Of a stretch of DNA of 64,000 nt, positions 1 through 64,000 are shown piece after piece. How positions within the stretch are numbered: position 1 is the first letter of the stretch; each line of letters begins with the position of its first letter. The stretch is from Betaproteobacteria bacterium. Lineage in GTDB: Bacteria > Pseudomonadota > Gammaproteobacteria > Burkholderiales > Rhodocyclaceae. The stretch lies in the NCBI GenBank assembly GCA_016234745.1, contig JACRAR010000059.1:3347-67346 (forward strand), in the 5' to 3' direction. The notes below the pieces were generated by a model. The model ran no database searches, was not told where the DNA came from, and saw nothing but the letters and a program-made list of their open reading frames with translations. Made by a program: the position numbers and the translations under genes.

Positions 1-80
1 ATGGGGCATTTCTCCTGCGATTTCCGGATCGCCAGGATGAAACCGAGGTCAGCACGGGCAGAAAGCGGGTAAAACCCAAG

Positions 81-2150
81 TTGCACTTCCCGACCCAGGT
101 CAGCCTAGCCGTATTGGAGGAATTGGCAGGCAAGCGCTGGATCGTCAAGACGCGGGCATATGTTCCAAAACGGCTGCGCAAAGAACAAGATGAACTGACC
201 GATTTCGAAAAGGCCGTCAAAGTTCGACGCAAAACCGTTGTCAGCAGCTTCATGTCGGATGAAGACCTGCTCCGGATCTTTGAATATGGGCAAATGGGCC
301 GCTACGTTGCCCGTGCGGTCGAGGAACACAATGCCGAGCTAACTGACGAAGACGAAAAGCTTACCCGCTATCACGTCTACCAGGTGGTCTATCGATATTG
401 GCTTCTTGCCTGTGTCGACAACGCACTCATTTCCGACAGCGGGAATTGTGGTGCTCCAGGGAAATACAGAAACCCGGGGAAAGCCAAGCGTGGAAGAACG
501 CCCGATCGTGTGCTGACCGGACATGCTCCAGACAAAGTGGGCGTCAATACCGGCCCCGATGACCGAGCCCTCATCTGGCTTGCCTGGGACAACTATGGCG
601 GCAAGCTTGGTAAATACGCAGCCGCCTACAATAAGATGCTCGAAGACTATTTCAGCAAAGGCTGGCATGAAGACGAGCACGGCTGCTGGGTACCGACAAT
701 ACATTCACTCGAGCAGCGGCCAAGCCTGGAAATTTTTCGGTATTACGTCAAACGCAAATATACCCCTGTTGATCTGCTCAAGCAGCTCATACCCAGTATC
801 ACTTGGCAACAAACCAGACGCGCATTGAAGGGAAAAGCCGCCGACAAGCTATTCGGACCCGCACAAACCTTCATGATCGACTCCACGGTAGCGGATGTCT
901 ACCTGGTCAGTACCTTCAATCCCTATTGGATCATCGGCAGGCCGATAGTCTATCTGGTGAGGGATGTCTGGTCGGGGATGATCGTCGGGGTTCATGTGGC
1001 ACTTGAAGGTCCAAACTGGCACACGGCGCGATTGGCAATTTACAACGCCTTTAGCCCCAAGGGCGAGTTTCTGCGAAGCTTCGGCTTCAATATGACCGAT
1101 GAACACTGGCCGTGCGCGCACGGCTGCCTCAGTCTGTTTCATGACCGCGGTGAATCCCTGTCGATTCCAAGCACCGACAGCGCCAATGTCCTAAGAATCA
1201 TCCTCAGCGCCTGTGCGTCATTTCGCCCGGATTCAAAAGGTCCGATCGAAACCATGTTCAATTGGCTCAACCTCGAAACCGTTCATTGGTTGCCAGGCGC
1301 TGTCCGGTCTCGTCAGCGGGAACGCGGCCAGCGCGACTATCGCCTCGATGCGACGCTCACGCTTTATCAGTTTACTCGCATCATCATTCACGCCATCCTC
1401 ACCTTTAACAGGACAGCGAATATGGGCGATCGGCTGGTCGGGCCAATCGCTGGCCTCGAGATCAAACCTACGCCAACTAACTTGTGGTGCTGGGGCCTGG
1501 AAAATCTCCATGGTTCACCGCCGCAGTGGGATCAGGACACTCTGTACACAGCCTTGCTTCCCAGCAGCATGGCCTCGATACGGGCGGACGGAATTCATTT
1601 TGCGGGGCGCTGCTACCAAGGCGCGATCTCGGACAAGGAGCAATGGCAGGAAACCGCCCGGGCGTTTCATTCCGGCAAACTGAAGGTCAAATACCATCCC
1701 AATAATCCGCAGCAGATTTTCGTGCTCAACGAGATGACGGGGAATTATGAAACGCTGAATATGCACGCCGGCCAGCAGATGCCGGAACATGTGCGTTTCG
1801 AAGAAATCGTCGATTGCCTGAAATATCGGCACTTTATCCACAAAGGGGACGAAGACGTCAGGTTGCTGGACCGGATCGGGCATAACCGGTTCCGAGACGA
1901 AGAAATCAAGAAGGCCGAGGAAACCCGCGCAAACGCGATTCCGCCGGCATCGAAGTCCGAACATCTCTCCGGGATTCAGGATAAACGCAGCTTCGAAGCG
2001 ATGGTTCACCGTCTCCTGGAGTCAGCCCAAGACATGCCGGCAGTGAATGCGCCGCGCGATGACGCCATTTCAACCGCCGCTTGTGACGCCCCTTCCGATT
2101 TGCTTTCCAAACTATTGGCCGAAACGGCCGAGGAGATTGAACATGTCTAG
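81..2150 (+). CDS. DDE transposase, TnsB/TniA (Mu/Tn7 integrase-core) family
   Basis: 689-aa ORF with rve-type catalytic signatures: FMIDSTVADVYLV (first Asp) and HDRGESLS (Glu). Length and C-terminal extension fit TnsB/MuA-type proteins. The start (TTG at 81) is uncertain. Confidence 0.8.
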   Translation: MHFPTQVSLAVLEELAGKRWIVKTRAYVPKRLRKEQDELTDFEKAVKVRRKTVVSSFMSDEDLLRIFEYGQMGRYVARAVEEHNAELTDEDEKLTRYHVYQVVYRYWLLACVDNALISDSGNCGAPGKYRNPGKAKRGRTPDRVLTGHAPDKVGVNTGPDDRALIWLAWDNYGGKLGKYAAAYNKMLEDYFSKGWHEDEHGCWVPTIHSLEQRPSLEIFRYYVKRKYTPVDLLKQLIPSITWQQTRRALKGKAADKLFGPAQTFMIDSTVADVYLVSTFNPYWIIGRPIVYLVRDVWSGMIVGVHVALEGPNWHTARLAIYNAFSPKGEFLRSFGFNMTDEHWPCAHGCLSLFHDRGESLSIPSTDSANVLRIILSACASFRPDSKGPIETMFNWLNLETVHWLPGAVRSRQRERGQRDYRLDATLTLYQFTRIIIHAILTFNRTANMGDRLVGPIAGLEIKPTPTNLWCWGLENLHGSPPQWDQDTLYTALLPSSMASIRADGIHFAGRCYQGAISDKEQWQETARAFHSGKLKVKYHPNNPQQIFVLNEMTGNYETLNMHAGQQMPEHVRFEEIVDCLKYRHFIHKGDEDVRLLDRIGHNRFRDEEIKKAEETRANAIPPASKSEHLSGIQDKRSFEAMVHRLLESAQDMPAVNAPRDDAISTAACDAPSDLLSKLLAETAEEIEHV

Positions 2151-3645
2151 AGTACTCAAGGATATCCCCGCCGACTATCAGACCATTTTGGCACCGGCCG
2201 CCTATGTGGGTAACCCGCTCATCGAGACGCTTCCGAGAATTTTCACCGAAGATGATGTCAGGGAGGACCTTCGCCATTTTCCGAAGTCAGCCTCGGCAGT
2301 CGAGCGGGCACTACCTCCTCACGAGCGGTTGCACTGCGTCTCGGCTATCGACGACCTTGTCATTCCAATGCCCGTAGCGTTTGATGTTGAAGCCGCACTA
2401 TCGGTCCTGATCCGGCGCGGTTATGCAGCGCGCAACCCCTTCAACCGGGAATGGCGCCGCAAGCATTTCCAAATCAAGGAATCCATGAGTGAACCACTCG
2501 AACAATATCAGGTTCGCTGCAAAAGCGTTCCGGCAATCATGGTCACCGGCGTCAGCGGTGGTGGCAAGACCACCCTTATCGAAAGCCTGCTGGAAATGTA
2601 CCCGCAGACCATCATTCACACGGCGTACAAGGGCAATTCGTTCAACTTCAAGCAACTTGTGTGGATTGGGGTGAACGCCAGTTTCGATGCGAGTCTCAAG
2701 GGTCTTGTGCTTGCCATGTTTGGTGCAGTGGATGCGGCGCTTGGAAAAGACTACCGCAGTCAGTTCGAAAGATCCAAGGCCTCCATCGACACCCTAATTG
2801 GTCATCTGTCCGTAGTCTTCACTACTCACCATCTTGGCGTTCTGTTCGTCGATGAAATCCAATGCCTGATGTTGCGTGGTGATGAGGAGGCAAAACTGGC
2901 ATTGAGTCTCTTCCTCAAGATCGCCAATGTCTGCAAGGTGCCAATTGTGTTTGGCGGGACCTATGCGGCCGTGAGGCTCTTCTCGAAGGTGGCGCGAAAC
3001 GCGCGCCGTGTTTGCAGTGGCGGCTATTTCGACCTTGCCTTGCCTGCATCTTTTGAAGACGTGATTTGGGACAAGCTCGTCGTCGAAGTCATCTGGAACA
3101 AATATCAGTGGGTAAATCAGCCGGCACCTCTGATGGACGACTTACGCAAGTTGCTCTTCAAGCTGACGCAAGGAATCCTGGCAATTCTGGTTGCTTTGCA
3201 TCGGGCGAGTCAGGTCTATGCGATTCGGCATGGCATGAATACAGTCGATGCCGCGGTGTTGAATAAGGTCTACGAAACGCAGTTCGTGTTGCTGCACCCG
3301 GCACTCGATGCGCTCCGATCAAACAAGAAGAATCGACTTGAAAAGTTCGAGGACCTGCTACCCCCAAAGGATCAGATGAGCACTCTGCTGCGCCCAAGCA
3401 ATGATGAAGCACTTTTGGAGCGCATCCAACGACTATTTGCAGCAGCCCAGAACGACGCTGCGACAGTGGAAAACGAGGGGGAAGAGCCAGGGAACGCGCT
3501 GTCGATTCCCAAGGCCGCCAATTCTGCAGGTGAAGCATCGCAGGCAGCAGCGCGCTTGATGGAGCAAATCCGCCTTAATCCGGCCCTAAAGGAACTTGCC
3601 CGAAGGTCTGGCTTGATTGGTAGCGAGGAGTGCGGCACAACTTAG
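2143..3645 (+). CDS. AAA+ transposition ATPase, TnsC/TniB family
   Basis: Walker A GVSGGGKTT and Walker B VLFVDEIQ. An AGGAG Shine-Dalgarno lies 7 nt upstream of ATG 2143. The start overlaps the transposase stop codon. The longer track ORF (from 2047) lies inside the transposase gene. Confidence 0.8.
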   Translation: MSRVLKDIPADYQTILAPAAYVGNPLIETLPRIFTEDDVREDLRHFPKSASAVERALPPHERLHCVSAIDDLVIPMPVAFDVEAALSVLIRRGYAARNPFNREWRRKHFQIKESMSEPLEQYQVRCKSVPAIMVTGVSGGGKTTLIESLLEMYPQTIIHTAYKGNSFNFKQLVWIGVNASFDASLKGLVLAMFGAVDAALGKDYRSQFERSKASIDTLIGHLSVVFTTHHLGVLFVDEIQCLMLRGDEEAKLALSLFLKIANVCKVPIVFGGTYAAVRLFSKVARNARRVCSGGYFDLALPASFEDVIWDKLVVEVIWNKYQWVNQPAPLMDDLRKLLFKLTQGILAILVALHRASQVYAIRHGMNTVDAAVLNKVYETQFVLLHPALDALRSNKKNRLEKFEDLLPPKDQMSTLLRPSNDEALLERIQRLFAAAQNDAATVENEGEEPGNALSIPKAANSAGEASQAAARLMEQIRLNPALKELARRSGLIGSEECGTT

Positions 3646-3717
3646 ACGACGATTTTCGCAAGGGTGCGCTGCGAAGCATAACGCAGCGCGATAACCCGTA
3701 AACAGCAACTGGAGAAA

Positions 3718-4209
3718 ATGATGCATAAGAAGGATGATTTGACTTGGCGGTTGCTCATGACCATTCCCGCAGGAATTCTCATGTTCATCGGCCTTGCTGT
3801 CTTGGCAAATGGCGGATCTGACCGCGGAACACCCAGCCGCATTGCTCTCATGAGTCCAGGGTGCGAATTGGTACGCATGACCGGCGTCAGAATTGAGGTA
3901 GTCAGGGGCGACGGTACCTGCGTAATCAGGGGATATGTTCGTCAAAGAGTTTTTTCTAGCGACGTACTGATTGATCTAGGTACTGGAATTGTCTTGGATA
4001 TTGGCGGACACCAAGTGGCTGGACATGTGGCGGACGAGTCTTTCAACGCGCCCTTGGGGTCCGGCCAATTACAGACCATGTGGATCGGGGCTGGAGTCCT
4101 CGTAGCGTCGGCAGCGCTCCTGGCGTTTGCCTTCTGGCCTTTTGGACGGGATACCTACACGGGCCGGAATAATAACGACGGAACGGGCAATGGAGGTAGT
4201 TCATCATGA
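3718..4209 (+). CDS. Hypothetical membrane protein (N- and C-terminal TM helices flanking a beta-rich domain)
   Basis: GGAG directly upstream of tandem ATGs. Hydrophobic segments IPAGILMFIGLAVLA and WIGAGVLVASAALLAFAFW. The stop overlaps the next start (ATGA at 4206-4209). Confidence 0.5.
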   Translation: MMHKKDDLTWRLLMTIPAGILMFIGLAVLANGGSDRGTPSRIALMSPGCELVRMTGVRIEVVRGDGTCVIRGYVRQRVFSSDVLIDLGTGIVLDIGGHQVAGHVADESFNAPLGSGQLQTMWIGAGVLVASAALLAFAFWPFGRDTYTGRNNNDGTGNGGSSS

Positions 4210-4640
4210 AAGACGTACCTGACAACATCTTACAGCAACTTCAAGAAATCACTCCCAAATCCCTTGATGACATCATCCGCACGAACAGGGACAAGGCTAA
4301 GCTTTATCTGAGCACGGAGGCAGAGCTTACTGCCTTGCAGGGACCCATGCCCATTGGATTGGTTAAGGGAAATATTAGCCACTGGAGTTTTATCACATTT
4401 TTCCTGACCCAAAAATCTTGGGCGGGCGTATACCTGACCGGCTTCAATGAAGCAGAGAACTCGTCGTGGATGACTTCAGCGGTGACCGCAATTAACAGGA
4501 CGGCGGTGCTGACGAGGAGCGGTTCGATCTATATCTTGGTTGGTGAGCCTTCCACCGAACCGGACCTGCCGTTCATCTGTGCCACTTTGAACGGCTGGGG
4601 CGTCGGCCAGCACTTCGGGGTGCCGCCGTTATTTTTCTGA
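4206..4640 (+). CDS. Hypothetical soluble protein, translationally coupled to the upstream membrane protein
   Basis: GGAGG lies 9 nt upstream of ATG 4206, with an ATGA overlap to the previous ORF. I recognise no motif. Confidence 0.5.
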   Translation: MKDVPDNILQQLQEITPKSLDDIIRTNRDKAKLYLSTEAELTALQGPMPIGLVKGNISHWSFITFFLTQKSWAGVYLTGFNEAENSSWMTSAVTAINRTAVLTRSGSIYILVGEPSTEPDLPFICATLNGWGVGQHFGVPPLFF

Positions 4641-4699
4641 GGACATCCAAAGGGATGTCGGTATGCGGTGACCTTGTCTACTTGAGGAGAAAATTCAAA

Positions 4700-5362
4700 A
4701 TGAAACGCGCAAAAAAGAGGCCGCCGTTACTCCTTAGGCGGTTTTTCGCTGTACCGCGAACGATGAGTCGCGCCATTAATAGGGCGGTGGCTTCTGTTTC
4801 CGTTTCGAATCGGAAGACAGCGAGGCGGAAGAAAGAGTATGCGTTGCGCGATCTGCTCGCCCAAATGCCGAATGGTTTCCCAATGGACGAAGAGATGCGT
4901 ACATGGGACCAAATGGAGCCGGTCGGCAGCGAGTTCGGTGCGGTCGAGATCTGGGAGGAAGACGGCGAATTCGTCGCCAGATGCAACGATCCTGAGGTGG
5001 CCAGTGAAGGCCGGACAGAGGAAGAGGCGCTGGCCAATCTGAGGGAGGCGTTAAGTCTCTACTACGAGGGCCAGAACAAAGACGCTTACATTGATCTAGC
5101 CCACCGCGTTAGCCAGCTCGAAGATCGAGTGCGTAGCCACGGAATCATGCTGAATGAGGCTGCGGCTCAGGTAAGCGCCATATCAAGAGGTCGCATAGGA
5201 GTGGCCAAAGACCAGGTCGAAGTACCGGAAGACATCGACGCCAGAAACGATGAAGTGAAATGCCTATTCACTAACGGAGACCACGACTGGCAACGCGACG
5301 GCCAGACCCTGACCGCGGTCCGCTGGACATGCAGCAAATGCGGGGTGACGCGCCTATTGTGA
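4700..5362 (+). CDS. Mosaic antitoxin-like protein (MazE/AbrB-tail-like, HicB/UPF0150-like and DUF2281-like segments)
   Basis: GAGGAG lies ~10 nt upstream of ATG 4700; the track ORF starts at 4655. Three segments are reminiscent of antitoxin families: LRDLLAQMPNGFPMDEEMRTWDQMEPVGSEF (MazE-type tail), EIWEEDGEFVARCNDPEVASEGRTEEEALANLREALSLYYE (HicB fold) and GVAKDQVEVPEDIDARNDEVKCLF (DUF2281-type tail). There is no adjacent toxin gene. Confidence 0.45.
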   Translation: MKRAKKRPPLLLRRFFAVPRTMSRAINRAVASVSVSNRKTARRKKEYALRDLLAQMPNGFPMDEEMRTWDQMEPVGSEFGAVEIWEEDGEFVARCNDPEVASEGRTEEEALANLREALSLYYEGQNKDAYIDLAHRVSQLEDRVRSHGIMLNEAAAQVSAISRGRIGVAKDQVEVPEDIDARNDEVKCLFTNGDHDWQRDGQTLTAVRWTCSKCGVTRLL

Positions 5363-5600
5363 GTGTGCTTTTGTCCTGGCACTCGCGGCCGCCATGTTAC
5401 GCTCATGGCCCGATTGGCCAACGCCTCAACATCCAGAGTCAGGTGAATGGGATGCTGTTGCTGCGGATGCGGTGTTTGATCCAATTGCTGATGTTGGGAC
5501 CGCTTCAAAGTCTTGACGCTGCTTTATTTCGACGAACGAATAGTCAATTCTGTTTGTTGTTTTGGTGAAAGCTCCAGCCCTAGGTCCAGCCTGTTCTCAC

Positions 5601-6587
5601 CTAGTATCCGAGGTAGGGGATGGATGATTCAATTACATCGGCAGCGATACCATGCTGTTGGAGCAACCGCTCGACGGACTCACGGCGCTTCGTCTTGTCA
5701 GGGTGCGGCCCAACAATGACTTTCCGAATCGGCAAGACCGCGTTGCGCCCTAGATTCGAGGTGCCGAACAGCTTGACATAGGGAATCAATAGACCAGATC
5801 GGGGCCTAAAGAACAACTCTTTCTGCGGGCGAGCCTCGCCATCACGCTTCTCCTCCCGCCATACCCGTGGGACAGAACGCAAAGCTGCAATCCTCACTTC
5901 AGACTCCTCCTGAAAGCCTCGGTGCTTGGAACGGATACTGAGTTGTACGAGCGGCTGGTACATTTGCTCAAGCAGTTCACGCGCCCCGCTAACTACAAAT
6001 TGCCTTATCGCATCCTGAACCTTGTGTTCATCCTCCAAGGTCTCTGGTAGCGGAGTCCCGTGCTCACTCGAACCATCGTAGTGATAGTCGACATCGCACA
6101 AAAGAAGCGTCTGATGATGGAAGGCCTTGCTCTCCAATTCGAGCAAACTCTCGATGCCAGTCGTTTCGAAGACGATCGCATATCCGCCATCTTGTCCGTA
6201 GCCTCGCCATTGGCTAAGCAGGCCGTCGTTGGGATCAGTCCGTGGAGGTGCACTGAACGAGGCAATATATGGATCGTCCAATTCCAGCGACAGTTCCATG
6301 ATTCCTGAGTGAAGGCGCTGCGAAATATCTGCTGCGCGTTCCCTGATCTCCTCTTCACTACACTCCACCGAATGTGGCGTCGTCGCCAACTGGGACTTCA
6401 AGGCATCCAGGGTCCACTGCGACAGCAGAACTGGAAGTCTGCGCTTAAGATATCCAATTTGCTCCTCGGCGTCGTTCAGGTAAGCAATGCTCGTGGCGTA
6501 TATTTTCTGGCTCGTAATGATGCCAGTCAACCCAGCAGCATTCGTGTAGTGGTAGAGCAATGGCTTTTCTTCTGAGACTTTGCCCAT
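5601..6587 (-). CDS. DUF2971 family protein
   Basis: The N-terminal motif LLYHYTNAAGLTGIITSQKIYATSIAYLNDAEE matches the DUF2971 signature (YHYT...LND.E). GGGAG lies ~8 nt upstream of ATG 6587. Confidence 0.65.
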   Translation of the reverse strand: MGKVSEEKPLLYHYTNAAGLTGIITSQKIYATSIAYLNDAEEQIGYLKRRLPVLLSQWTLDALKSQLATTPHSVECSEEEIRERAADISQRLHSGIMELSLELDDPYIASFSAPPRTDPNDGLLSQWRGYGQDGGYAIVFETTGIESLLELESKAFHHQTLLLCDVDYHYDGSSEHGTPLPETLEDEHKVQDAIRQFVVSGARELLEQMYQPLVQLSIRSKHRGFQEESEVRIAALRSVPRVWREEKRDGEARPQKELFFRPRSGLLIPYVKLFGTSNLGRNAVLPIRKVIVGPHPDKTKRRESVERLLQQHGIAADVIESSIPYLGY

Positions 6588-6614
6588 AGAGGTCTCCCAT
6601 CCCTGTTTGTTGTG

Positions 6615-7802
6615 TTATTGGGCAAGGCCGCTAGCGATGTTCTCCATTTCGCTGGAACAACTGCGGACCCGCTCGACAATTTCTCTCACTGACATCCCGC
6701 CGTCTGCGTGGACCCGCATGGTTTCTGTGAGGTGCAGCATGCGGCCGATCTTCCGCAGCTTCGCCTTCAATCCATCCTGAAGCTCATCAATGTTGTAGTA
6801 GCTGATCTGGGCAATCGTGTGTCCGAGCGTCGCCCCCTCCGACTGAAGATCCTTGTGACGGGTGTTCGCCATATCGTCTGCGCGAGAGGCTAGGCCGGCC
6901 AATTTGCGTGCTGTCGATTTTATGAGCTCACGCACGGCACCGAGCGCCGCCGTCATGGGTATCGGGTCGATGCGCTCGGCCATTAGATTGGAGGCTAACT
7001 CGCCAATCTGCTTGTTCGCAGCCCTGATGTCGCTGCCCGAACCAATAAAGAGTGGCATGTTGGCGAAGTGGTCCAACTGATCGGCGAGTTCTTTCATCTG
7101 GGTGTCGACCGCTTCCTCGACCGCAACTTGCGATGCGGCCAGATGCCGCAATTGACTTGCGGACGACTCGAACGACCAGCGCCACTGGTCCAGCCACGGG
7201 TTCACCTGGCGCTGGTCGGCTTCATCCACGAAAATGAGCACCTCCGCTAGGATCCGCGCGAGTTCTGTATATAGCTCGGACTTTGCCTTGGACGCGGCGT
7301 CGACCTGTGATGCATTCGACTGCTCCAGATAATCCTTGACCTTCTCGATGACTTCGTGGGGCTCAGCAGGCCGTGAGGTGGTCAAGTGGCGAATGTACGG
7401 TGTGTTGTTGCTGTAGTAGAGCGGCTGCGAGCCTTTGGGCACCGACAATACAAGTACGACGGCGTCGGCCTCAACGGCAAATCGGGCCTCGGGAATGATT
7501 GCCGGTTTCACGGTAGCTCTTGAGATTCCCTCCAGGCGTTGCATGGCGTCATCACGTCCCTTTGAATTCCAGCACCCGGGCAATCCGACCAGGTCGCCGT
7601 CATCCGACACCCCAATCAGGATCATTCCCCCGTTGGAAGACGCGAATGCGGCAATCTCTTTCCCCAGGTCGCGGGTGTTCTCAGGAAAGTTGACCTTGTA
7701 CTCCATGTCTTGGCCCTCGCCTCGGGACCGCAGGACGGAGAGGTCGCGCGACAGCGCCGCGTCGGCCCAGTCTGGAATCTGCGATTTAATAGGTGTCGTC
7801 AT
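6615..7802 (-). CDS. AlbA_2 (Schlafen-core / divergent AAA_4) domain protein with an all-helical C-terminal domain
   Basis: N-terminal GEGQDMEYKVNFPENTRDLGKEIAAFASSNGGMILIGVSDDGDLVGL is the typical AlbA_2 pattern (E.K......l.k.i.AfaN..GG.l.iGv.d.g.i.G). The start overlaps the upstream stop (ATGA at 7799-7802). Confidence 0.6.
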   Translation of the reverse strand: MTTPIKSQIPDWADAALSRDLSVLRSRGEGQDMEYKVNFPENTRDLGKEIAAFASSNGGMILIGVSDDGDLVGLPGCWNSKGRDDAMQRLEGISRATVKPAIIPEARFAVEADAVVLVLSVPKGSQPLYYSNNTPYIRHLTTSRPAEPHEVIEKVKDYLEQSNASQVDAASKAKSELYTELARILAEVLIFVDEADQRQVNPWLDQWRWSFESSASQLRHLAASQVAVEEAVDTQMKELADQLDHFANMPLFIGSGSDIRAANKQIGELASNLMAERIDPIPMTAALGAVRELIKSTARKLAGLASRADDMANTRHKDLQSEGATLGHTIAQISYYNIDELQDGLKAKLRKIGRMLHLTETMRVHADGGMSVREIVERVRSCSSEMENIASGLAQ

Positions 7803-8836
7803 GCTTCAGCATTTCCTAAAGCGGAATGGCGAATTGCGACGCGGGTGCCTGAGAAGGAATAGTCGTCAGTACACAATGCTGCCATGTAAGGCTCATTAAA
7901 GCTCTTTAACACGTAGTCGTGAAGAGATACGAAAATATTTGATTGAAGCGTTGTAAACCCACCACCGAGAACTTCGTGGCGCAGAGAGGCGCATTTCCAC
8001 GCATTGCGCAAACTAAAGGCAGTGGAGGGCGTGTCAGCAAAGTCCAGTACATCAAATAGCTGTTTCCCCACCAATACACGTCCCTTGCTTGAGTGGTCGG
8101 TTAGCCGAAAAAAGCGGTCTACCTCTATCCCCACAAAGTCAGAACGTACGATAGAGGCGACCTTTCCAGTCGCGTGATTCGTGATCATCGGAATTGCGGC
8201 AAGATTACCCATCAACTTTTTGAATAATTCATCGCCGGCCGTTATGGGGCCTTTTCCGCAGCACCGGGCAACTATTGGAGAAATTGCAGGTACTCGCCCC
8301 GGCCCAATATCAAAACCCTCGATCAAATCGCAGGTGATCTTAAGGGGTAGTTCCAGTCTCATCGTATCGTCGAACTCATCGAGTCCATCCGGATGGACTA
8401 TAGGCGCGCTTGGCAGGAAGACAATTGCTGGCGACTTGGAGAGTACAGCCAGTAGTGCCCTCAATAGATGGCGGGCATGTTGAGCAACATCGAAGTCATT
8501 TAAGTCCTGGAGCGAATAGGAATACCACCACTCGTCGCCAATTGCCTTTATCAGGAACAACCTGTCCAGTTCGTATGCGCATGGCTGTTGGTTTATCTGC
8601 GCGGCTTCATTTTCCGCGATGAGAAGGTCAAGAAATAGCTTCTCCGTCGCGATCAGGCCACGCGCGAATTCCTCATGGGCTAATGACGTAGCCAGACCCC
8701 ATTTTGCGGCAAACGTGGCTAGCCGTTCCTTGATGACGGTGGAGTCAGCTATGTCAATTGAAATTGATATAAATTTTGTCAACTGTACTATCGGGCGGAC
8801 CGTATCCGAACTATTCGAACCTGTCTGCACAGTCAT
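7799..8836 (-). CDS. Class III nucleotidyl cyclase-like (cyclase homology domain) protein
   Basis: Three motifs in the order expected for class III cyclases: ISIDIADSTVIK (cf. F.DI.GFT), LIKAIGDEWWY (cf. K.IGD..M) and DFVGIEVDRFFRLTDHSSKGRVLV (cf. D.wG..VN.AsR.es....g.i.vs). AGGAG lies 8 nt upstream of ATG 8836, so the longer track start at 8926 is unlikely. Confidence 0.5.
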   Translation of the reverse strand: MTVQTGSNSSDTVRPIVQLTKFISISIDIADSTVIKERLATFAAKWGLATSLAHEEFARGLIATEKLFLDLLIAENEAAQINQQPCAYELDRLFLIKAIGDEWWYSYSLQDLNDFDVAQHARHLLRALLAVLSKSPAIVFLPSAPIVHPDGLDEFDDTMRLELPLKITCDLIEGFDIGPGRVPAISPIVARCCGKGPITAGDELFKKLMGNLAAIPMITNHATGKVASIVRSDFVGIEVDRFFRLTDHSSKGRVLVGKQLFDVLDFADTPSTAFSLRNAWKCASLRHEVLGGGFTTLQSNIFVSLHDYVLKSFNEPYMAALCTDDYSFSGTRVAIRHSALGNAEA

Positions 8837-8886
8837 ATTGGCGCTCCTGCAGCAATTTGGGGCGACCGAAGTCGCCCCAAGACCGT

Positions 8887-9072
8887 TCAACGGTGGCTGT
8901 CCGGTGTTACTTTCACGGGTGTCCAACCGTGGCCTGGCTTGGTCGTGGGCGGCAGCGGCCGGTTGTCCGGCACAGTCGTGTAATTCGGCTGTCTGCCGCC
9001 TCTGGGTCCGACTTCCTGAAAGATACCACCACCGTTTCCAGTATTCTGGCCGGGCTTTTTCGATATTGCCAT
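8887..9072 (-). CDS. Small Gly/Pro-rich protein (61 aa), first ORF of the cassette
   Basis: AAAGGAAA lies 7 nt upstream of ATG 9072. Product is MAISKKPGQNTGNGGGIFQEVGPRGGRQPNYTTVPDNRPLPPTTKPGHGWTPVKVTPDSHR, which is low-complexity, so coding status is uncertain. Confidence 0.3.
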   Translation of the reverse strand: MAISKKPGQNTGNGGGIFQEVGPRGGRQPNYTTVPDNRPLPPTTKPGHGWTPVKVTPDSHR

Positions 9073-9294
9073 GTCAATTTCCTTTCGAGAAAAAAGCAAC
9101 TTGCACAACCCGGACAGCGAAAACCTTTGTTGACCTACTCCCACTTAAGTGTGTATTGTGGGAACGTCTGCATTCAACGTAAGGCGACAGGCTTCTCCGG
9201 GATCGGTGGCCTGTCTCGGCCGTTCTTGGGAGTTCCAGTCCTTCGAGCGGCCTTTTCATTGGTATCATTGCTCCTCCCCCATTGATCTCTTTCA

Positions 9295-11640
9295 TCACGC
9301 CTTGCCCCGTACCTGCGTACGCGCTCGAACGGCCAGGTTCTGTGCCTGAAATCTGTTCCGGACGATCTGCGCTACTTCGTCATAGACCGGCGCCTTACTT
9401 TCTGGATCGGCGATCGTGATAATCAATGAGAAGGGCTGCGGCTTGAAAGCAGCCTCTTCCTTCTCGATGCCGTGCCGTGTCAACAAGCGCAGCATTAGAC
9501 GCCAACGGTTCCCACGCTCGCCACTATCGTTGAGGCGTCCGTGATAAGTACGCACCGGCGCCCACTTCCGTAGTTTCTCCACCTGGTAAGACTCATAGAG
9601 TTGGCCGGGATTGCGATGTTCGGGGGGGACAAGTCCCGTGAACACCTGCTTTATTTCGCCAGTATCACGCGACACGCGGTCGCGATATACGCCAAGGTGA
9701 GCTTCGATGTGGGTCTCGCAGTATTCGGTGCCCCACCGGGAGCCCCGTGCAGGGGCGAAGGCCAGCGTCATCCAGATTTCCCCGAAGTACTTGCCGTCCC
9801 GCTTCAGCGATGCAGGATAGGGGAAGTTATCCCACTCCAGGAAGTAGCCAGGTCGCAGGGTGTCGTCGAACACCAGCGTAGCGGTGTGCGGAGTGCATTC
9901 CAGGCAGTACGGCAGCCCTGCCGGAAGGCCAAAGCCGAGAAAGTTTTCCTCTCCGTCGGGAACGCGGGTCCCTGACCGTGGATCTCGTGCATGGTGCGTG
10001 AGCAGTGCTCTAGCTAATACCGGGGTTGGTGTTGGTGTAATCTGGTGATATATCTGCGCCAGCGTCCGTGAGACAAGCGGTGTGGCAAAACTGGTTCCAA
10101 GATCCTCCACCAGGCCAGCGCCTGTGACCGACCGAATTCCATGCACATGTACCGCGTCGGTCGAGCACGAGCCACCGTAATGCACCAAGTCGGGTTTGAT
10201 GATATGGTTCGGGCCAGCCCCGTGACGCGAGAATGCGGATGGCTGATGTTGCTTCGGCCCATTAGCCTTGTAGCCGACATGTGAAACCGACCCAACGGTG
10301 ATGCCCAGAACGCTGTCAGCCGGAGAGGTGATACGACCGGAATCGAGTTGTGTCAGGGTCCGGGGAAAGTCGAGAAGCGGTGGCGTCGCATAGTTTCCAG
10401 CGCTGATCACAAACGATACCTGGTACTTCTCCTGCAGATTGTCCAATTCTTCAGCCATTTCCGAAAACTCGTCCATCGAGCAGATGCTGTCCGTCCCTAG
10501 TGAAAAATTCCAGACCTTGTACTTGTTGGCGTGCAACCGCAGCGCGGACTCGAGTGACGCTAACAACTCGTGCTCGAGTAGCGCCGACGTCTCGCCACGT
10601 GCCGGGTCATCATTCGGGATCACCTGCAGATCGAACACAGCGCAAGGGCTATCATCAACACCCGCGAGCGTCGGGTTTAGCACGCCACCCCAGCAGATAA
10701 GTCCAGCCACAAAGGTTCCGTGATCTGTGTTCTGGTCATACGGCGCAGCGACGTCGCAAATACGGCCCATAACCCATGAGTCCAAGGCAGGGATGTTCTT
10801 TGAAATACCACTATCCACCACGACCACGACAGGTACGTCTGCGTCGCTTGTATCCCGCGACGGCATGGGGGGAAGCGCCTGCTGATTCATCATGCGCGGC
10901 CGGATCATACGTATCAGAGGCATGTTGGAGATGGTACGCACCCCGATGATGCGCGACAGCGCTTCGACGTCGGCCACCGTATTGCAATCGGCCGCGTAGA
11001 CAAAACTGCGCGCAGAATAGCCGCGCTGGTCAAGACGAATCCCTCTCTCCACACAGACGGCTTCGAAATTGGCAACGAGGGCCAGATGATCATCATCGGC
11101 ACCATAATCAAACAGCCGAATGCGGGTAACAAATCTGTCCCGGCGGCGCGGGCTACGGCGCAATATGTCTTCCGCATTCATCCCACGGCGCCGAAGGGTC
11201 GGTGTCACCGGTTCGATGCTCTCGATGCAAGAAATCTCCTTGATAATCTGCTCGGAGGTATTGCTCTCGATCATTTGGGTAAGGCGATCCAATCCCTCAG
11301 GTGTGGCTTTGATGAACAACTCGCCAAGCTGACCTGCGCTGATGATAGGGCAGGATTGATCGGAAAACAGCTTCTCCGGCCGATGGCTCTTGGCGGCAGC
11401 CTTCGCCATGACCTTGACGCGGACGGGTGCGGATTTTGTCAGCTTGAGTTGAGGCAGGATGGCTTCTCTAATGGCGCCGAGTTGGTTGGATAGTCGTTTG
11501 CGGTACTTGGCGTCGACTTCGCGGAAGGGTTGAGGTGGAGCTCCGCCGCCTGGAACGCGGCGCTCCGTTCCCTGCTTGGGCATGATCAGCTTGATCGGCA
11601 GGCGTTCGCGGAGTTGGTCGCTTGGATTGTTTTCAGCCAT
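9295..11640 (-). CDS. ietS: S8 (subtilisin-like) serine peptidase, IetS-like
   Basis: Catalytic triad contexts VVVVDSGI (Asp), DHGTFVAGLI (His) and GTSFATPLVS (Ser). The ~260-aa N-terminal domain is of unknown function. The start overlaps the upstream AAA+ gene by 8 nt. Confidence 0.75.
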   Translation of the reverse strand: MAENNPSDQLRERLPIKLIMPKQGTERRVPGGGAPPQPFREVDAKYRKRLSNQLGAIREAILPQLKLTKSAPVRVKVMAKAAAKSHRPEKLFSDQSCPIISAGQLGELFIKATPEGLDRLTQMIESNTSEQIIKEISCIESIEPVTPTLRRRGMNAEDILRRSPRRRDRFVTRIRLFDYGADDDHLALVANFEAVCVERGIRLDQRGYSARSFVYAADCNTVADVEALSRIIGVRTISNMPLIRMIRPRMMNQQALPPMPSRDTSDADVPVVVVVDSGISKNIPALDSWVMGRICDVAAPYDQNTDHGTFVAGLICWGGVLNPTLAGVDDSPCAVFDLQVIPNDDPARGETSALLEHELLASLESALRLHANKYKVWNFSLGTDSICSMDEFSEMAEELDNLQEKYQVSFVISAGNYATPPLLDFPRTLTQLDSGRITSPADSVLGITVGSVSHVGYKANGPKQHQPSAFSRHGAGPNHIIKPDLVHYGGSCSTDAVHVHGIRSVTGAGLVEDLGTSFATPLVSRTLAQIYHQITPTPTPVLARALLTHHARDPRSGTRVPDGEENFLGFGLPAGLPYCLECTPHTATLVFDDTLRPGYFLEWDNFPYPASLKRDGKYFGEIWMTLAFAPARGSRWGTEYCETHIEAHLGVYRDRVSRDTGEIKQVFTGLVPPEHRNPGQLYESYQVEKLRKWAPVRTYHGRLNDSGERGNRWRLMLRLLTRHGIEKEEAAFKPQPFSLIITIADPESKAPVYDEVAQIVRNRFQAQNLAVRARTQVRGKA

Positions 11641-12793
11641 GATCCTCCCCTTCCCGTTTTGACAGCCGGTGGATGGTTGCCTTCGACAGCCCCGTTAGTT
11701 CTGCAAGCATGCCCAGACTATACAAACGCTGATCGCGCTCCCTCAGCGCATGCACAACATCCGCCACGTCCTTGTTGGCAAACCGAGCGACGAATCTTGC
11801 TCCGTCCTCCGCCCCGATCGCCAGATTCTGCAATACTGGAAAGGTGTCCTTGAGTTGCAGTGGTTGGCCAGTGGAAAAATGGCGGCGCTTCAATCGAGCA
11901 CAGGCCTCGCGGATATCGGAGCCAGAAAATCCTTCGGATAAATCTGAAAGGACAGTGAGATCACGCTGTGAAAATTGAGTAGGCTCGATGAAATCGGCCC
12001 ACATCCGTTCTCGCTGTTCAGGTGACGGCAGCTGCAGCGCCAAGCGGTAGGTGAAGCGCCGCCACACGGCGGCATCTAACAGCGTTTCGTGGTTTGTAGC
12101 CGCAAGGACAATAGATTGACGGCCGAGTGTGTCGAGGTTCTGTAGAAAACTATTGACCACGCGCTTCAACTCACCCAACTCCTGACTGTCGCTGCGCAGC
12201 TTGGCGATTGCGTCGAACTCATCAAGGAATAACACGCAGGGCGTTTTTGCGGCGAAGTCGAATAGAGCGCGGATGTTCTTCGACGTGCTGCCGAGATAAG
12301 ATGAAATCAAACCATCCAGACGGGCGACATAGAGTTCAAGCCCTAACTCCTTGGCGATGTGACGCGCCAGACGACTCTTGCCAGTGCCAGGCGGACCGTA
12401 CATGAGAAAGCTGAGAGCGCCTGACAATTCGGTGCTGTCCAGCGTAGCGTAGCTTTTCGCCACACTGGCGAATTCATTGACTACATCCCACTGCGGCTGC
12501 GAGAGCTGGACGGGCGGCTCTTGCATAGTTTTGAGCTTGACATGCTCAACGAGGGGAAACCGGCTCTCTGCATCAACCGGCAATGCCGTTGAAAATCGGA
12601 CATCGGCCGGGCGCAGCTGTTTATCCGTCTCCTCAAGCATCTTGCGCAAACGATGGGCTGTACTCGTCTCGCCCTCATTTTCGAGCTTTTCGGCGAGAAA
12701 GGCCGTATAATTTCTGACCTTATCTAGGTCGAGACGAAGTGCGCCATTGACGATACGCACAAGTTCATTAATGAAACGAATATCTGTACTCAT
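11633..12793 (-). CDS. ietA: AAA+ ATPase, IetA-like
   Basis: Walker A GPPGTGKS, Walker B VLFLDEFDAI and second region of homology ATNHETLLDAAVWRRF. I prefer the ATG at 12793 (MSTDIRF...) over the TTG at 12922, whose N-terminal extension is low-complexity. Confidence 0.75.
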   Translation of the reverse strand: MSTDIRFINELVRIVNGALRLDLDKVRNYTAFLAEKLENEGETSTAHRLRKMLEETDKQLRPADVRFSTALPVDAESRFPLVEHVKLKTMQEPPVQLSQPQWDVVNEFASVAKSYATLDSTELSGALSFLMYGPPGTGKSRLARHIAKELGLELYVARLDGLISSYLGSTSKNIRALFDFAAKTPCVLFLDEFDAIAKLRSDSQELGELKRVVNSFLQNLDTLGRQSIVLAATNHETLLDAAVWRRFTYRLALQLPSPEQRERMWADFIEPTQFSQRDLTVLSDLSEGFSGSDIREACARLKRRHFSTGQPLQLKDTFPVLQNLAIGAEDGARFVARFANKDVADVVHALRERDQRLYSLGMLAELTGLSKATIHRLSKREGEDHG

Positions 12794-13340
12794 GAAACGA
12801 TTATGATATACAGAGAGACGATTGTCAACCCAAAAGAAACGGTGGTGGCGGGTTAATGGAGATGAAGGCGGCACGCTGTCAGGGTGATCAGCGGAGCCAT
12901 GCGGCATCCTTGTCACGCCCAAACTTGGAGAATGCAGATAGCTACTGTCGAGCGCCGACGACGTTCTAGTCTCGCCTTCGCTTGCCCCAGAGGGCAGCTA
13001 TGAAGTTTTGTCTCCACCATTGCAAGACATTGGAATGCACGGCCACATTTACAAGCCTATGAATTTAAAGGATCGTGTGTCTTCCTCTTTATTTGTGCAT
13101 ACCAATATGCGCCAAATATTTCGACTAATCGCCCTTTCGTGCCTATTGTTCGCGCCAGTCCTGGTTTATTTTCGCCGGTACGGAAAAATCTTGATGCAAA
13201 TCAACGATACTCTCTATGCATGAATGATAACGTCCGTGCATAGCTGGAGGCCAAACCTGCTTGTCTTGGCATGGCAGGCCTCAACTGATCATTCTTGGTG
13301 GCGTCCTGCCCGTAAATGAACTCGGAGACCCGTTCTTCAA

Positions 13341-15971
13341 ATGAAGCGCTTTGACTCGCAGGCACCCCTGTGGTCGGCCGTACTGATCATCACGGCTGTC
13401 GCGTTGATGGCTTTCTGGCGCGTCGAGCTCGATTACCGCAACACCATGGAAGCAGCGAAGAGCCTCCTGACGACGCTGGCGCGCTCGGGCGATGAACAAC
13501 TCTCCGGGCAACTCCAGAGCCTGGAAGTGCTGCTGCTCGGCATTGATAGCCGGCTGCGCGTCACTGCACCTGCAGACAAAGACAAGCTAGTCGACGAAAT
13601 CAAGACGCAGCTTAAATTTGTCAAGGGCACGCGGGTTCTCATTGTGACCAACCCGGCTGGTCAGGCGATATTGTCCACCCGTCCCGACCTGTTCGGTTTC
13701 GATGCCTCGGCCCGGCCCTATTTCACTGTGCCGCGCAACGCAGTGGGCAAGGACCGTTTGCACCTGATCGGGCTGACCCCCACCCGGGATGGCACCCACG
13801 TGCTTTGGGCAACACTCGCCAGACGGGATGCGCAAGGGCGGTTCGACGGCGTGGTCGCGGTCAGCCTGCTGCCGGAGTTCCTCGACCCGCTGATGCGATC
13901 CATACGTCCTGACAGTCCAAGGAGCACCGCTGTTCTTGTGGGCAGCGACCAAACCATTCTGTATCGCCTCCCCGACGCCGAACAACATGTTGGTAAATCG
14001 CTGCGCGGCTCGCCCGGAATCAGCGCACACCTGGAAAGCGGGGACAAGGCGACGATTCAAACCCAGGTTGCCGTCACGGATAACGTCCAGCGCATTACCG
14101 CATTCCGGACTGTGCAACCGTACCGCATCAACGTCACAGTGGGATTACCACTAGAGGAAGTGCTGGCACCCTTTTATCAGCGTCTTTGGGTGCATCTGGG
14201 AATACTGCTCTTTACCACCACGCTGATCCTCAGCCTGATGTTCTTCCTGCGGCGCTCGGCCACCCGGTTGCGCCTCTTGTCGGATGTTTTCGAACACAGC
14301 GGCGAAGGCATCGTCATCACCAATGCGGAAAATCTCATCGTTGCCATCAATAAGGCATTCTCGCGGCACACCGGGTATTCCGAAGAGGATGTGATTGGCA
14401 AGAATCCACGCATCCTGTCCGCAGGCAATACCAGCCCGGAAACCTATCGCCAGATGTGGCAAGACATTACCACCAAGAACAGTTGGCAGGGCGAACTCTG
14501 GGATCGCCGCAAGAACGGCGAGACCTATCCGAAGTGGCTTGTCATCTCGGCGGTACGCGCAGCAAATGGAAAAACATCGCACTACATCGGCAATTTTGTT
14601 GATATCTCCGCGCGCAAGGCCTCCGAGGAGAAAATGCGCCATCTGGCAAATCACGATCCATTAACCGGATTGCTCAACCGTTTCAGCCTGCACGAAAGAC
14701 TGGCGCATGCTTTGAGCTTCTGCAAACGCAGCAACCGGCAACTGGCGCTGATGCTGATCGACCTGGATCGATTCAAGATCATCAACGATACCCTCGGCCA
14801 TCAGGTCGGCGACAAACTGCTGGTACAGGTCGCGCACCGCCTGCGCGAAGCGGTGCGCGAAAGCGATATCGTGGCGCGCCTGGGCGGCGACGAATTCGTC
14901 GTGGTTCTCGCCGAGATCGATACTCCTGCCGATGCCGCCAACGTCGCGGCGAAGATCGCCAAGTCGATCTCTGCGGTTTACTTTATCGACGGAACCGAGC
15001 AACGTTCATCGCCGAGCATCGGCATCTGCATCTACCCTGACGACGCCAGCGAGGCCAACGACTTGCTGAAGAAAGCGGATGTGGCGATGTACCATGCCAA
15101 ATCGCTGGGACGCGGCAATTACCAGTTTTTTACCGAGGAAATGCAGGTGGCAGCCACCCGGCGCATTGAACTCGAAGCGGACTTGCGCAAAGCAGTGGAA
15201 CAGCGGCAGTTTCTCCTGCATTATCAGCCGCAGTTGGATCTGCGCAGCGGCAGGCTGGTTGGCGTCGAGGCGTTAATTCGCTGGCAACACCCTACCCGCG
15301 GTTTGGTGCCGCCCATCGAATTCATTCCGCTGGCTGAGGAAACCGGCCTGATTTTGCCGCTCGGCGAGTGGGTCTTGCGCGAGTCATGCCGGCAGTTGCA
15401 AGCATGGCAGGCAAACGGGCTGGCGCACATTGCCGTCTCCGTCAATCTCAGCGCCAAGCAGTTCCTCGACAAGACGCTGCCGGAACAGATTGACGCCATT
15501 CTCATGGAATTCGGCGTGCCCTCCTCCCACTTGATCCTGGAAGTCACCGAATCGATGTCGATGGAATCGCCAACCGACAGCATCGCCATGATGCAACGCC
15601 TCAGCGATCGCGATCTGGCATTGTCGATAGACGACTTCGGTACCGGTTATTCGTCGCTGGCCTATCTCAAGCTGTTCCCCATCAGAACCCTGAAGATCGA
15701 CCGCTCTTTCGTCAAGGATATCGAAACCGATCAGAATGACGCCGACATTTGCGATGTCACGGTATTGCTGGCCCATAAACTTGGCCTGGATGTCGTCGCC
15801 GAAGGCGTCGAAAGTGCAGCCCAGATGAAGTATCTGCTCAGCATCGGCTGCGAAAAAATCCAGGGATATCTGATCAGCAAGCCCTTGCCTGCGGCCGCAG
15901 CCGAGGAATTCATGCGCAGCAGCGCGCCGATCACGGGACTGGGCACAGTGGATCTCTGGGAGAACACCTGA
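13341..15971 (+). CDS. Membrane sensor: periplasmic Cache-like domain, PAS, GGDEF, EAL (c-di-GMP cyclase/phosphodiesterase)
   Basis: Two TM segments flank a ~250-aa periplasmic domain. PAS region ([39 protein letters not shown]), RLGGDEF motif, and EALIRW plus [13 protein letters not shown] motifs. Confidence 0.9.
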
Positions 15972-15972
15972 A

Positions 15973-17547
15973 ATGAGCTTGCGCAGAAAAATCATGCTGC
16001 TTGGCCTGGTCGCCATCGCCGGAATGTGTCTGGCCCTGTGGCTGCAATATATGAGTTACGTCGGGCAATCCAGGTCCATCGAAGCAGTGGCGCGCAATGT
16101 CAAGACCGTCGGCTCACTCTCCCATGCCACTCACCAATTGCAGAAAGAGCGGGGGCTGACCACCATCAATCTGGCCAAGGCAAACAGCCAGGCGATCACC
16201 GAGCAGATCCGCCAGACCGACGCCGCACTTGCCCGGCTGGCCGCAACGGGTGTGCACATTGATGGACTGGACAATACCCTGCTGCAATTGCGGGCCGCGG
16301 CAAGAACACGTGGCGCCGAACAACTGGCGATACGCGACGACTACACCAAGCTGCTGCAAGGTCTCATTGATGAAATGAACCAGATGATCAGCGCACCCGG
16401 GATGAATATCGCAAAAGCCAATATTTCCGCGCATACCCATCTGGTGGCAGCCAAGGAATATCTCGGCCAGACCCGCGCCAGCCTGGGCTACGCCATCGAT
16501 CTCAAGCACGCGGAGGATCAGGTCATGCGCTCCCTGATCCGTCTCAAGAGCCTCTACGACGAGGAACTGCGCAAGTTCGAACTGGAAGCCTCGCCCGCGC
16601 TGCATGAGATTTTCGGCACGCAGTTCGCGGGGCTGGAAGTCGCCAAGACGATGGATATCATGGCGCAGATCGCTGCCACCGGCAAGCTGCCGCCGGCGCT
16701 CGACGTGCAAACCTGGTGGTCGATGGCCACCACGGCCATCGACCGCTTGAATCTGATCGAGGACCACTCGCTGAAAATGATCGAGCAGCATGCTGAAAGC
16801 GAGCTGGCCCAGCTACAGAGGGGCATGCACCTGCGGGCACTGACCACGCTGGCGATCTGCTTTGCCGTGCTGGTTCTGGCCGTCTCGGCGACGGTTACCT
16901 TGCTGCGCGCCCTGGAGCGCGCGCTGACCAGCATGGAGATCATTGCCAGCAGCCAGGATTTCCGCAGCCGCATCCCCGCCGACTCGCCCGATGAAATCGG
17001 ACGCATGTCGCGCAGTTTCAACCAGTTGCTGGACATTGCCGAACGCCTGCTGAAAGACAAAGACTTTCTGGCAACCACCGATTCGCTCACAGGTATCAAC
17101 AATCGCTGGCGCTTTTCCAAAGTGTTCGGAGAGGAAGCCGAGATGAAACGCCGCAGCAAGGCACCGATGGCATTGGTCCTGTTCGATGTCGACCATTTCA
17201 AGCACATCAATGACACTGCCGGCCACCTTGTTGGCGATGAGGTTCTGAAAGCCCTGACAAGTCTGGTCAAGAGAGAGATCCGTGCCACCGAATTTTTCGC
17301 GCGCTGGGGCGGTGAGGAATTCGTGCTGCTCCTCCGTGACGATGGTTGTGAAGCGGCTATAGCGGTTGCCGAAAAGCTCAGGAACCTGATCGCCAGCCAG
17401 GATTTCCCCGGCGTCGGTAAAGTGACCTGCAGTTTTGGGGTTACCGCCTGGCAGCAGGACGACAGCGAGACGAGTCTCGTCGCGCGTGCCGACAAGGCGC
17501 TCTTTGAGGCCAAGAAAGGCGGGCGCAACCAGGTCAAGCATGCATAA
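15973..17547 (+). CDS. NIT-HAMP-GGDEF diguanylate cyclase (putative nitrate/nitrite-responsive)
   Basis: The N-terminal LSHATHQLQKERGLTTINLA is the NIT-domain hallmark. It is followed by a TM segment, HAMP, and a GGDEF domain with RWGGEEF. Confidence 0.8.
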   Translation: MSLRRKIMLLGLVAIAGMCLALWLQYMSYVGQSRSIEAVARNVKTVGSLSHATHQLQKERGLTTINLAKANSQAITEQIRQTDAALARLAATGVHIDGLDNTLLQLRAAARTRGAEQLAIRDDYTKLLQGLIDEMNQMISAPGMNIAKANISAHTHLVAAKEYLGQTRASLGYAIDLKHAEDQVMRSLIRLKSLYDEELRKFELEASPALHEIFGTQFAGLEVAKTMDIMAQIAATGKLPPALDVQTWWSMATTAIDRLNLIEDHSLKMIEQHAESELAQLQRGMHLRALTTLAICFAVLVLAVSATVTLLRALERALTSMEIIASSQDFRSRIPADSPDEIGRMSRSFNQLLDIAERLLKDKDFLATTDSLTGINNRWRFSKVFGEEAEMKRRSKAPMALVLFDVDHFKHINDTAGHLVGDEVLKALTSLVKREIRATEFFARWGGEEFVLLLRDDGCEAAIAVAEKLRNLIASQDFPGVGKVTCSFGVTAWQQDDSETSLVARADKALFEAKKGGRNQVKHA

Positions 17548-17626
17548 GGTACCGTGCCGCGCGGCCAGTTCTTGATACACCGCTATTTCTGGTGGCGCTG
17601 CTTACCGGGAAGCCGCGCCCGACTTT

Positions 17627-18034
17627 TCAGGCGGTCGTGTTGATGATCGTGCCCGTGGTCGAGGCCTGTGTGGTCGCGACCGAGGAAAACTTGTCCTGGC
17701 TGGCAGAGGTCGATGGGGCGGTCGATTGCCGATTCAGGGCTTGATCGATCACGTAGGTCAGTTGCGTTTGCGAACTGGCGCCGGCTGACAACGCCGCCAG
17801 CCCCTGCCGGGCCCTCACTGCGAGCGACTGGGCCTGATCCGATTGAACGCCCAGCGATCTGGCATGCTCTTGCGCGCGATCCGCTTCGCGTTTGGCCACC
17901 GAAGCTTGTTGCTGCAAAATTTGCGCCGTCTGTTCGGCCTGGTCAGCATTGCGCTTCGCCTGTTGCAGCTTGAGTTGCTGCCAGCCGAATTGCGTTACCG
18001 AGCCCAAGCCCGAGGCGGATGGATCGATTGCCAT
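17627..18034 (-). CDS. Hypothetical Gln/Ala-rich coiled-coil protein
   Basis: 135-aa ORF at the distal end of the pilus cluster. No motif recognised. Confidence 0.4.
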   Translation of the reverse strand: MAIDPSASGLGSVTQFGWQQLKLQQAKRNADQAEQTAQILQQQASVAKREADRAQEHARSLGVQSDQAQSLAVRARQGLAALSAGASSQTQLTYVIDQALNRQSTAPSTSASQDKFSSVATTQASTTGTIINTTA

Positions 18035-18101
18035 CTAGGATTTCCAGACTGCCCTACTCATAAAAAGCATAGTCTCTTTGTCTTGACACTTCAAGCCACG
18101 C

Positions 18102-18956
18102 TCATGGCAGCCGCCCCGAGGCGATCATGCGTGTCATGAGCTGGGTCGCGGGAATCCAGACGATCCGATCGTCGATCAGGGTATTGCTGACGAAGGTGGC
18201 GTCGCCATTGGCATTTTCGGTTTCGTCGGCGCCCGCTCCCGCAACACTGATCTGGGTGCCTTGCGTGGAATATGCGCCGACAGGAGACTTGCCATGCGAG
18301 ACCACCACCACCGGAACCGTACCGGTGGTGGTGAGGGCGGTTCCGCCCGCAGCCGCAAGTATGTTGATGCTGCCGGGAGTACACAGGGCGAAAGCGGCGG
18401 AAGCCGGCGGAGTTGTCGGCAAACTGCCCGAGCAACCGAAGAGTTGCGCCGAGTCGATGCCCCGCCCGAAATAAGAGCTGACTTCATAGGTAAAGCGATA
18501 CCCCCAGGCATCGGTTTCGAGCAGTCCGAGCGTGGCCCAGGGCAGCACTCCGCCGACCGAATCGGTGCTGGCTACGGTGGCCTTGCAGGCCGCGGCGCCG
18601 GCAGCGCCATACTTGGCCACACCGGAAACCGAGGCGGATGAGGCCGAGGTGCAGTTGCAGGATAGGGTGGTGCCGCTGCCCGTGGTCGCTTCCTCGCCAG
18701 CATGGCTGACACCGCTGGCAATGGTCGGATCGGCGGGACAGGGCAGCCGGCCGTTGATCACCGCAAAGCCGATCAAGGCCTCGCGGATGTCCGCCAATGA
18801 CTTGTCCGTCGCTTTCGAATAGTCGATATCACGTTGCGTGCTCAGAGGCACCAGCAACCCACCCAGCAGCAGGCTGATGATGACCAGCACCACCGTCAGT
18901 TCCATGAGGGTGAAGCCCTTGCTTGAAGCGCTGTGTCGATGCAAACGATTTTTCAT
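18102..18956 (-). CDS. Type IV pilin-like protein with prepilin N-terminal cleavage/methylation motif
   Basis: KGFTLMELTVVLVIISLLLGGL is the canonical G/FTL.E class III signal. At 284 aa it is long for a major pilin. Confidence 0.8.
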   Translation of the reverse strand: MKNRLHRHSASSKGFTLMELTVVLVIISLLLGGLLVPLSTQRDIDYSKATDKSLADIREALIGFAVINGRLPCPADPTIASGVSHAGEEATTGSGTTLSCNCTSASSASVSGVAKYGAAGAAACKATVASTDSVGGVLPWATLGLLETDAWGYRFTYEVSSYFGRGIDSAQLFGCSGSLPTTPPASAAFALCTPGSINILAAAGGTALTTTGTVPVVVVSHGKSPVGAYSTQGTQISVAGAGADETENANGDATFVSNTLIDDRIVWIPATQLMTRMIASGRLP

Positions 18957-21900
18957 TGGCTGCGCAAGAGAATGTTGCTGATCGAAACATTCTGATTATC
19001 GGCCGTCGAGCTTCCTCGTGCCGTGGTAAAGCCAACATAAATACTGGACATTGCCGGACCGCTGACATCATTGATCACGATGCCGTCCTGTTCGATGGTT
19101 GGCGTGCGCGAGGGGCACAAGAAGGACAAATCGCGCGAAAGATTCTGGAAGTCGGCAGCAGAACATACCGAAGCCACCGGGAACAGATTGTCGATATACG
19201 CCTTGAGGGTGAACGTGGCTTGCTTGGCGCTGGCATTGTAGCCGCGCGTCAGATCGAGACGAACGTAAATGGTGCTCGACGTCGGCAATGCACCGCCGGC
19301 CGGGAAATAGGGCGATTTGACCGTGGAAAAACCGGATGTCGCGAATGTCGTATTGTCGAAGCTTCCTCCCGGATTTGTAGCCAGTGCGTATGTGAATTGA
19401 TTGGCGCCCGTCACCGTAATCGGATAGGTGCCGTTGTACCCCGCTGGCGAAATCCCCGAAATGCTGACCCGGTCTCCCGCGGAAGCCCAGCCGCCCGAAA
19501 CGTAGGCGCCGGGATCGGATGACGCATCGAAGGTAAAGGTGTTCGCGGTAACGGCAACGATCGCAAACGAGCCGTTGTAGCCCGATGGCGAAACGCCAGA
19601 AATTGTGACGGTCTGGCCGACAATGAAACCATGGCCCGCAGCAGTAATGGTGGCCTGGCCGGGACTGGGGGCACTGGTCCAGGCCGCATCCGTGATCTGC
19701 TTGCCCAGGTTGTGCGCCTGCGAGGTGGTGACAGTGACGCTGCCCGAGACCCACGACGCGCTGGTGATATCGTTGGTGGCCGTAACAAAGCCGGCCACGC
19801 TGGAACTTGACGGACAGGAGGCGCCCAGGGCGTATCTGAATCGCGTCGCGCTGACAATCGTCGTGATCTGGAAAGTGCCGTTATAACCGACTGGCGTTAT
19901 GCCGGAAATATTGACGAACTGATTGACGACGAAACCGTGATTGGTGGTGGTGTTGACCGTCACGGTCCCTGAGCTGCAGGTGACGCCCGAGGAAGTTGTC
20001 TTTGCGGTGCGGCTGGCGGTCGTGCCATAGCTATAAACACCGGGATCTGCGGCCAGCGCATAGGTGAAATGATTGCTGTCAGTGACCGTCACGGCAACCG
20101 GGGTCGCCGCGGCCGGATCGTAACCTGTGGACGTCACATCCGCGATCAGGACATATTGGCCCGTGCTGAAACCATGCGGCGCGGAGGTCGTCGCCGTAAC
20201 GGTACCGCCGGCCCAAGTTGCCGCGCTGAGGGTGGAAATCGGGGTGGCCGAGGCGGTCGTGACGGACAGGCCGTAGGGATTGAGCGGTTCGCTGCCGCTG
20301 CCGAGTATGCCGGTGTGATGGGTGTTGTCGTCGTTGCCTGAGACGGTGCCGGTCGGGCTGTCATCGCCCGCCGAACCCCAGTAGAGGAAGGCGAAATGGT
20401 CGCCACTATAGTCGTTGCGGTTGGTCGTGACGGCGGTGTCGAACTCGACACCGATCTTGGGCGGCTTAATGCCGACGGAGGTCCCTCCGGTCGGGATACC
20501 CGCGTAGCCCAGGCGCGAACCGGCAGTTGAGCCACACATGTAGGGCGCTGTGCTGGCGATATTGTTGGTCGCGGCATCGGCCAGCGCCACCGTGAATCCC
20601 TGTCCCGCAGTGACCGCCACGAAGTCGAAATACAGCCGCAAAGAGGTGCCCAGTGCGAAGGGTGTTTGATACCAGACGCAACCGGAGCGCGCCACCGTTG
20701 TCGAGGCATACACGCTGCCCAGGCTGACGGCGCTGCCGCTCACCGCGACCACCGGATTCGATGCAGTTGGCATGACGATACCGCCGCTGAACCCCGCAAT
20801 ATCCAGTGCTGAAGAAAGAAAGGTTCCGGGGAACAGGCAGGTGCCGACATCCGCGCTCGGGGTTGCGGCGCTGAACGATGTGTTTCCGGAAAAAGTGGTC
20901 CCCGCGGGAACAACCGAGATGTCATTGTTGAGAATATCCAGACCGCTGCCGGCTTCGAAATAGTTACTAAGATAGTCACTGGAAGCTGCTTTCTGCGTGG
21001 TCAGTCGCGGCTGTCCGGCAGAGCTGAAGCCATTGGCAATGGCGCTGCGCCCAGGGAACATCAGCGCGCCACGACAGCTTGAAGTCGCCCCGGACATGGT
21101 CAGACAGGGTGTCGCCAGGCTGGCACACGTGACCAGACGGTACTGCTCGGCCCAGTTGTTGTAATAGGTGCTGTAGTCAATCTTGGCTGCCGTGTAATTG
21201 TCATACAGGGGGGTGGCCTGCAGGTCGGCGGCCTTGGCCGGCAGCCTGCCGATCTGCTTTCCGAATTGCGTGAAGCCGGTCGTCAAAGGCTGACTGGTGT
21301 TGGTACTGTTGACCAGGTCGTCCTGAATCTTCTTTTCCAGCACCGCCTGGATGATGTCAGTCAGCGTATTGATCTGGCCCGGCGGTGTTGCGGTCAGCGC
21401 GTTGCTGAAATCGGTGCGCTTGACGATCTTGTCGAAAATCTCCCTGGGCGTAATCACGGCCAGTTGGTCATTGTTGGTGACGTTGTCATTGGCATCTTTC
21501 ACGACACCGGGTGTGATCGTGATCGTCGAGCTCACGGCAAACCCGTTCAGTGTGTATCCGCCATCGAGGTAAGCGGCGATTTCGCTGGGGTCCGCCTTGC
21601 AGGCTTCGCTGCCGAAGACCGTGCGGCTTTGCCCGGACAATGGCGGACCGGGCGCAAAGATCACGGCCACCGCGCCGCCATCCCCTTGCTCGGGAGCGAC
21701 TGAAGTGCCCGCAATGCTGAACTGGCCCTGGGTATCCCAATTCATCACTGTCGGATCGGGTGGCGGCGTGAGGTAAGCCTTTTGATCGTTCTTGAACGTA
21801 CCCGAGACTGCGTACCAGAGACAGTTGCCGTCGGCATCGCGCATGTCGGGAAGACCGAGCGTCTTATAGGGCAAGAGGCCGACGGCGGCTATGCCGGCAT

Positions 21901-22213
21901 TGCCGCAGTTGATCGTAGCCTGGCCATTTCCGGTCTGATCCGGGCAGGGCAAATAACCGAAAACATCGTTGGATTGGCCCGAGCCATCACGATAGGTCAT
22001 GGCATAGCCGATCAGGGCTTCCTTGGCCAAAGTGAGTGCCTTGAAGGTTTCGTCGCCGCGCGCAAACTTGCGTGTGACAAATTCCAGCTGGCTGGTGACC
22101 GCAAACAAGGAACCCATGACGGCGAGCACCAGCATGATCAGCAAAGCGACGCCCTGCTGACGGCGCCTTCCCCGTCCGGATTTACCGGCGTGGACGCTTG
22201 GTTTCATCACCAC
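18953..22213 (-). CDS. Large pseudopilin-like filament protein with a legume-lectin-like domain interrupted by tandem ~45-aa repeats (putative adhesin)
   Basis: N-terminal hydrophobic helix GVALLIMLVLAVMGSLFAV (GspK/PilX-type, no Glu5). Lectin signatures GQGFTVALADA, GSRLGYAGI, IGVEFDT and, after the repeats, IYVGFTTARGSS. Repeats have the form H-G-F-..-GQ.V.ISG..P.GYNG.F.I......F.Y. Confidence 0.65.
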   Translation of the reverse strand: MVMKPSVHAGKSGRGRRRQQGVALLIMLVLAVMGSLFAVTSQLEFVTRKFARGDETFKALTLAKEALIGYAMTYRDGSGQSNDVFGYLPCPDQTGNGQATINCGNAGIAAVGLLPYKTLGLPDMRDADGNCLWYAVSGTFKNDQKAYLTPPPDPTVMNWDTQGQFSIAGTSVAPEQGDGGAVAVIFAPGPPLSGQSRTVFGSEACKADPSEIAAYLDGGYTLNGFAVSSTITITPGVVKDANDNVTNNDQLAVITPREIFDKIVKRTDFSNALTATPPGQINTLTDIIQAVLEKKIQDDLVNSTNTSQPLTTGFTQFGKQIGRLPAKAADLQATPLYDNYTAAKIDYSTYYNNWAEQYRLVTCASLATPCLTMSGATSSCRGALMFPGRSAIANGFSSAGQPRLTTQKAASSDYLSNYFEAGSGLDILNNDISVVPAGTTFSGNTSFSAATPSADVGTCLFPGTFLSSALDIAGFSGGIVMPTASNPVVAVSGSAVSLGSVYASTTVARSGCVWYQTPFALGTSLRLYFDFVAVTAGQGFTVALADAATNNIASTAPYMCGSTAGSRLGYAGIPTGGTSVGIKPPKIGVEFDTAVTTNRNDYSGDHFAFLYWGSAGDDSPTGTVSGNDDNTHHTGILGSGSEPLNPYGLSVTTASATPISTLSAATWAGGTVTATTSAPHGFSTGQYVLIADVTSTGYDPAAATPVAVTVTDSNHFTYALAADPGVYSYGTTASRTAKTTSSGVTCSSGTVTVNTTTNHGFVVNQFVNISGITPVGYNGTFQITTIVSATRFRYALGASCPSSSSVAGFVTATNDITSASWVSGSVTVTTSQAHNLGKQITDAAWTSAPSPGQATITAAGHGFIVGQTVTISGVSPSGYNGSFAIVAVTANTFTFDASSDPGAYVSGGWASAGDRVSISGISPAGYNGTYPITVTGANQFTYALATNPGGSFDNTTFATSGFSTVKSPYFPAGGALPTSSTIYVRLDLTRGYNASAKQATFTLKAYIDNLFPVASVCSAADFQNLSRDLSFLCPSRTPTIEQDGIVINDVSGPAMSSIYVGFTTARGSSTADNQNVSISNILLRSQ

Positions 22214-22670
22214 GATTGATCTGCAGCCGCCCCCCTGCCAGTCCGTTGCTGAGCTCTTGCGTCGCGCGGTTCAATCTCTCGCCGACGCGCAGTGAGGCCG
22301 GAGTTTCTTCACCAACGCCAATTTCGACCTCTTCAATGCGTCGGGATGAGGGACGCACTGATATTCCGCTGACATTGACCCCCTCCCGTTGCGGACGGCC
22401 ATTGACCCAGACCGTCGTCTTGCCGCCACTACGGCGCACCATGCCGTTGACATGGACACTGGCGACTTCGATGGTTTCCTGGGTTTTTTCCTGGATGTTG
22501 AGCTGGCGCTGTCGTTCCAGCTGGGCTCGCCGCTCGGGGGTCAGAAACAGGCGGCCCAACTGCGCGGCCTGAACCAGCGCGGGCAGCATGAACAGCAACA
22601 GGACGGCCAGCCGCCGTGCCGCACGACGGTGCGCAGCAAACAACGCAATGGCCCGGCTGGCGCACATCAT
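22182..22670 (-). CDS. Secreted pilus-assembly accessory protein (MshK-like by position)
   Basis: Signal-peptide-like N-terminus (LAVLLLFMLPALVQAA). ATGA coupling to the upstream gene. The assignment is positional only. Confidence 0.4.
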   Translation of the reverse strand: MMCASRAIALFAAHRRAARRLAVLLLFMLPALVQAAQLGRLFLTPERRAQLERQRQLNIQEKTQETIEVASVHVNGMVRRSGGKTTVWVNGRPQREGVNVSGISVRPSSRRIEEVEIGVGEETPASLRVGERLNRATQELSNGLAGGRLQINRGDETKRPRR

Positions 22671-23257
22671 GGCTGGACGAAGCTCCTTTCACGCAACGTA
22701 ATCCAGTCAATCGAGCAATCGGCCACCAGCTGCGCGGTGCTGCCAAGAATGGTTTGGCGCGTCACGTTGCAGCTTTTCACGTTGGTGTATGCGCGTATGT
22801 TGTCGCGGAGATCGGCGAGAAAGTTGAGCAGGTCTTCCTCGTGCAGCAATTGCATCTGCAGCCGCATGTTGCTGACCATGAAATCGTAGCCGCTGTTGTT
22901 GGGTTCAAGCACTTTTTGCGGCTGCAACTCATATTGCACGTCGAGCAACTTGCGATTGGTCTTGATCTTGCGCATTTGCTCGACCCAGTCGAGGCGCTTC
23001 TCCCCGCCGATATAGCCACGCGCCTCGATGCTCTGGTAGCGCGCGAATTTCTCGCGCAGTTCCTGTTCTTCGTTCTGGGCATTGGCAAGCTTGCCCTGGA
23101 TTTCGGTGCGCTTGGCGACCGCCTGCTTGTCCGCTTTCTGCGCCGCGGCGTGCAAACCGATCGAGGCATACACCGCCGCCGCTCCCAGCAGCGACAGCAG
23201 CGCAATGAGCGCCAGATTCCAGCGGATGTGCCGCAGGATTTGATTGAAAGAATTCAT
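22667..23257 (-). CDS. PilO/MshJ-like bitopic pilus assembly protein
   Basis: N-terminal TM (WNLALIALLSLLGAAAVYASI) followed by a coiled coil, the PilO/MshJ architecture. I prefer the ATG at 23257 to the track start at 23335. Confidence 0.45.
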   Translation of the reverse strand: MNSFNQILRHIRWNLALIALLSLLGAAAVYASIGLHAAAQKADKQAVAKRTEIQGKLANAQNEEQELREKFARYQSIEARGYIGGEKRLDWVEQMRKIKTNRKLLDVQYELQPQKVLEPNNSGYDFMVSNMRLQMQLLHEEDLLNFLADLRDNIRAYTNVKSCNVTRQTILGSTAQLVADCSIDWITLRERSFVQP

Positions 23258-23288
23258 GGCCAATCCGTGGCCGTGGCGCGGCTGTTCA

Positions 23289-24854
23289 TCATAGCTTTTG
23301 CGACAGGCGCAGGGAAAATCTTGGCGCTTCGACAACGGTTGCGCTGTCGTCGGTGCTTCTCAACGCTTTGGTTGACTCGACGTCGAACGGCAACTTGAGT
23401 ATGCGCGCTTGCACTTTGCCATCCTTGGTCAGGCTGGCGCTGAAGGCTTCAATAATGGTCTTGAGCGTCCGCTCGTCGTTCTTCAGCGTCACCGGCAACT
23501 GGGCGTAAATGTCGATGACGACGAACAGGTCGCTCTTGCTGCCGCCTAACGCCGGAACTGGAGGTTTGCCCGGACCGCCGGAACTGGGCAAGCCCTCCTC
23601 GGGATCGCGCAAAACTTTCCAGTCGAGACGATCCAGTTCCACTCGCGCAGATTGCTGCAGCGCTTCGCTGATGCGCTGATACATAGGATCCAGAGTCGCC
23701 GAACGCTTGACCAGATTGTCATAACCTTCGATCAAGGCGCGCAGGTTGCTGCTGCTGAAGGGCATTTGCGGCAGGGTCTTAAGCGCCGCCTCATAGCGCT
23801 GGGCGAGGGCTTGTGCCTGCTGCTGCACTTCGCTGGTGTTTTCGCTGAGCTGGAAGGTCTGAATCAGCTGCCGGCCGGAAAAAATCATGCAGGACAGAAA
23901 AATCACCAAGGACATGCTGTTGAGCACGAGCTTTGTCTGCCACAAACGGAACAGGCGGCGCTCGGCGGCCTGGGCGAACTGCTGGGTGGGAGTCTTGCGC
24001 GCCATCAGGTGCAGGAACAACGCTTCGCTGCGCGAGTCCTGCGGTACGGTCTTGAGCTTGAGCCGTCGTCCTTCGGCGACGAGATCGATAAATTCGAAGC
24101 GCAAATCGTTCGAGTCCGGGCAACGCGCGCGGAAAGTCTGTATCTGGGATGGGTGCGTCAGCACCATGGCCGGCAAGGCCGCGCCGCGTTCCACCAAGCG
24201 CTGTCCGATCAGGTATTGGTGTATGCGTGTGGACTCCAGTGCGCAAGCATCGGCGATCTCTTCTGCGGAATCGCTGAGCAATGGCGTCAAGCGGGAAAAT
24301 CTCAGCTTGCCCTGCTCGAAGAAGGATTGGCGCAAGCCGCCGCGCGAGAGGGAAACCAGCAGGAAGCGGGGGGATTCCCTGGGGGTCTTGCTGGACAGCA
24401 GACTGACCAGGGTATTGGCGATCAGCGACACCGAATAAACACCCGTAAGCTGGCATTCGGCGGCGCGCAGGGCATCCAGCCAGGGTTCGAAGAACTGCGG
24501 GCGCGTCAGGGCATAGAACAGGATCTTGTCGTCACGCCGGCCTTCGGTTTCCCGCCCCATGGTAAATGCCAGGTTCAGCGTGGTGCCGAAAAAATACTGA
24601 TCGACCTTGCGTTTCAGCAATGCAGTCCGGTCGCTGCCTTGCACATGGGGAATCACATCTGCCTGAAAGCCTTCCTCGACTACCTCGGCAAGCAGGTAGA
24701 ACAGGCTTTTCTTGTGCTCCGGCAGGTAGGTGGCAAAAGCTTCCTGTCCCTTGCTGTCGGTTGCGAAGCTTCCCTCGGGATACAACTGGCCATCCTGCCA
24801 GCGGTAGGCCGACATCAGATTGGCATCAAGGAAAAGGAGGCGGCGTTGCGGCAT
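23289..24854 (-). CDS. MshI-like (PilM/PilN-type fusion) pilus assembly protein
   Basis: 521 aa with a central TM segment (LVLNSMSLVIFLSCMIFSG). Its size and position before the MshJ/K-like genes match MshI. The assignment is weak. Confidence 0.4.
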   Translation of the reverse strand: MPQRRLLFLDANLMSAYRWQDGQLYPEGSFATDSKGQEAFATYLPEHKKSLFYLLAEVVEEGFQADVIPHVQGSDRTALLKRKVDQYFFGTTLNLAFTMGRETEGRRDDKILFYALTRPQFFEPWLDALRAAECQLTGVYSVSLIANTLVSLLSSKTPRESPRFLLVSLSRGGLRQSFFEQGKLRFSRLTPLLSDSAEEIADACALESTRIHQYLIGQRLVERGAALPAMVLTHPSQIQTFRARCPDSNDLRFEFIDLVAEGRRLKLKTVPQDSRSEALFLHLMARKTPTQQFAQAAERRLFRLWQTKLVLNSMSLVIFLSCMIFSGRQLIQTFQLSENTSEVQQQAQALAQRYEAALKTLPQMPFSSSNLRALIEGYDNLVKRSATLDPMYQRISEALQQSARVELDRLDWKVLRDPEEGLPSSGGPGKPPVPALGGSKSDLFVVIDIYAQLPVTLKNDERTLKTIIEAFSASLTKDGKVQARILKLPFDVESTKALRSTDDSATVVEAPRFSLRLSQKL

Positions 24855-24877
24855 GAACGGTTCTCGCGTTTACCAGC

Positions 24878-26077
24878 TCACATCTTGAGCTTGGAAATAA
24901 TGTCGTAGATCGGCCCCAGCACGGCGATCATCACCCAGCCGAGAATCAGGCCGACGATCATGGTCATGGCCGGTTCGATCATGGTCTGCACTTTCTCAAT
25001 CGACTCCTTGACATCGCGATTGTAGAAGTAACTGACATTGATCAGCGCCTTGTCCAGCCCGCCTGTATTTTCGCCGACGCGCAGCATGCGCACCACCAGC
25101 GGCGGAAACAGGTTGATGCTCTGAAAGGCGGCGGTCACGTTCTGGCCATCGGCGATCAGTTGTCCGGCACGCTGCAGGCCTTCCTTGATGACCATGTTGC
25201 CGACCACATTCTCGGTGGTCTTGATGGCATCGATGATGGAAATTCCCGAAGCGTAGAGCATCGCGAAAATGCCTGAAAAGCGCGACAGGATGATCTTGCG
25301 CAAGATCTCTCCGATATACGGGATCCTGAGCTTGAACGCATCGAAGCGATAACGCGCCACCGAGTTGGTATTCACGGCGACGGTGGACGCCACGACCAGA
25401 AGAATGGGTGTGATGATGATCAGGTACCAGTAATTGACGAAGAAATCCGAGGTCGCCATCAGCACCTGGGTTTGCAGCGGCAACTCCTGCCCCATGTTCT
25501 TGATGAAACCGGCCATCTTCGGCACCAGATAGATCATCATGAAGAAAGTTACGCCCACCACCACGAAGCCGAGGAAAGCCGGATACATGATGAGCTTCTT
25601 GGTCTGCGAGGCGAGTTCGTCCTGCCACTTTAGCGAATCGACCAGGCTTTGCAGCACGCCGGGCAGATTGCCGGTATCCTCGCCGGCGCGGATCAGGCTG
25701 ATGAACACCTCGTCGAAAGTGCGCGGATGCTCGAGCATGGCCTGCGACAGCGTCTTGCCGCCCTCGATGCTTTCGATCATGCCGGCCAGCACCTGCCTGA
25801 ATTGCGGATGCGTGATGCTGTCGCGCAGATCGGTCAGTCCTTCCAGGATCGGCACGCCGGAGCGCGTCAGTTGCTCGAGATGGAAACAGAAATTGATGAG
25901 TTCGGGGCGGGGTATCTTGGCGCTGTGCAGCATGCCACCCTGCTTGACCGGATCGCCCTTGATGAAATCGAGATCGATGCGTTTCAGGCGCATCTCCAGA
26001 TCGATCAGGTTGGCCGCTTCCATCTGGCCCATGACTGTACGCCCTTGCGGATTCATCGCCTTGTAGGCGAACAGCAT
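24878..26077 (-). CDS. GspF/PilC-family platform protein (MshG-like)
   Basis: 399 aa with the duplicated T2SS-F architecture, three TM regions, and a GspF-like N-terminal domain. Confidence 0.9.
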   Translation of the reverse strand: MLFAYKAMNPQGRTVMGQMEAANLIDLEMRLKRIDLDFIKGDPVKQGGMLHSAKIPRPELINFCFHLEQLTRSGVPILEGLTDLRDSITHPQFRQVLAGMIESIEGGKTLSQAMLEHPRTFDEVFISLIRAGEDTGNLPGVLQSLVDSLKWQDELASQTKKLIMYPAFLGFVVVGVTFFMMIYLVPKMAGFIKNMGQELPLQTQVLMATSDFFVNYWYLIIITPILLVVASTVAVNTNSVARYRFDAFKLRIPYIGEILRKIILSRFSGIFAMLYASGISIIDAIKTTENVVGNMVIKEGLQRAGQLIADGQNVTAAFQSINLFPPLVVRMLRVGENTGGLDKALINVSYFYNRDVKESIEKVQTMIEPAMTMIVGLILGWVMIAVLGPIYDIISKLKM

Positions 26078-27783
26078 TACATGCGCTCCGTCAGGTCGAC
26101 CACCCGCACCACTTCCTCAAGCGAGGTCGTGCCGTCCCGCACACGCCGCAGGCCATCCTCGGCAAGCGGACGGAAGCCCTTGGCCAGCGCGGCATTGCGG
26201 ATTTCCCGCACGGTCGCGCGGCGGGCGATCAGTTCATCGATGTCACTGTCGAGGCGCAACAGTTCCATGATCGCGACCCGGCCGCGGTAACCCTGATAAC
26301 CGCATGCTTCGCAGCCGGCGGCGCGGTAGACGGTGGGCGGCGGCGACGAGTTCTCATCGCCCAGCAGGCGGCACTCGTGCGGCTCGGCCTGGTAGGGTCT
26401 GCGACAATTGGTGCACAGCCGGCGCAGCAGGCGCTGGGCGATCACGCCGATGATATTCCCCGCCATGATGTCCGGCAGAATGCCGATGTCCATCAACCGG
26501 GGAAAGACGCCGATGGCGGAATTGGTGTGCAATGTCGAGAATACCTGGTGGCCGGTCATGGCGGCGCGAAAAGCCATCTCGGCCGTTTCCGCATCGCGAA
26601 TTTCGCCGACCAGGATCACGTCGGGGTCCTGCCGCATCATCGAGCGGATGCCGTTGGCGAAATCCAGCTTGGCCGCTTCCGCCACCGAGGTCTGGCGGAT
26701 CATGGCCATCGGATACTCGACCGGATCTTCCAGGGTCATCACATTGACGCTTTCCTCGTTCATGTGATTGAGCACCGAATACAGCGTGGTGGTCTTGCCG
26801 CTGCCGGTGGGGCCCGTGACCAGGATGATGCCTTCGGGACGGGCGATCATCTTCTTCAGCATCTCCAGATGATGTTCGTCGAGACCAAGGCCATCGATCG
26901 GCACGATACCCTTTTCCCGGTCGAGAATCCGCAGCACCACGTTTTCGCCGTGGATGGTCGGCTGCGCGGCAACCCGGAAGTCGACCGCACGGCCGCTGAT
27001 ATTGATGGAGATGCGGCCGTCCTGCGGCGCGCGCGTTTCGGCGATGTTCATACCACCCATGACCTTGAGACGCACGGTCATGGCGGGCCAATAGGACTTG
27101 TGCAGTGCGCGGATCTGCCTCAGGATGCCGTCGATGCGATAGCGAATGCGCAGGAAAGTCGCTTCCGGCTCGAAGTGGATATCGGAAACATCGCGCTTGA
27201 CGGCATCGGTCAGCAACGCGTCCACCAGGCGCACCACCGGCTGGCTGTACTCGTCAACTGAGGCCGCAATGCTGCGGTAATCGATCTCGCCGGTCTCGAT
27301 TTCGTTGAGGATGCCGTCGATCGAGAGTTCGTGGCCATAATACTGATCGATGGCGCGGGCAATTTCCGATTCGCCGGCCAGCAGCGTTTCGATCAGCAAC
27401 TCGCGCGAGGTCAGCGAACGCAAGCGGTCCAGTGCGATGATGTCGTTGAGGTCGGCAACCGCGATGGTGAGTCGGTTTTGCTCGGCGTCGTAAGCCAGCG
27501 GCAGCAGTTTGTGACGCTTGGCGAGTTCGTGGGAAACCAGGCGCAATGCGGCCGGATCGATGATGGCATTGGACAGGTCGATCGACTTCTTGCCGAGCGA
27601 TTCGCCCAGCGCGTCGCGCAATGTGGTTTCGGAAACAAACCCGAGGCTGACCAGCAGCTTGCCGATCGGCTGATTCGACTTCATTTGCTCCAGCAACGCG
27701 ATGCGCAACTGGTCCTCGCTGATCACGCCCTGCGCAATCAGAAGCTGGCCGATCGGCTGACGGGAAGGAGTCGGTGAATTCAT
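26077..27783 (-). CDS. GspE/PilB-family secretion ATPase with N-terminal MshEN c-di-GMP-binding domain (MshE-like)
   Basis: Walker A GPTGSGKTTT and tetracysteine CTNC...CEAC. Two MshEN-type 24-residue motifs are separated by 5 residues. GGAGAA lies 10 nt upstream of ATG 27783; the track start at 27807 is a GTG. Confidence 0.9.
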   Translation of the reverse strand: MNSPTPSRQPIGQLLIAQGVISEDQLRIALLEQMKSNQPIGKLLVSLGFVSETTLRDALGESLGKKSIDLSNAIIDPAALRLVSHELAKRHKLLPLAYDAEQNRLTIAVADLNDIIALDRLRSLTSRELLIETLLAGESEIARAIDQYYGHELSIDGILNEIETGEIDYRSIAASVDEYSQPVVRLVDALLTDAVKRDVSDIHFEPEATFLRIRYRIDGILRQIRALHKSYWPAMTVRLKVMGGMNIAETRAPQDGRISINISGRAVDFRVAAQPTIHGENVVLRILDREKGIVPIDGLGLDEHHLEMLKKMIARPEGIILVTGPTGSGKTTTLYSVLNHMNEESVNVMTLEDPVEYPMAMIRQTSVAEAAKLDFANGIRSMMRQDPDVILVGEIRDAETAEMAFRAAMTGHQVFSTLHTNSAIGVFPRLMDIGILPDIMAGNIIGVIAQRLLRRLCTNCRRPYQAEPHECRLLGDENSSPPPTVYRAAGCEACGYQGYRGRVAIMELLRLDSDIDELIARRATVREIRNAALAKGFRPLAEDGLRRVRDGTTSLEEVVRVVDLTERM

Positions 27784-27837
27784 ACTGCCGCTATTCTCCG
27801 GCATCACGAGGATGCTGGCAACCGCAAGATAAGACGA

Positions 27838-27891
27838 GTGCCCGCCCTTGCCTTTGGGGTACTGGTGCCCGCCCTTGCCTTTGGGGTACTG
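27838..27891. repeat. Perfect 27-bp tandem duplication (gtgcccgcccttgcctttggggtactg x2) within a structured intergenic region
   Basis: Read directly at 27838-27864 and 27865-27891. Flanking complementary segments are ccttgcc/ggcaagg, ggggta/tacccc and gtgcccg/cgggcac. Confidence 0.9.
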
Positions 27892-27931
27892 GGCAAGGTT
27901 GGAACTAATACCCCAGAATCAAAATCGGGCA

Positions 27932-29317
27932 CTAGGGCTGCAGTTCGCGCAGCCGTAAGGCAACTTGCGCCTTGTCGAAACTGGCCGGACGGTTTGTCGC
28001 AGCGGCCAAGGCAAGATTGTAGTACTGCAGCGCAAGTTTGAACTGACTCAAATGGTCCAGACTCACCGCCAGGTTGAAGAGCGTGTCGGGATTGTCGGGC
28101 TCGCCCCGGTAGGCTCTGAAGTAGGCCGCCTGCGCTTCGTTCCAGCGATTCTGGCTGGCGTAAAGCGTGCCCAGCGCAAAACTGATGGCCGGCAGGTCGG
28201 GCTGGGCGGCAAGCATTGAATTCAGGCGGGTCTCGGCCAGAAGGGGGTCGCTCTGTCCGCGCAAACCGATCAGACCCGCTTGTGCCAACGCATCCTTGGG
28301 GTCGGCTTCGATCGCCCGCACGTAATACTCCTCGGCGGCGCTCGGCTGGCGCTGACGCAAACTGATGGCAGCCATGCCATGCAACGCGTCCCGATTGTTC
28401 GGTTCGCCATTCAGTACCTGGAGGTATTCACTGCGGGCAAGATCGAAATTGCCGGCCTGATAGGCGGCATACGCATTGGTCAGCGACGGGTTGAGGATGA
28501 CCTTGGCGGTAGTCACGCGAATCGGGTTGTTCGACTCCTCGTTCGCGGCCGCAGCGGCCGGCGCAGGACGCACCGGCGCAGCAGCAGCGGGCGGTGTCGG
28601 CGCGGCGTCCGGTTTGGCCGGAGAAGCCGCGGCATTGGCCGAAGGAGTGTTGGCGGACGGCGGCGCTGCAGCCTGCGGCGGCGGGGGCGATGGACGGGCG
28701 ATGGGCGGGCTGCCCAGTCTAATCGTGCCGGCGGGCTGGAGTTGCAGCCAGAAATAAACGCCGATGCCCGCAATGGCAACCAGAGTCAGGAAACCGAGCA
28801 CCAGGGCGAGTCGTCGATTGGGCGGTGCGGGGCGCCCCTGCTTGGCATCAAACAGATTTTGAGCCGCCATGCGATCTTCGGCTTCGGTCTTCAGGGTCGC
28901 CTGAGCAGTCGCCTGAGCGGTCGCCGTTTTGCTCGCAGGCAAATTCACAGGGGAAGGAGGAGCAGAAGCAGGAGCTGGCGGGGGTTCTGCCTGCGGCGAT
29001 TTCACCGGTTTCTTGTCCTTGCCGGGCTGCTTGGCGGTCGCAGCATGGGCAATGAATTCCTCATCCAGGACACCCAAATGGGGCGGCAGTTCCGGCAGGG
29101 TTGGCGGCCCGGAAGATGCCGGAGGCAGCGGAGGCGGAGGCGGGTCGTTGGCCATCAGCGGCGTCAGCTCCAGGGAGAAGGAAGGCGCTGTCGATGTTGC
29201 CGGCGGCGCGATCTCTGCGGCTGTCGGCGCAGCATTGGCACTGCTGTCGGCAGCGCCAGCCTGATTCTGGCGCTTGGCCTGTTCAGCCTTGTTCAGCGCG
29301 TCCATCAACAGGCTCAC
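27932..29317 (-). CDS. GspB/MshN-like protein: GspB-type N-terminus, Pro/Ala-rich linker, TM, C-terminal TPR repeats
   Basis: N-terminal MSLLMDALNKAEQAKR resembles the GspB/ExeB start. TPR-like repeats lie in the C-terminal ~200 aa. The start overlaps the secretin stop. Confidence 0.7.
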   Translation of the reverse strand: MSLLMDALNKAEQAKRQNQAGAADSSANAAPTAAEIAPPATSTAPSFSLELTPLMANDPPPPPLPPASSGPPTLPELPPHLGVLDEEFIAHAATAKQPGKDKKPVKSPQAEPPPAPASAPPSPVNLPASKTATAQATAQATLKTEAEDRMAAQNLFDAKQGRPAPPNRRLALVLGFLTLVAIAGIGVYFWLQLQPAGTIRLGSPPIARPSPPPPQAAAPPSANTPSANAAASPAKPDAAPTPPAAAAPVRPAPAAAAANEESNNPIRVTTAKVILNPSLTNAYAAYQAGNFDLARSEYLQVLNGEPNNRDALHGMAAISLRQRQPSAAEEYYVRAIEADPKDALAQAGLIGLRGQSDPLLAETRLNSMLAAQPDLPAISFALGTLYASQNRWNEAQAAYFRAYRGEPDNPDTLFNLAVSLDHLSQFKLALQYYNLALAAATNRPASFDKAQVALRLRELQP

Positions 29318-31140
29318 TGCGGATGACCTCCGAAGTTGAATTCCTGGCGTTGCGGACCATGTTCGCCCTTGAAGAAATCCTGTCCCGGCAATTTATCGCG
29401 ATATTCACGGTAATCCGTGTCCAGGCTTGCCTCCCGAACCACCACAGGGCGCAGGAAGACGACCAGTTCGGTCTTTGACCGCTTGTCGTCGCGATTGACG
29501 AACAAGTTCCCCACCGCGGGGATGTTCCACAATCCCGGTATGACGGTTTCAGTATTGCCGAGGCTGTCCTCCATCAGGCCGCCCATCACCGCGATGTTGC
29601 CGTTGCTGATGCGGATCACCGATTCCATCTCGCGCGTGCGGATCACCGGAATCTGGCTGGCCACGCCGGCCTTGGCCAGATCCGGATTGGGATCATTGAC
29701 GTAGGACACGATGCGGGAGACGCTGGGACGAATGTTCAGCAGCACGGTGTCGTTTTCGCTGATTTGCGGCGTGACATTCATGACGAAGCCCACCGGCACG
29801 GTGTTCAGAGTGGTGGTGTAGGTCGTCACGGAAGCGGTCTGGTTCGTGGTGGTATCCGCCTTGATCGTGAAATAGACACTATTGTCGATCACCTTGAGCA
29901 CGGCTGTCTGGTTGTTGATTACGGAAAGCTTCGGGCTCGAGAGCACCTTGACCGTGCCGAAGGTTTCGAGCAATTTGATCGAACCGCTGAAGATGCCCAA
30001 GCCCTTGACACTGACGCTGTTCGAATTCGCCTCGCTCCCGACGGTGCTGATTTCAATCCCCGTCAGAGGCTGCACCGGGCCCTTCTGCAAGAGCTTAACG
30101 CCCGATCCACCAATGGGCAACATGCTCCAGTTGATGCCCTGTTGATAGTCATTGCTCAGCAGCACTTCGGCGATCGTGGCCTCAATCAGGACCTGGCGGG
30201 TAGCGCGATACAGCACCTGATCGAGGAATTCCTGAATTTTTTCGTGCTGGCGACCGGTTGCGCGCACGATCAGGACGCTGCTCTCGGGATTGATGATCAC
30301 CGCAGCGGCTTCCCGGAACGTGGTTCGGCGCACGACGGTGCTGCCCTCCTGTTGCAGGGCTGCCGGGTTGGGGCTGCCGGCGATGTTCGGCGGCGCGTTC
30401 GCGGCCCCCTTGCCGGGAGGCTTGCCCTGCTGTGCGCCGGTACCGGTGGTCGTTTGCTGGTCGCTGTGCTCGACCACCGTTTCACTCGATCCTTCAGGCA
30501 GAATCTTGTCCGTCTCGCGCAGGATGTCCTTGAGGTTCTTTTCGAGGGTTTCCCAGAAGCGATTCTTGGCGGCATTGTCGATCTTGGTCAAGGAACTGTT
30601 GCCGCTGCCCCCGGAACCCGTTGTGCCCGCCGAGGCAATCTGCGTCGTGACGGTAGTGTTGCCGCTGGTGTCGCGCGTCATGTTCACGTAGTCGATCTTG
30701 TAGGTGCGCAGGAACGGCGAATCGGGCATGACAGTCAGGTTCGGGCCATCGAATTCCCAACGCATATCGACCTGCTTGCTGATCCTGCCGAGCAGTTGCT
30801 GCAGGGTCTGGTCGATGGCATTGAGCGTCACCACGCCTTGTATGCCGGGGTGAATATCGACATTGATCTTGGCATCGCGGGCCAGTGCAAACAGAAGTTC
30901 GTTGACCTTGACTTCATTCACCACCACGCTGAAGGTTTCAGTCTTTGCGGCCGGTTTGGGCCTGGGCAAGGCAGCGGACTGCTGAACCGGCTGGGGAATA
31001 TTGCGCGATGCCGGGGGCGGCAGGTTCTCTGTGCGCAAATGCCCTGCGGAAGGCGGTTGAACAGGCACATTGCTGCATCCCGCAATCAAAAGAACTGCAA
31101 AGAATGCTCGGCAGGCAGCAGATAAGTGTCGTACGCTCAT
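29314..31140 (-). CDS. Secretin (MshL/PilQ/GspD family) lipoprotein
   Basis: C-terminal secretin domain (IPVIRTREMESVIRISNGNIAVMGGL...IPGLWNIPAVGNLF). Lipobox LLIAGCS follows the ATG at 31140. The 48-aa extension in the track ORF (to 31284) is low-complexity. Confidence 0.85.
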   Translation of the reverse strand: MSVRHLSAACRAFFAVLLIAGCSNVPVQPPSAGHLRTENLPPPASRNIPQPVQQSAALPRPKPAAKTETFSVVVNEVKVNELLFALARDAKINVDIHPGIQGVVTLNAIDQTLQQLLGRISKQVDMRWEFDGPNLTVMPDSPFLRTYKIDYVNMTRDTSGNTTVTTQIASAGTTGSGGSGNSSLTKIDNAAKNRFWETLEKNLKDILRETDKILPEGSSETVVEHSDQQTTTGTGAQQGKPPGKGAANAPPNIAGSPNPAALQQEGSTVVRRTTFREAAAVIINPESSVLIVRATGRQHEKIQEFLDQVLYRATRQVLIEATIAEVLLSNDYQQGINWSMLPIGGSGVKLLQKGPVQPLTGIEISTVGSEANSNSVSVKGLGIFSGSIKLLETFGTVKVLSSPKLSVINNQTAVLKVIDNSVYFTIKADTTTNQTASVTTYTTTLNTVPVGFVMNVTPQISENDTVLLNIRPSVSRIVSYVNDPNPDLAKAGVASQIPVIRTREMESVIRISNGNIAVMGGLMEDSLGNTETVIPGLWNIPAVGNLFVNRDDKRSKTELVVFLRPVVVREASLDTDYREYRDKLPGQDFFKGEHGPQRQEFNFGGHPQ

Positions 31141-31290
31141 GGCGAAATCGGAGGATACGTTCCCACTTCCCCTGCCCCCCCTTGCATCCCCTTTGGCTCC
31201 ACCGGGTCCCGGTTTGGTCCCGTCTGGCGATTCCATCGATGATAGCACGTAAGGCCTTGTCTCATGAGTGGCGGAGCTGTCCAATGATGG

Positions 31291-32748
31291 TCAGCGCAGG
31301 TGTTTCACCAGGCGCGGAAAAGGAGAGAGCGCACGCAACGATGCGGGAAGCTGCTGAATCGCGCCGAGGGCGGCATCACGGGAAACATAGTCGCCATAGA
31401 TGATACCGACACGCTGCACGCCTTTGAAATTGGTGACATAGATCCGCAGTTGATCGGCCCCGATCTGTTCCGCGGCGCGGGTCACGAAGCTCTCGATGGC
31501 ATTGGTCTGGCTGATGTCGGATCCGACCAACTGGATAAACCAGCGGTCGTTGGCAGCGGTTTTCAGCCATAACTGTCCCGCCTCGTAGCGGGCACGGCTT
31601 TGCTCGCCCAACTTGGCGACGGGATCCGCCGTTTGGTCGGAGAGCGTCCCGGCCGGCCTGACGGGCAGTCCCGCAGGTACTGCTGCTGCGGATGACTTGC
31701 CCGCGACAACTGGGCTGGCAGGAGAACGGGGAACCGCCTCGGGTGCACGCGGAGCCTGGGGAGCCGGTCTCACCGGCGCGACCGGCACGGAAATTTCGGG
31801 AAGCGGCTGAGGCGCGACGGCAGAGAGGTTGGCAGGGGTGCGCGATTCGCCGCCGCGTAACAACAATAGCGCAACGCCTGCGACCACCAGGATTACGGCA
31901 GCCAACCCCGCCCACAGCCGCCAGCGGGTCGGGCGGAAATCGCCAAACTCGGCGTCGCGAATGGCGGCGCGAATATGCCTGGGCGTGATCTGGTGGGTAT
32001 TTTCGGCGAACGCGGCAAGCAAGGACTTGTCGGCGATGATATTGATGCGCCGCGTGAGCCCCATCGAAGCGCCGGTGATGAGGCGGACCGAGGGATCGTT
32101 GAAAATCTTCGGGCCATGGTAACCGGCTGCACGCATACGAAAGTCGATGTATCCGGCAATATCGTCGCGCACCATCGGTTCCAGGGCGAAGTTGTGGGTA
32201 ATCCGCTCCTTCAGCTGGCGCATGTCCGGTCGTGCCAGCACGACGTTGAGCTCGGGTTGTCCGAACAGCACCAATTGCAGCAGCATGTGATGGTTCGATT
32301 CGAGGTTGGACAGTAAACGAATCTCTTCCAAAGTCTCGACCGGCATCGCATGCGCCTCGTCGATCAGCACCACAATCTGGTGTCCCTTGCTGTACAACTC
32401 GATCAGGTGTTCCTGCAGAATCCTCAGGATCGCGTTGGCGCGGCCGGCCGGGATATCAATGGCCAGTTCATCGGCAATCGCATAGAGGATGTCTTCGCGC
32501 GAAAGCGAGGGCGTGGCGAGATAGACCGTCTTGACATGCGCAGGCAGGCGCTCCATCAGCACCCGGCACAGCATGGTCTTGCCACTGCCGACTTCACCGC
32601 TGATCTTGACGATGCCTTCATCATGGGTGATGGCGTAGATCAGGGCATCCAGCGTGGCGCCGCGATTGGCGCCGTCAAAAAAGAAATCCGTGTTCGGGGT
32701 AATCCGGAAGGGCGCCTCGGTCAATCCGTAGTGCTCAAGATACATCAA
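31291..32748 (-). CDS. ExeA/GspA/MshM-like AAA ATPase with C-terminal SPOR-like peptidoglycan-binding domain
   Basis: MYLEHYGLTEAPF start, Walker A GEVGSGKT, central TM, Pro-rich linker, and a C-terminal WFIQLVGS...RVGIIYGDY SPOR-like module. Confidence 0.85.
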   Translation of the reverse strand: MMYLEHYGLTEAPFRITPNTDFFFDGANRGATLDALIYAITHDEGIVKISGEVGSGKTMLCRVLMERLPAHVKTVYLATPSLSREDILYAIADELAIDIPAGRANAILRILQEHLIELYSKGHQIVVLIDEAHAMPVETLEEIRLLSNLESNHHMLLQLVLFGQPELNVVLARPDMRQLKERITHNFALEPMVRDDIAGYIDFRMRAAGYHGPKIFNDPSVRLITGASMGLTRRINIIADKSLLAAFAENTHQITPRHIRAAIRDAEFGDFRPTRWRLWAGLAAVILVVAGVALLLLRGGESRTPANLSAVAPQPLPEISVPVAPVRPAPQAPRAPEAVPRSPASPVVAGKSSAAAVPAGLPVRPAGTLSDQTADPVAKLGEQSRARYEAGQLWLKTAANDRWFIQLVGSDISQTNAIESFVTRAAEQIGADQLRIYVTNFKGVQRVGIIYGDYVSRDAALGAIQQLPASLRALSPFPRLVKHLR

Positions 32749-34199
32749 TGGTTTCCCTGGTTCTTCATGCGTGCCAGCGTTTCAATGCGGCTGTATAGTG
32801 TCGTGCGATTGATGCCGAGCAGCTTGGCCGCCTGGCTCAGATTGCCCTGGGTAAGGCGCTGCGCCGCTTCGATGTAGGCCTCCTCCCAATGGTGCAGCGT
32901 GTCGTCGAGGCTGAAATGGCCTTGCCGTTGCAGATGTTGTTGCGCGGTGGCTATCAGTTCGCTCGGATCGTCACTCAACAGGATGCTTTGCGACTGCTCA
33001 CCGGACGGGCTATCCAACTCCGACTCCAACTCGGGCAATGATACTGCGTGAGCGGGATATTTGGTGCTCAGACGGATCACGATGTTGCGCAATTCGCGCA
33101 CATTGCCGGGGAATGCGTAGTTCATCCAGCGCTGCTCCGCGGCGTCCGTCAAAGTGAACGGGGCTTGGCCGGCCTGGTGCGCATAGAGAATCCGGAAGTG
33201 TTCGAGCAGCAACTGCTTGTCCTGACCCATCTCGCGCAGCGGCGGCACGCTGATGGAAAACACGCTGAGCCGGTGATACAGGTCCGCGCGGAAACGCCCC
33301 TTGCGCACTTCCTGGCGCAAATCGCGATTGGTTGCCGTGATGACACGCGCATGGGAAATGCGCGACTGGGTTTCGCCGACGCGCTGGAACTCGCCGTTCT
33401 CGAGAACGCGCAATAGTTTCGGTTGCAGGTCGAGCGGCAATTCGCCGATTTCGTCGAGAAACAGCGTACCGTTGCCGGCATCCTCGAAATAGCCGGATTT
33501 GTTGGCGACCGCGCCGGTGAATGCGCCCTTGGCATAACCGAACAGGGTGGGCTCGACCAGGGTGGGCGCAATTGCCGCGCAATTGAGGGCAAAGAAGGGG
33601 AGATTTCTCCTTTCGGTCTGGCGATGCAAGCAGCAATGGGCGACGATTTCCTTGCCGCTGCCCGACTCACCTTCGATCAGGACCGGAAATGGCGAACTGC
33701 CGTACTGCCGGGCCTGTTCGCGCAATTTCAAGATTGCCAGGCTCTCCCCGATCAGATCGCAGGTGCTGGTATGCGCCGCTTCTGCCTCTGCGGCATCTTC
33801 CGCGGCGCCGAAGGCCAGCACCTTGAACAAGATCTGCCGCAGCTTTTCCGGATCGGCGGGCTTGGCGACGAATTCCACGGCACCCAGGGCACGCGCATGC
33901 CGGCCTTGCATCTCTTCGTTCTGGCCGGACAGCACCACGATCTTCATGCTGGGCGAGTGCGCCAGCAGGTCCGAAATCAAGGCGAACCCTTCGTCCGGAC
34001 GATGCGGCAAGGGCGGCAGGCCAAGATCGATCAAGGCCGCTTGGGGCGGATCGGATTTGCGCAGGCGTTCGATGCATTCGTTGCGCGAAGAAGCGACTGA
34101 CACATCAAAATCCCTGCTGAGAAAATAGCTCAGCGTATCGGTAATCAAGGCATCGTCGTCGACGATCAACAACAAAGGTTTGCGTGCTGTGTCGCTCAT
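32745..34199 (-). CDS. Sigma-54-dependent response regulator (NtrC/PilR family)
   Basis: Receiver domain (LLIVDDD...ALIDLGLPP), AAA+ sigma-54 activator domain (GESGSGKE, GAFTGA) and a C-terminal Fis-type HTH. GGAGA lies upstream of ATG 34199. ATGA overlap with the next gene. Confidence 0.9.
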   Translation of the reverse strand: MSDTARKPLLLIVDDDALITDTLSYFLSRDFDVSVASSRNECIERLRKSDPPQAALIDLGLPPLPHRPDEGFALISDLLAHSPSMKIVVLSGQNEEMQGRHARALGAVEFVAKPADPEKLRQILFKVLAFGAAEDAAEAEAAHTSTCDLIGESLAILKLREQARQYGSSPFPVLIEGESGSGKEIVAHCCLHRQTERRNLPFFALNCAAIAPTLVEPTLFGYAKGAFTGAVANKSGYFEDAGNGTLFLDEIGELPLDLQPKLLRVLENGEFQRVGETQSRISHARVITATNRDLRQEVRKGRFRADLYHRLSVFSISVPPLREMGQDKQLLLEHFRILYAHQAGQAPFTLTDAAEQRWMNYAFPGNVRELRNIVIRLSTKYPAHAVSLPELESELDSPSGEQSQSILLSDDPSELIATAQQHLQRQGHFSLDDTLHHWEEAYIEAAQRLTQGNLSQAAKLLGINRTTLYSRIETLARMKNQGNH

Positions 34200-34325
34200 G
34201 TTCTCCACGGCATGGTATGCCAAAACTCTGGCGCGCCAGAGTGCGTAGTGTGACATAAATCACCCCGGGGTAAATGCGGCCATCTGGTAGAATCCACGCG
34301 TATTTTTCACTATTGGAACGAATCC

Positions 34326-35156
34326 GTGGCATCCGCAACGACACCGTCCGACGACTGCTTGGTCAGAATCAACAAAGTCAGCTTTGCCTATGACCGGCGC
34401 CCGGTTCTTACGGATATCAACATGGAGATTCCGCGCGGCAAGATCGTGGCGATCATGGGCAGCAGCGGTTGCGGCAAGACCACAACCCTGCGCCTGATCG
34501 GCGGCCAGCTCAAGCCCACCAGCGGCGAGGTGCGCGTTAACGGGCAAGTGGTGCATACGCTGGACAGCGGCGGTCTCTATGAAATGCGCCGGCACATGGG
34601 CATGTTGTTCCAGTTCGGCGCCTTGTTCACCGACCTGTCGGTGTTTGACAACGTCGCCTTTCAGATGCGCGAACACACCGACCTTCCCGAAGACTTGATC
34701 AATGACCTGGTGATGATGAAATTGCATGCCGTCGGGCTGCGCGGCGCCCATCACCTCATGCCCTCCGAGCTTTCCGGCGGCATGGCGCGGCGTGTCGCCC
34801 TGGCCCGCGCGATCGCCCTGGATCCGATGCTGATCATGTACGACGAACCGTTTGCCGGTCTCGACCCGATTTCGCTGTCCATCATCGGCGAACTGATCCG
34901 CAGCCTCAACGATGCGCTCGGCGCCAGTTCCATCATCGTCACCCACGACGTCCAGGAATCACTGAAAATCGTCGATTACGTCTATTTTGTCTCTGCCGGA
35001 AAAATTGTTGCACAGGGTACCGCCGAAGAAATCAAGGCATCTGGAACGCCGTACGTGCACCAGTTCGTCTGGGGAGAGGCCGACGGCCCCGTGCCTTTCC
35101 ACTACCCGGCGCCGGTGTATGGGGAGCAGATCATGGAGCAGGCGGGTCATGCCTAA
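34326..35156 (+). CDS. mlaF: Phospholipid ABC transporter ATP-binding protein MlaF
   Basis: Walker A GSSGCGKTT, signature LSGGMARR, Walker B LIMYDEP, in an mla operon context. Confidence 0.9.
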   Translation: MASATTPSDDCLVRINKVSFAYDRRPVLTDINMEIPRGKIVAIMGSSGCGKTTTLRLIGGQLKPTSGEVRVNGQVVHTLDSGGLYEMRRHMGMLFQFGALFTDLSVFDNVAFQMREHTDLPEDLINDLVMMKLHAVGLRGAHHLMPSELSGGMARRVALARAIALDPMLIMYDEPFAGLDPISLSIIGELIRSLNDALGASSIIVTHDVQESLKIVDYVYFVSAGKIVAQGTAEEIKASGTPYVHQFVWGEADGPVPFHYPAPVYGEQIMEQAGHA

Positions 35157-35970
35157 TTCATCCAAGCCCTCTCCTTTCACCGACAAGCTGGTGCAATTCC
35201 TGACCCGGCTAGGCCACAACTTCACCAGCCGCATCTGGCGCCTGGGGTTTGCCAGCCGCTTTTTCCTGGCCATTCTGTTGCTTTCGGGCACGGCCTTGCG
35301 GCGTTTTCATCTCACCATCCGCGAGATCTATTTCACCGGGGTACTGAGCCTGATCATCATCCTGGTATCCGGCCTGTTCGTCGGCATGGTGCTCGGCTTG
35401 CAGGGCTACGACACGCTGCAGCGCTACGGATCCAGTGAAGCGCTCGGGGTCCTGGTCTCATTGTCGCTGGTGCGCGAGCTGGGGCCGGTGGTTTCCGCCC
35501 TGCTCTTTGCCAGCCGCGCCGGTTCGGCAATCACCGCAGAAATCGGCCTGATGAAGGCGACCGAGCAGTTGTCCGCAATGGAGATGATGGCGGTCAATCC
35601 GATCGCCCGCGTCGTGGCGCCCCGCTTCTGGGCCGGCGTGGTGTCGATGCCCATGCTGGCAGCACTGTTTTCGGCGATGGGCATATTCGGCGGTTACCTG
35701 GTCGGCGTGCAACTGATCGGGGTCGACGAAGGCTCGTTCTGGTCGCAGATGCAGGCCTCAGTCGACTTTCGCGAAGATATTGTCAACGGCATCATCAAGA
35801 GCTGCGTTTTTGGCATAATCATCAGCTGGATTGCCGTGTTCGAGGGTTATGACGCCGAGCCGACCGCGGAAGGCGTTTCCGGCGCCACCACGCGCACCGT
35901 GGTGACTTCGTCGCTGGCAGTGCTTGCAGCCGATTTCGTACTGACCGCATTCATGTTCCGGGGGGCTTAA
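35149..35970 (+). CDS. mlaE: Phospholipid ABC transporter permease MlaE
   Basis: Multi-TM protein of the MlaE/YrbE family. ATG 35149 overlaps the mlaF stop. The longer track ORF is an in-gene extension. Confidence 0.9.
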   Translation: MPNSSKPSPFTDKLVQFLTRLGHNFTSRIWRLGFASRFFLAILLLSGTALRRFHLTIREIYFTGVLSLIIILVSGLFVGMVLGLQGYDTLQRYGSSEALGVLVSLSLVRELGPVVSALLFASRAGSAITAEIGLMKATEQLSAMEMMAVNPIARVVAPRFWAGVVSMPMLAALFSAMGIFGGYLVGVQLIGVDEGSFWSQMQASVDFREDIVNGIIKSCVFGIIISWIAVFEGYDAEPTAEGVSGATTRTVVTSSLAVLAADFVLTAFMFRGA

Positions 35971-36446
35971 TGAACCGTGCGACACTCGACCTGTGGGTCG
36001 GCATTTTTGTCACTATTGGCCTGGGCTCGCTGCTGTTTCTAGCGCTCAAGGTCGGCAATCTGGCTTCCAACAACGTTGGCGAAACATATCGGCTGGAGGC
36101 CAAGTTTGATAACATCGGCGGTCTGAAAGTGCGCGGAGCGGTCAAGAGCGCCGGCGTCGTGGTCGGGCGGGTTACGCAAATCCAGCTCGATCCGGAAGCG
36201 TTTGTCGCGGTTGTCAGCATGCATATCGACCACCGCTACAAATTTCCCCGCGACACTTTTGCCACCATTAACACCTCCGGATTGCTCGGGGAGCAATATG
36301 TCGGCTTTGAAGTCGGCGGCGAGACCCAGATGCTCAAGGATGGCGACCTGGTAAAGAAAACCCAGTCGGCGGTGGTGCTGGAAAAGCTCATCAGCCAGTT
36401 CATGTTCAACAAAGCCAGTGAAGATAACGGCGGCAGCAAGAAGTGA
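35970..36446 (+). CDS. mlaD: MCE-domain protein MlaD
   Basis: N-terminal TM followed by an MCE domain (GGLKVRGAVKSAGVVVGRV). Confidence 0.9.
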   Translation: MNRATLDLWVGIFVTIGLGSLLFLALKVGNLASNNVGETYRLEAKFDNIGGLKVRGAVKSAGVVVGRVTQIQLDPEAFVAVVSMHIDHRYKFPRDTFATINTSGLLGEQYVGFEVGGETQMLKDGDLVKKTQSAVVLEKLISQFMFNKASEDNGGSKK

Positions 36447-36477
36447 TGCGGGGCTGCGCAACAAAAGGGACGGATTT

Positions 36478-37269
36478 GTGAGCAGAGTCTATTTGAAAGT
36501 TTTTCGCAACCTGGCGAGTCTGGCCATTGCCGGCGCCATGTTCGGGCTCCTCAGTGGCTGCGCTTCCACGGGCGTTCACAAAGACCCGCTGGAAGGCTAC
36601 AACCGCGCCATGTTCGCCTTCAACGACGGGATTGATCGCGCCATCCTCAGGCCCGTTGCACAGGGTTATGTCGATGTCGTTCCGGTGACGCTGCGCACCG
36701 GCGTATCCAACTTTTACGGCAACATCGCCGATGTCTTCATTGCCGTGAACAATCTTCTGCAAGGCAAGCTGCCTGAAGCGGCAGGGGATATCGGCAGGGT
36801 GGCGGTGAATACGACCATGGGACTGCTCGGCGTGATTGATTTCGCCAGCGATTTCGGGCTGGAAAAACACGATGAGGATTTTGGCCAAACCTTTGGCCGT
36901 TGGGGCGTCGGCGACGGTCCCTACGTCATGCTGCCGATTCTCGGGCCGCGCACGATGCGCGACGCCTTCGCCCAGATTCTCGATTCGACGACTGATCCGG
37001 TCTTTCAGTTGAACGATGTCCCGACCCGCAATTCACTGGTGGTGATGCGCGCCGTCAGCGACCGGTCCGAGTACCTGGCTGCCGACAAGATTGTTCAGGA
37101 AGCTGCCCTCGACCGCTATGCCTACATTCGTGATGCTTACCTGCAGCGGCGGCGCAACCGGGTGTACGACGGTAATCCGCCGCGCCGGCTGGATGACGAC
37201 GCACAGTTGGAGCCGCAGCACAGGTATGCCGCCCTGCAAACGGGTATGGATTCCCCCAACACGCCTTAA
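36478..37269 (+). CDS. mlaA: Outer-membrane lipoprotein MlaA/VacJ
   Basis: Lipobox LLSGCAS. VacJ-family motifs DPLEGYNRAMF and WGVGDGPYVMLPILGP. AAGGGA lies 8 nt upstream of GTG 36478. Confidence 0.85.
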   Translation: MSRVYLKVFRNLASLAIAGAMFGLLSGCASTGVHKDPLEGYNRAMFAFNDGIDRAILRPVAQGYVDVVPVTLRTGVSNFYGNIADVFIAVNNLLQGKLPEAAGDIGRVAVNTTMGLLGVIDFASDFGLEKHDEDFGQTFGRWGVGDGPYVMLPILGPRTMRDAFAQILDSTTDPVFQLNDVPTRNSLVVMRAVSDRSEYLAADKIVQEAALDRYAYIRDAYLQRRRNRVYDGNPPRRLDDDAQLEPQHRYAALQTGMDSPNTP

Positions 37270-37281
37270 GAAGGAACTCGC

Positions 37282-37914
37282 ATGAAATTTTCTGTTTTGC
37301 TGATGGCCTGTTTTGCCCTGCTGATGCCTGCCGTGACTGGGGCGCAACAACCGGCCAACCCGCCGGCCAACCTTGCGCCCGACCAGTTGATCAAGAATGT
37401 CTCCAACGAAGTGCTGGAAATCGTGCGCAAGGACAAGGATATCCAGGCCGGCAACAACAAGAAAATACTCGATCTGGTCGAGACCAAGGTCCTGCCGCAT
37501 TTCAATTTCACGCACATGACCCAGCTTGCCCTGGCACGTGACTGGCGTGTTGCCAATCCGGCGCAGCAGAAAACCCTGACCGACGAGTTCCGCACCCTGC
37601 TGGTGCGCACCTACTCGAAGGCGCTGACCGAGTACAAGAATCAGGTCATCGAATTCAAGCCTTTCTCGCTCAAGAACGGCGAAACCGACGTGAAAGTGCG
37701 CACGCAGATCGTCCAGTCGGGCGCCAAGCCAATCTCTCTCGACTATTACCTTGAAATGCTGCCGCAGGGCTGGAAGGTCTACGACATCGAGGTCAGCGGC
37801 ATCAGCCTCGTCACCAATTATCGCGATTCGTTCGCCAGCGAAGTGCGCAACAATGGCATCGACGGCCTGATCGCAACGTTGCAAACGAAAAACCGCAGCC
37901 TGGAGTCCAAGTGA
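37282..37914 (+). CDS. mlaC: Periplasmic phospholipid-binding protein MlaC (Ttg2D family)
   Basis: Signal peptide, MlaC/toluene-tolerance family sequence, and operon position. Confidence 0.85.
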   Translation: MKFSVLLMACFALLMPAVTGAQQPANPPANLAPDQLIKNVSNEVLEIVRKDKDIQAGNNKKILDLVETKVLPHFNFTHMTQLALARDWRVANPAQQKTLTDEFRTLLVRTYSKALTEYKNQVIEFKPFSLKNGETDVKVRTQIVQSGAKPISLDYYLEMLPQGWKVYDIEVSGISLVTNYRDSFASEVRNNGIDGLIATLQTKNRSLESK

Positions 37915-38195
37915 TCAACGTTGCCGGCGACCGGGTCGAAGTGTCCGGTGCCATGACCCTGACCGAAGCGAGCAAACTGCTGACGGAAGGAAACGCCACT
38001 CTGTCCAGCGCCGAAACTCTCTTCGACCTGAGTGCGGTGACCGCTGTCGATTCGTCATCCATTGCCGTGATTTTCGGCTGGTTGCGCGCAGCGCGCCAGC
38101 AAGGCAAGTCGATTCGTATCGTAGCTCCGCCGCAGGAACTGTTAAGTCTCTCCTCCGTCTACGGCGTGACCGAGCTATTGCCGCTCGCAGCCTGA
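37911..38195 (+). CDS. mlaB: STAS-domain protein MlaB
   Basis: 94-aa STAS-like protein overlapping the mlaC stop. Operon position. Confidence 0.7.
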   Translation: MINVAGDRVEVSGAMTLTEASKLLTEGNATLSSAETLFDLSAVTAVDSSSIAVIFGWLRAARQQGKSIRIVAPPQELLSLSSVYGVTELLPLAA

Positions 38196-38214
38196 CGCGC
38201 CCGGCAGGCGCAAA

Positions 38215-39144
38215 TTGTCGTCGATGATTCCCGCAATCCGAGCTCGGCAGGTGACCAAGCGCTTCGGCTCGGTCGTGGCTCTCGCGGGGGTCGACCTCGA
38301 TGTCGAACAAGGCGAATTCTTCGGTCTGCTCGGTCCCAACGGGGCCGGCAAGACCACCTTGATCTCCGCCCTGGCCGGCCTGGTCCACCTGGACAGCGGG
38401 CAGATTGAAATCACCGGCCACGATGTCGTTCGCGACTATCGCCAGGCCCGCCGCCAGCTCGGGGTGGTGCCGCAGGAACTGGTGTTCGATCCATTCTTCA
38501 GCGTGCGCGAAACGCTCAATTTCCAGTGCGGCTACTTCGGCATCGGCCAGAGCCGGGAACGGGATGCATGGATCGACGAGATTCTCGAGAACCTCGATCT
38601 GACTTCCAAAGCCAACGCCAACATGCGCTCACTTTCCGGCGGCATGAAACGTCGCGTGCTGGTGGCACAGGCGCTGGTCCATCGCCCGCCGGTGATCGTG
38701 CTCGACGAACCCACCGCCGGAGTCGATGTCGAATTGCGCCAGACGCTCTGGCAGTTCATTCGCCGTCTCAATCGCGATGGCCACACCGTCGTACTCACCA
38801 CGCATTATCTCGAGGAAGCGGAGAGTCTCTGTTCGCGCATCGCCATGCTCAAGGCCGGCCGAGTCGTCGCTCTGGATACCACGGCCAGCCTGCTGAAGCG
38901 CTTTTCGGCCCATGCCTTGCGGCTGCGCCTGGCCCCGGGCGCCGAACTGCCTCCGGCTCTGTCACAGCGCGCCGAGATCAAGGATTCCGTCTGTTCGATT
39001 GCTTTCGATCACTTTGCCGAGATCGAGCCTTTACTGGCCGAGCTGCGCAACAGCGGCTGCGGCCTGAATGAACTCGACATCGGCAAGCCCGACCTGGAAG
39101 AAGTATTCGTCCGGGTCATGCATGAACGGGGCGAGACGCGATGA
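38215..39144 (+). CDS. ABC-2 type exporter ATP-binding protein (YadG-like)
   Basis: Walker A GPNGAGKTT, signature LSGGMKRR, Walker B VIVLDEPT. Confidence 0.85.
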   Translation: MSSMIPAIRARQVTKRFGSVVALAGVDLDVEQGEFFGLLGPNGAGKTTLISALAGLVHLDSGQIEITGHDVVRDYRQARRQLGVVPQELVFDPFFSVRETLNFQCGYFGIGQSRERDAWIDEILENLDLTSKANANMRSLSGGMKRRVLVAQALVHRPPVIVLDEPTAGVDVELRQTLWQFIRRLNRDGHTVVLTTHYLEEAESLCSRIAMLKAGRVVALDTTASLLKRFSAHALRLRLAPGAELPPALSQRAEIKDSVCSIAFDHFAEIEPLLAELRNSGCGLNELDIGKPDLEEVFVRVMHERGETR

Positions 39145-39896
39145 CCGGCTTCTCCACCTTGCTCTACAAGGAAGTGCTGCGTTTCTGGAAGGTCGGCTTT
39201 CAAACCGTTGCGGCGCCGGTCATCACGGCCTTGCTGTACCTGCTGATTTTCTCGCATGTCCTCGAAGCGCATGTGAAAGTCTATGAGAACGTGACCTACA
39301 CGGCTTTCCTGATACCGGGGCTGGTGATGATGTCGGTGCTGCAGAATGCTTTCGCCAATTCCTCATCTTCGCTGATTCAGTCCAAGGTCACGGGGAGCAT
39401 CATTTTCGTGCTGTTGCCGCCTATTTCCTATCAGGCGTTCTACCTCGCCTATGTGCTCGCGGCCGTGCTGCGCGGCCTTTCGGTTGGCGTCGGGGTGCTG
39501 CTGGCCACCCTGTGGTTCGCCCCGCTGGATTGCCGCGAACCGCTCTGGATCATCGCTTTTGCCTTCCTCGGCGGCGGCATCCTGGGCAGCCTCGGCATGA
39601 TTGCCGGCATCTGGGCGGACAAGTTCGACCAGCTTGCGGCCTTCCAGAATTTCATCATCATGCCGCTCACCTTTCTTTCCGGCGTGTTCTACTCCATTCA
39701 CTCGCTACCTCCATTCTGGCAGCGGGTCTCGCACTGGAATCCGATTTTTTACATGATCGACGGCTTCCGCTACGGTTTTTTCGGGATTTCCGACGTCTCC
39801 CCATGGATGAGCCTGTGCATTGTCGCGGTCTGCTTCGCGCTGTTGTCCGCCTTGACGCTGGTCATGCTGAAGCGCGGTTATAAATTAAGGGCTTGA
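39141..39896 (+). CDS. ABC-2 type exporter permease (YadH-like)
   Basis: Six-TM ABC-2 permease, ATGA-coupled to the ATPase gene. Confidence 0.85.
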   Translation: MTGFSTLLYKEVLRFWKVGFQTVAAPVITALLYLLIFSHVLEAHVKVYENVTYTAFLIPGLVMMSVLQNAFANSSSSLIQSKVTGSIIFVLLPPISYQAFYLAYVLAAVLRGLSVGVGVLLATLWFAPLDCREPLWIIAFAFLGGGILGSLGMIAGIWADKFDQLAAFQNFIIMPLTFLSGVFYSIHSLPPFWQRVSHWNPIFYMIDGFRYGFFGISDVSPWMSLCIVAVCFALLSALTLVMLKRGYKLRA

Positions 39897-39908
39897 GGAA
39901 AATACATC

Positions 39909-41403
<1,495 letters not shown>

Positions 41404-41443
41404 CTGCTGCGCTAGAATTCTGTTTTAACCTACGGATCATCCC

Positions 41444-42103
41444 TTGAACGGCATAACCATAGCCCTGTCGAAGGGCCGCATCTTCGAGGAAACCCTGCCC
41501 CTGCTCGCAGCGGCGGGCATCGTGCCGAGCGAAAACCCGGAGACCTCGCGCAAGCTCATCATCGCCACCAACCGCAACGAGGTGCGCGTCGTGATCGTGC
41601 GCGCTTCCGACGTGCCGACCTATGTCCAGTACGGCGCCGCCGATCTCGGCATCGCCGGCAAGGATGTGCTGCTCGAACATGGCGGCATGGGCCTGTATCA
41701 GCCACTCGATTTGAAGATCGCCAAATGCCGCATGTGCGTGGCGGTTCCGGCGGGCTTTGATTATGCAGCGGCAGTCCGCACCGGGGCGCGCTTGCGCGTT
41801 GCGACCAAGTACATCAACACGGCACGCGAGCACTTCGCCACCAAGAGCGTGCATGTCGATCTGATCAAGCTGTATGGCTCGATGGAACTGGCGCCGCTGG
41901 TCGGCCTGGCCGATGCCATCGTCGATCTGGTGTCGAGCGGCAGTACGCTCAAGGCCAACAATCTGGTTGCGGTCGAGGACATCATGCCGATTTCCTCGCG
42001 CCTGGTCGTGAATCAGGCGGCGCTCAAAATGAAGCGCGAGATGCTGCAGCCGCTGATCGATGCCTTTGCGGAAGCAACCAACGCTGCGGGAGCGGTCCGA
42101 TGA
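41444..42103 (+). CDS. hisG: ATP phosphoribosyltransferase, short form
   Basis: 219-aa HisG ([15 protein letters not shown]...[12 protein letters not shown]). Confidence 0.95.
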
Positions 42104-43413
42104 CCTGGATCAAGCTGCGCCGCTGGGCCACGCGCGAGGAAGGATTCCTCGCCCGGCTCGATGCGCTGCTGGCCTTCGAAAGCGCCACCGACGCAGGCAT
42201 CGAATCCGCCGTCGCTGAAATTCTTGCCAGCGTGCGCAGCCAGGGCGACATCGCGGTGATCGATTACACGCGGCGTTTCGATCATTTGCGCGTTGATGCC
42301 ATGGCTGAACTGGAATTGGCCCCGGCAGAACTGCGCGCCGCCTATGAACATTTACCGCAAGAACAGCGCCTCGCCCTGGAACAGGCGGCCGAGCGCATCC
42401 GCAGCTATCATCAGCGGCAGTTGGCGGAATCCTGGGAATACACGGAAGCCGACGGCACCCGGCTCGGTCAGAAAATCACCGCGCTCGATCGCGTCGGACT
42501 GTATGTGCCGGGCGGCAAGGCCGCCTATCCGTCTTCAGTGCTGATGAACGCGCTGCCGGCCAAGGTCGCCGGAGTCAGGGAAATGATCATGGTGGTGCCC
42601 ACGCCGAACGGTGAGCGGAACCTCCTCGTACTCGCCGCCGCTCACCTGGCCGGCGTCGATCGGGTATTCAGCATCGGCGGTGCGCAGGCGATCGCAGCGC
42701 TGGCCTACGGCACCCAGACCATACCGCAGGTGGACAAGATCGTCGGCCCCGGCAATGCCTATGTCGCCGCCGCCAAGCGCCGTGTCTTCGGCGTGGTCGG
42801 CATCGACATGGTCGCCGGCCCTTCGGAGGTGCTGGTGATCGCCGACGCCAGCGCCAATCCGGACTGGGTGGCGATGGACCTGTTCGCCCAGGCCGAGCAC
42901 GACGAGCTGGCGCAGTCGATCCTGCTCTGCCCGGATGCCGCATTCATCGACAAGGTCGAAACCAGCATCGCCAAACTGTTGCCGACCATGCCGCGGGAAA
43001 AAGTGATTGCCGCCTCTCTCACCGGCCGCGGCGCCCTGATCGAAGTCGCCAGCCTGGATGAAGCCTGCACTCTGGCCAACCGCATCGCGCCGGAACACCT
43101 GGAACTGGCGGTGGCCGAACCGCGCCTGCTGCTGGACAGGATTCGCCATGCTGGCGCCATCTTCCTCGGGCACCATGCCAGCGAGTCGCTCGGCGACTAT
43201 TGCGCCGGCCCCAACCACGTGCTGCCCACCTCGCGCAGCGCACGCTTTTCCAGCCCGCTGGGGGTGTACGATTTCCAGAAGCGCAGCAGCCTGATCGAAG
43301 TCTCCGCGGCGGGCGCCCAGACGCTCGGTCCGATCGCCGTGACGCTGGCGCTGGGCGAGGGGCTCAACGCTCATGCGCAAGCGGCGAAGTTTCGCTTAAA
43401 GAACCCGAAATGA
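42100..43413 (+). CDS. hisD: Histidinol dehydrogenase
   Basis: 437-aa HisD ([26 protein letters not shown]). Confidence 0.95.
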
Positions 43414-44162
43414 CCGAACTCCTGCTCAACCCCGAACTCTGGATCGCCTTCTTCACGCTGACGGCGCTGGAACTCATTCTCGGCATCGACAACATCATCT
43501 TCATCGCCATCCTGGTCGACAAACTGCCGCGCGCCAAGCGCGAGATCGCCCGGCGGCTCGGCCTGTTCCTGGCGATGTTCATGCGCATCGGATTGCTGCT
43601 GCTGCTGTCCTGGATCGTCGGCCTCACCGAACCGGTATTCACGCTGCTGGGACACGGCGTCTCCGGGCGCGACCTGATCCTGATCGGCGGCGGCCTGTTC
43701 CTGATCTGGAAAAGCACGGGCGAAGTGCATCAACTGCTCGAAGGCGAAGAAGGCGAGGCTTCGCGCCAGGTGGCGTCGAACTTTGCCGGCGTCATCCTGC
43801 AGATCATGGTGATCGACATCGTCTTCTCGCTCGATTCGATCATCACCGCCGTCGGCATGGTCAGCGAAGTGGCGGTGATGATCGCCGCGGTGGTCGCTTC
43901 GGTGGGGCTGATGATGCTGTTTGCCGGCGGCATCGGCCGCTTCGTCTCCGACCACCCGACCATCAAGATGCTGGCGCTGTCCTTCCTCGTGGTCATCGGT
44001 GTGGTGCTGATTGCCGATGGTTTCGGCCATCATGTGCCGAAAGGCTACATCTACTTCGCCATGGCTTTTTCGGTCGGCGTCGAAATGCTCAACATCCGCA
44101 TGCGCAAGAAGCACATGAAACCTGTCGAACTGCGCGAGCCGTATACCCGCGAAAAAAGCTGA
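43410..44162 (+). CDS. TerC family integral membrane protein
   Basis: Multi-TM protein with the TerC pattern ([16 protein letters not shown]...[12 protein letters not shown]). ATG 43410 overlaps the hisD stop (ATGA). Confidence 0.85.
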
Positions 44163-44473
44163 TCGGTAGTCTTGCCGTGTGCGGCCCCAAGGTGGAACCG
44201 CCGCCTCATGCGCTCCCGCCCTGCGGGTTCCCTTGCGACGAAACGCTCGCCGGCCGAGTCTGCAAACTCTTCCGCCTCTCCGGCCAGTGGTGAGGCAGAA
44301 AAATCACGCGGCTGACCACAGGTAAAGAGCAGATAACCGCCGCTTTTTGTCCATGGCCACTTGTGGTTTTCTTCAAAATGATGGCTGCCCATCGCCAAGA
44401 ATCTGAAGCGCGTAGATTATAGTGACCAGACTCCTACTTAATCCGGCGATACGATTTCTTCACAAAGCAGCAA

Positions 44474-45622
44474 ATGCCAAACTATCAGAAGGTTGAAAGT
44501 ACCGACATTGAAATCGGCGCGCCGCTTCAGAAAGCGCTCTACGACAAGAATGGCATCCTGCTGATCAAGGCGGGAGGGATAATCGCCTCCGAGAGTCATC
44601 TGAGCATTCTTTTTGAGAAGGAAATTTTCTGCGAGGGTAGCGAAGACGCGAACACCTGGATTTCGCCACCGACTGACCAAATTACCGAAGCTACCAACAC
44701 CTTTTCAGCACTCGATAACGCGAAAATCAAATTGAACCGGGCCTTCGATCTTTTCCGGAGAGGGAAGGCCAAGGAGGAATTCCTGCCCCGTATCAAGGAG
44801 ATCGCCCTTTCCCTTCAGCAGGCATGCCTGCACGACAAGGACGCAGCCATCGCCAACCTGCATCTGGATTACGATACCCCCTACGCAGTCGTCCATCACC
44901 TCCAGGCGGCAATTCTGTGCGAAATTGTGGGGAAGCGACTCGGCGTCAAAGAGGAAGCCAGACTGAAGTTGGTGCAGGCGGCTCTGACGCACGACATCGA
45001 TCTGCTCGACATCCAGCATCTCCTCGATCGGTACACCTTGCCCTTGCCGAACCAGTACGCGGAGAGAATCCGCAATCATCCTAAGGCAAGCGCCAAGGCA
45101 CTGCAAGAGTTGGGCGTAACCGACAAGAACTGGCTCGATGCCGTCGAACATCATCATGAACGTCTGGATGGGTCTGGCTATAGCGACTCGCTCGCCGGTG
45201 ATTCAATCAGAATTCCCACTCGAATCCTGGCGATAGCCGACATCTACAGCGCCATGATTCGGGACCGCCCCAACCGGAAGGCCATCCTCACCAAGGAGGC
45301 GCTTCGCAAACTAATGATGGACCATGGCGGCAAGAATGATGCGCGCCTGACCCAGATACTCATCAAGGAAATTGGTGTGTTCCCGTCAGGGGTCATTGTT
45401 CAATTGGCCGACAAAGAGATCGCGGTGGTCAAACATCGGGAGGAGAATGGCGTCTTCCCGATTGTCTATGCTTTCATCGACCCGTCAGGCAATCCCATGC
45501 TCACGCCGGAAAGACGTGACACAGCAAAGCCGGAGAACAAGATCAAGAGCATTCTGCCGTTCGCAGATTACCGGGGCAGCATTGCCATTATTCGTAACCT
45601 CTGGATCAATCCACCTGCCTAA
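44474..45622 (+). CDS. HD-GYP domain protein (putative c-di-GMP phosphodiesterase)
   Basis: HD motif (LTHDIDLL) and HHERLDGSGYSD (HD-GYP signature). Confidence 0.8.
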   Translation: MPNYQKVESTDIEIGAPLQKALYDKNGILLIKAGGIIASESHLSILFEKEIFCEGSEDANTWISPPTDQITEATNTFSALDNAKIKLNRAFDLFRRGKAKEEFLPRIKEIALSLQQACLHDKDAAIANLHLDYDTPYAVVHHLQAAILCEIVGKRLGVKEEARLKLVQAALTHDIDLLDIQHLLDRYTLPLPNQYAERIRNHPKASAKALQELGVTDKNWLDAVEHHHERLDGSGYSDSLAGDSIRIPTRILAIADIYSAMIRDRPNRKAILTKEALRKLMMDHGGKNDARLTQILIKEIGVFPSGVIVQLADKEIAVVKHREENGVFPIVYAFIDPSGNPMLTPERRDTAKPENKIKSILPFADYRGSIAIIRNLWINPPA

Positions 45623-45631
45623 GGAATCGCT

Positions 45632-46036
45632 ATGCCCATGTTCAACTGGGAAACCAAATATGCGATCGGCCATGCTGAGGTCGACAGCCAGCATCAGGAC
45701 TTGATTGCGGTCATGAACCACCTGTACGAACTGCTGACCTCGGCGCCCCGGGACGTGAATAGCCAGGCTGAGCGCATTATTAATGAACTCGCGCTCCACG
45801 TATCGACCCATTTTGCTTATGAGGAAGACCTTATGGTCCGGATCGGCTATCCCACCGAAAAGATTGCCCAGCATGCCGCCATTCACAACGACATGCTTGC
45901 CAAGGTCCAGTCCATAGTCGCAGCTCATCGCAGCGGAGATGCCAGAGCGTTGGAAGATCTTCTGCCTCTGCTTTATGGCGAGTGGCTCATCGATCACATC
46001 TGCGAAAAAGACATGGACTTTAGCGGCTACCTTTGA
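45632..46036 (+). CDS. Bacteriohemerythrin
   Basis: W...Y..G...vD.QH start and His/Glu iron ligands spaced as in hemerythrins (HF.YEE...H...H....W...HI...D). Confidence 0.8.
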   Translation: MPMFNWETKYAIGHAEVDSQHQDLIAVMNHLYELLTSAPRDVNSQAERIINELALHVSTHFAYEEDLMVRIGYPTEKIAQHAAIHNDMLAKVQSIVAAHRSGDARALEDLLPLLYGEWLIDHICEKDMDFSGYL

Positions 46037-46216
46037 GGAAGAATGGATGCAAAGGGTGAATCTACGGCCGGTCGGTTGAATCGTTCATCAGAGGGGAATC
46101 GAAACTTGATCGACTGACTCAGTATCAAGAGCTTTGCATAAGCAGTAGCCCGTTTAACAAAACAACAAACGCCAATATTCATCCACCAACAAAATTGAGA
46201 TAAGGGGGGAGTAGTT

Positions 46217-46630
46217 ATGGAGTGGAAACCTGAACATTCAGTAGGCATCCGGGAAATCGATGACCAGCATAAGAAAGTGATAGAGATCATTGCAAGGATT
46301 GAGCGGTCCATCAACAACCAGCGTGGATGGCGGGAAATTGTTTACGATGTTGTTGATCTCAGAGTTTTCGGAAGAAATCATTTCGAGTTTGAAGAGGGAC
46401 TAATGCGAATGTATGGCTTTCAAGAATACGAAAAGCATGCCCAGGAACATCAGTATTTTTTTACAAGGCTGGCAGAAATTGAAAGCAAATCCACTTACGG
46501 TTTAGCCGAAAGCGAACTACTCAAGTTCCTGCGTGACTGGCTGAAGAATCATATTCTTCAGGAAGACAAGGACTATGCGGACCATATCCTGTCTGGTGCT
46601 TCAGTCATAAGGTCGAATGTGACGAAGTGA
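46217..46630 (+). CDS. Bacteriohemerythrin (second copy)
   Basis: MEWKPEHSVGIREIDDQHKK...HFEFEE...HAQEHQ...WLKNHILQEDKDY. A strong AAGGGGGGAG Shine-Dalgarno lies upstream. Confidence 0.8.
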   Translation: MEWKPEHSVGIREIDDQHKKVIEIIARIERSINNQRGWREIVYDVVDLRVFGRNHFEFEEGLMRMYGFQEYEKHAQEHQYFFTRLAEIESKSTYGLAESELLKFLRDWLKNHILQEDKDYADHILSGASVIRSNVTK

Positions 46631-46768
46631 CTGTTGTGAAATCAGAAAGCTGAATTTTCTGCTGTTCTGTTTGCAACCATGCTGCGCACGCTGGGGCGAC
46701 GTGGCGTCGGCCGGGGATATCCGGGCCTGCTGTTTGAGCGTAGGAGCCCGCAGGGCGGAAGCACATCA

Positions 46769-46800
46769 AGCGTCGGCACGGCCTGTTGCAGGCCGACGCT
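46769..46800 (-). terminator. GC-rich hairpin downstream of hisC, between convergent genes
   Basis: 9-bp stem agcgtcggc / gccgacgct with a 14-nt loop, starting 18 nt past the hisC stop. The U-tract is weak. Confidence 0.4.
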
Positions 46801-46818
46801 CATTAAGTACGGTAGTCT

Positions 46819-47901
46819 TTAGCCGAGGATCGCTCGCAGCGCATCAACCAGCAGCTGACACTGTTCCTCAGTGCCGATGCTGATGCGCAAAAACTGTTCG
46901 ATGCGCGGCTGCCTGAAATGGCGCACGATGATGCTGCGCTCGCGCAGTGCCATCGCCAGCCCGGCCGCATCGTGACCCGGCTGGCGTGTGAAAATGAAGT
47001 TGGCCGCCGACGGCAGCACCTCGAAGCCAAGATCCCGCAGTTGCCCGACCAGTGTCTCACGGCTGGCGATGACGGCCTGCCGCGTCTGTTCGAAATAGGT
47101 GCAATCCTCGCAGGCGGCCACCGCTCCGGCAATTGCCAGACGGTCGAGCGGATAGGAGTTGAAGCTGTTTTTTACGCGCTCGAGCGCTTCGATGAGGTGG
47201 CTTTGGCCAAACGCAAAACCGACCCGCAGACCGGCCAGCGCGTGGGACTTGGACAGGGTCTGCACTACCAGCAGGTTGGGGTATTTCCGGATCAGGGAGA
47301 CGGCCGAAGCCAGTTCTTCGTTAAAGGCGATGTAAGCCTCGTCGATGACCACCACGGATTCGGTATTGGCGACGAGCAGGCGCTCGATCTCCGCCAGAGC
47401 AACAAGACAGCCGGTGGGTGCATTCGGGTTGGGAAAAATGATGCCGCCGTTGGGCCGCAGATAATCGTCGATGCGAATCTCGAAATCCGTGCCAAGCGAT
47501 ACGGCGATATGTTCGATGCCATACAGCTTGCAATAGGATGGATAGAAGCTGTAGGTGATGTCCGGGAACAACAGCGGTTGCGCATGCTTGAGCAAGGCCT
47601 GGAAAACATGGGCGAGCACTTCATCGGAACCGTTGCCGACGAACACCTGCTGCGCGTCTATGCCCTGAAATTTGGCTGCCGCCTGCTTCAGGCGATCGGC
47701 ATTCGGGTCGGGATACAGGCGCAAAGTTCCGCCATCTTCGCCGATTTCGCCACGCAGGGCCTGCAGCACCCGCGGCGAGGGCGCGTAAGGATTCTCGTTG
47801 GTATTGAGCTTGACGAGGTTGGCGAGCTTGGGCTGTTCGCCAGGCACGTAGGGAGAGAGATCGACAACGACATCGCTCCAGAATTTGCGCTTTGAGTTCA
47901 T
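46819..47901 (-). CDS. hisC: Histidinol-phosphate aminotransferase
   Basis: 360-aa HisC ([12 protein letters not shown]; PLP-Lys context [14 protein letters not shown]). It sits on the strand opposite to the rest of the his genes. Confidence 0.9.
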
Positions 47902-48055
47902 TGCGGTATTGCGACACTCAGTAAAACATCACCAAACCGGATGGTAACAAGCGGCGCCTGCCTGTGGTAAAAAAACCAAGCTAGTTGTTTTCCCCATTGT
48001 CTTTTCATGTAACTTTGCGTAACGTTGCGATTTTCGCCCACTTCAAGACCAGACC

Positions 48056-48643
48056 ATGCGGCAAGGGGAAATCACACGCAAGACACTCGAGACCCAGATT
48101 TCCGTTCGTCTTGATCTCGACGGCTCGGGCCGTTCCCAACTGGCTACCGGCATCGGCTTCCTCGATCACATGCTCGACCAGATCGCCCGCCATGGCATGC
48201 TCGATCTTGAAATCAAGGCTAGCGGCGATCTGCACATCGATGCCCACCATACGGTCGAAGACATCGGCATCACTCTCGGCCAGGCGCTCGCCCAGGCCGT
48301 CGGCGACAAGCAGGGGCTGCGCCGCTATGGGCATGCCTATGTGCCGCTGGACGAAGCCTTGTCGCGCGCCGTGGTCGATCTGTCGGGACGACCCGGCCTG
48401 GTGTTCGAGGTCGATTTTGCCCGAGCGCTGATCGGCGAGTTCGATGTCGACCTGATCCACGAGTTCTTCCAGGGCCTTACCAATCACGCCGCGATCAGCC
48501 TGCACATGGACAATCTGCGCGGCGACAATGCCCACCATCAAGCCGAAACCCTGTTCAAGGCGTTTGGCCGGGCGCTACGCATGGCCGTCGAGCACGATCC
48601 GCGCGCCGCCGGCACGGTACCTTCCACCAAGGGCAGCCTTTGA
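48056..48643 (+). CDS. hisB: Imidazoleglycerol-phosphate dehydratase
   Basis: 195-aa IGPD ([32 protein letters not shown]). Confidence 0.95.
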
Positions 48644-48665
48644 CACTTTCGCCTCGGATACGTCC

Positions 48666-49316
48666 ATGAGTTGCACTGTGGCAGTTGTGGATTACGGCAT
48701 GGGCAACCTGCGCTCGGTCGCCAAGGCGATCGAGCATGTTGCGCCCAAGGATCGCGTGCTGATCACTTCGAACGCGGCCGAGATTGCCGGCGCCGATCGC
48801 GTTGTCGTTCCCGGGCAGGGCGCCATGCCCGACTGCATGCGCGAGTTGGAAATGCGCGGATTGCGCGATGTCGTGGTGCGGGCCGCGCAGAAACAGCCTT
48901 TCCTCGGAATTTGCGTCGGCTTGCAAATGCTGTTCGGCCATGCCGAGGAAGGCGGCGTCATGGGACTGGACATTTTGCCCGGACGGGTGCCGCGCTTCCC
49001 GCGCAATATCACCGCGAAACCAGGTGGCGACCGCCTGAAGGTGCCGCACATGGGCTGGAACCAGGTCAATCAAACGCAAGATTCCAATCCTCATGCGCTT
49101 TGGCACGGCATTCGCGACACGGCGCGCTTCTATTTCGTGCATAGCTATTTCGTCGAACCCGCACAACCCAGCCTGATCGCCGGCACGACCGATTACGGCA
49201 TCCCCTTTACCAGTGCGGTGGCTCGCGATAATATCTTCGCTGTGCAATTTCACCCGGAAAAAAGCGCGCGCGACGGCCTGGCACTGCTGGCCAATTTCAT
49301 GAGTTGGAATCCCTGA
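48666..49316 (+). CDS. hisH: Imidazole glycerol phosphate synthase, glutaminase subunit
   Basis: VAVVDYGMGNLRSV, catalytic GICVGLQ, FHPEKS. ATG 48666 lies within the longer track ORF. Confidence 0.95.
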   Translation: MSCTVAVVDYGMGNLRSVAKAIEHVAPKDRVLITSNAAEIAGADRVVVPGQGAMPDCMRELEMRGLRDVVVRAAQKQPFLGICVGLQMLFGHAEEGGVMGLDILPGRVPRFPRNITAKPGGDRLKVPHMGWNQVNQTQDSNPHALWHGIRDTARFYFVHSYFVEPAQPSLIAGTTDYGIPFTSAVARDNIFAVQFHPEKSARDGLALLANFMSWNP

Positions 49317-49320
49317 CCCG

Positions 49321-49410
49321 ATCATTCTCACCTCCCTTATTTTCGCCTCCCTTACTTCGCATTCCCTCATCACGCATCCCCTCATCACGCATCCCCTCAT
49401 CTCGCCTCCA
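49321..49410. repeat. Six tandem copies of a pyrimidine-rich 15-bp unit (consensus ctcatcacgcatccc) between hisH and hisA
   Basis: Units at 49321, 49336, 49351, 49366, 49381 and 49396. The units at 49366-49380 and 49381-49395 are identical. Confidence 0.85.
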
Positions 49411-49421
49411 TTCACTCCGCT

Positions 49422-50167
49422 ATGTTGCTGATACCCGCAATCGACCTCAAGGATGGACATTGTGTCCGCCTCAAACAGGGCGCCATGGAAGATGCCACGG
49501 TGTTCTCCGAAGACCCCGCGGCGATGGCCCGCCACTGGATTGCACAGGGTGCGCGCCGGCTGCATCTGGTCGACCTGAACGGCGCCTTCGCCGGCAAGCC
49601 GAAGAACGAACCGGCGATCAAGGCGATTCTGAAGGAAGTCGGTACGGAAATTCCCGTGCAGCTCGGCGGTGGCATTCGCGATCTCGACACCATCGAGCGC
49701 TGCCTGGACGATGGACTCACCTATGTCATCATCGGCACCGCCGCAGTCAAGAATCCTGGCTTCCTGCACGATGCCTGCAGCGCGTTTCCCGGCCATATCA
49801 TCGTCGGACTGGATGCCAAGGACGGCAAAGTCGCGGTGGACGGCTGGTCGAAAATGACCGGGCACGATGTCATCGACCTGTCCAAAAAGTTTGAGGATTA
49901 CGGCGTGGAAGCGGTGATCTACACAGACATCGGGCGCGATGGCATGCTCTCCGGCATCAATATCGAAGCCACCGTCAAGCTGGCCCAGGCGCTGCATATT
50001 CCCGTCATCGCCAGCGGCGGCATCGCCAATATCAAGGACATCAAGGCGCTTTGCGCGGTCCAGGACGAAGGCATCAGCGGCGCGATCACAGGTCGCGCCA
50101 TCTACGAGGGCAAGCTCGACTTCAAGAAAGCCCAGGCCGAAGCCGACAAGCTTTCCGAACATCACTA

Positions 50168-50168
<1 letters not shown>
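49422..50168 (+). CDS. hisA: ProFAR isomerase
   Basis: [16 protein letters not shown], and GGGIR and ASGG motifs. Confidence 0.95.

Positions 50169-50922
<754 letters not shown>

Positions 50923-50926
<4 letters not shown>

Positions 50927-64000: not shown

Follow-up and report, generated by a model that had tools for sequence, protein, structure and literature searches.

Four tightly packed genes beside a known defence pair raise the question of whether they form one immune machine or a stack of separate accessory genes. They lie at positions 5601–9072 of a 64,000-nucleotide stretch of DNA from Betaproteobacteria bacterium (the window), where ORF reading placed four co-directional genes on the minus strand, at the same coordinates as a first-pass annotation of this DNA. 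From the upstream end, they encode a small Gly/Pro-rich protein, a cyclase-like protein (cyc345), an AlbA_2/Schlafen-type protein (AlbA_2-395) and a DUF2971 protein (DUF2971-328). Purine-rich motifs (AAGGAAA, AGGAG, AGGAA and GGGAG) lie 7–13 nt upstream of each start and resemble the Shine-Dalgarno sequences reported in that annotation. The cyclase-like and AlbA_2 genes overlap by ATGA (7799–7802), and 27 nt (6588–6614) separate the AlbA_2 gene from the DUF2971 gene, both as first described and both read directly in the sequence; apart from the overlap, the gaps measure 27–50 nt. Full-length homologues exist elsewhere for each of the four ORFs, which marks all of them as real genes and not chance reading frames. 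Between the four genes, promoter and terminator signals do not exceed the chance level, which, together with the tight packing, suggests that they are probably co-transcribed in the window as a single transcript. The ATGA overlap may, in addition, couple the translation of cyc345 with that of the AlbA_2 gene.

Directly upstream, and outside the cassette, lies ietAS (9295–12922, minus strand), a pair comprising the IetS subtilase gene (ietS, 9295–11640; PADLOC IetS, 1476 bits) and the IetA AAA ATPase gene (ietA, 11633–12922; NCBIfam IteA, E = 9e-114, with 380 bits, below the curated cutoff of 510). On these PADLOC and NCBIfam models the pair is assigned to IetAS, the system of Gao et al. 2020; as the immediate neighbour, it makes the locus recognisable as a defence island, bearing out the setting claimed in the first-pass annotation. 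A gap of 222 nt separates ietS from the peptide gene, the first gene downstream. Farther away, the plus strand carries a TnsB-like gene (81–2150; Mu-transpos_C, E = 9e-5) and a gene for a TnsC/TniB-like ATPase (2047–3645; AAA_22, E = 1.4e-10; TniB, E = 2e-7). It is plausible from these two genes that the four-gene region is cargo of a Tn7-like element, although neither TnsA, TniQ nor transposon ends were identified within the window. Over its initial 15 kb the window has a GC content of about 54–57%, against 58–64% across most of the remainder.

The first-pass annotation had read the four genes as one candidate signalling cassette and had itself listed a lack of conservation of the gene trio in other genomes among the results that would refute this reading. 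Among 43 loci with full-length AlbA_2-395 homologues, none of the 41 outside the window lineage carried an ORF of the cyc345 or DUF2971-328 family within 10 kb (HMM search). The neighbours are unrelated from locus to locus (AAA_21, a ComM-type Mg-chelatase-family ATPase, AbiEii, a methyltransferase, DUF3800, a STAND NTPase, RTX and others), the 43 loci showed no conserved neighbour, and IetAS homologues stand beside the gene at one other locus only, divergently oriented and separated from it by an AAA_21 gene. Likewise, an AlbA_2-395 or DUF2971-328 neighbour was present at 0 of 42 other loci of the cyclase-like superfamily, including a Sulfurisoma homologue (58% identical) and an ICE-borne one (38% identical), and no partner recurred over these 42 loci. 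Neither a cyclase-like nor an AlbA_2 partner was found at about 26 DUF2971 loci (25 with DNA and one gene table). In about 110 independent loci, we thus observed directly that no two of the three large families co-occur. Each large protein represents a full-length family of its own, occurring alone beside unrelated neighbours; at none of these loci is the trio kept together, and by that annotation's own standard the single-cassette claim fails.

Only one relative (L004) shares the peptide–cyclase–AlbA_2 order with the window. Its DNA is 95.4% identical to window positions 6584–11681 and keeps ietS, the peptide gene, cyc345 and the AlbA_2 gene, with homology ending at the start codon of DUF2971, which is absent; it also contains a TniQ-like fragment and TGTCTTCC repeats. 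At 95% DNA identity L004 is not independent evidence, and the window lineage consists of just these two members. We consider it probable that the region is no single machine but a stack of accessory genes, each of the four distributed independently, gathered beside ietAS in a variable and horizontally acquired stretch of a putative Tn7-like element. That the genes also function independently inside the window operon is something we infer; non-co-occurrence elsewhere is no proof of functional independence in the window lineage.

The AlbA_2 gene (6615–7802, minus strand) encodes a prokaryotic Schlafen-type protein of 395 residues, in agreement with the original call. Its SLFN_AlbA_2 domain (PF04326) spans residues 29–146 (E = 2.8e-16; 60.5 bits, cutoff 25.3) and contains an intact Ex4ExK motif (E29-GQDM-E34-Y-K36). 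The conservation of this motif can be read directly from a 34-sequence alignment of the family, where E29 and E34 are retained in all 33 ungapped sequences, K36 in 25 of 34 and D67, present in the window protein, in 31 of 34. The remainder of the protein is a C-terminal helical domain of ~250 residues, which matches no family and is conserved along the full length of the AlbA_2-395 family. Structure searches with this part returned just weak matches to designed coiled coils, and neither domain nor structure searches gave a recognisable signal of a nucleotide-binding fold. The family comprises 278 homologues, and nearly all of the 120 among the matches listed are full-length.

Ex4(E/D)xK is the defining motif of defensive prokaryotic Schlafens (pSlfns); 97% of these proteins carry a fused variable sensor domain, and in 17% the fused domain is unannotated (PMC13056530). 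Prokaryotic Schlafen nucleases have been published as stand-alone defence proteins acting as tRNases (PMC13056530, PMC13462974). AlbA_2-395 resembles pSlfn5/RorSlfn5 (PMC13056530) and Cash (PMC13462974) in combining, within a stand-alone gene, an N-terminal AlbA_2/Slfn nuclease domain bearing Ex4(E/D)xK with a C-terminal accessory domain, and in having variable neighbours and defence or mobile-element surroundings. It differs in its C-terminal module, which has no Pfam or PDB-sequence match and belongs to none of the Ig-like, Csx15, histidine kinase and HTH types. In such a one-protein system, a phage cue would be perceived by the helical C-terminal domain, and the N-terminal Ex4ExK nuclease would thereby be freed to cut tRNAs and arrest translation.

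The DUF2971 gene (5601–6587, minus strand) encodes a 328-residue, Aristaios-like member of an ADP-ribosyltransferase (ART)-like family. A match to PF11185 (E = 2.9e-7; 32.2 bits, cutoff 22) upholds the DUF2971 call, and Tox-ART-HYD1 matched weakly over residues 11–32. H13-Y14-T15, Y130/Y136 and E228-x-E230 are invariant in 26 DUF2971 sequences; the protein therefore carries the conserved Tyr and ExE of HYE-type ARTs, the clade to which DUF2971 has been assigned as a relative of DarT and AbiGi (PMC12522546). Aristaios, from a Lactococcus plasmid, is a validated one-gene DUF2971 antiphage system (PMC11381338). The window protein shares with it a length of about 316–328 residues and one domain spanning most of that length; the H-Y-ExE-type motifs of the ART-like family are kept, and the gene stands solo on a mobile element. 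The two differ in host, which here is a betaproteobacterium, and plasmid homologues of the window protein are just 24–29% identical. DUF2971-328 has 1636 homologues, and Lactococcus plasmids were not found among the matches listed at E ≤ 1e-5. The gene would thus encode a one-gene, ART-like abortive-infection protein of Aristaios type.

For both proteins the enzymatic activity and the defence role are what we infer from sequence. The first-pass annotation had named no known system for the region, a statement that is now out of date for these two components, given the reports of pSlfns (PMC13056530, PMC13462974) and Aristaios (PMC11381338); the 2023 PADLOC models that we used cover neither.

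The third large gene, cyc345 (7799–8836, minus strand), encodes 345 residues from its ATG. An alternative TTG start would yield a 375-residue form reaching 8926; we prefer the ATG because the TTG extension overlaps the peptide ORF and an adjacent hairpin, lacks a coding pattern (three synonymous and three nonsynonymous changes), and because homologues start at ATG. Searches of Pfam, NCBIfam, PADLOC and PDB sequences gave no match, the family profile found nothing among PDB sequences, and PF00211 (Guanylate_cyc) was not matched at E ≤ 1 by cyc345 and was matched by one of 70 relatives (E = 0.001). Using an AF2 model built on a 70-sequence alignment (pLDDT 91.6, pTM 0.89), we found that all of the top 50 Foldseek matches in the PDB were class III AC/GC domains (E from 9e-8 to 4e-6, probability 1.0), with target-normalised TM values of 0.49–0.74 against isolated catalytic domains; in the BFVD viral library, giant-virus cyclase-domain proteins ranked first. 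At the level of the model, this confirms a divergent class III cyclase-homology domain (CHD), present as a single CHD carrying large insertions, and the class III cyclase-like call stands.

Across the same 70 sequences, D28, S32, K36, K97, G100, D101, E102, W104, R231, D233, D240, F243, R244 and G257 are invariant. Using hhalign, ISIDxxGST of cyc345 was placed on FADxxGFT and KxIGDE on KxIGDA in register, in an alignment that is not statistically significant (E = 0.094, probability 0.6%, against six real cyclase domains). D28 and D101, suggested earlier as candidate metal ligands, are among the invariant residues and form a putative metal-ligand Asp pair. The canonical Asn/Arg pair (GxxVNxAxR) is incomplete, with R244 invariant and the Asn position occupied by the invariant D240 ('EVDRFFR'). 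The spacing D233-x6-D240-x3-R244 equals the canonical D-x6-N-x3-R, and we take these sites to be equivalent to D1018/N1025/R1029 in mammalian AC numbering. The protein would form a homodimer, as canonical class III cyclases do, in which D28 and D101 would coordinate a pair of metal ions, K97 and D233 would recognise the adenine, and R244 would stabilise the transition state, with D240 in place of the canonical Asn. On the basis of this catalytic-type residue set, the prediction for cyc345 is a nucleotidyl cyclase or transferase that uses ATP.

With class III cyclases, including PycC of Pycsar, cyc345 has in common the catalytic fold, paired Asp residues of metal-binding type, a Lys/Asp base-reading pair and an Arg of transition-state type at canonical spacing; it differs in lacking a PF00211 or PADLOC PycC match, in insertions that add about 150 residues and in the invariant Asp that replaces the canonical Asn. 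Unlike Pycsar cyclases, it has no adjacent cNMP-binding TM or TIR effector, nor any conserved partner: Pfam detected no cNMP-binding, TM or TIR domain in the downstream AlbA_2 and DUF2971 genes, and PADLOC gave no Pycsar match at E ≤ 1 among the four proteins. None of the four matched a CD-NTase or Cap protein of CBASS either (PADLOC, Pfam). The PADLOC run proposed in the first-pass annotation recovered IetS and returned nothing for the cyclase-like protein.

The remaining gene (8887–9072, minus strand) encodes a 61-residue Gly/Pro-rich protein of the YjzC-like/phrog_3202 family. Relative to the 95%-identical L004, its ORF shows eight synonymous changes and one nonsynonymous change, with eight of the nine at codon position 3, a coding pattern that indicates a real gene under purifying selection. 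The peptide has no Pfam match and aligns over its full length with phrog_3202 (E = 1e-22). Homologues with 57–71% identity sit in unrelated contexts on 88 plasmids, and the more remote among them bear a YjzC-family annotation. The family is widespread on plasmids and in phages. An HTH and ImmA/IrrE pair that flanks the family on three plasmids is absent beside the window peptide. Seven nucleotides past the stop codon of the peptide gene begins a GC-rich, perfect 10-bp hairpin with a TTCG loop (8857–8880, minus strand), which is near-identical in L004; in the window, the 59 nt around it fold with −27.8 kcal/mol (z = −3.3). No T-tract follows the hairpin, and intrinsic-terminator prediction did not call it.

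Whether the region is immune at all can be judged partly from the company that these families keep. The wider cyclase-like superfamily adjoins genes of signalling type (an EAL-like protein with a receiver domain, PAS, a hemerythrin-like protein) as well as ABC-transporter genes, which makes any defence role of cyc345 putative. Together with the lack of cyc-family relatives in viral contigs, these neighbours fit a partly or wholly non-immune region, in which cyc345 would be a divergent signalling adenylyl cyclase carried as cargo and modulating host cNMP regulation, and AlbA_2 a nucleic-acid-binding regulator rather than a nuclease. AlbA_2 proteins are often labelled in databases as RecG-like or HTH regulators, and 9 of the 34 family members have another residue in place of K36. 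We nevertheless regard this as unlikely, since the superfamily's neighbours also include Mrr, PLD, DEAD and UvrD helicases, type I MTases, AAA_21 and PIN proteins, and the close cyc345 subfamily is found in an RM/integrase island, in an ICE and in the putative Tn7-like cargo beside ietAS. Moreover, the window Schlafen protein retains the full Ex4ExK and D67, and cyc345 evolves fast (20 nonsynonymous and 20 synonymous changes relative to L004, against 7 and 84 in ietS), which is more typical of conflict genes.

Through the ATGA overlap, cyc345 may be coupled to the Schlafen gene in this lineage specifically. Infection would then lead cyc345 to produce a cyclic or linear nucleotide, whose binding by the C-terminal domain of the coupled Schlafen would trigger tRNA cleavage, with DUF2971 and the peptide as bystanders. 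Such cyclase-to-Schlafen logic has a precedent in Cash, a prokaryotic Schlafen activated by the cyclic nucleotide cA4 (PMC13462974), and would be consistent with the full catalytic-type residue set of cyc345 and with the pair being kept in L004, which has lost DUF2971. However, L004 is too close to count independently, the Schlafen C-terminal domain gives no nucleotide-binding fold signal, and the same AlbA_2-395 architecture, including that domain (45–64% identity), is found at 41 other loci that lack a cyclase-like gene within 10 kb, and cyc345 homologues are solo at 42; we hold a two-gene module to be improbable. A new four-gene defence system, in which the cyclase would generate or sense the signal and AlbA_2, DUF2971 or both would act as effectors, has the co-directional tight packing beside ietAS in its favour and is very improbable, given the non-co-occurrence of the large families in about 110 loci, the absence of DUF2971 from the closest relative, the published tests in which DUF2971 (Aristaios, PMC11381338) and pSlfn (PMC13056530) act as single genes, and the scatter of the peptide family over unrelated plasmid and phage contexts.

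We therefore return to the stack of independently distributed accessory genes as the probable reading. Two of them match recently described single-gene kinds of defence, namely prokaryotic Schlafen tRNases and Aristaios-type DUF2971 proteins. The novelty that is left lies in cyc345, which belongs to a rare and very divergent orphan cyclase-like family, one that has no known partner and keeps its catalytic set intact.

The four minus-strand ORFs described in the first-pass annotation lie where it had placed them, encoding a 328-aa DUF2971 protein (DUF2971-328; 5601-6587), a 395-aa SLFN_AlbA_2 protein of the prokaryotic Schlafen type (AlbA_2-395; 6615-7802), a cyclase-like protein of 345 aa counted from its ATG (cyc345; 7799-8836) and a 61-aa peptide (8887-9072). 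The compact arrangement was likewise borne out: the cyc345 and AlbA_2 genes overlap by ATGA at 7799-7802, a 27-nt gap (6588-6614) separates AlbA_2 from DUF2971, and purine runs resembling the proposed Shine-Dalgarno sequences lie upstream of all four starts. A TTG-extended start, which would lengthen cyc345 to 375 aa, was considered and rejected. Pfam searches matched both assigned domains, DUF2971 with E=2.9e-7 and SLFN_AlbA_2 with E=2.8e-16 (residues 29-146), and the adjoining ietAS-type defence pair was recovered, IetS with 1476 bits in PADLOC and IetA as NCBIfam IteA (E=9e-114, under the curated cutoff). Within the four-gene stretch, no promoter or terminator signal exceeded the shuffled expectation.

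The locus is flanked by a TnsB-like protein and a TnsC/TniB-like ATPase. GGDEF/EAL signalling genes begin at 13341, and the GC content of the first ~15 kb (about 54-57%) is lower than that of most of the remaining window. No TnsA, TniQ or transposon ends were found in the window; ends were sought by scanning it with the TGTCTTCC motif from L004, the closest relative of this locus, and by inspecting 12880-13400, and none were recognised. Because these components were not found, the status of the four genes as cargo of a Tn7-like element is only plausible, its ends being unmapped. Between the TnsC-like gene and the four genes, three small plus-strand ORFs (163, 144 and 235 aa) occupy 3718-5362, of which only the 235-aa ORF matched anything (DUF7387, and weakly a HicB-like PHROG); no TniQ/TnsD was recognised there, at the position expected for it in a Tn7-like element.

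L004 aligns with window positions 6584-11681 at 95.4% identity over 5098 nt without gaps, retaining ietS, the peptide, cyc345 and AlbA_2, and homology stops at the ATG start codon of the DUF2971 gene. L004 therefore shows that the other genes persist without DUF2971. Past the homology break, at L004 5093-5400, the opposite strand encodes a TniQ-like N-terminal fragment of 51 aa. Three TGTCTTCC repeats are also present, and groES/groEL follow; the segment resembles a Tn7-like end that inserted upstream of groESL and has since decayed.

The four genes had been proposed to form a single undescribed cassette; their annotations proved correct, and the single-cassette reading is not supported. In a co-occurrence survey of roughly 110 loci sampled across the cyclase, AlbA_2 and DUF2971 families, conservation of the trio failed from all three sides. 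The sole exception was L004, which belongs to the same lineage as the window and thus provides no independent support for the cyc345/AlbA_2 pair.

AlbA_2-395 carries the motif E29-x4-E34-x-K36, the same Ex4(E/D)xK signature that defines prokaryotic Schlafen (pSlfn) nucleases, and E29 and E34 are conserved in 33/33 ungapped family sequences, with D67 conserved in 31/34. Work from 2026 established the pSlfn nucleases as antiphage tRNases; 97% of pSlfns carry a variable putative sensor domain as a fusion, and in 17% the fused domain lacks any annotation (PMC13056530); the cA4-activated Schlafen Cash and Schlafen clusters with unknown C-terminal domains have also been described (PMC13462974). The C-terminal ~250 aa of AlbA_2-395 are helical and gave no family match. 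The full-length family comprises 278 matches, with 120 listed at 45-94% identity, mostly at >90% coverage, and 43 loci in species-representative genomes bear this architecture. Across these 43 loci, no cyclase-family or DUF2971-family ORF was found within 10 kb of the homologues outside the window lineage, and the neighbouring genes vary from locus to locus. Upstream genes encode AAA_21 proteins, a ComM-type Mg-chelatase-family ATPase, AbiEii, a methyltransferase and others; the idea that they are distant cyc345 relatives, as considered for a 377-aa ORF in L021, did not hold.

This L021 locus, from an Algihabitans MAG (~5500-11161), has an ietS/ietA pair divergent to the 377-aa AAA_21 ATPase gene, with an AlbA_2-395 homologue 3 nt past the latter. 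It is a second, independent juxtaposition of ietAS with this Schlafen family, and its AAA_21 and Schlafen genes possibly form an ATPase-Schlafen two-gene unit. In seven further loci (L030-L034, L041 and L042, from Comamonadaceae, Limnobacter and Erythrobacter), a 35%-identical AlbA_2-395 homologue lies in an identical ~6 kb block, and this identity indicates a recently spread mobile element.

DUF2971 is an HYE-clade ADP-ribosyltransferase-like family, kin to DarT, AbiGi and Tox-ART-HYD1 (PMC12522546), and Aristaios, a DUF2971 protein of 316 aa, is a validated single-gene antiphage system of abortive type (PMC11381338). DUF2971-328 retains H13-Y14, Y130/Y136 and E228-x-E230, and its N-terminus weakly matches Tox-ART-HYD1. 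Its family (1636 matches) is carried on 60 plasmids and stands alone at five genomic or metagenomic sites (DNA for four loci, a gene table for the fifth); in 21 viral contigs bearing a member, no AlbA_2-395 or cyclase-family ORF was found nearby. Two homologues (55-60% identity; L103 629-2370 and the P0130 contig) lie within about 3 kb of a HigB/HigA-like Gp49 and HTH pair, directly downstream of it in L103, and one of these two contigs also has relaxase and ArdC genes near. The Schlafen and DUF2971 proteins belong to recently described kinds of single-gene defence. PADLOC with 2023 models matched neither protein at this locus, because those models predate pSlfn and Aristaios.

cyc345 had zero matches in Pfam, NCBIfam, PADLOC, PHROGs and PDB sequences, phmmer and profile searches included. 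A word-indexed search of 5.8 billion proteins returned only 8 relatives, and 162 (E<=1e-3) were found with a profile among 1.84 billion cluster representatives, some of ~330 aa and others of ~500 aa, the latter extended at the N-terminus by ~170 uncharacterised residues. An AlphaFold2 model built from 8 sequences was poor (pLDDT 51, weak cyclase matches) and was replaced by one from a 70-sequence alignment (pLDDT 91.6, pTM 0.89). Using Foldseek against the PDB, we found that all of the top 50 matches of the latter were class III adenylyl/guanylyl cyclase catalytic domains (E 9e-8 to 4e-6, probability 1.0), with a target-normalised TM of 0.49-0.74 for isolated catalytic domains; in a viral-library structure search, giant-virus cyclase-domain proteins ranked top. 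The model predicts that the entire 345 aa form one cyclase homology domain with large insertions.

Fourteen residues are invariant in the 70 family sequences (D28, S32, K36, K97, G100, D101, E102, W104, R231, D233, D240, F243, R244 and G257), and the family motifs read ISIDxxGSTxxK, KxIGDExW and RxDxxGxEVDRFFRxxxxAxPGxVxVG. We take the first two to correspond to the class III motifs FxDIxGFT and KxxGD, with their two metal-binding Asp residues and base-reading Lys, and the third presumably to YDxWGxxVNxAxR, with D233, D240 and R244 spaced exactly as D1018, N1025 and R1029 of mammalian AC. From this correspondence we infer that the adenine-type Lys/Asp pair and the Arg are kept, with Asp in place of Asn. 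In hhalign comparisons with six real class III cyclase domains, the first two motifs fell in register at a non-significant E=0.094, and only one of the 70 relatives touched PF00211 (E=0.001). Canonical class III cyclases were sought among the collected loci as an internal reference, and none were found. The fold matches and conserved motifs therefore support the earlier class III cyclase-like call, including its putative metal ligands D28 and D101.

The neighbourhoods of cyc345 relatives vary as well. In Sulfurisoma sediminicola, the gene for a 58%-identical homologue stands alone, with a divergent DUF4238 gene on one side and, on the other, an island where restriction-modification, SNF2-helicase, AAA_15/21 and integrase genes are grouped. 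A related contig repeats this arrangement, and a 38%-identical homologue is located on an ICE-like contig. In the two loci with the closest homologues (58% identity; L001 2689-9900 and L003 3-5806), the gene lies between the divergently transcribed DUF4238 gene and one whose giant product contains AAA_16 (2013 aa in L001 and no fewer than 1552 aa in L003), and the DUF4238/AAA_16 pair is conserved in both. None of the ORFs in 39 additional superfamily loci from metagenomes fitted the family HMMs of AlbA_2-395 or DUF2971-328, and no small or effector partner recurred downstream of the cyc-family genes; adjoining genes encode DUF3800, DEAD helicase, HEAT repeats, Mrr, PLD, AraC/GyrI, DUF6998, an EAL-like protein with a receiver domain, and a hemerythrin-like protein. 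A search of viral contigs yielded no family members. Nonsynonymous/synonymous codon changes relative to L004 number 20/20 in cyc345, 7/84 in ietS, 25/47 in the Schlafen gene and 1/8 in the peptide, and cyc345 evolves much faster than the neighbouring genes. The cyc345 family is an orphan one, rare and profile-invisible, carried on mobile elements and catalytically intact on paper.

The peptide differs from its L004 counterpart by 9 substitutions, of which 8 are synonymous and 8 fall at codon position 3; in the two alternative frames, 0/9 and 2/9 of the changed codons would be synonymous. The peptide is a real gene under strong purifying selection. The peptide matches phrog_3202 (E=1e-22) and has homologues on 88 plasmids, the distant ones annotated as YjzC family; it is a widespread small protein of plasmids and phages. 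On three unrelated plasmids (L100 2992-3171, L101 5001-5186 and L102 2828-3007), a divergent HTH and ImmA/IrrE regulator pair directly precedes the homologue, and varying, unrelated cargo comes after it (DUF3892 or a multiubiquitin-ThiF-DUF6527 set). One possibility is that the peptide gene is a conserved leader of cargo operons inducible by stress or phage. Seven nt past its stop codon and before the cyc345 Shine-Dalgarno lies a minus-strand hairpin (8857-8880) with a perfect 10-bp GC-rich stem and a TTCG loop. A 59-nt segment around the hairpin has a folding energy of -27.8 kcal/mol (z = -3.3). L004 has an almost unchanged copy of the stem, and there is no T-tract behind it; the hairpin could be an attenuator or RNA-stability element.

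The best-supported reading is that the four genes are independent modules sharing a transcript. cyc345 would then act as a homodimer with metal ligands, an adenine-reading pair, a transition-state Arg and the Asn-to-Asp exchange, as its fold and motifs suggest. The Schlafen C-terminal domain would sense a phage cue, upon which the protein would cleave tRNA, and the DUF2971 protein would abort infection by ADP-ribosylating a nucleic acid or a protein. The analysis shows fold and domain identity, conserved motifs and distribution; all activities are predictions. A role of cyc345 outside immunity has to be taken seriously, because its wider superfamily is also found in signalling contexts. We also considered that cyc345 and its roughly 160 known relatives constitute a new partner-less class III cyclase branch in mobile-element and phage conflicts, with an unusual nucleotide product (active-site Asn to Asp). 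cyc345 would then work on its own as a single-gene module or, in this element, would have been recruited to generate a signal for the translationally coupled Schlafen nuclease; this proposal is rather improbable. A lineage-specific signalling pair of cyclase and Schlafen is favoured by the ATGA overlap and by the Cash precedent, but the same Schlafen architecture occurs without any cyclase in 41 loci, which makes such a pair quite improbable. That genes in a defence island are packed as tightly as in an operon says little in favour of a multi-gene system, and a full four-gene system is unlikely.

In the neighbourhood survey, what had plausibly looked like a new cassette thus separates into single-gene modules. 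For two of these, experimental descriptions date only from 2024-2026, and both are absent from the older defence HMM set used here. Other leads are the Schlafen subfamily with its new helical putative sensor domain and the small plasmid and phage protein, under strong purifying selection, that often heads cargo operons beside HTH/ImmA switches. The part worth an experiment is the cyc345 family, rare (162 representatives among 1.84 billion) and profile-invisible; if cyc345 did serve as signal generator for the Schlafen protein, this would be the first Schlafen under class III cyclase control.

Follow-up and report, generated by a model that had tools for sequence, protein, structure and literature searches.

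A rare and previously unannotated family of predicted class III nucleotidyl cyclases whose solitary gene recurs in anti-phage defence islands

The window, that is, the whole stretch of 64,000 nucleotides analysed here, carries on its minus strand an open reading frame at 7799-8836 that encodes a protein of 345 amino acids, identical in length and start to NCBI protein P0001 of the MAG Betaproteobacteria HY847_10625. A longer TTG start at 8926 (375 aa) was rejected, because homologues give it no support and an AGGAG precedes the ATG at 8836. The GC content of the gene is 49.8%, versus 60% in the rest (core) of the window. The gene stands between IetAS and a Schlafen-AlbA_2 gene; IetA and IetS lie directly upstream of it in the window as well as in the sister contig L050, and the Schlafen-AlbA_2 gene (6615-7802, minus strand) is its downstream neighbour, the start of which is overlapped by the stop codon of the cyclase gene by 4 nt (ATGA). 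The left end of the island carries Mu-transposase/TniB genes. The original prediction had placed three cyclase-type motifs in this reading frame, and the 345-aa protein indeed contains them in the same order: FISISIDIADST (residues 22-33), KAIGDEWWY (97-105), and DFVGIEVDRFFRL...GRVLVG (233-257). The features assigned to the gene are as follows.

8844..8848, minus strand: Shine-Dalgarno sequence AGGAG, 7 nt 5′ of the ATG at 8836, read directly from the sequence
7799..8836, minus strand: coding sequence of the cyclase-homology-domain protein, 345 aa (open reading frame, NCBI protein P0001, sequence and predicted fold)
8729..8773, minus strand: motif 1, FISISIDIADSTVIK, residues 22-36, aligned by hhalign to FADLCGFT of canonical cyclases
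8561..8689, minus strand: insertion 1, residues ~50-92 (secondary structure of the model; a 23-residue gap in hhalign)
8516..8554, minus strand: motif 2, LIKAIGDEWWYSY, residues 95-107, aligned by hhalign to K-x-IGD of canonical cyclases
8294..8350, minus strand: LPLKITCDLIEGFDIGPGR, residues 163-181, placed by the hhalign register
8198..8308, minus strand: insertion 3, residues ~177-213 (secondary structure of the model and hhalign), sharing residues 177-181 with the preceding feature
8066..8146, minus strand: motif 3, RSDFVGIEVDRFFRLTDHSSKGRVLVG, residues 231-257, aligned by hhalign to D-x-W-G-x-x-V-N-x-A-x-R-L...g-x-I-L-V-S
7928..8044, minus strand: insertion 4, residues ~265-303 (secondary structure of the model and hhalign)
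7883..7912, minus strand: VLKSFNEPYM, residues 309-318, terminal hairpin corresponding to the canonical L-K-G-x...Y/F motif (hhalign)

The 345-aa protein has no match in Pfam at E ≤ 1, PF00211 included, and falls short of the curated PF00211 gathering score. Profile searches with NCBIfam, PADLOC and PHROGs are likewise without a match, as are the PADLOC PycC models at E ≤ 1, and PDB chains, searched by sequence and by profile, give only noise (a phage tail protein, L37a and an exportin). Relatives were collected as an alignment of 125 sequences, 17-58% identical to the query, over which all conservation counts below are taken; just one of them reaches PF00211, at E = 0.001, and a word-indexed profile search with the alignment returns only 10 proteins. 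The family is rare, with 162 clusters among 1.84 billion representatives, and a strict motif, searched as a degenerate DNA pattern for D[YF][IV]G.E[IV]DRFFR, occurs at 27 loci in 185,579 species genomes. The family is patchily distributed over Proteobacteria, Binatia and Acidobacteriota. In phage and plasmid collections, tblastn finds no match to the cyclase, and literature searches turned up no account of this family.

The relationship to class III cyclases becomes visible through the predicted structure and through profile-profile comparison. An initial AlphaFold run with 8 close homologues only reached pLDDT 51 and gave Foldseek matches that were suggestive but not significant; this run was not relied on. 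The model built from the 125 distant relatives has pLDDT 91.2 and pTM 0.89, and the best 50 Foldseek matches of this model in the PDB are all class III adenylyl/guanylyl cyclase catalytic domains, including CyaC, Ma1120, Cya2, RhGC and CyaB, with target-normalised TM-scores of 0.50-0.75. Altogether 102 matches lie at E ≤ 1e-3, the best being soluble guanylyl cyclase (4ni2_B, E = 1.6e-7), and a structure search of a viral library also places guanylate-cyclase-domain proteins first. By these matches the model has the palm-type beta-alpha-beta-beta-alpha-beta core with the class III elaborations of a cyclase homology domain. In hhalign, the family profile aligns with 13 annotated cyclase domains at P = 4.7e-5 in a full-length register, which places every canonical catalytic position on the family profile. 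The fold is shared over the whole protein with class III domains (PF00211; Spirulina CyaC, 1WC0; M. avium Ma1120, 5D0E; Synechocystis Cya2, 2W01; human sGC, 4NI2). As in these domains, and in the same register, the metal Asp pair, the K-x-x-G-D hairpin, the D-x-x-G...R helix and the terminal L-K-G hairpin follow one another along the protein. Fold and residue register thus bear out the assignment to a divergent class III cyclase homology domain. A GGDEF diguanylate cyclase was rejected: there is no match to PF00990 or to any other Pfam entry, none of the best 50 structural matches is a GGDEF domain, and the hhalign control, for which the GGDEF domains of the window itself were used, gives P = 0.06 in a wrong, non-homologous register.

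Since the structural alignment to cyclase domains of ~190 aa covers ~305-315 columns, the 345-aa protein as modelled amounts to a single cyclase homology domain, and four insertions together make it ~150 residues longer than the canonical domain. No regulatory domain is attached, as judged from Pfam at E ≤ 1 and from the structural alignment, and the single-domain architecture agrees with the earlier statement that sensor, transmembrane and cNMP-binding domains are absent. A transmembrane segment at residues 124-142 was considered and rejected, as the model has a core helix and strand there; the highest Kyte-Doolittle 19-mer score of the protein is 1.6, in a segment inside the modelled fold core. 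The two Asp motifs had been noted as ~73 residues apart against a canonical spacing of roughly 40-45, and both figures hold: the distance between D28 and D101 is 73 residues, versus 44 (D19-D63) in the 13 canonical class III domains. Throughout the family the spacing is 60-84 residues, with a mode of 62, so that the unusually long insert noticed at the outset does exist, though it is not peculiar to this gene: the long Asp-Asp spacing is a family trait and one of four insertions common to the whole unannotated family. Insertion 1, a 32-residue helix (H50-81) followed by a loop, stretches the spacing to 73 and contains the near-invariant E65 (122/125). Insertion 3 consists of helices H178-192 and H203-212 between the strand of K166 and the strand before the catalytic helix, and insertion 4 consists of extra beta strands between helix alpha5 and the terminal hairpin.

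The residues expected for catalysis can be followed through the aligned motifs. Motif 1 corresponds to strand beta1 and comprises D28 (8753-8755), a predicted metal ligand kept in 123 of the 125 members, a GST-like phosphate loop (S32, T33), and the fully invariant K36. Motif 2 corresponds to the beta2-beta3 hairpin, in which K97 at the purine-specifying Lys position, G100, the second putative metal Asp D101, E102 and W104 are each found in 125/125 members; D28 and D101 align with D19 and D63 of canonical domains and would form the metal-binding pair. At the position of the Arg in the canonical R-I-G-I-H-T-G strand lies K166 (121/125), followed by the near-invariant and family-specific D170 (121/125) and R181 (119/125). 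Motif 3 comprises R231 (125/125), D233 at the adenine-specifying Asp position, G236, D240 at the catalytic Asn position, and R244, which aligns with the Arg of canonical helix alpha4 and is thereby the predicted transition-state Arg, before the strand GRVLVG; D233, D240, R244 and G257 are each kept in 124/125 members. In the terminal hairpin, K311 occupies the phosphate-binding Lys position (Lys in 106/125 and Arg in 7/125) and is, with K166, one of the two predicted phosphate-binding basic positions that the family keeps; Y317 is kept in 115/125. Two deviations from canonical domains run through the family. The position of the catalytic Asn, four residues before the Arg, is occupied by Asp (D240), and an invariant Glu comes directly after the second metal Asp (GDE), as in GGDEF. 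The family also has seven further invariant charged residues that correspond to nothing in canonical domains; K36, E65, D170, R181 and R231 are invariant charged residues in or beside the insertions.

Although the substrate-specifying residues were at first held to be unreadable by eye, they can be read after alignment. K97, four residues before D101, and D233, three residues before G236, would form the Lys/Asp pair that is typical of adenylyl cyclases and goes with ATP, as a Glu/Cys-type pair goes with GTP, for which reason cAMP is the leading guess for the product; the earlier list of cAMP, cGMP, cCMP, cUMP or nothing keeps its first member as the favoured one and is no longer an open field. 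These positions differ from the CTP- and UTP-determining residues reported for EaPycC and BcPycC. The chemistry, however, may not be fully canonical, as the family-wide Asn-to-Asp change and the invariant GDE suggest, and together with the seven extra charged residues these features mean that substrate and product could differ from ATP and cAMP. An active enzyme of the same fold might accordingly make a cyclic pyrimidine, cGMP, or a linear or cyclic oligonucleotide in the style of GGDEF or Cas10, or might transfer a nucleotide to another acceptor. The Asp in 124/125 members, the Glu after the hairpin Gly and Asp as in GG(D/E)EF, and the extra invariant residues in or beside the insertions all favour such a departure, and immune cyclases are known to have diversified in substrate (UTP, CTP, GTP and predicted ATP). 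It is nevertheless the less likely course, if a serious one, since in the aligned register the invariant K97/D233 pair is the signature of adenylyl cyclases, the best 50 structural matches include neither GGDEF nor Cas10 structures, and the GGDEF profile comparison is not significant.

That the protein is a catalytically dead scaffold is very improbable. There is a precedent in AdvA of Acinetobacter baumannii, a cell-division protein with a catalytically dead CHD-like fold (bioRxiv 10.64898/2026.04.03.716176); its cytoplasmic domain was likewise unannotated, invisible to sequence searches and found by structure only, and one relative of the present protein, P0008, lacks the first Asp motif. 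AdvA, however, is a divisome protein with a transmembrane region and lacks catalytic and dimerisation sites, whereas the new family is soluble and stand-alone and keeps its catalytic residues. Indeed, D28, K97, D101, D233, D240 and R244 are kept in 123-125 of the 125 members even though these are only 17-58% identical to the query, and five of the six canonical catalytic positions, all but the Asn, are at least 98% conserved; such conservation amid such divergence is the reverse of what a decaying active site would show.

The neighbourhood of the gene bears on its partners and on its role. A two-gene system, in which the cyclase generates a signal and the Schlafen-AlbA_2 protein acts as its nucleotide-activated effector, is suggested by the ATGA overlap, which points to co-transcription and translational coupling, and by the sister contig L050, where the pair is kept and the next gene (DUF2971) is not. 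This arrangement is quite unlikely as an explanation of the family. The AlbA_2 neighbour is found in none of the other ~29 family loci, the locus of the 58%-identical Sulfurisoma homologue included; the AlbA_2 family is far larger (at least 277 clusters) and stands alone in other defence islands; and neither the AlbA_2 nor the DUF2971 protein has a cNMP-binding domain in Pfam. The AlbA_2 gene was hence rejected as an obligate partner, the association not being conserved across the family. A search for a recurrent neighbour in 30 family loci gave none except repeats of the same or near-identical loci and one weak, position-inconsistent match, and no adjacent CNBD-TIR or transmembrane effector was seen in these 30 loci.

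What recurs is the company of known anti-phage systems and of mobile-element genes. At least nine independent lineages adjoin known defence genes: family loci are found with RM and DUF4238, with GAPS4, with Upx, with type I RM HsdS and a reverse transcriptase (probably the one matched as DRT UG5 in the pooled scan), and, further, with PD-Lambda-4, Avs2, SIR2 and HEC-06. About half of the loci have no recognisable defence gene inside the 8-kb pieces retrieved, and several have housekeeping neighbours only (a lyase, cytochrome oxidase, deoxyhypusine synthase). The latter, the lack of a linked effector, and the existence of class III cyclases that consist of a catalytic domain only, such as Ma1120 among the top structural matches, would fit an ordinary physiological cyclase (one that supplies cAMP to a CRP-type regulator, for instance) that lies in variable regions incidentally and has no part in defence. 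We consider this rather doubtful in view of the extreme rarity and patchiness of the family, the atypical GC content of the gene, the transposition genes that bound the region on the left with IetAS directly adjacent, and the nine or more lineages beside known defence genes. The family is rare and previously unannotated, and its gene moves unaccompanied through anti-phage defence islands.

Among known defence systems, the closest parallels are PycC of Pycsar and PucC of Pucsar. These are likewise small cyclases of class III type whose genes lie in defence islands, and they are fast-evolving and horizontally mobile. Some clades also have additional beta structure at the C terminus, close to the active site, as described with EaPycC, in which the Asp spacing is 44 (D102/D146) (PMC11224242). 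The new family differs from them in its spacing of 60-84 residues where PycC keeps 44, in lacking a PADLOC PycC match, and in lacking an adjacent CNBD-TIR or transmembrane effector. Pycsar, Pucsar and CBASS all encode adjacent effectors, and a cyclase without a linked receptor is unusual for immune signalling.

The best explanation, to which we give a probability of about 0.6, is that the protein belongs to a rare family of class III nucleotidyl cyclases, not annotated before, that act on a purine NTP, likely ATP, work autonomously and most likely serve in defence. The protein is probably an active, ATP-using and autonomous cyclase, for which we infer the product and a likely defence role. Working as a head-to-tail homodimer, the enzyme would bind a purine NTP, most probably ATP, together with two divalent cations, and is predicted to release pyrophosphate and 3′,5′-cAMP or a closely related product. 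The insertions, with K36, E65, D170, R181 and R231, may hold the enzyme off until infection. As a one-gene module, most likely of anti-phage defence, the cyclase could act through unlinked cNMP receptors or drain the NTP pool. A bolder and rather improbable version is a one-protein immune module in which the cyclase domain would sense infection by means of its insertions or, in longer relatives, by a degenerate HD domain of RelA/SpoT type at the N terminus, which might read alarmones. Unaided, the enzyme would go on to kill or arrest the cell through exhaustion of ATP or through an undescribed messenger, which the altered active-site residues (Asn to Asp, and GDE) would allow it to make.

CBASS, Pycsar, Pucsar, type III CRISPR and Panoptes have so far been mapped largely by existing domain profiles, and every cyclic-nucleotide immune system that we know of pairs its cyclase with a linked receptor-effector. 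Pfam, NCBIfam and PADLOC do not recognise the present family, yet its cyclase active site is under strong constraint, with two changes that run through the family, and it is a credible candidate for a new immune or signalling enzyme. It raises the testable question of what a cyclase does without an effector; given the family alignment and the high-confidence model, biochemistry and phage challenge with a single protein would suffice as a test. If the enzyme is active, the catalogue of nucleotide-based immunity grows; if the one-protein module is real, it would be the first cyclase defence system to lack an effector.

Searches of Pfam, NCBIfam, PADLOC and PHROGs gave no matches to the 345-aa cyclase protein, permissive thresholds included, and PDB chains, searched with it by sequence and by profile, returned only noise. 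An AlphaFold model built with its eight close homologues only was poor (pLDDT 51), and the cyclase and GGDEF matches that Foldseek found for this model were not significant. When 125 diverse family members were supplied, the model reached pLDDT 91.2 and pTM 0.89, and the top 50 Foldseek matches in the PDB were without exception (50/50) class III adenylyl/guanylyl cyclase catalytic domains, including those of soluble guanylate cyclase, CyaC, Ma1120, Cya2, rhodopsin-GC, CyaB and GC-A (E-values 1.6e-7 to ~5e-6, probability 1.0). Target-normalised TM-scores were 0.50-0.75 for isolated catalytic-domain chains, 102 PDB matches lay at E ≤ 1e-3, and guanylate-cyclase-domain proteins also ranked first in a viral structure library. 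The protein thus has the class III cyclase fold that the original prediction assigned to it. Since the structural alignments cover ~305-315 columns, the whole protein is one insertion-enlarged cyclase homology domain (CHD) and not a cyclase joined to a second domain, which agrees with the earlier claim that no sensor, TM or cNMP-binding domain is attached.

The minus-strand ORF ending at 7799 has two possible starts, TTG 8926 and ATG 8836. Three observations favour the latter: AGGAG at 8848-8844 precedes it, the deposited 345-aa hypothetical protein (P0001, from a Betaproteobacteria MAG) coincides with it, and the N-termini of homologues match. The three cyclase motifs lie in the order that had been claimed:

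Residues 22-33, motif 1, FISISIDIADST
Residues 97-105, motif 2, KAIGDEWWY
Residues 233-257, motif 3, DFVGIEVDRFFRL...GRVLVG

The spacing between the two metal-binding Asp residues, put at ~73 residues beforehand, is 73 from D28 to D101. It is 44 in 13 canonical cyclase domains and also in EaPycC (D102 and D146; PMC11224242), and 60-84 with a mode of 62 across the 125 family members; the subfamily of the 345-aa protein, at 68-73, stands near the upper end of this range. In the AlphaFold model, the extra residues lengthen the second helix, which spans 32 residues (H50-81). The domain carries four insertions in all, the others being located by the model and by hhalign:

Residues ~143-157, insertion around the arm region
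Residues ~177-213, two-helix insert
Residues ~265-303, additional beta strands ahead of the terminal hairpin

For the active-site register, 13 plasmid-borne domains annotated as adenylate/guanylate cyclases were collected by tblastn with a consensus-like query. Aligned to them with hhalign, the family profile gave P = 7.3e-5 over the N-terminal 75 columns; with a permissive alignment threshold, this profile-profile comparison, a type of check that had been suggested for the assignment, gave P = 4.7e-5 over residues 20-338. As a control, the same profile was compared with the two GGDEF domains encoded in the window, which gave P = 0.06 in a topologically wrong register. The register, with conservation among the 125 members, is as follows:

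D28, first metal Asp (F-x-D-x-x-G-F-T); 123/125
K97-x-x-G-D101, K-x-I-G-D hairpin; K97, G100 and D101 each 125/125
K166, Arg of R-I-G-I-H-T-G
D233-x-x-G236, D-x-W-G; D233 124/125, G236 122/125
D240, catalytic Asn position; 124/125
R244, catalytic Arg; 124/125
GRVLVG, g-x-I-L-V-S
L-K311-S, L-K-G; Lys 106/125, Arg 7/125

The catalytic set is therefore conserved, with Lys and Asp at the base-specifying positions. These residues are kept although identity between the members and the query is as low as 17-58%, a pattern that is the signature of a working active site and not of a degenerate scaffold like AdvA. Two deviations are family-wide: Asp (D240) replaces the catalytic Asn, and an invariant Glu directly follows the second metal Asp, giving IGDE-x-W. 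K36, E65, D170, R181 and R231 are invariant or near-invariant charged residues with no canonical counterpart, several of them in or at the edge of insertions.

A search of 5.8 billion clustered proteins found only eight relatives, all unnamed and 30-100% identical, and when the alignment of these eight was run exhaustively as an HMM against 1.84 billion cluster representatives, 162 proteins had E ≤ 1e-3. They have two architectures, one of ~300-360 aa, to which the 345-aa protein belongs, and one of ~500-550 aa, which is longer by an N-terminal region of ~170 residues (P0020, P0023, P0027 and ~30 others, for example at loci L014, L030-L032 and L034-L036). The profile of this extension weakly resembles the RelA/Rel HD hydrolase domain (PDB 5xnx, E = 0.08; 8fr8, E = 0.15), and Pfam HD_4 matches two long members weakly (E = 0.06). 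Since the His-Asp dyad of the HD domain is replaced, the extension may be a degenerate alarmone-binding sensor domain, a suggestion for which the evidence is weak. In P0008 (313 aa, on a 1.4-kb metagenome contig), the C-terminal half is kept, but the first metal-Asp motif is missing and the hairpin motif is disrupted (KIIGDMAEEKNW); at L011 and L012 the gene is apparently split into two ORFs each. All three may represent decaying copies. No description of the family came up in literature searches; it is an unannotated, structurally elaborated family of class III cyclases.

In the window, the cyclase gene is the neighbour of a complete Gao_Iet defence system (9295-12922), immediately upstream on the same strand:

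81-4209, plus strand, Tn7/Tn5053-like transposition genes at the left end, encoding a 689-aa protein with a Mu-transposase C-terminal domain and a 532-aa TniB/AAA_22 ATPase; a 163-aa ORF here has no match
4655-5362, plus strand, 235-aa protein with a DUF7387/UPF0150 (HicB-like) segment, located after the transposition genes and before the defence cassettes
5601-6587, minus strand, 328-aa DUF2971 protein (also phrog_1762), 27 nt downstream of the AlbA_2 gene
6615-7802, minus strand, 395-aa AlbA_2 protein, with a Schlafen AlbA_2 domain at the N-terminus and ~250 aa of uncharacterised, helical sequence as its C-terminal half; its start codon and the stop codon of the cyclase gene overlap (ATGA)
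9295-11640, minus strand, IetS, S8 subtilase, full-length PADLOC IetS match (E = 0)
11633-12922, minus strand, IetA (Gao_Iet), AAA ATPase with a C-terminal HTH

Housekeeping GGDEF/EAL genes begin at 13.3 kb. The cyclase gene (49.8% GC) lies in a low-GC segment (55% over 4.2-13 kb), compared with 60% elsewhere in the window. Transposition genes combined with low GC across 1-16 kb suggest that the defence genes are transposon cargo. The sister contig L050 has the same order (IetS, small ORF, cyclase, AlbA_2) without DUF2971, which is therefore a separate cassette.

The small ORF (8887-9072, minus strand, 61 aa, MAISKKPGQNTGNGGGIFQEVGPRGG...), also kept in L050, matches phrog_3202 (function unknown) over its full length (E = 1e-22). 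On its 3' side, at 8859-8878, lies a perfect 8-bp GC-rich hairpin without a T-tract, GGGGCGAC-TTCG-GTCGCCCC; its end lies 10 nt before the Shine-Dalgarno sequence of the cyclase gene and 22 nt before the ATG.

Thirty family loci were compared, obtained by exact-protein look-ups and by scanning 185,579 species genomes with a degenerate DNA pattern; the scan supplied 27. All-against-all BLAST of the neighbours revealed no recurrent partner among the 30: apart from repeats of one and the same locus or of near-identical ones, it matched a single pair, weakly and at inconsistent positions. With at least 277 clusters (~390 aa each), the AlbA_2 family far exceeds the cyclase family in size, and in other defence islands its members are found with no cyclase gene, for example beside Shedu SduA_C, DUF3800, RES-Xre and CcdAB (L052) or near TniQ (L051). 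The cyclase therefore forms a one-gene, autonomous unit that is coupled to AlbA_2 in the window's lineage only; the AlbA_2 protein may be a stand-alone defence candidate itself. A 468-aa protein with no Pfam match lies 76 nt after the distant member P0124 on the same strand (1602-3008), on both contigs that reach past the gene (L006, L008), and was not found beside other family members.

In at least nine independent lineages, the cyclase gene has known defence genes at its side:

Window and L050, IetAS
L001, BamHI/BglII-type RM, DUF4238 and others
L004, GAPS4
L009, Upx
L015, type I HsdS and reverse transcriptase
L017, PD-Lambda-4
L030, Avs2
L031, SIR2
L036, HEC-06/Orf5-like

L015 (Mariprofundus erugo) is a textbook defence hotspot, in which the family member (1677-2606) is inserted in a type I restriction-modification operon, just behind hsdS, and the gene after it encodes a 1012-aa reverse transcriptase of the defence type. 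This reverse transcriptase is probably the single DRT UG5-nitrilase match (E = 0) of a pooled PADLOC scan of 107 neighbours, which also detected type IIG RM, a dGTPase and several PDC candidates. The neighbours further include integrases, a resolvase and a transposase, and other family loci have housekeeping neighbours only. The hosts are scattered over Alpha-, Beta-, Gamma-, Delta- and Zetaproteobacteria, Binatia and Acidobacteriota. Defence islands and mobile elements are thus a frequent context of the family, with no conserved partner gene.

By structure, the family is closest to ordinary class III AC/GC domains, and by biology to the Pycsar and Pucsar cyclases. Unlike the latter, the 345-aa protein has neither a PycC-model match nor a linked CNBD effector, and it differs at the base-specifying positions. 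The cyclase-like domain of AdvA (bioRxiv 10.64898/2026.04.03.716176) is a degenerate scaffold, whereas the present family keeps the active-site residues. The protein would be a homodimeric, metal-dependent enzyme that most likely converts ATP to cAMP and PPi, although, with its non-canonical active-site residues, it could make another product. It would act as a self-contained defence or signalling module, the two likeliest uses of its output being signalling via unlinked receptors and NTP depletion.
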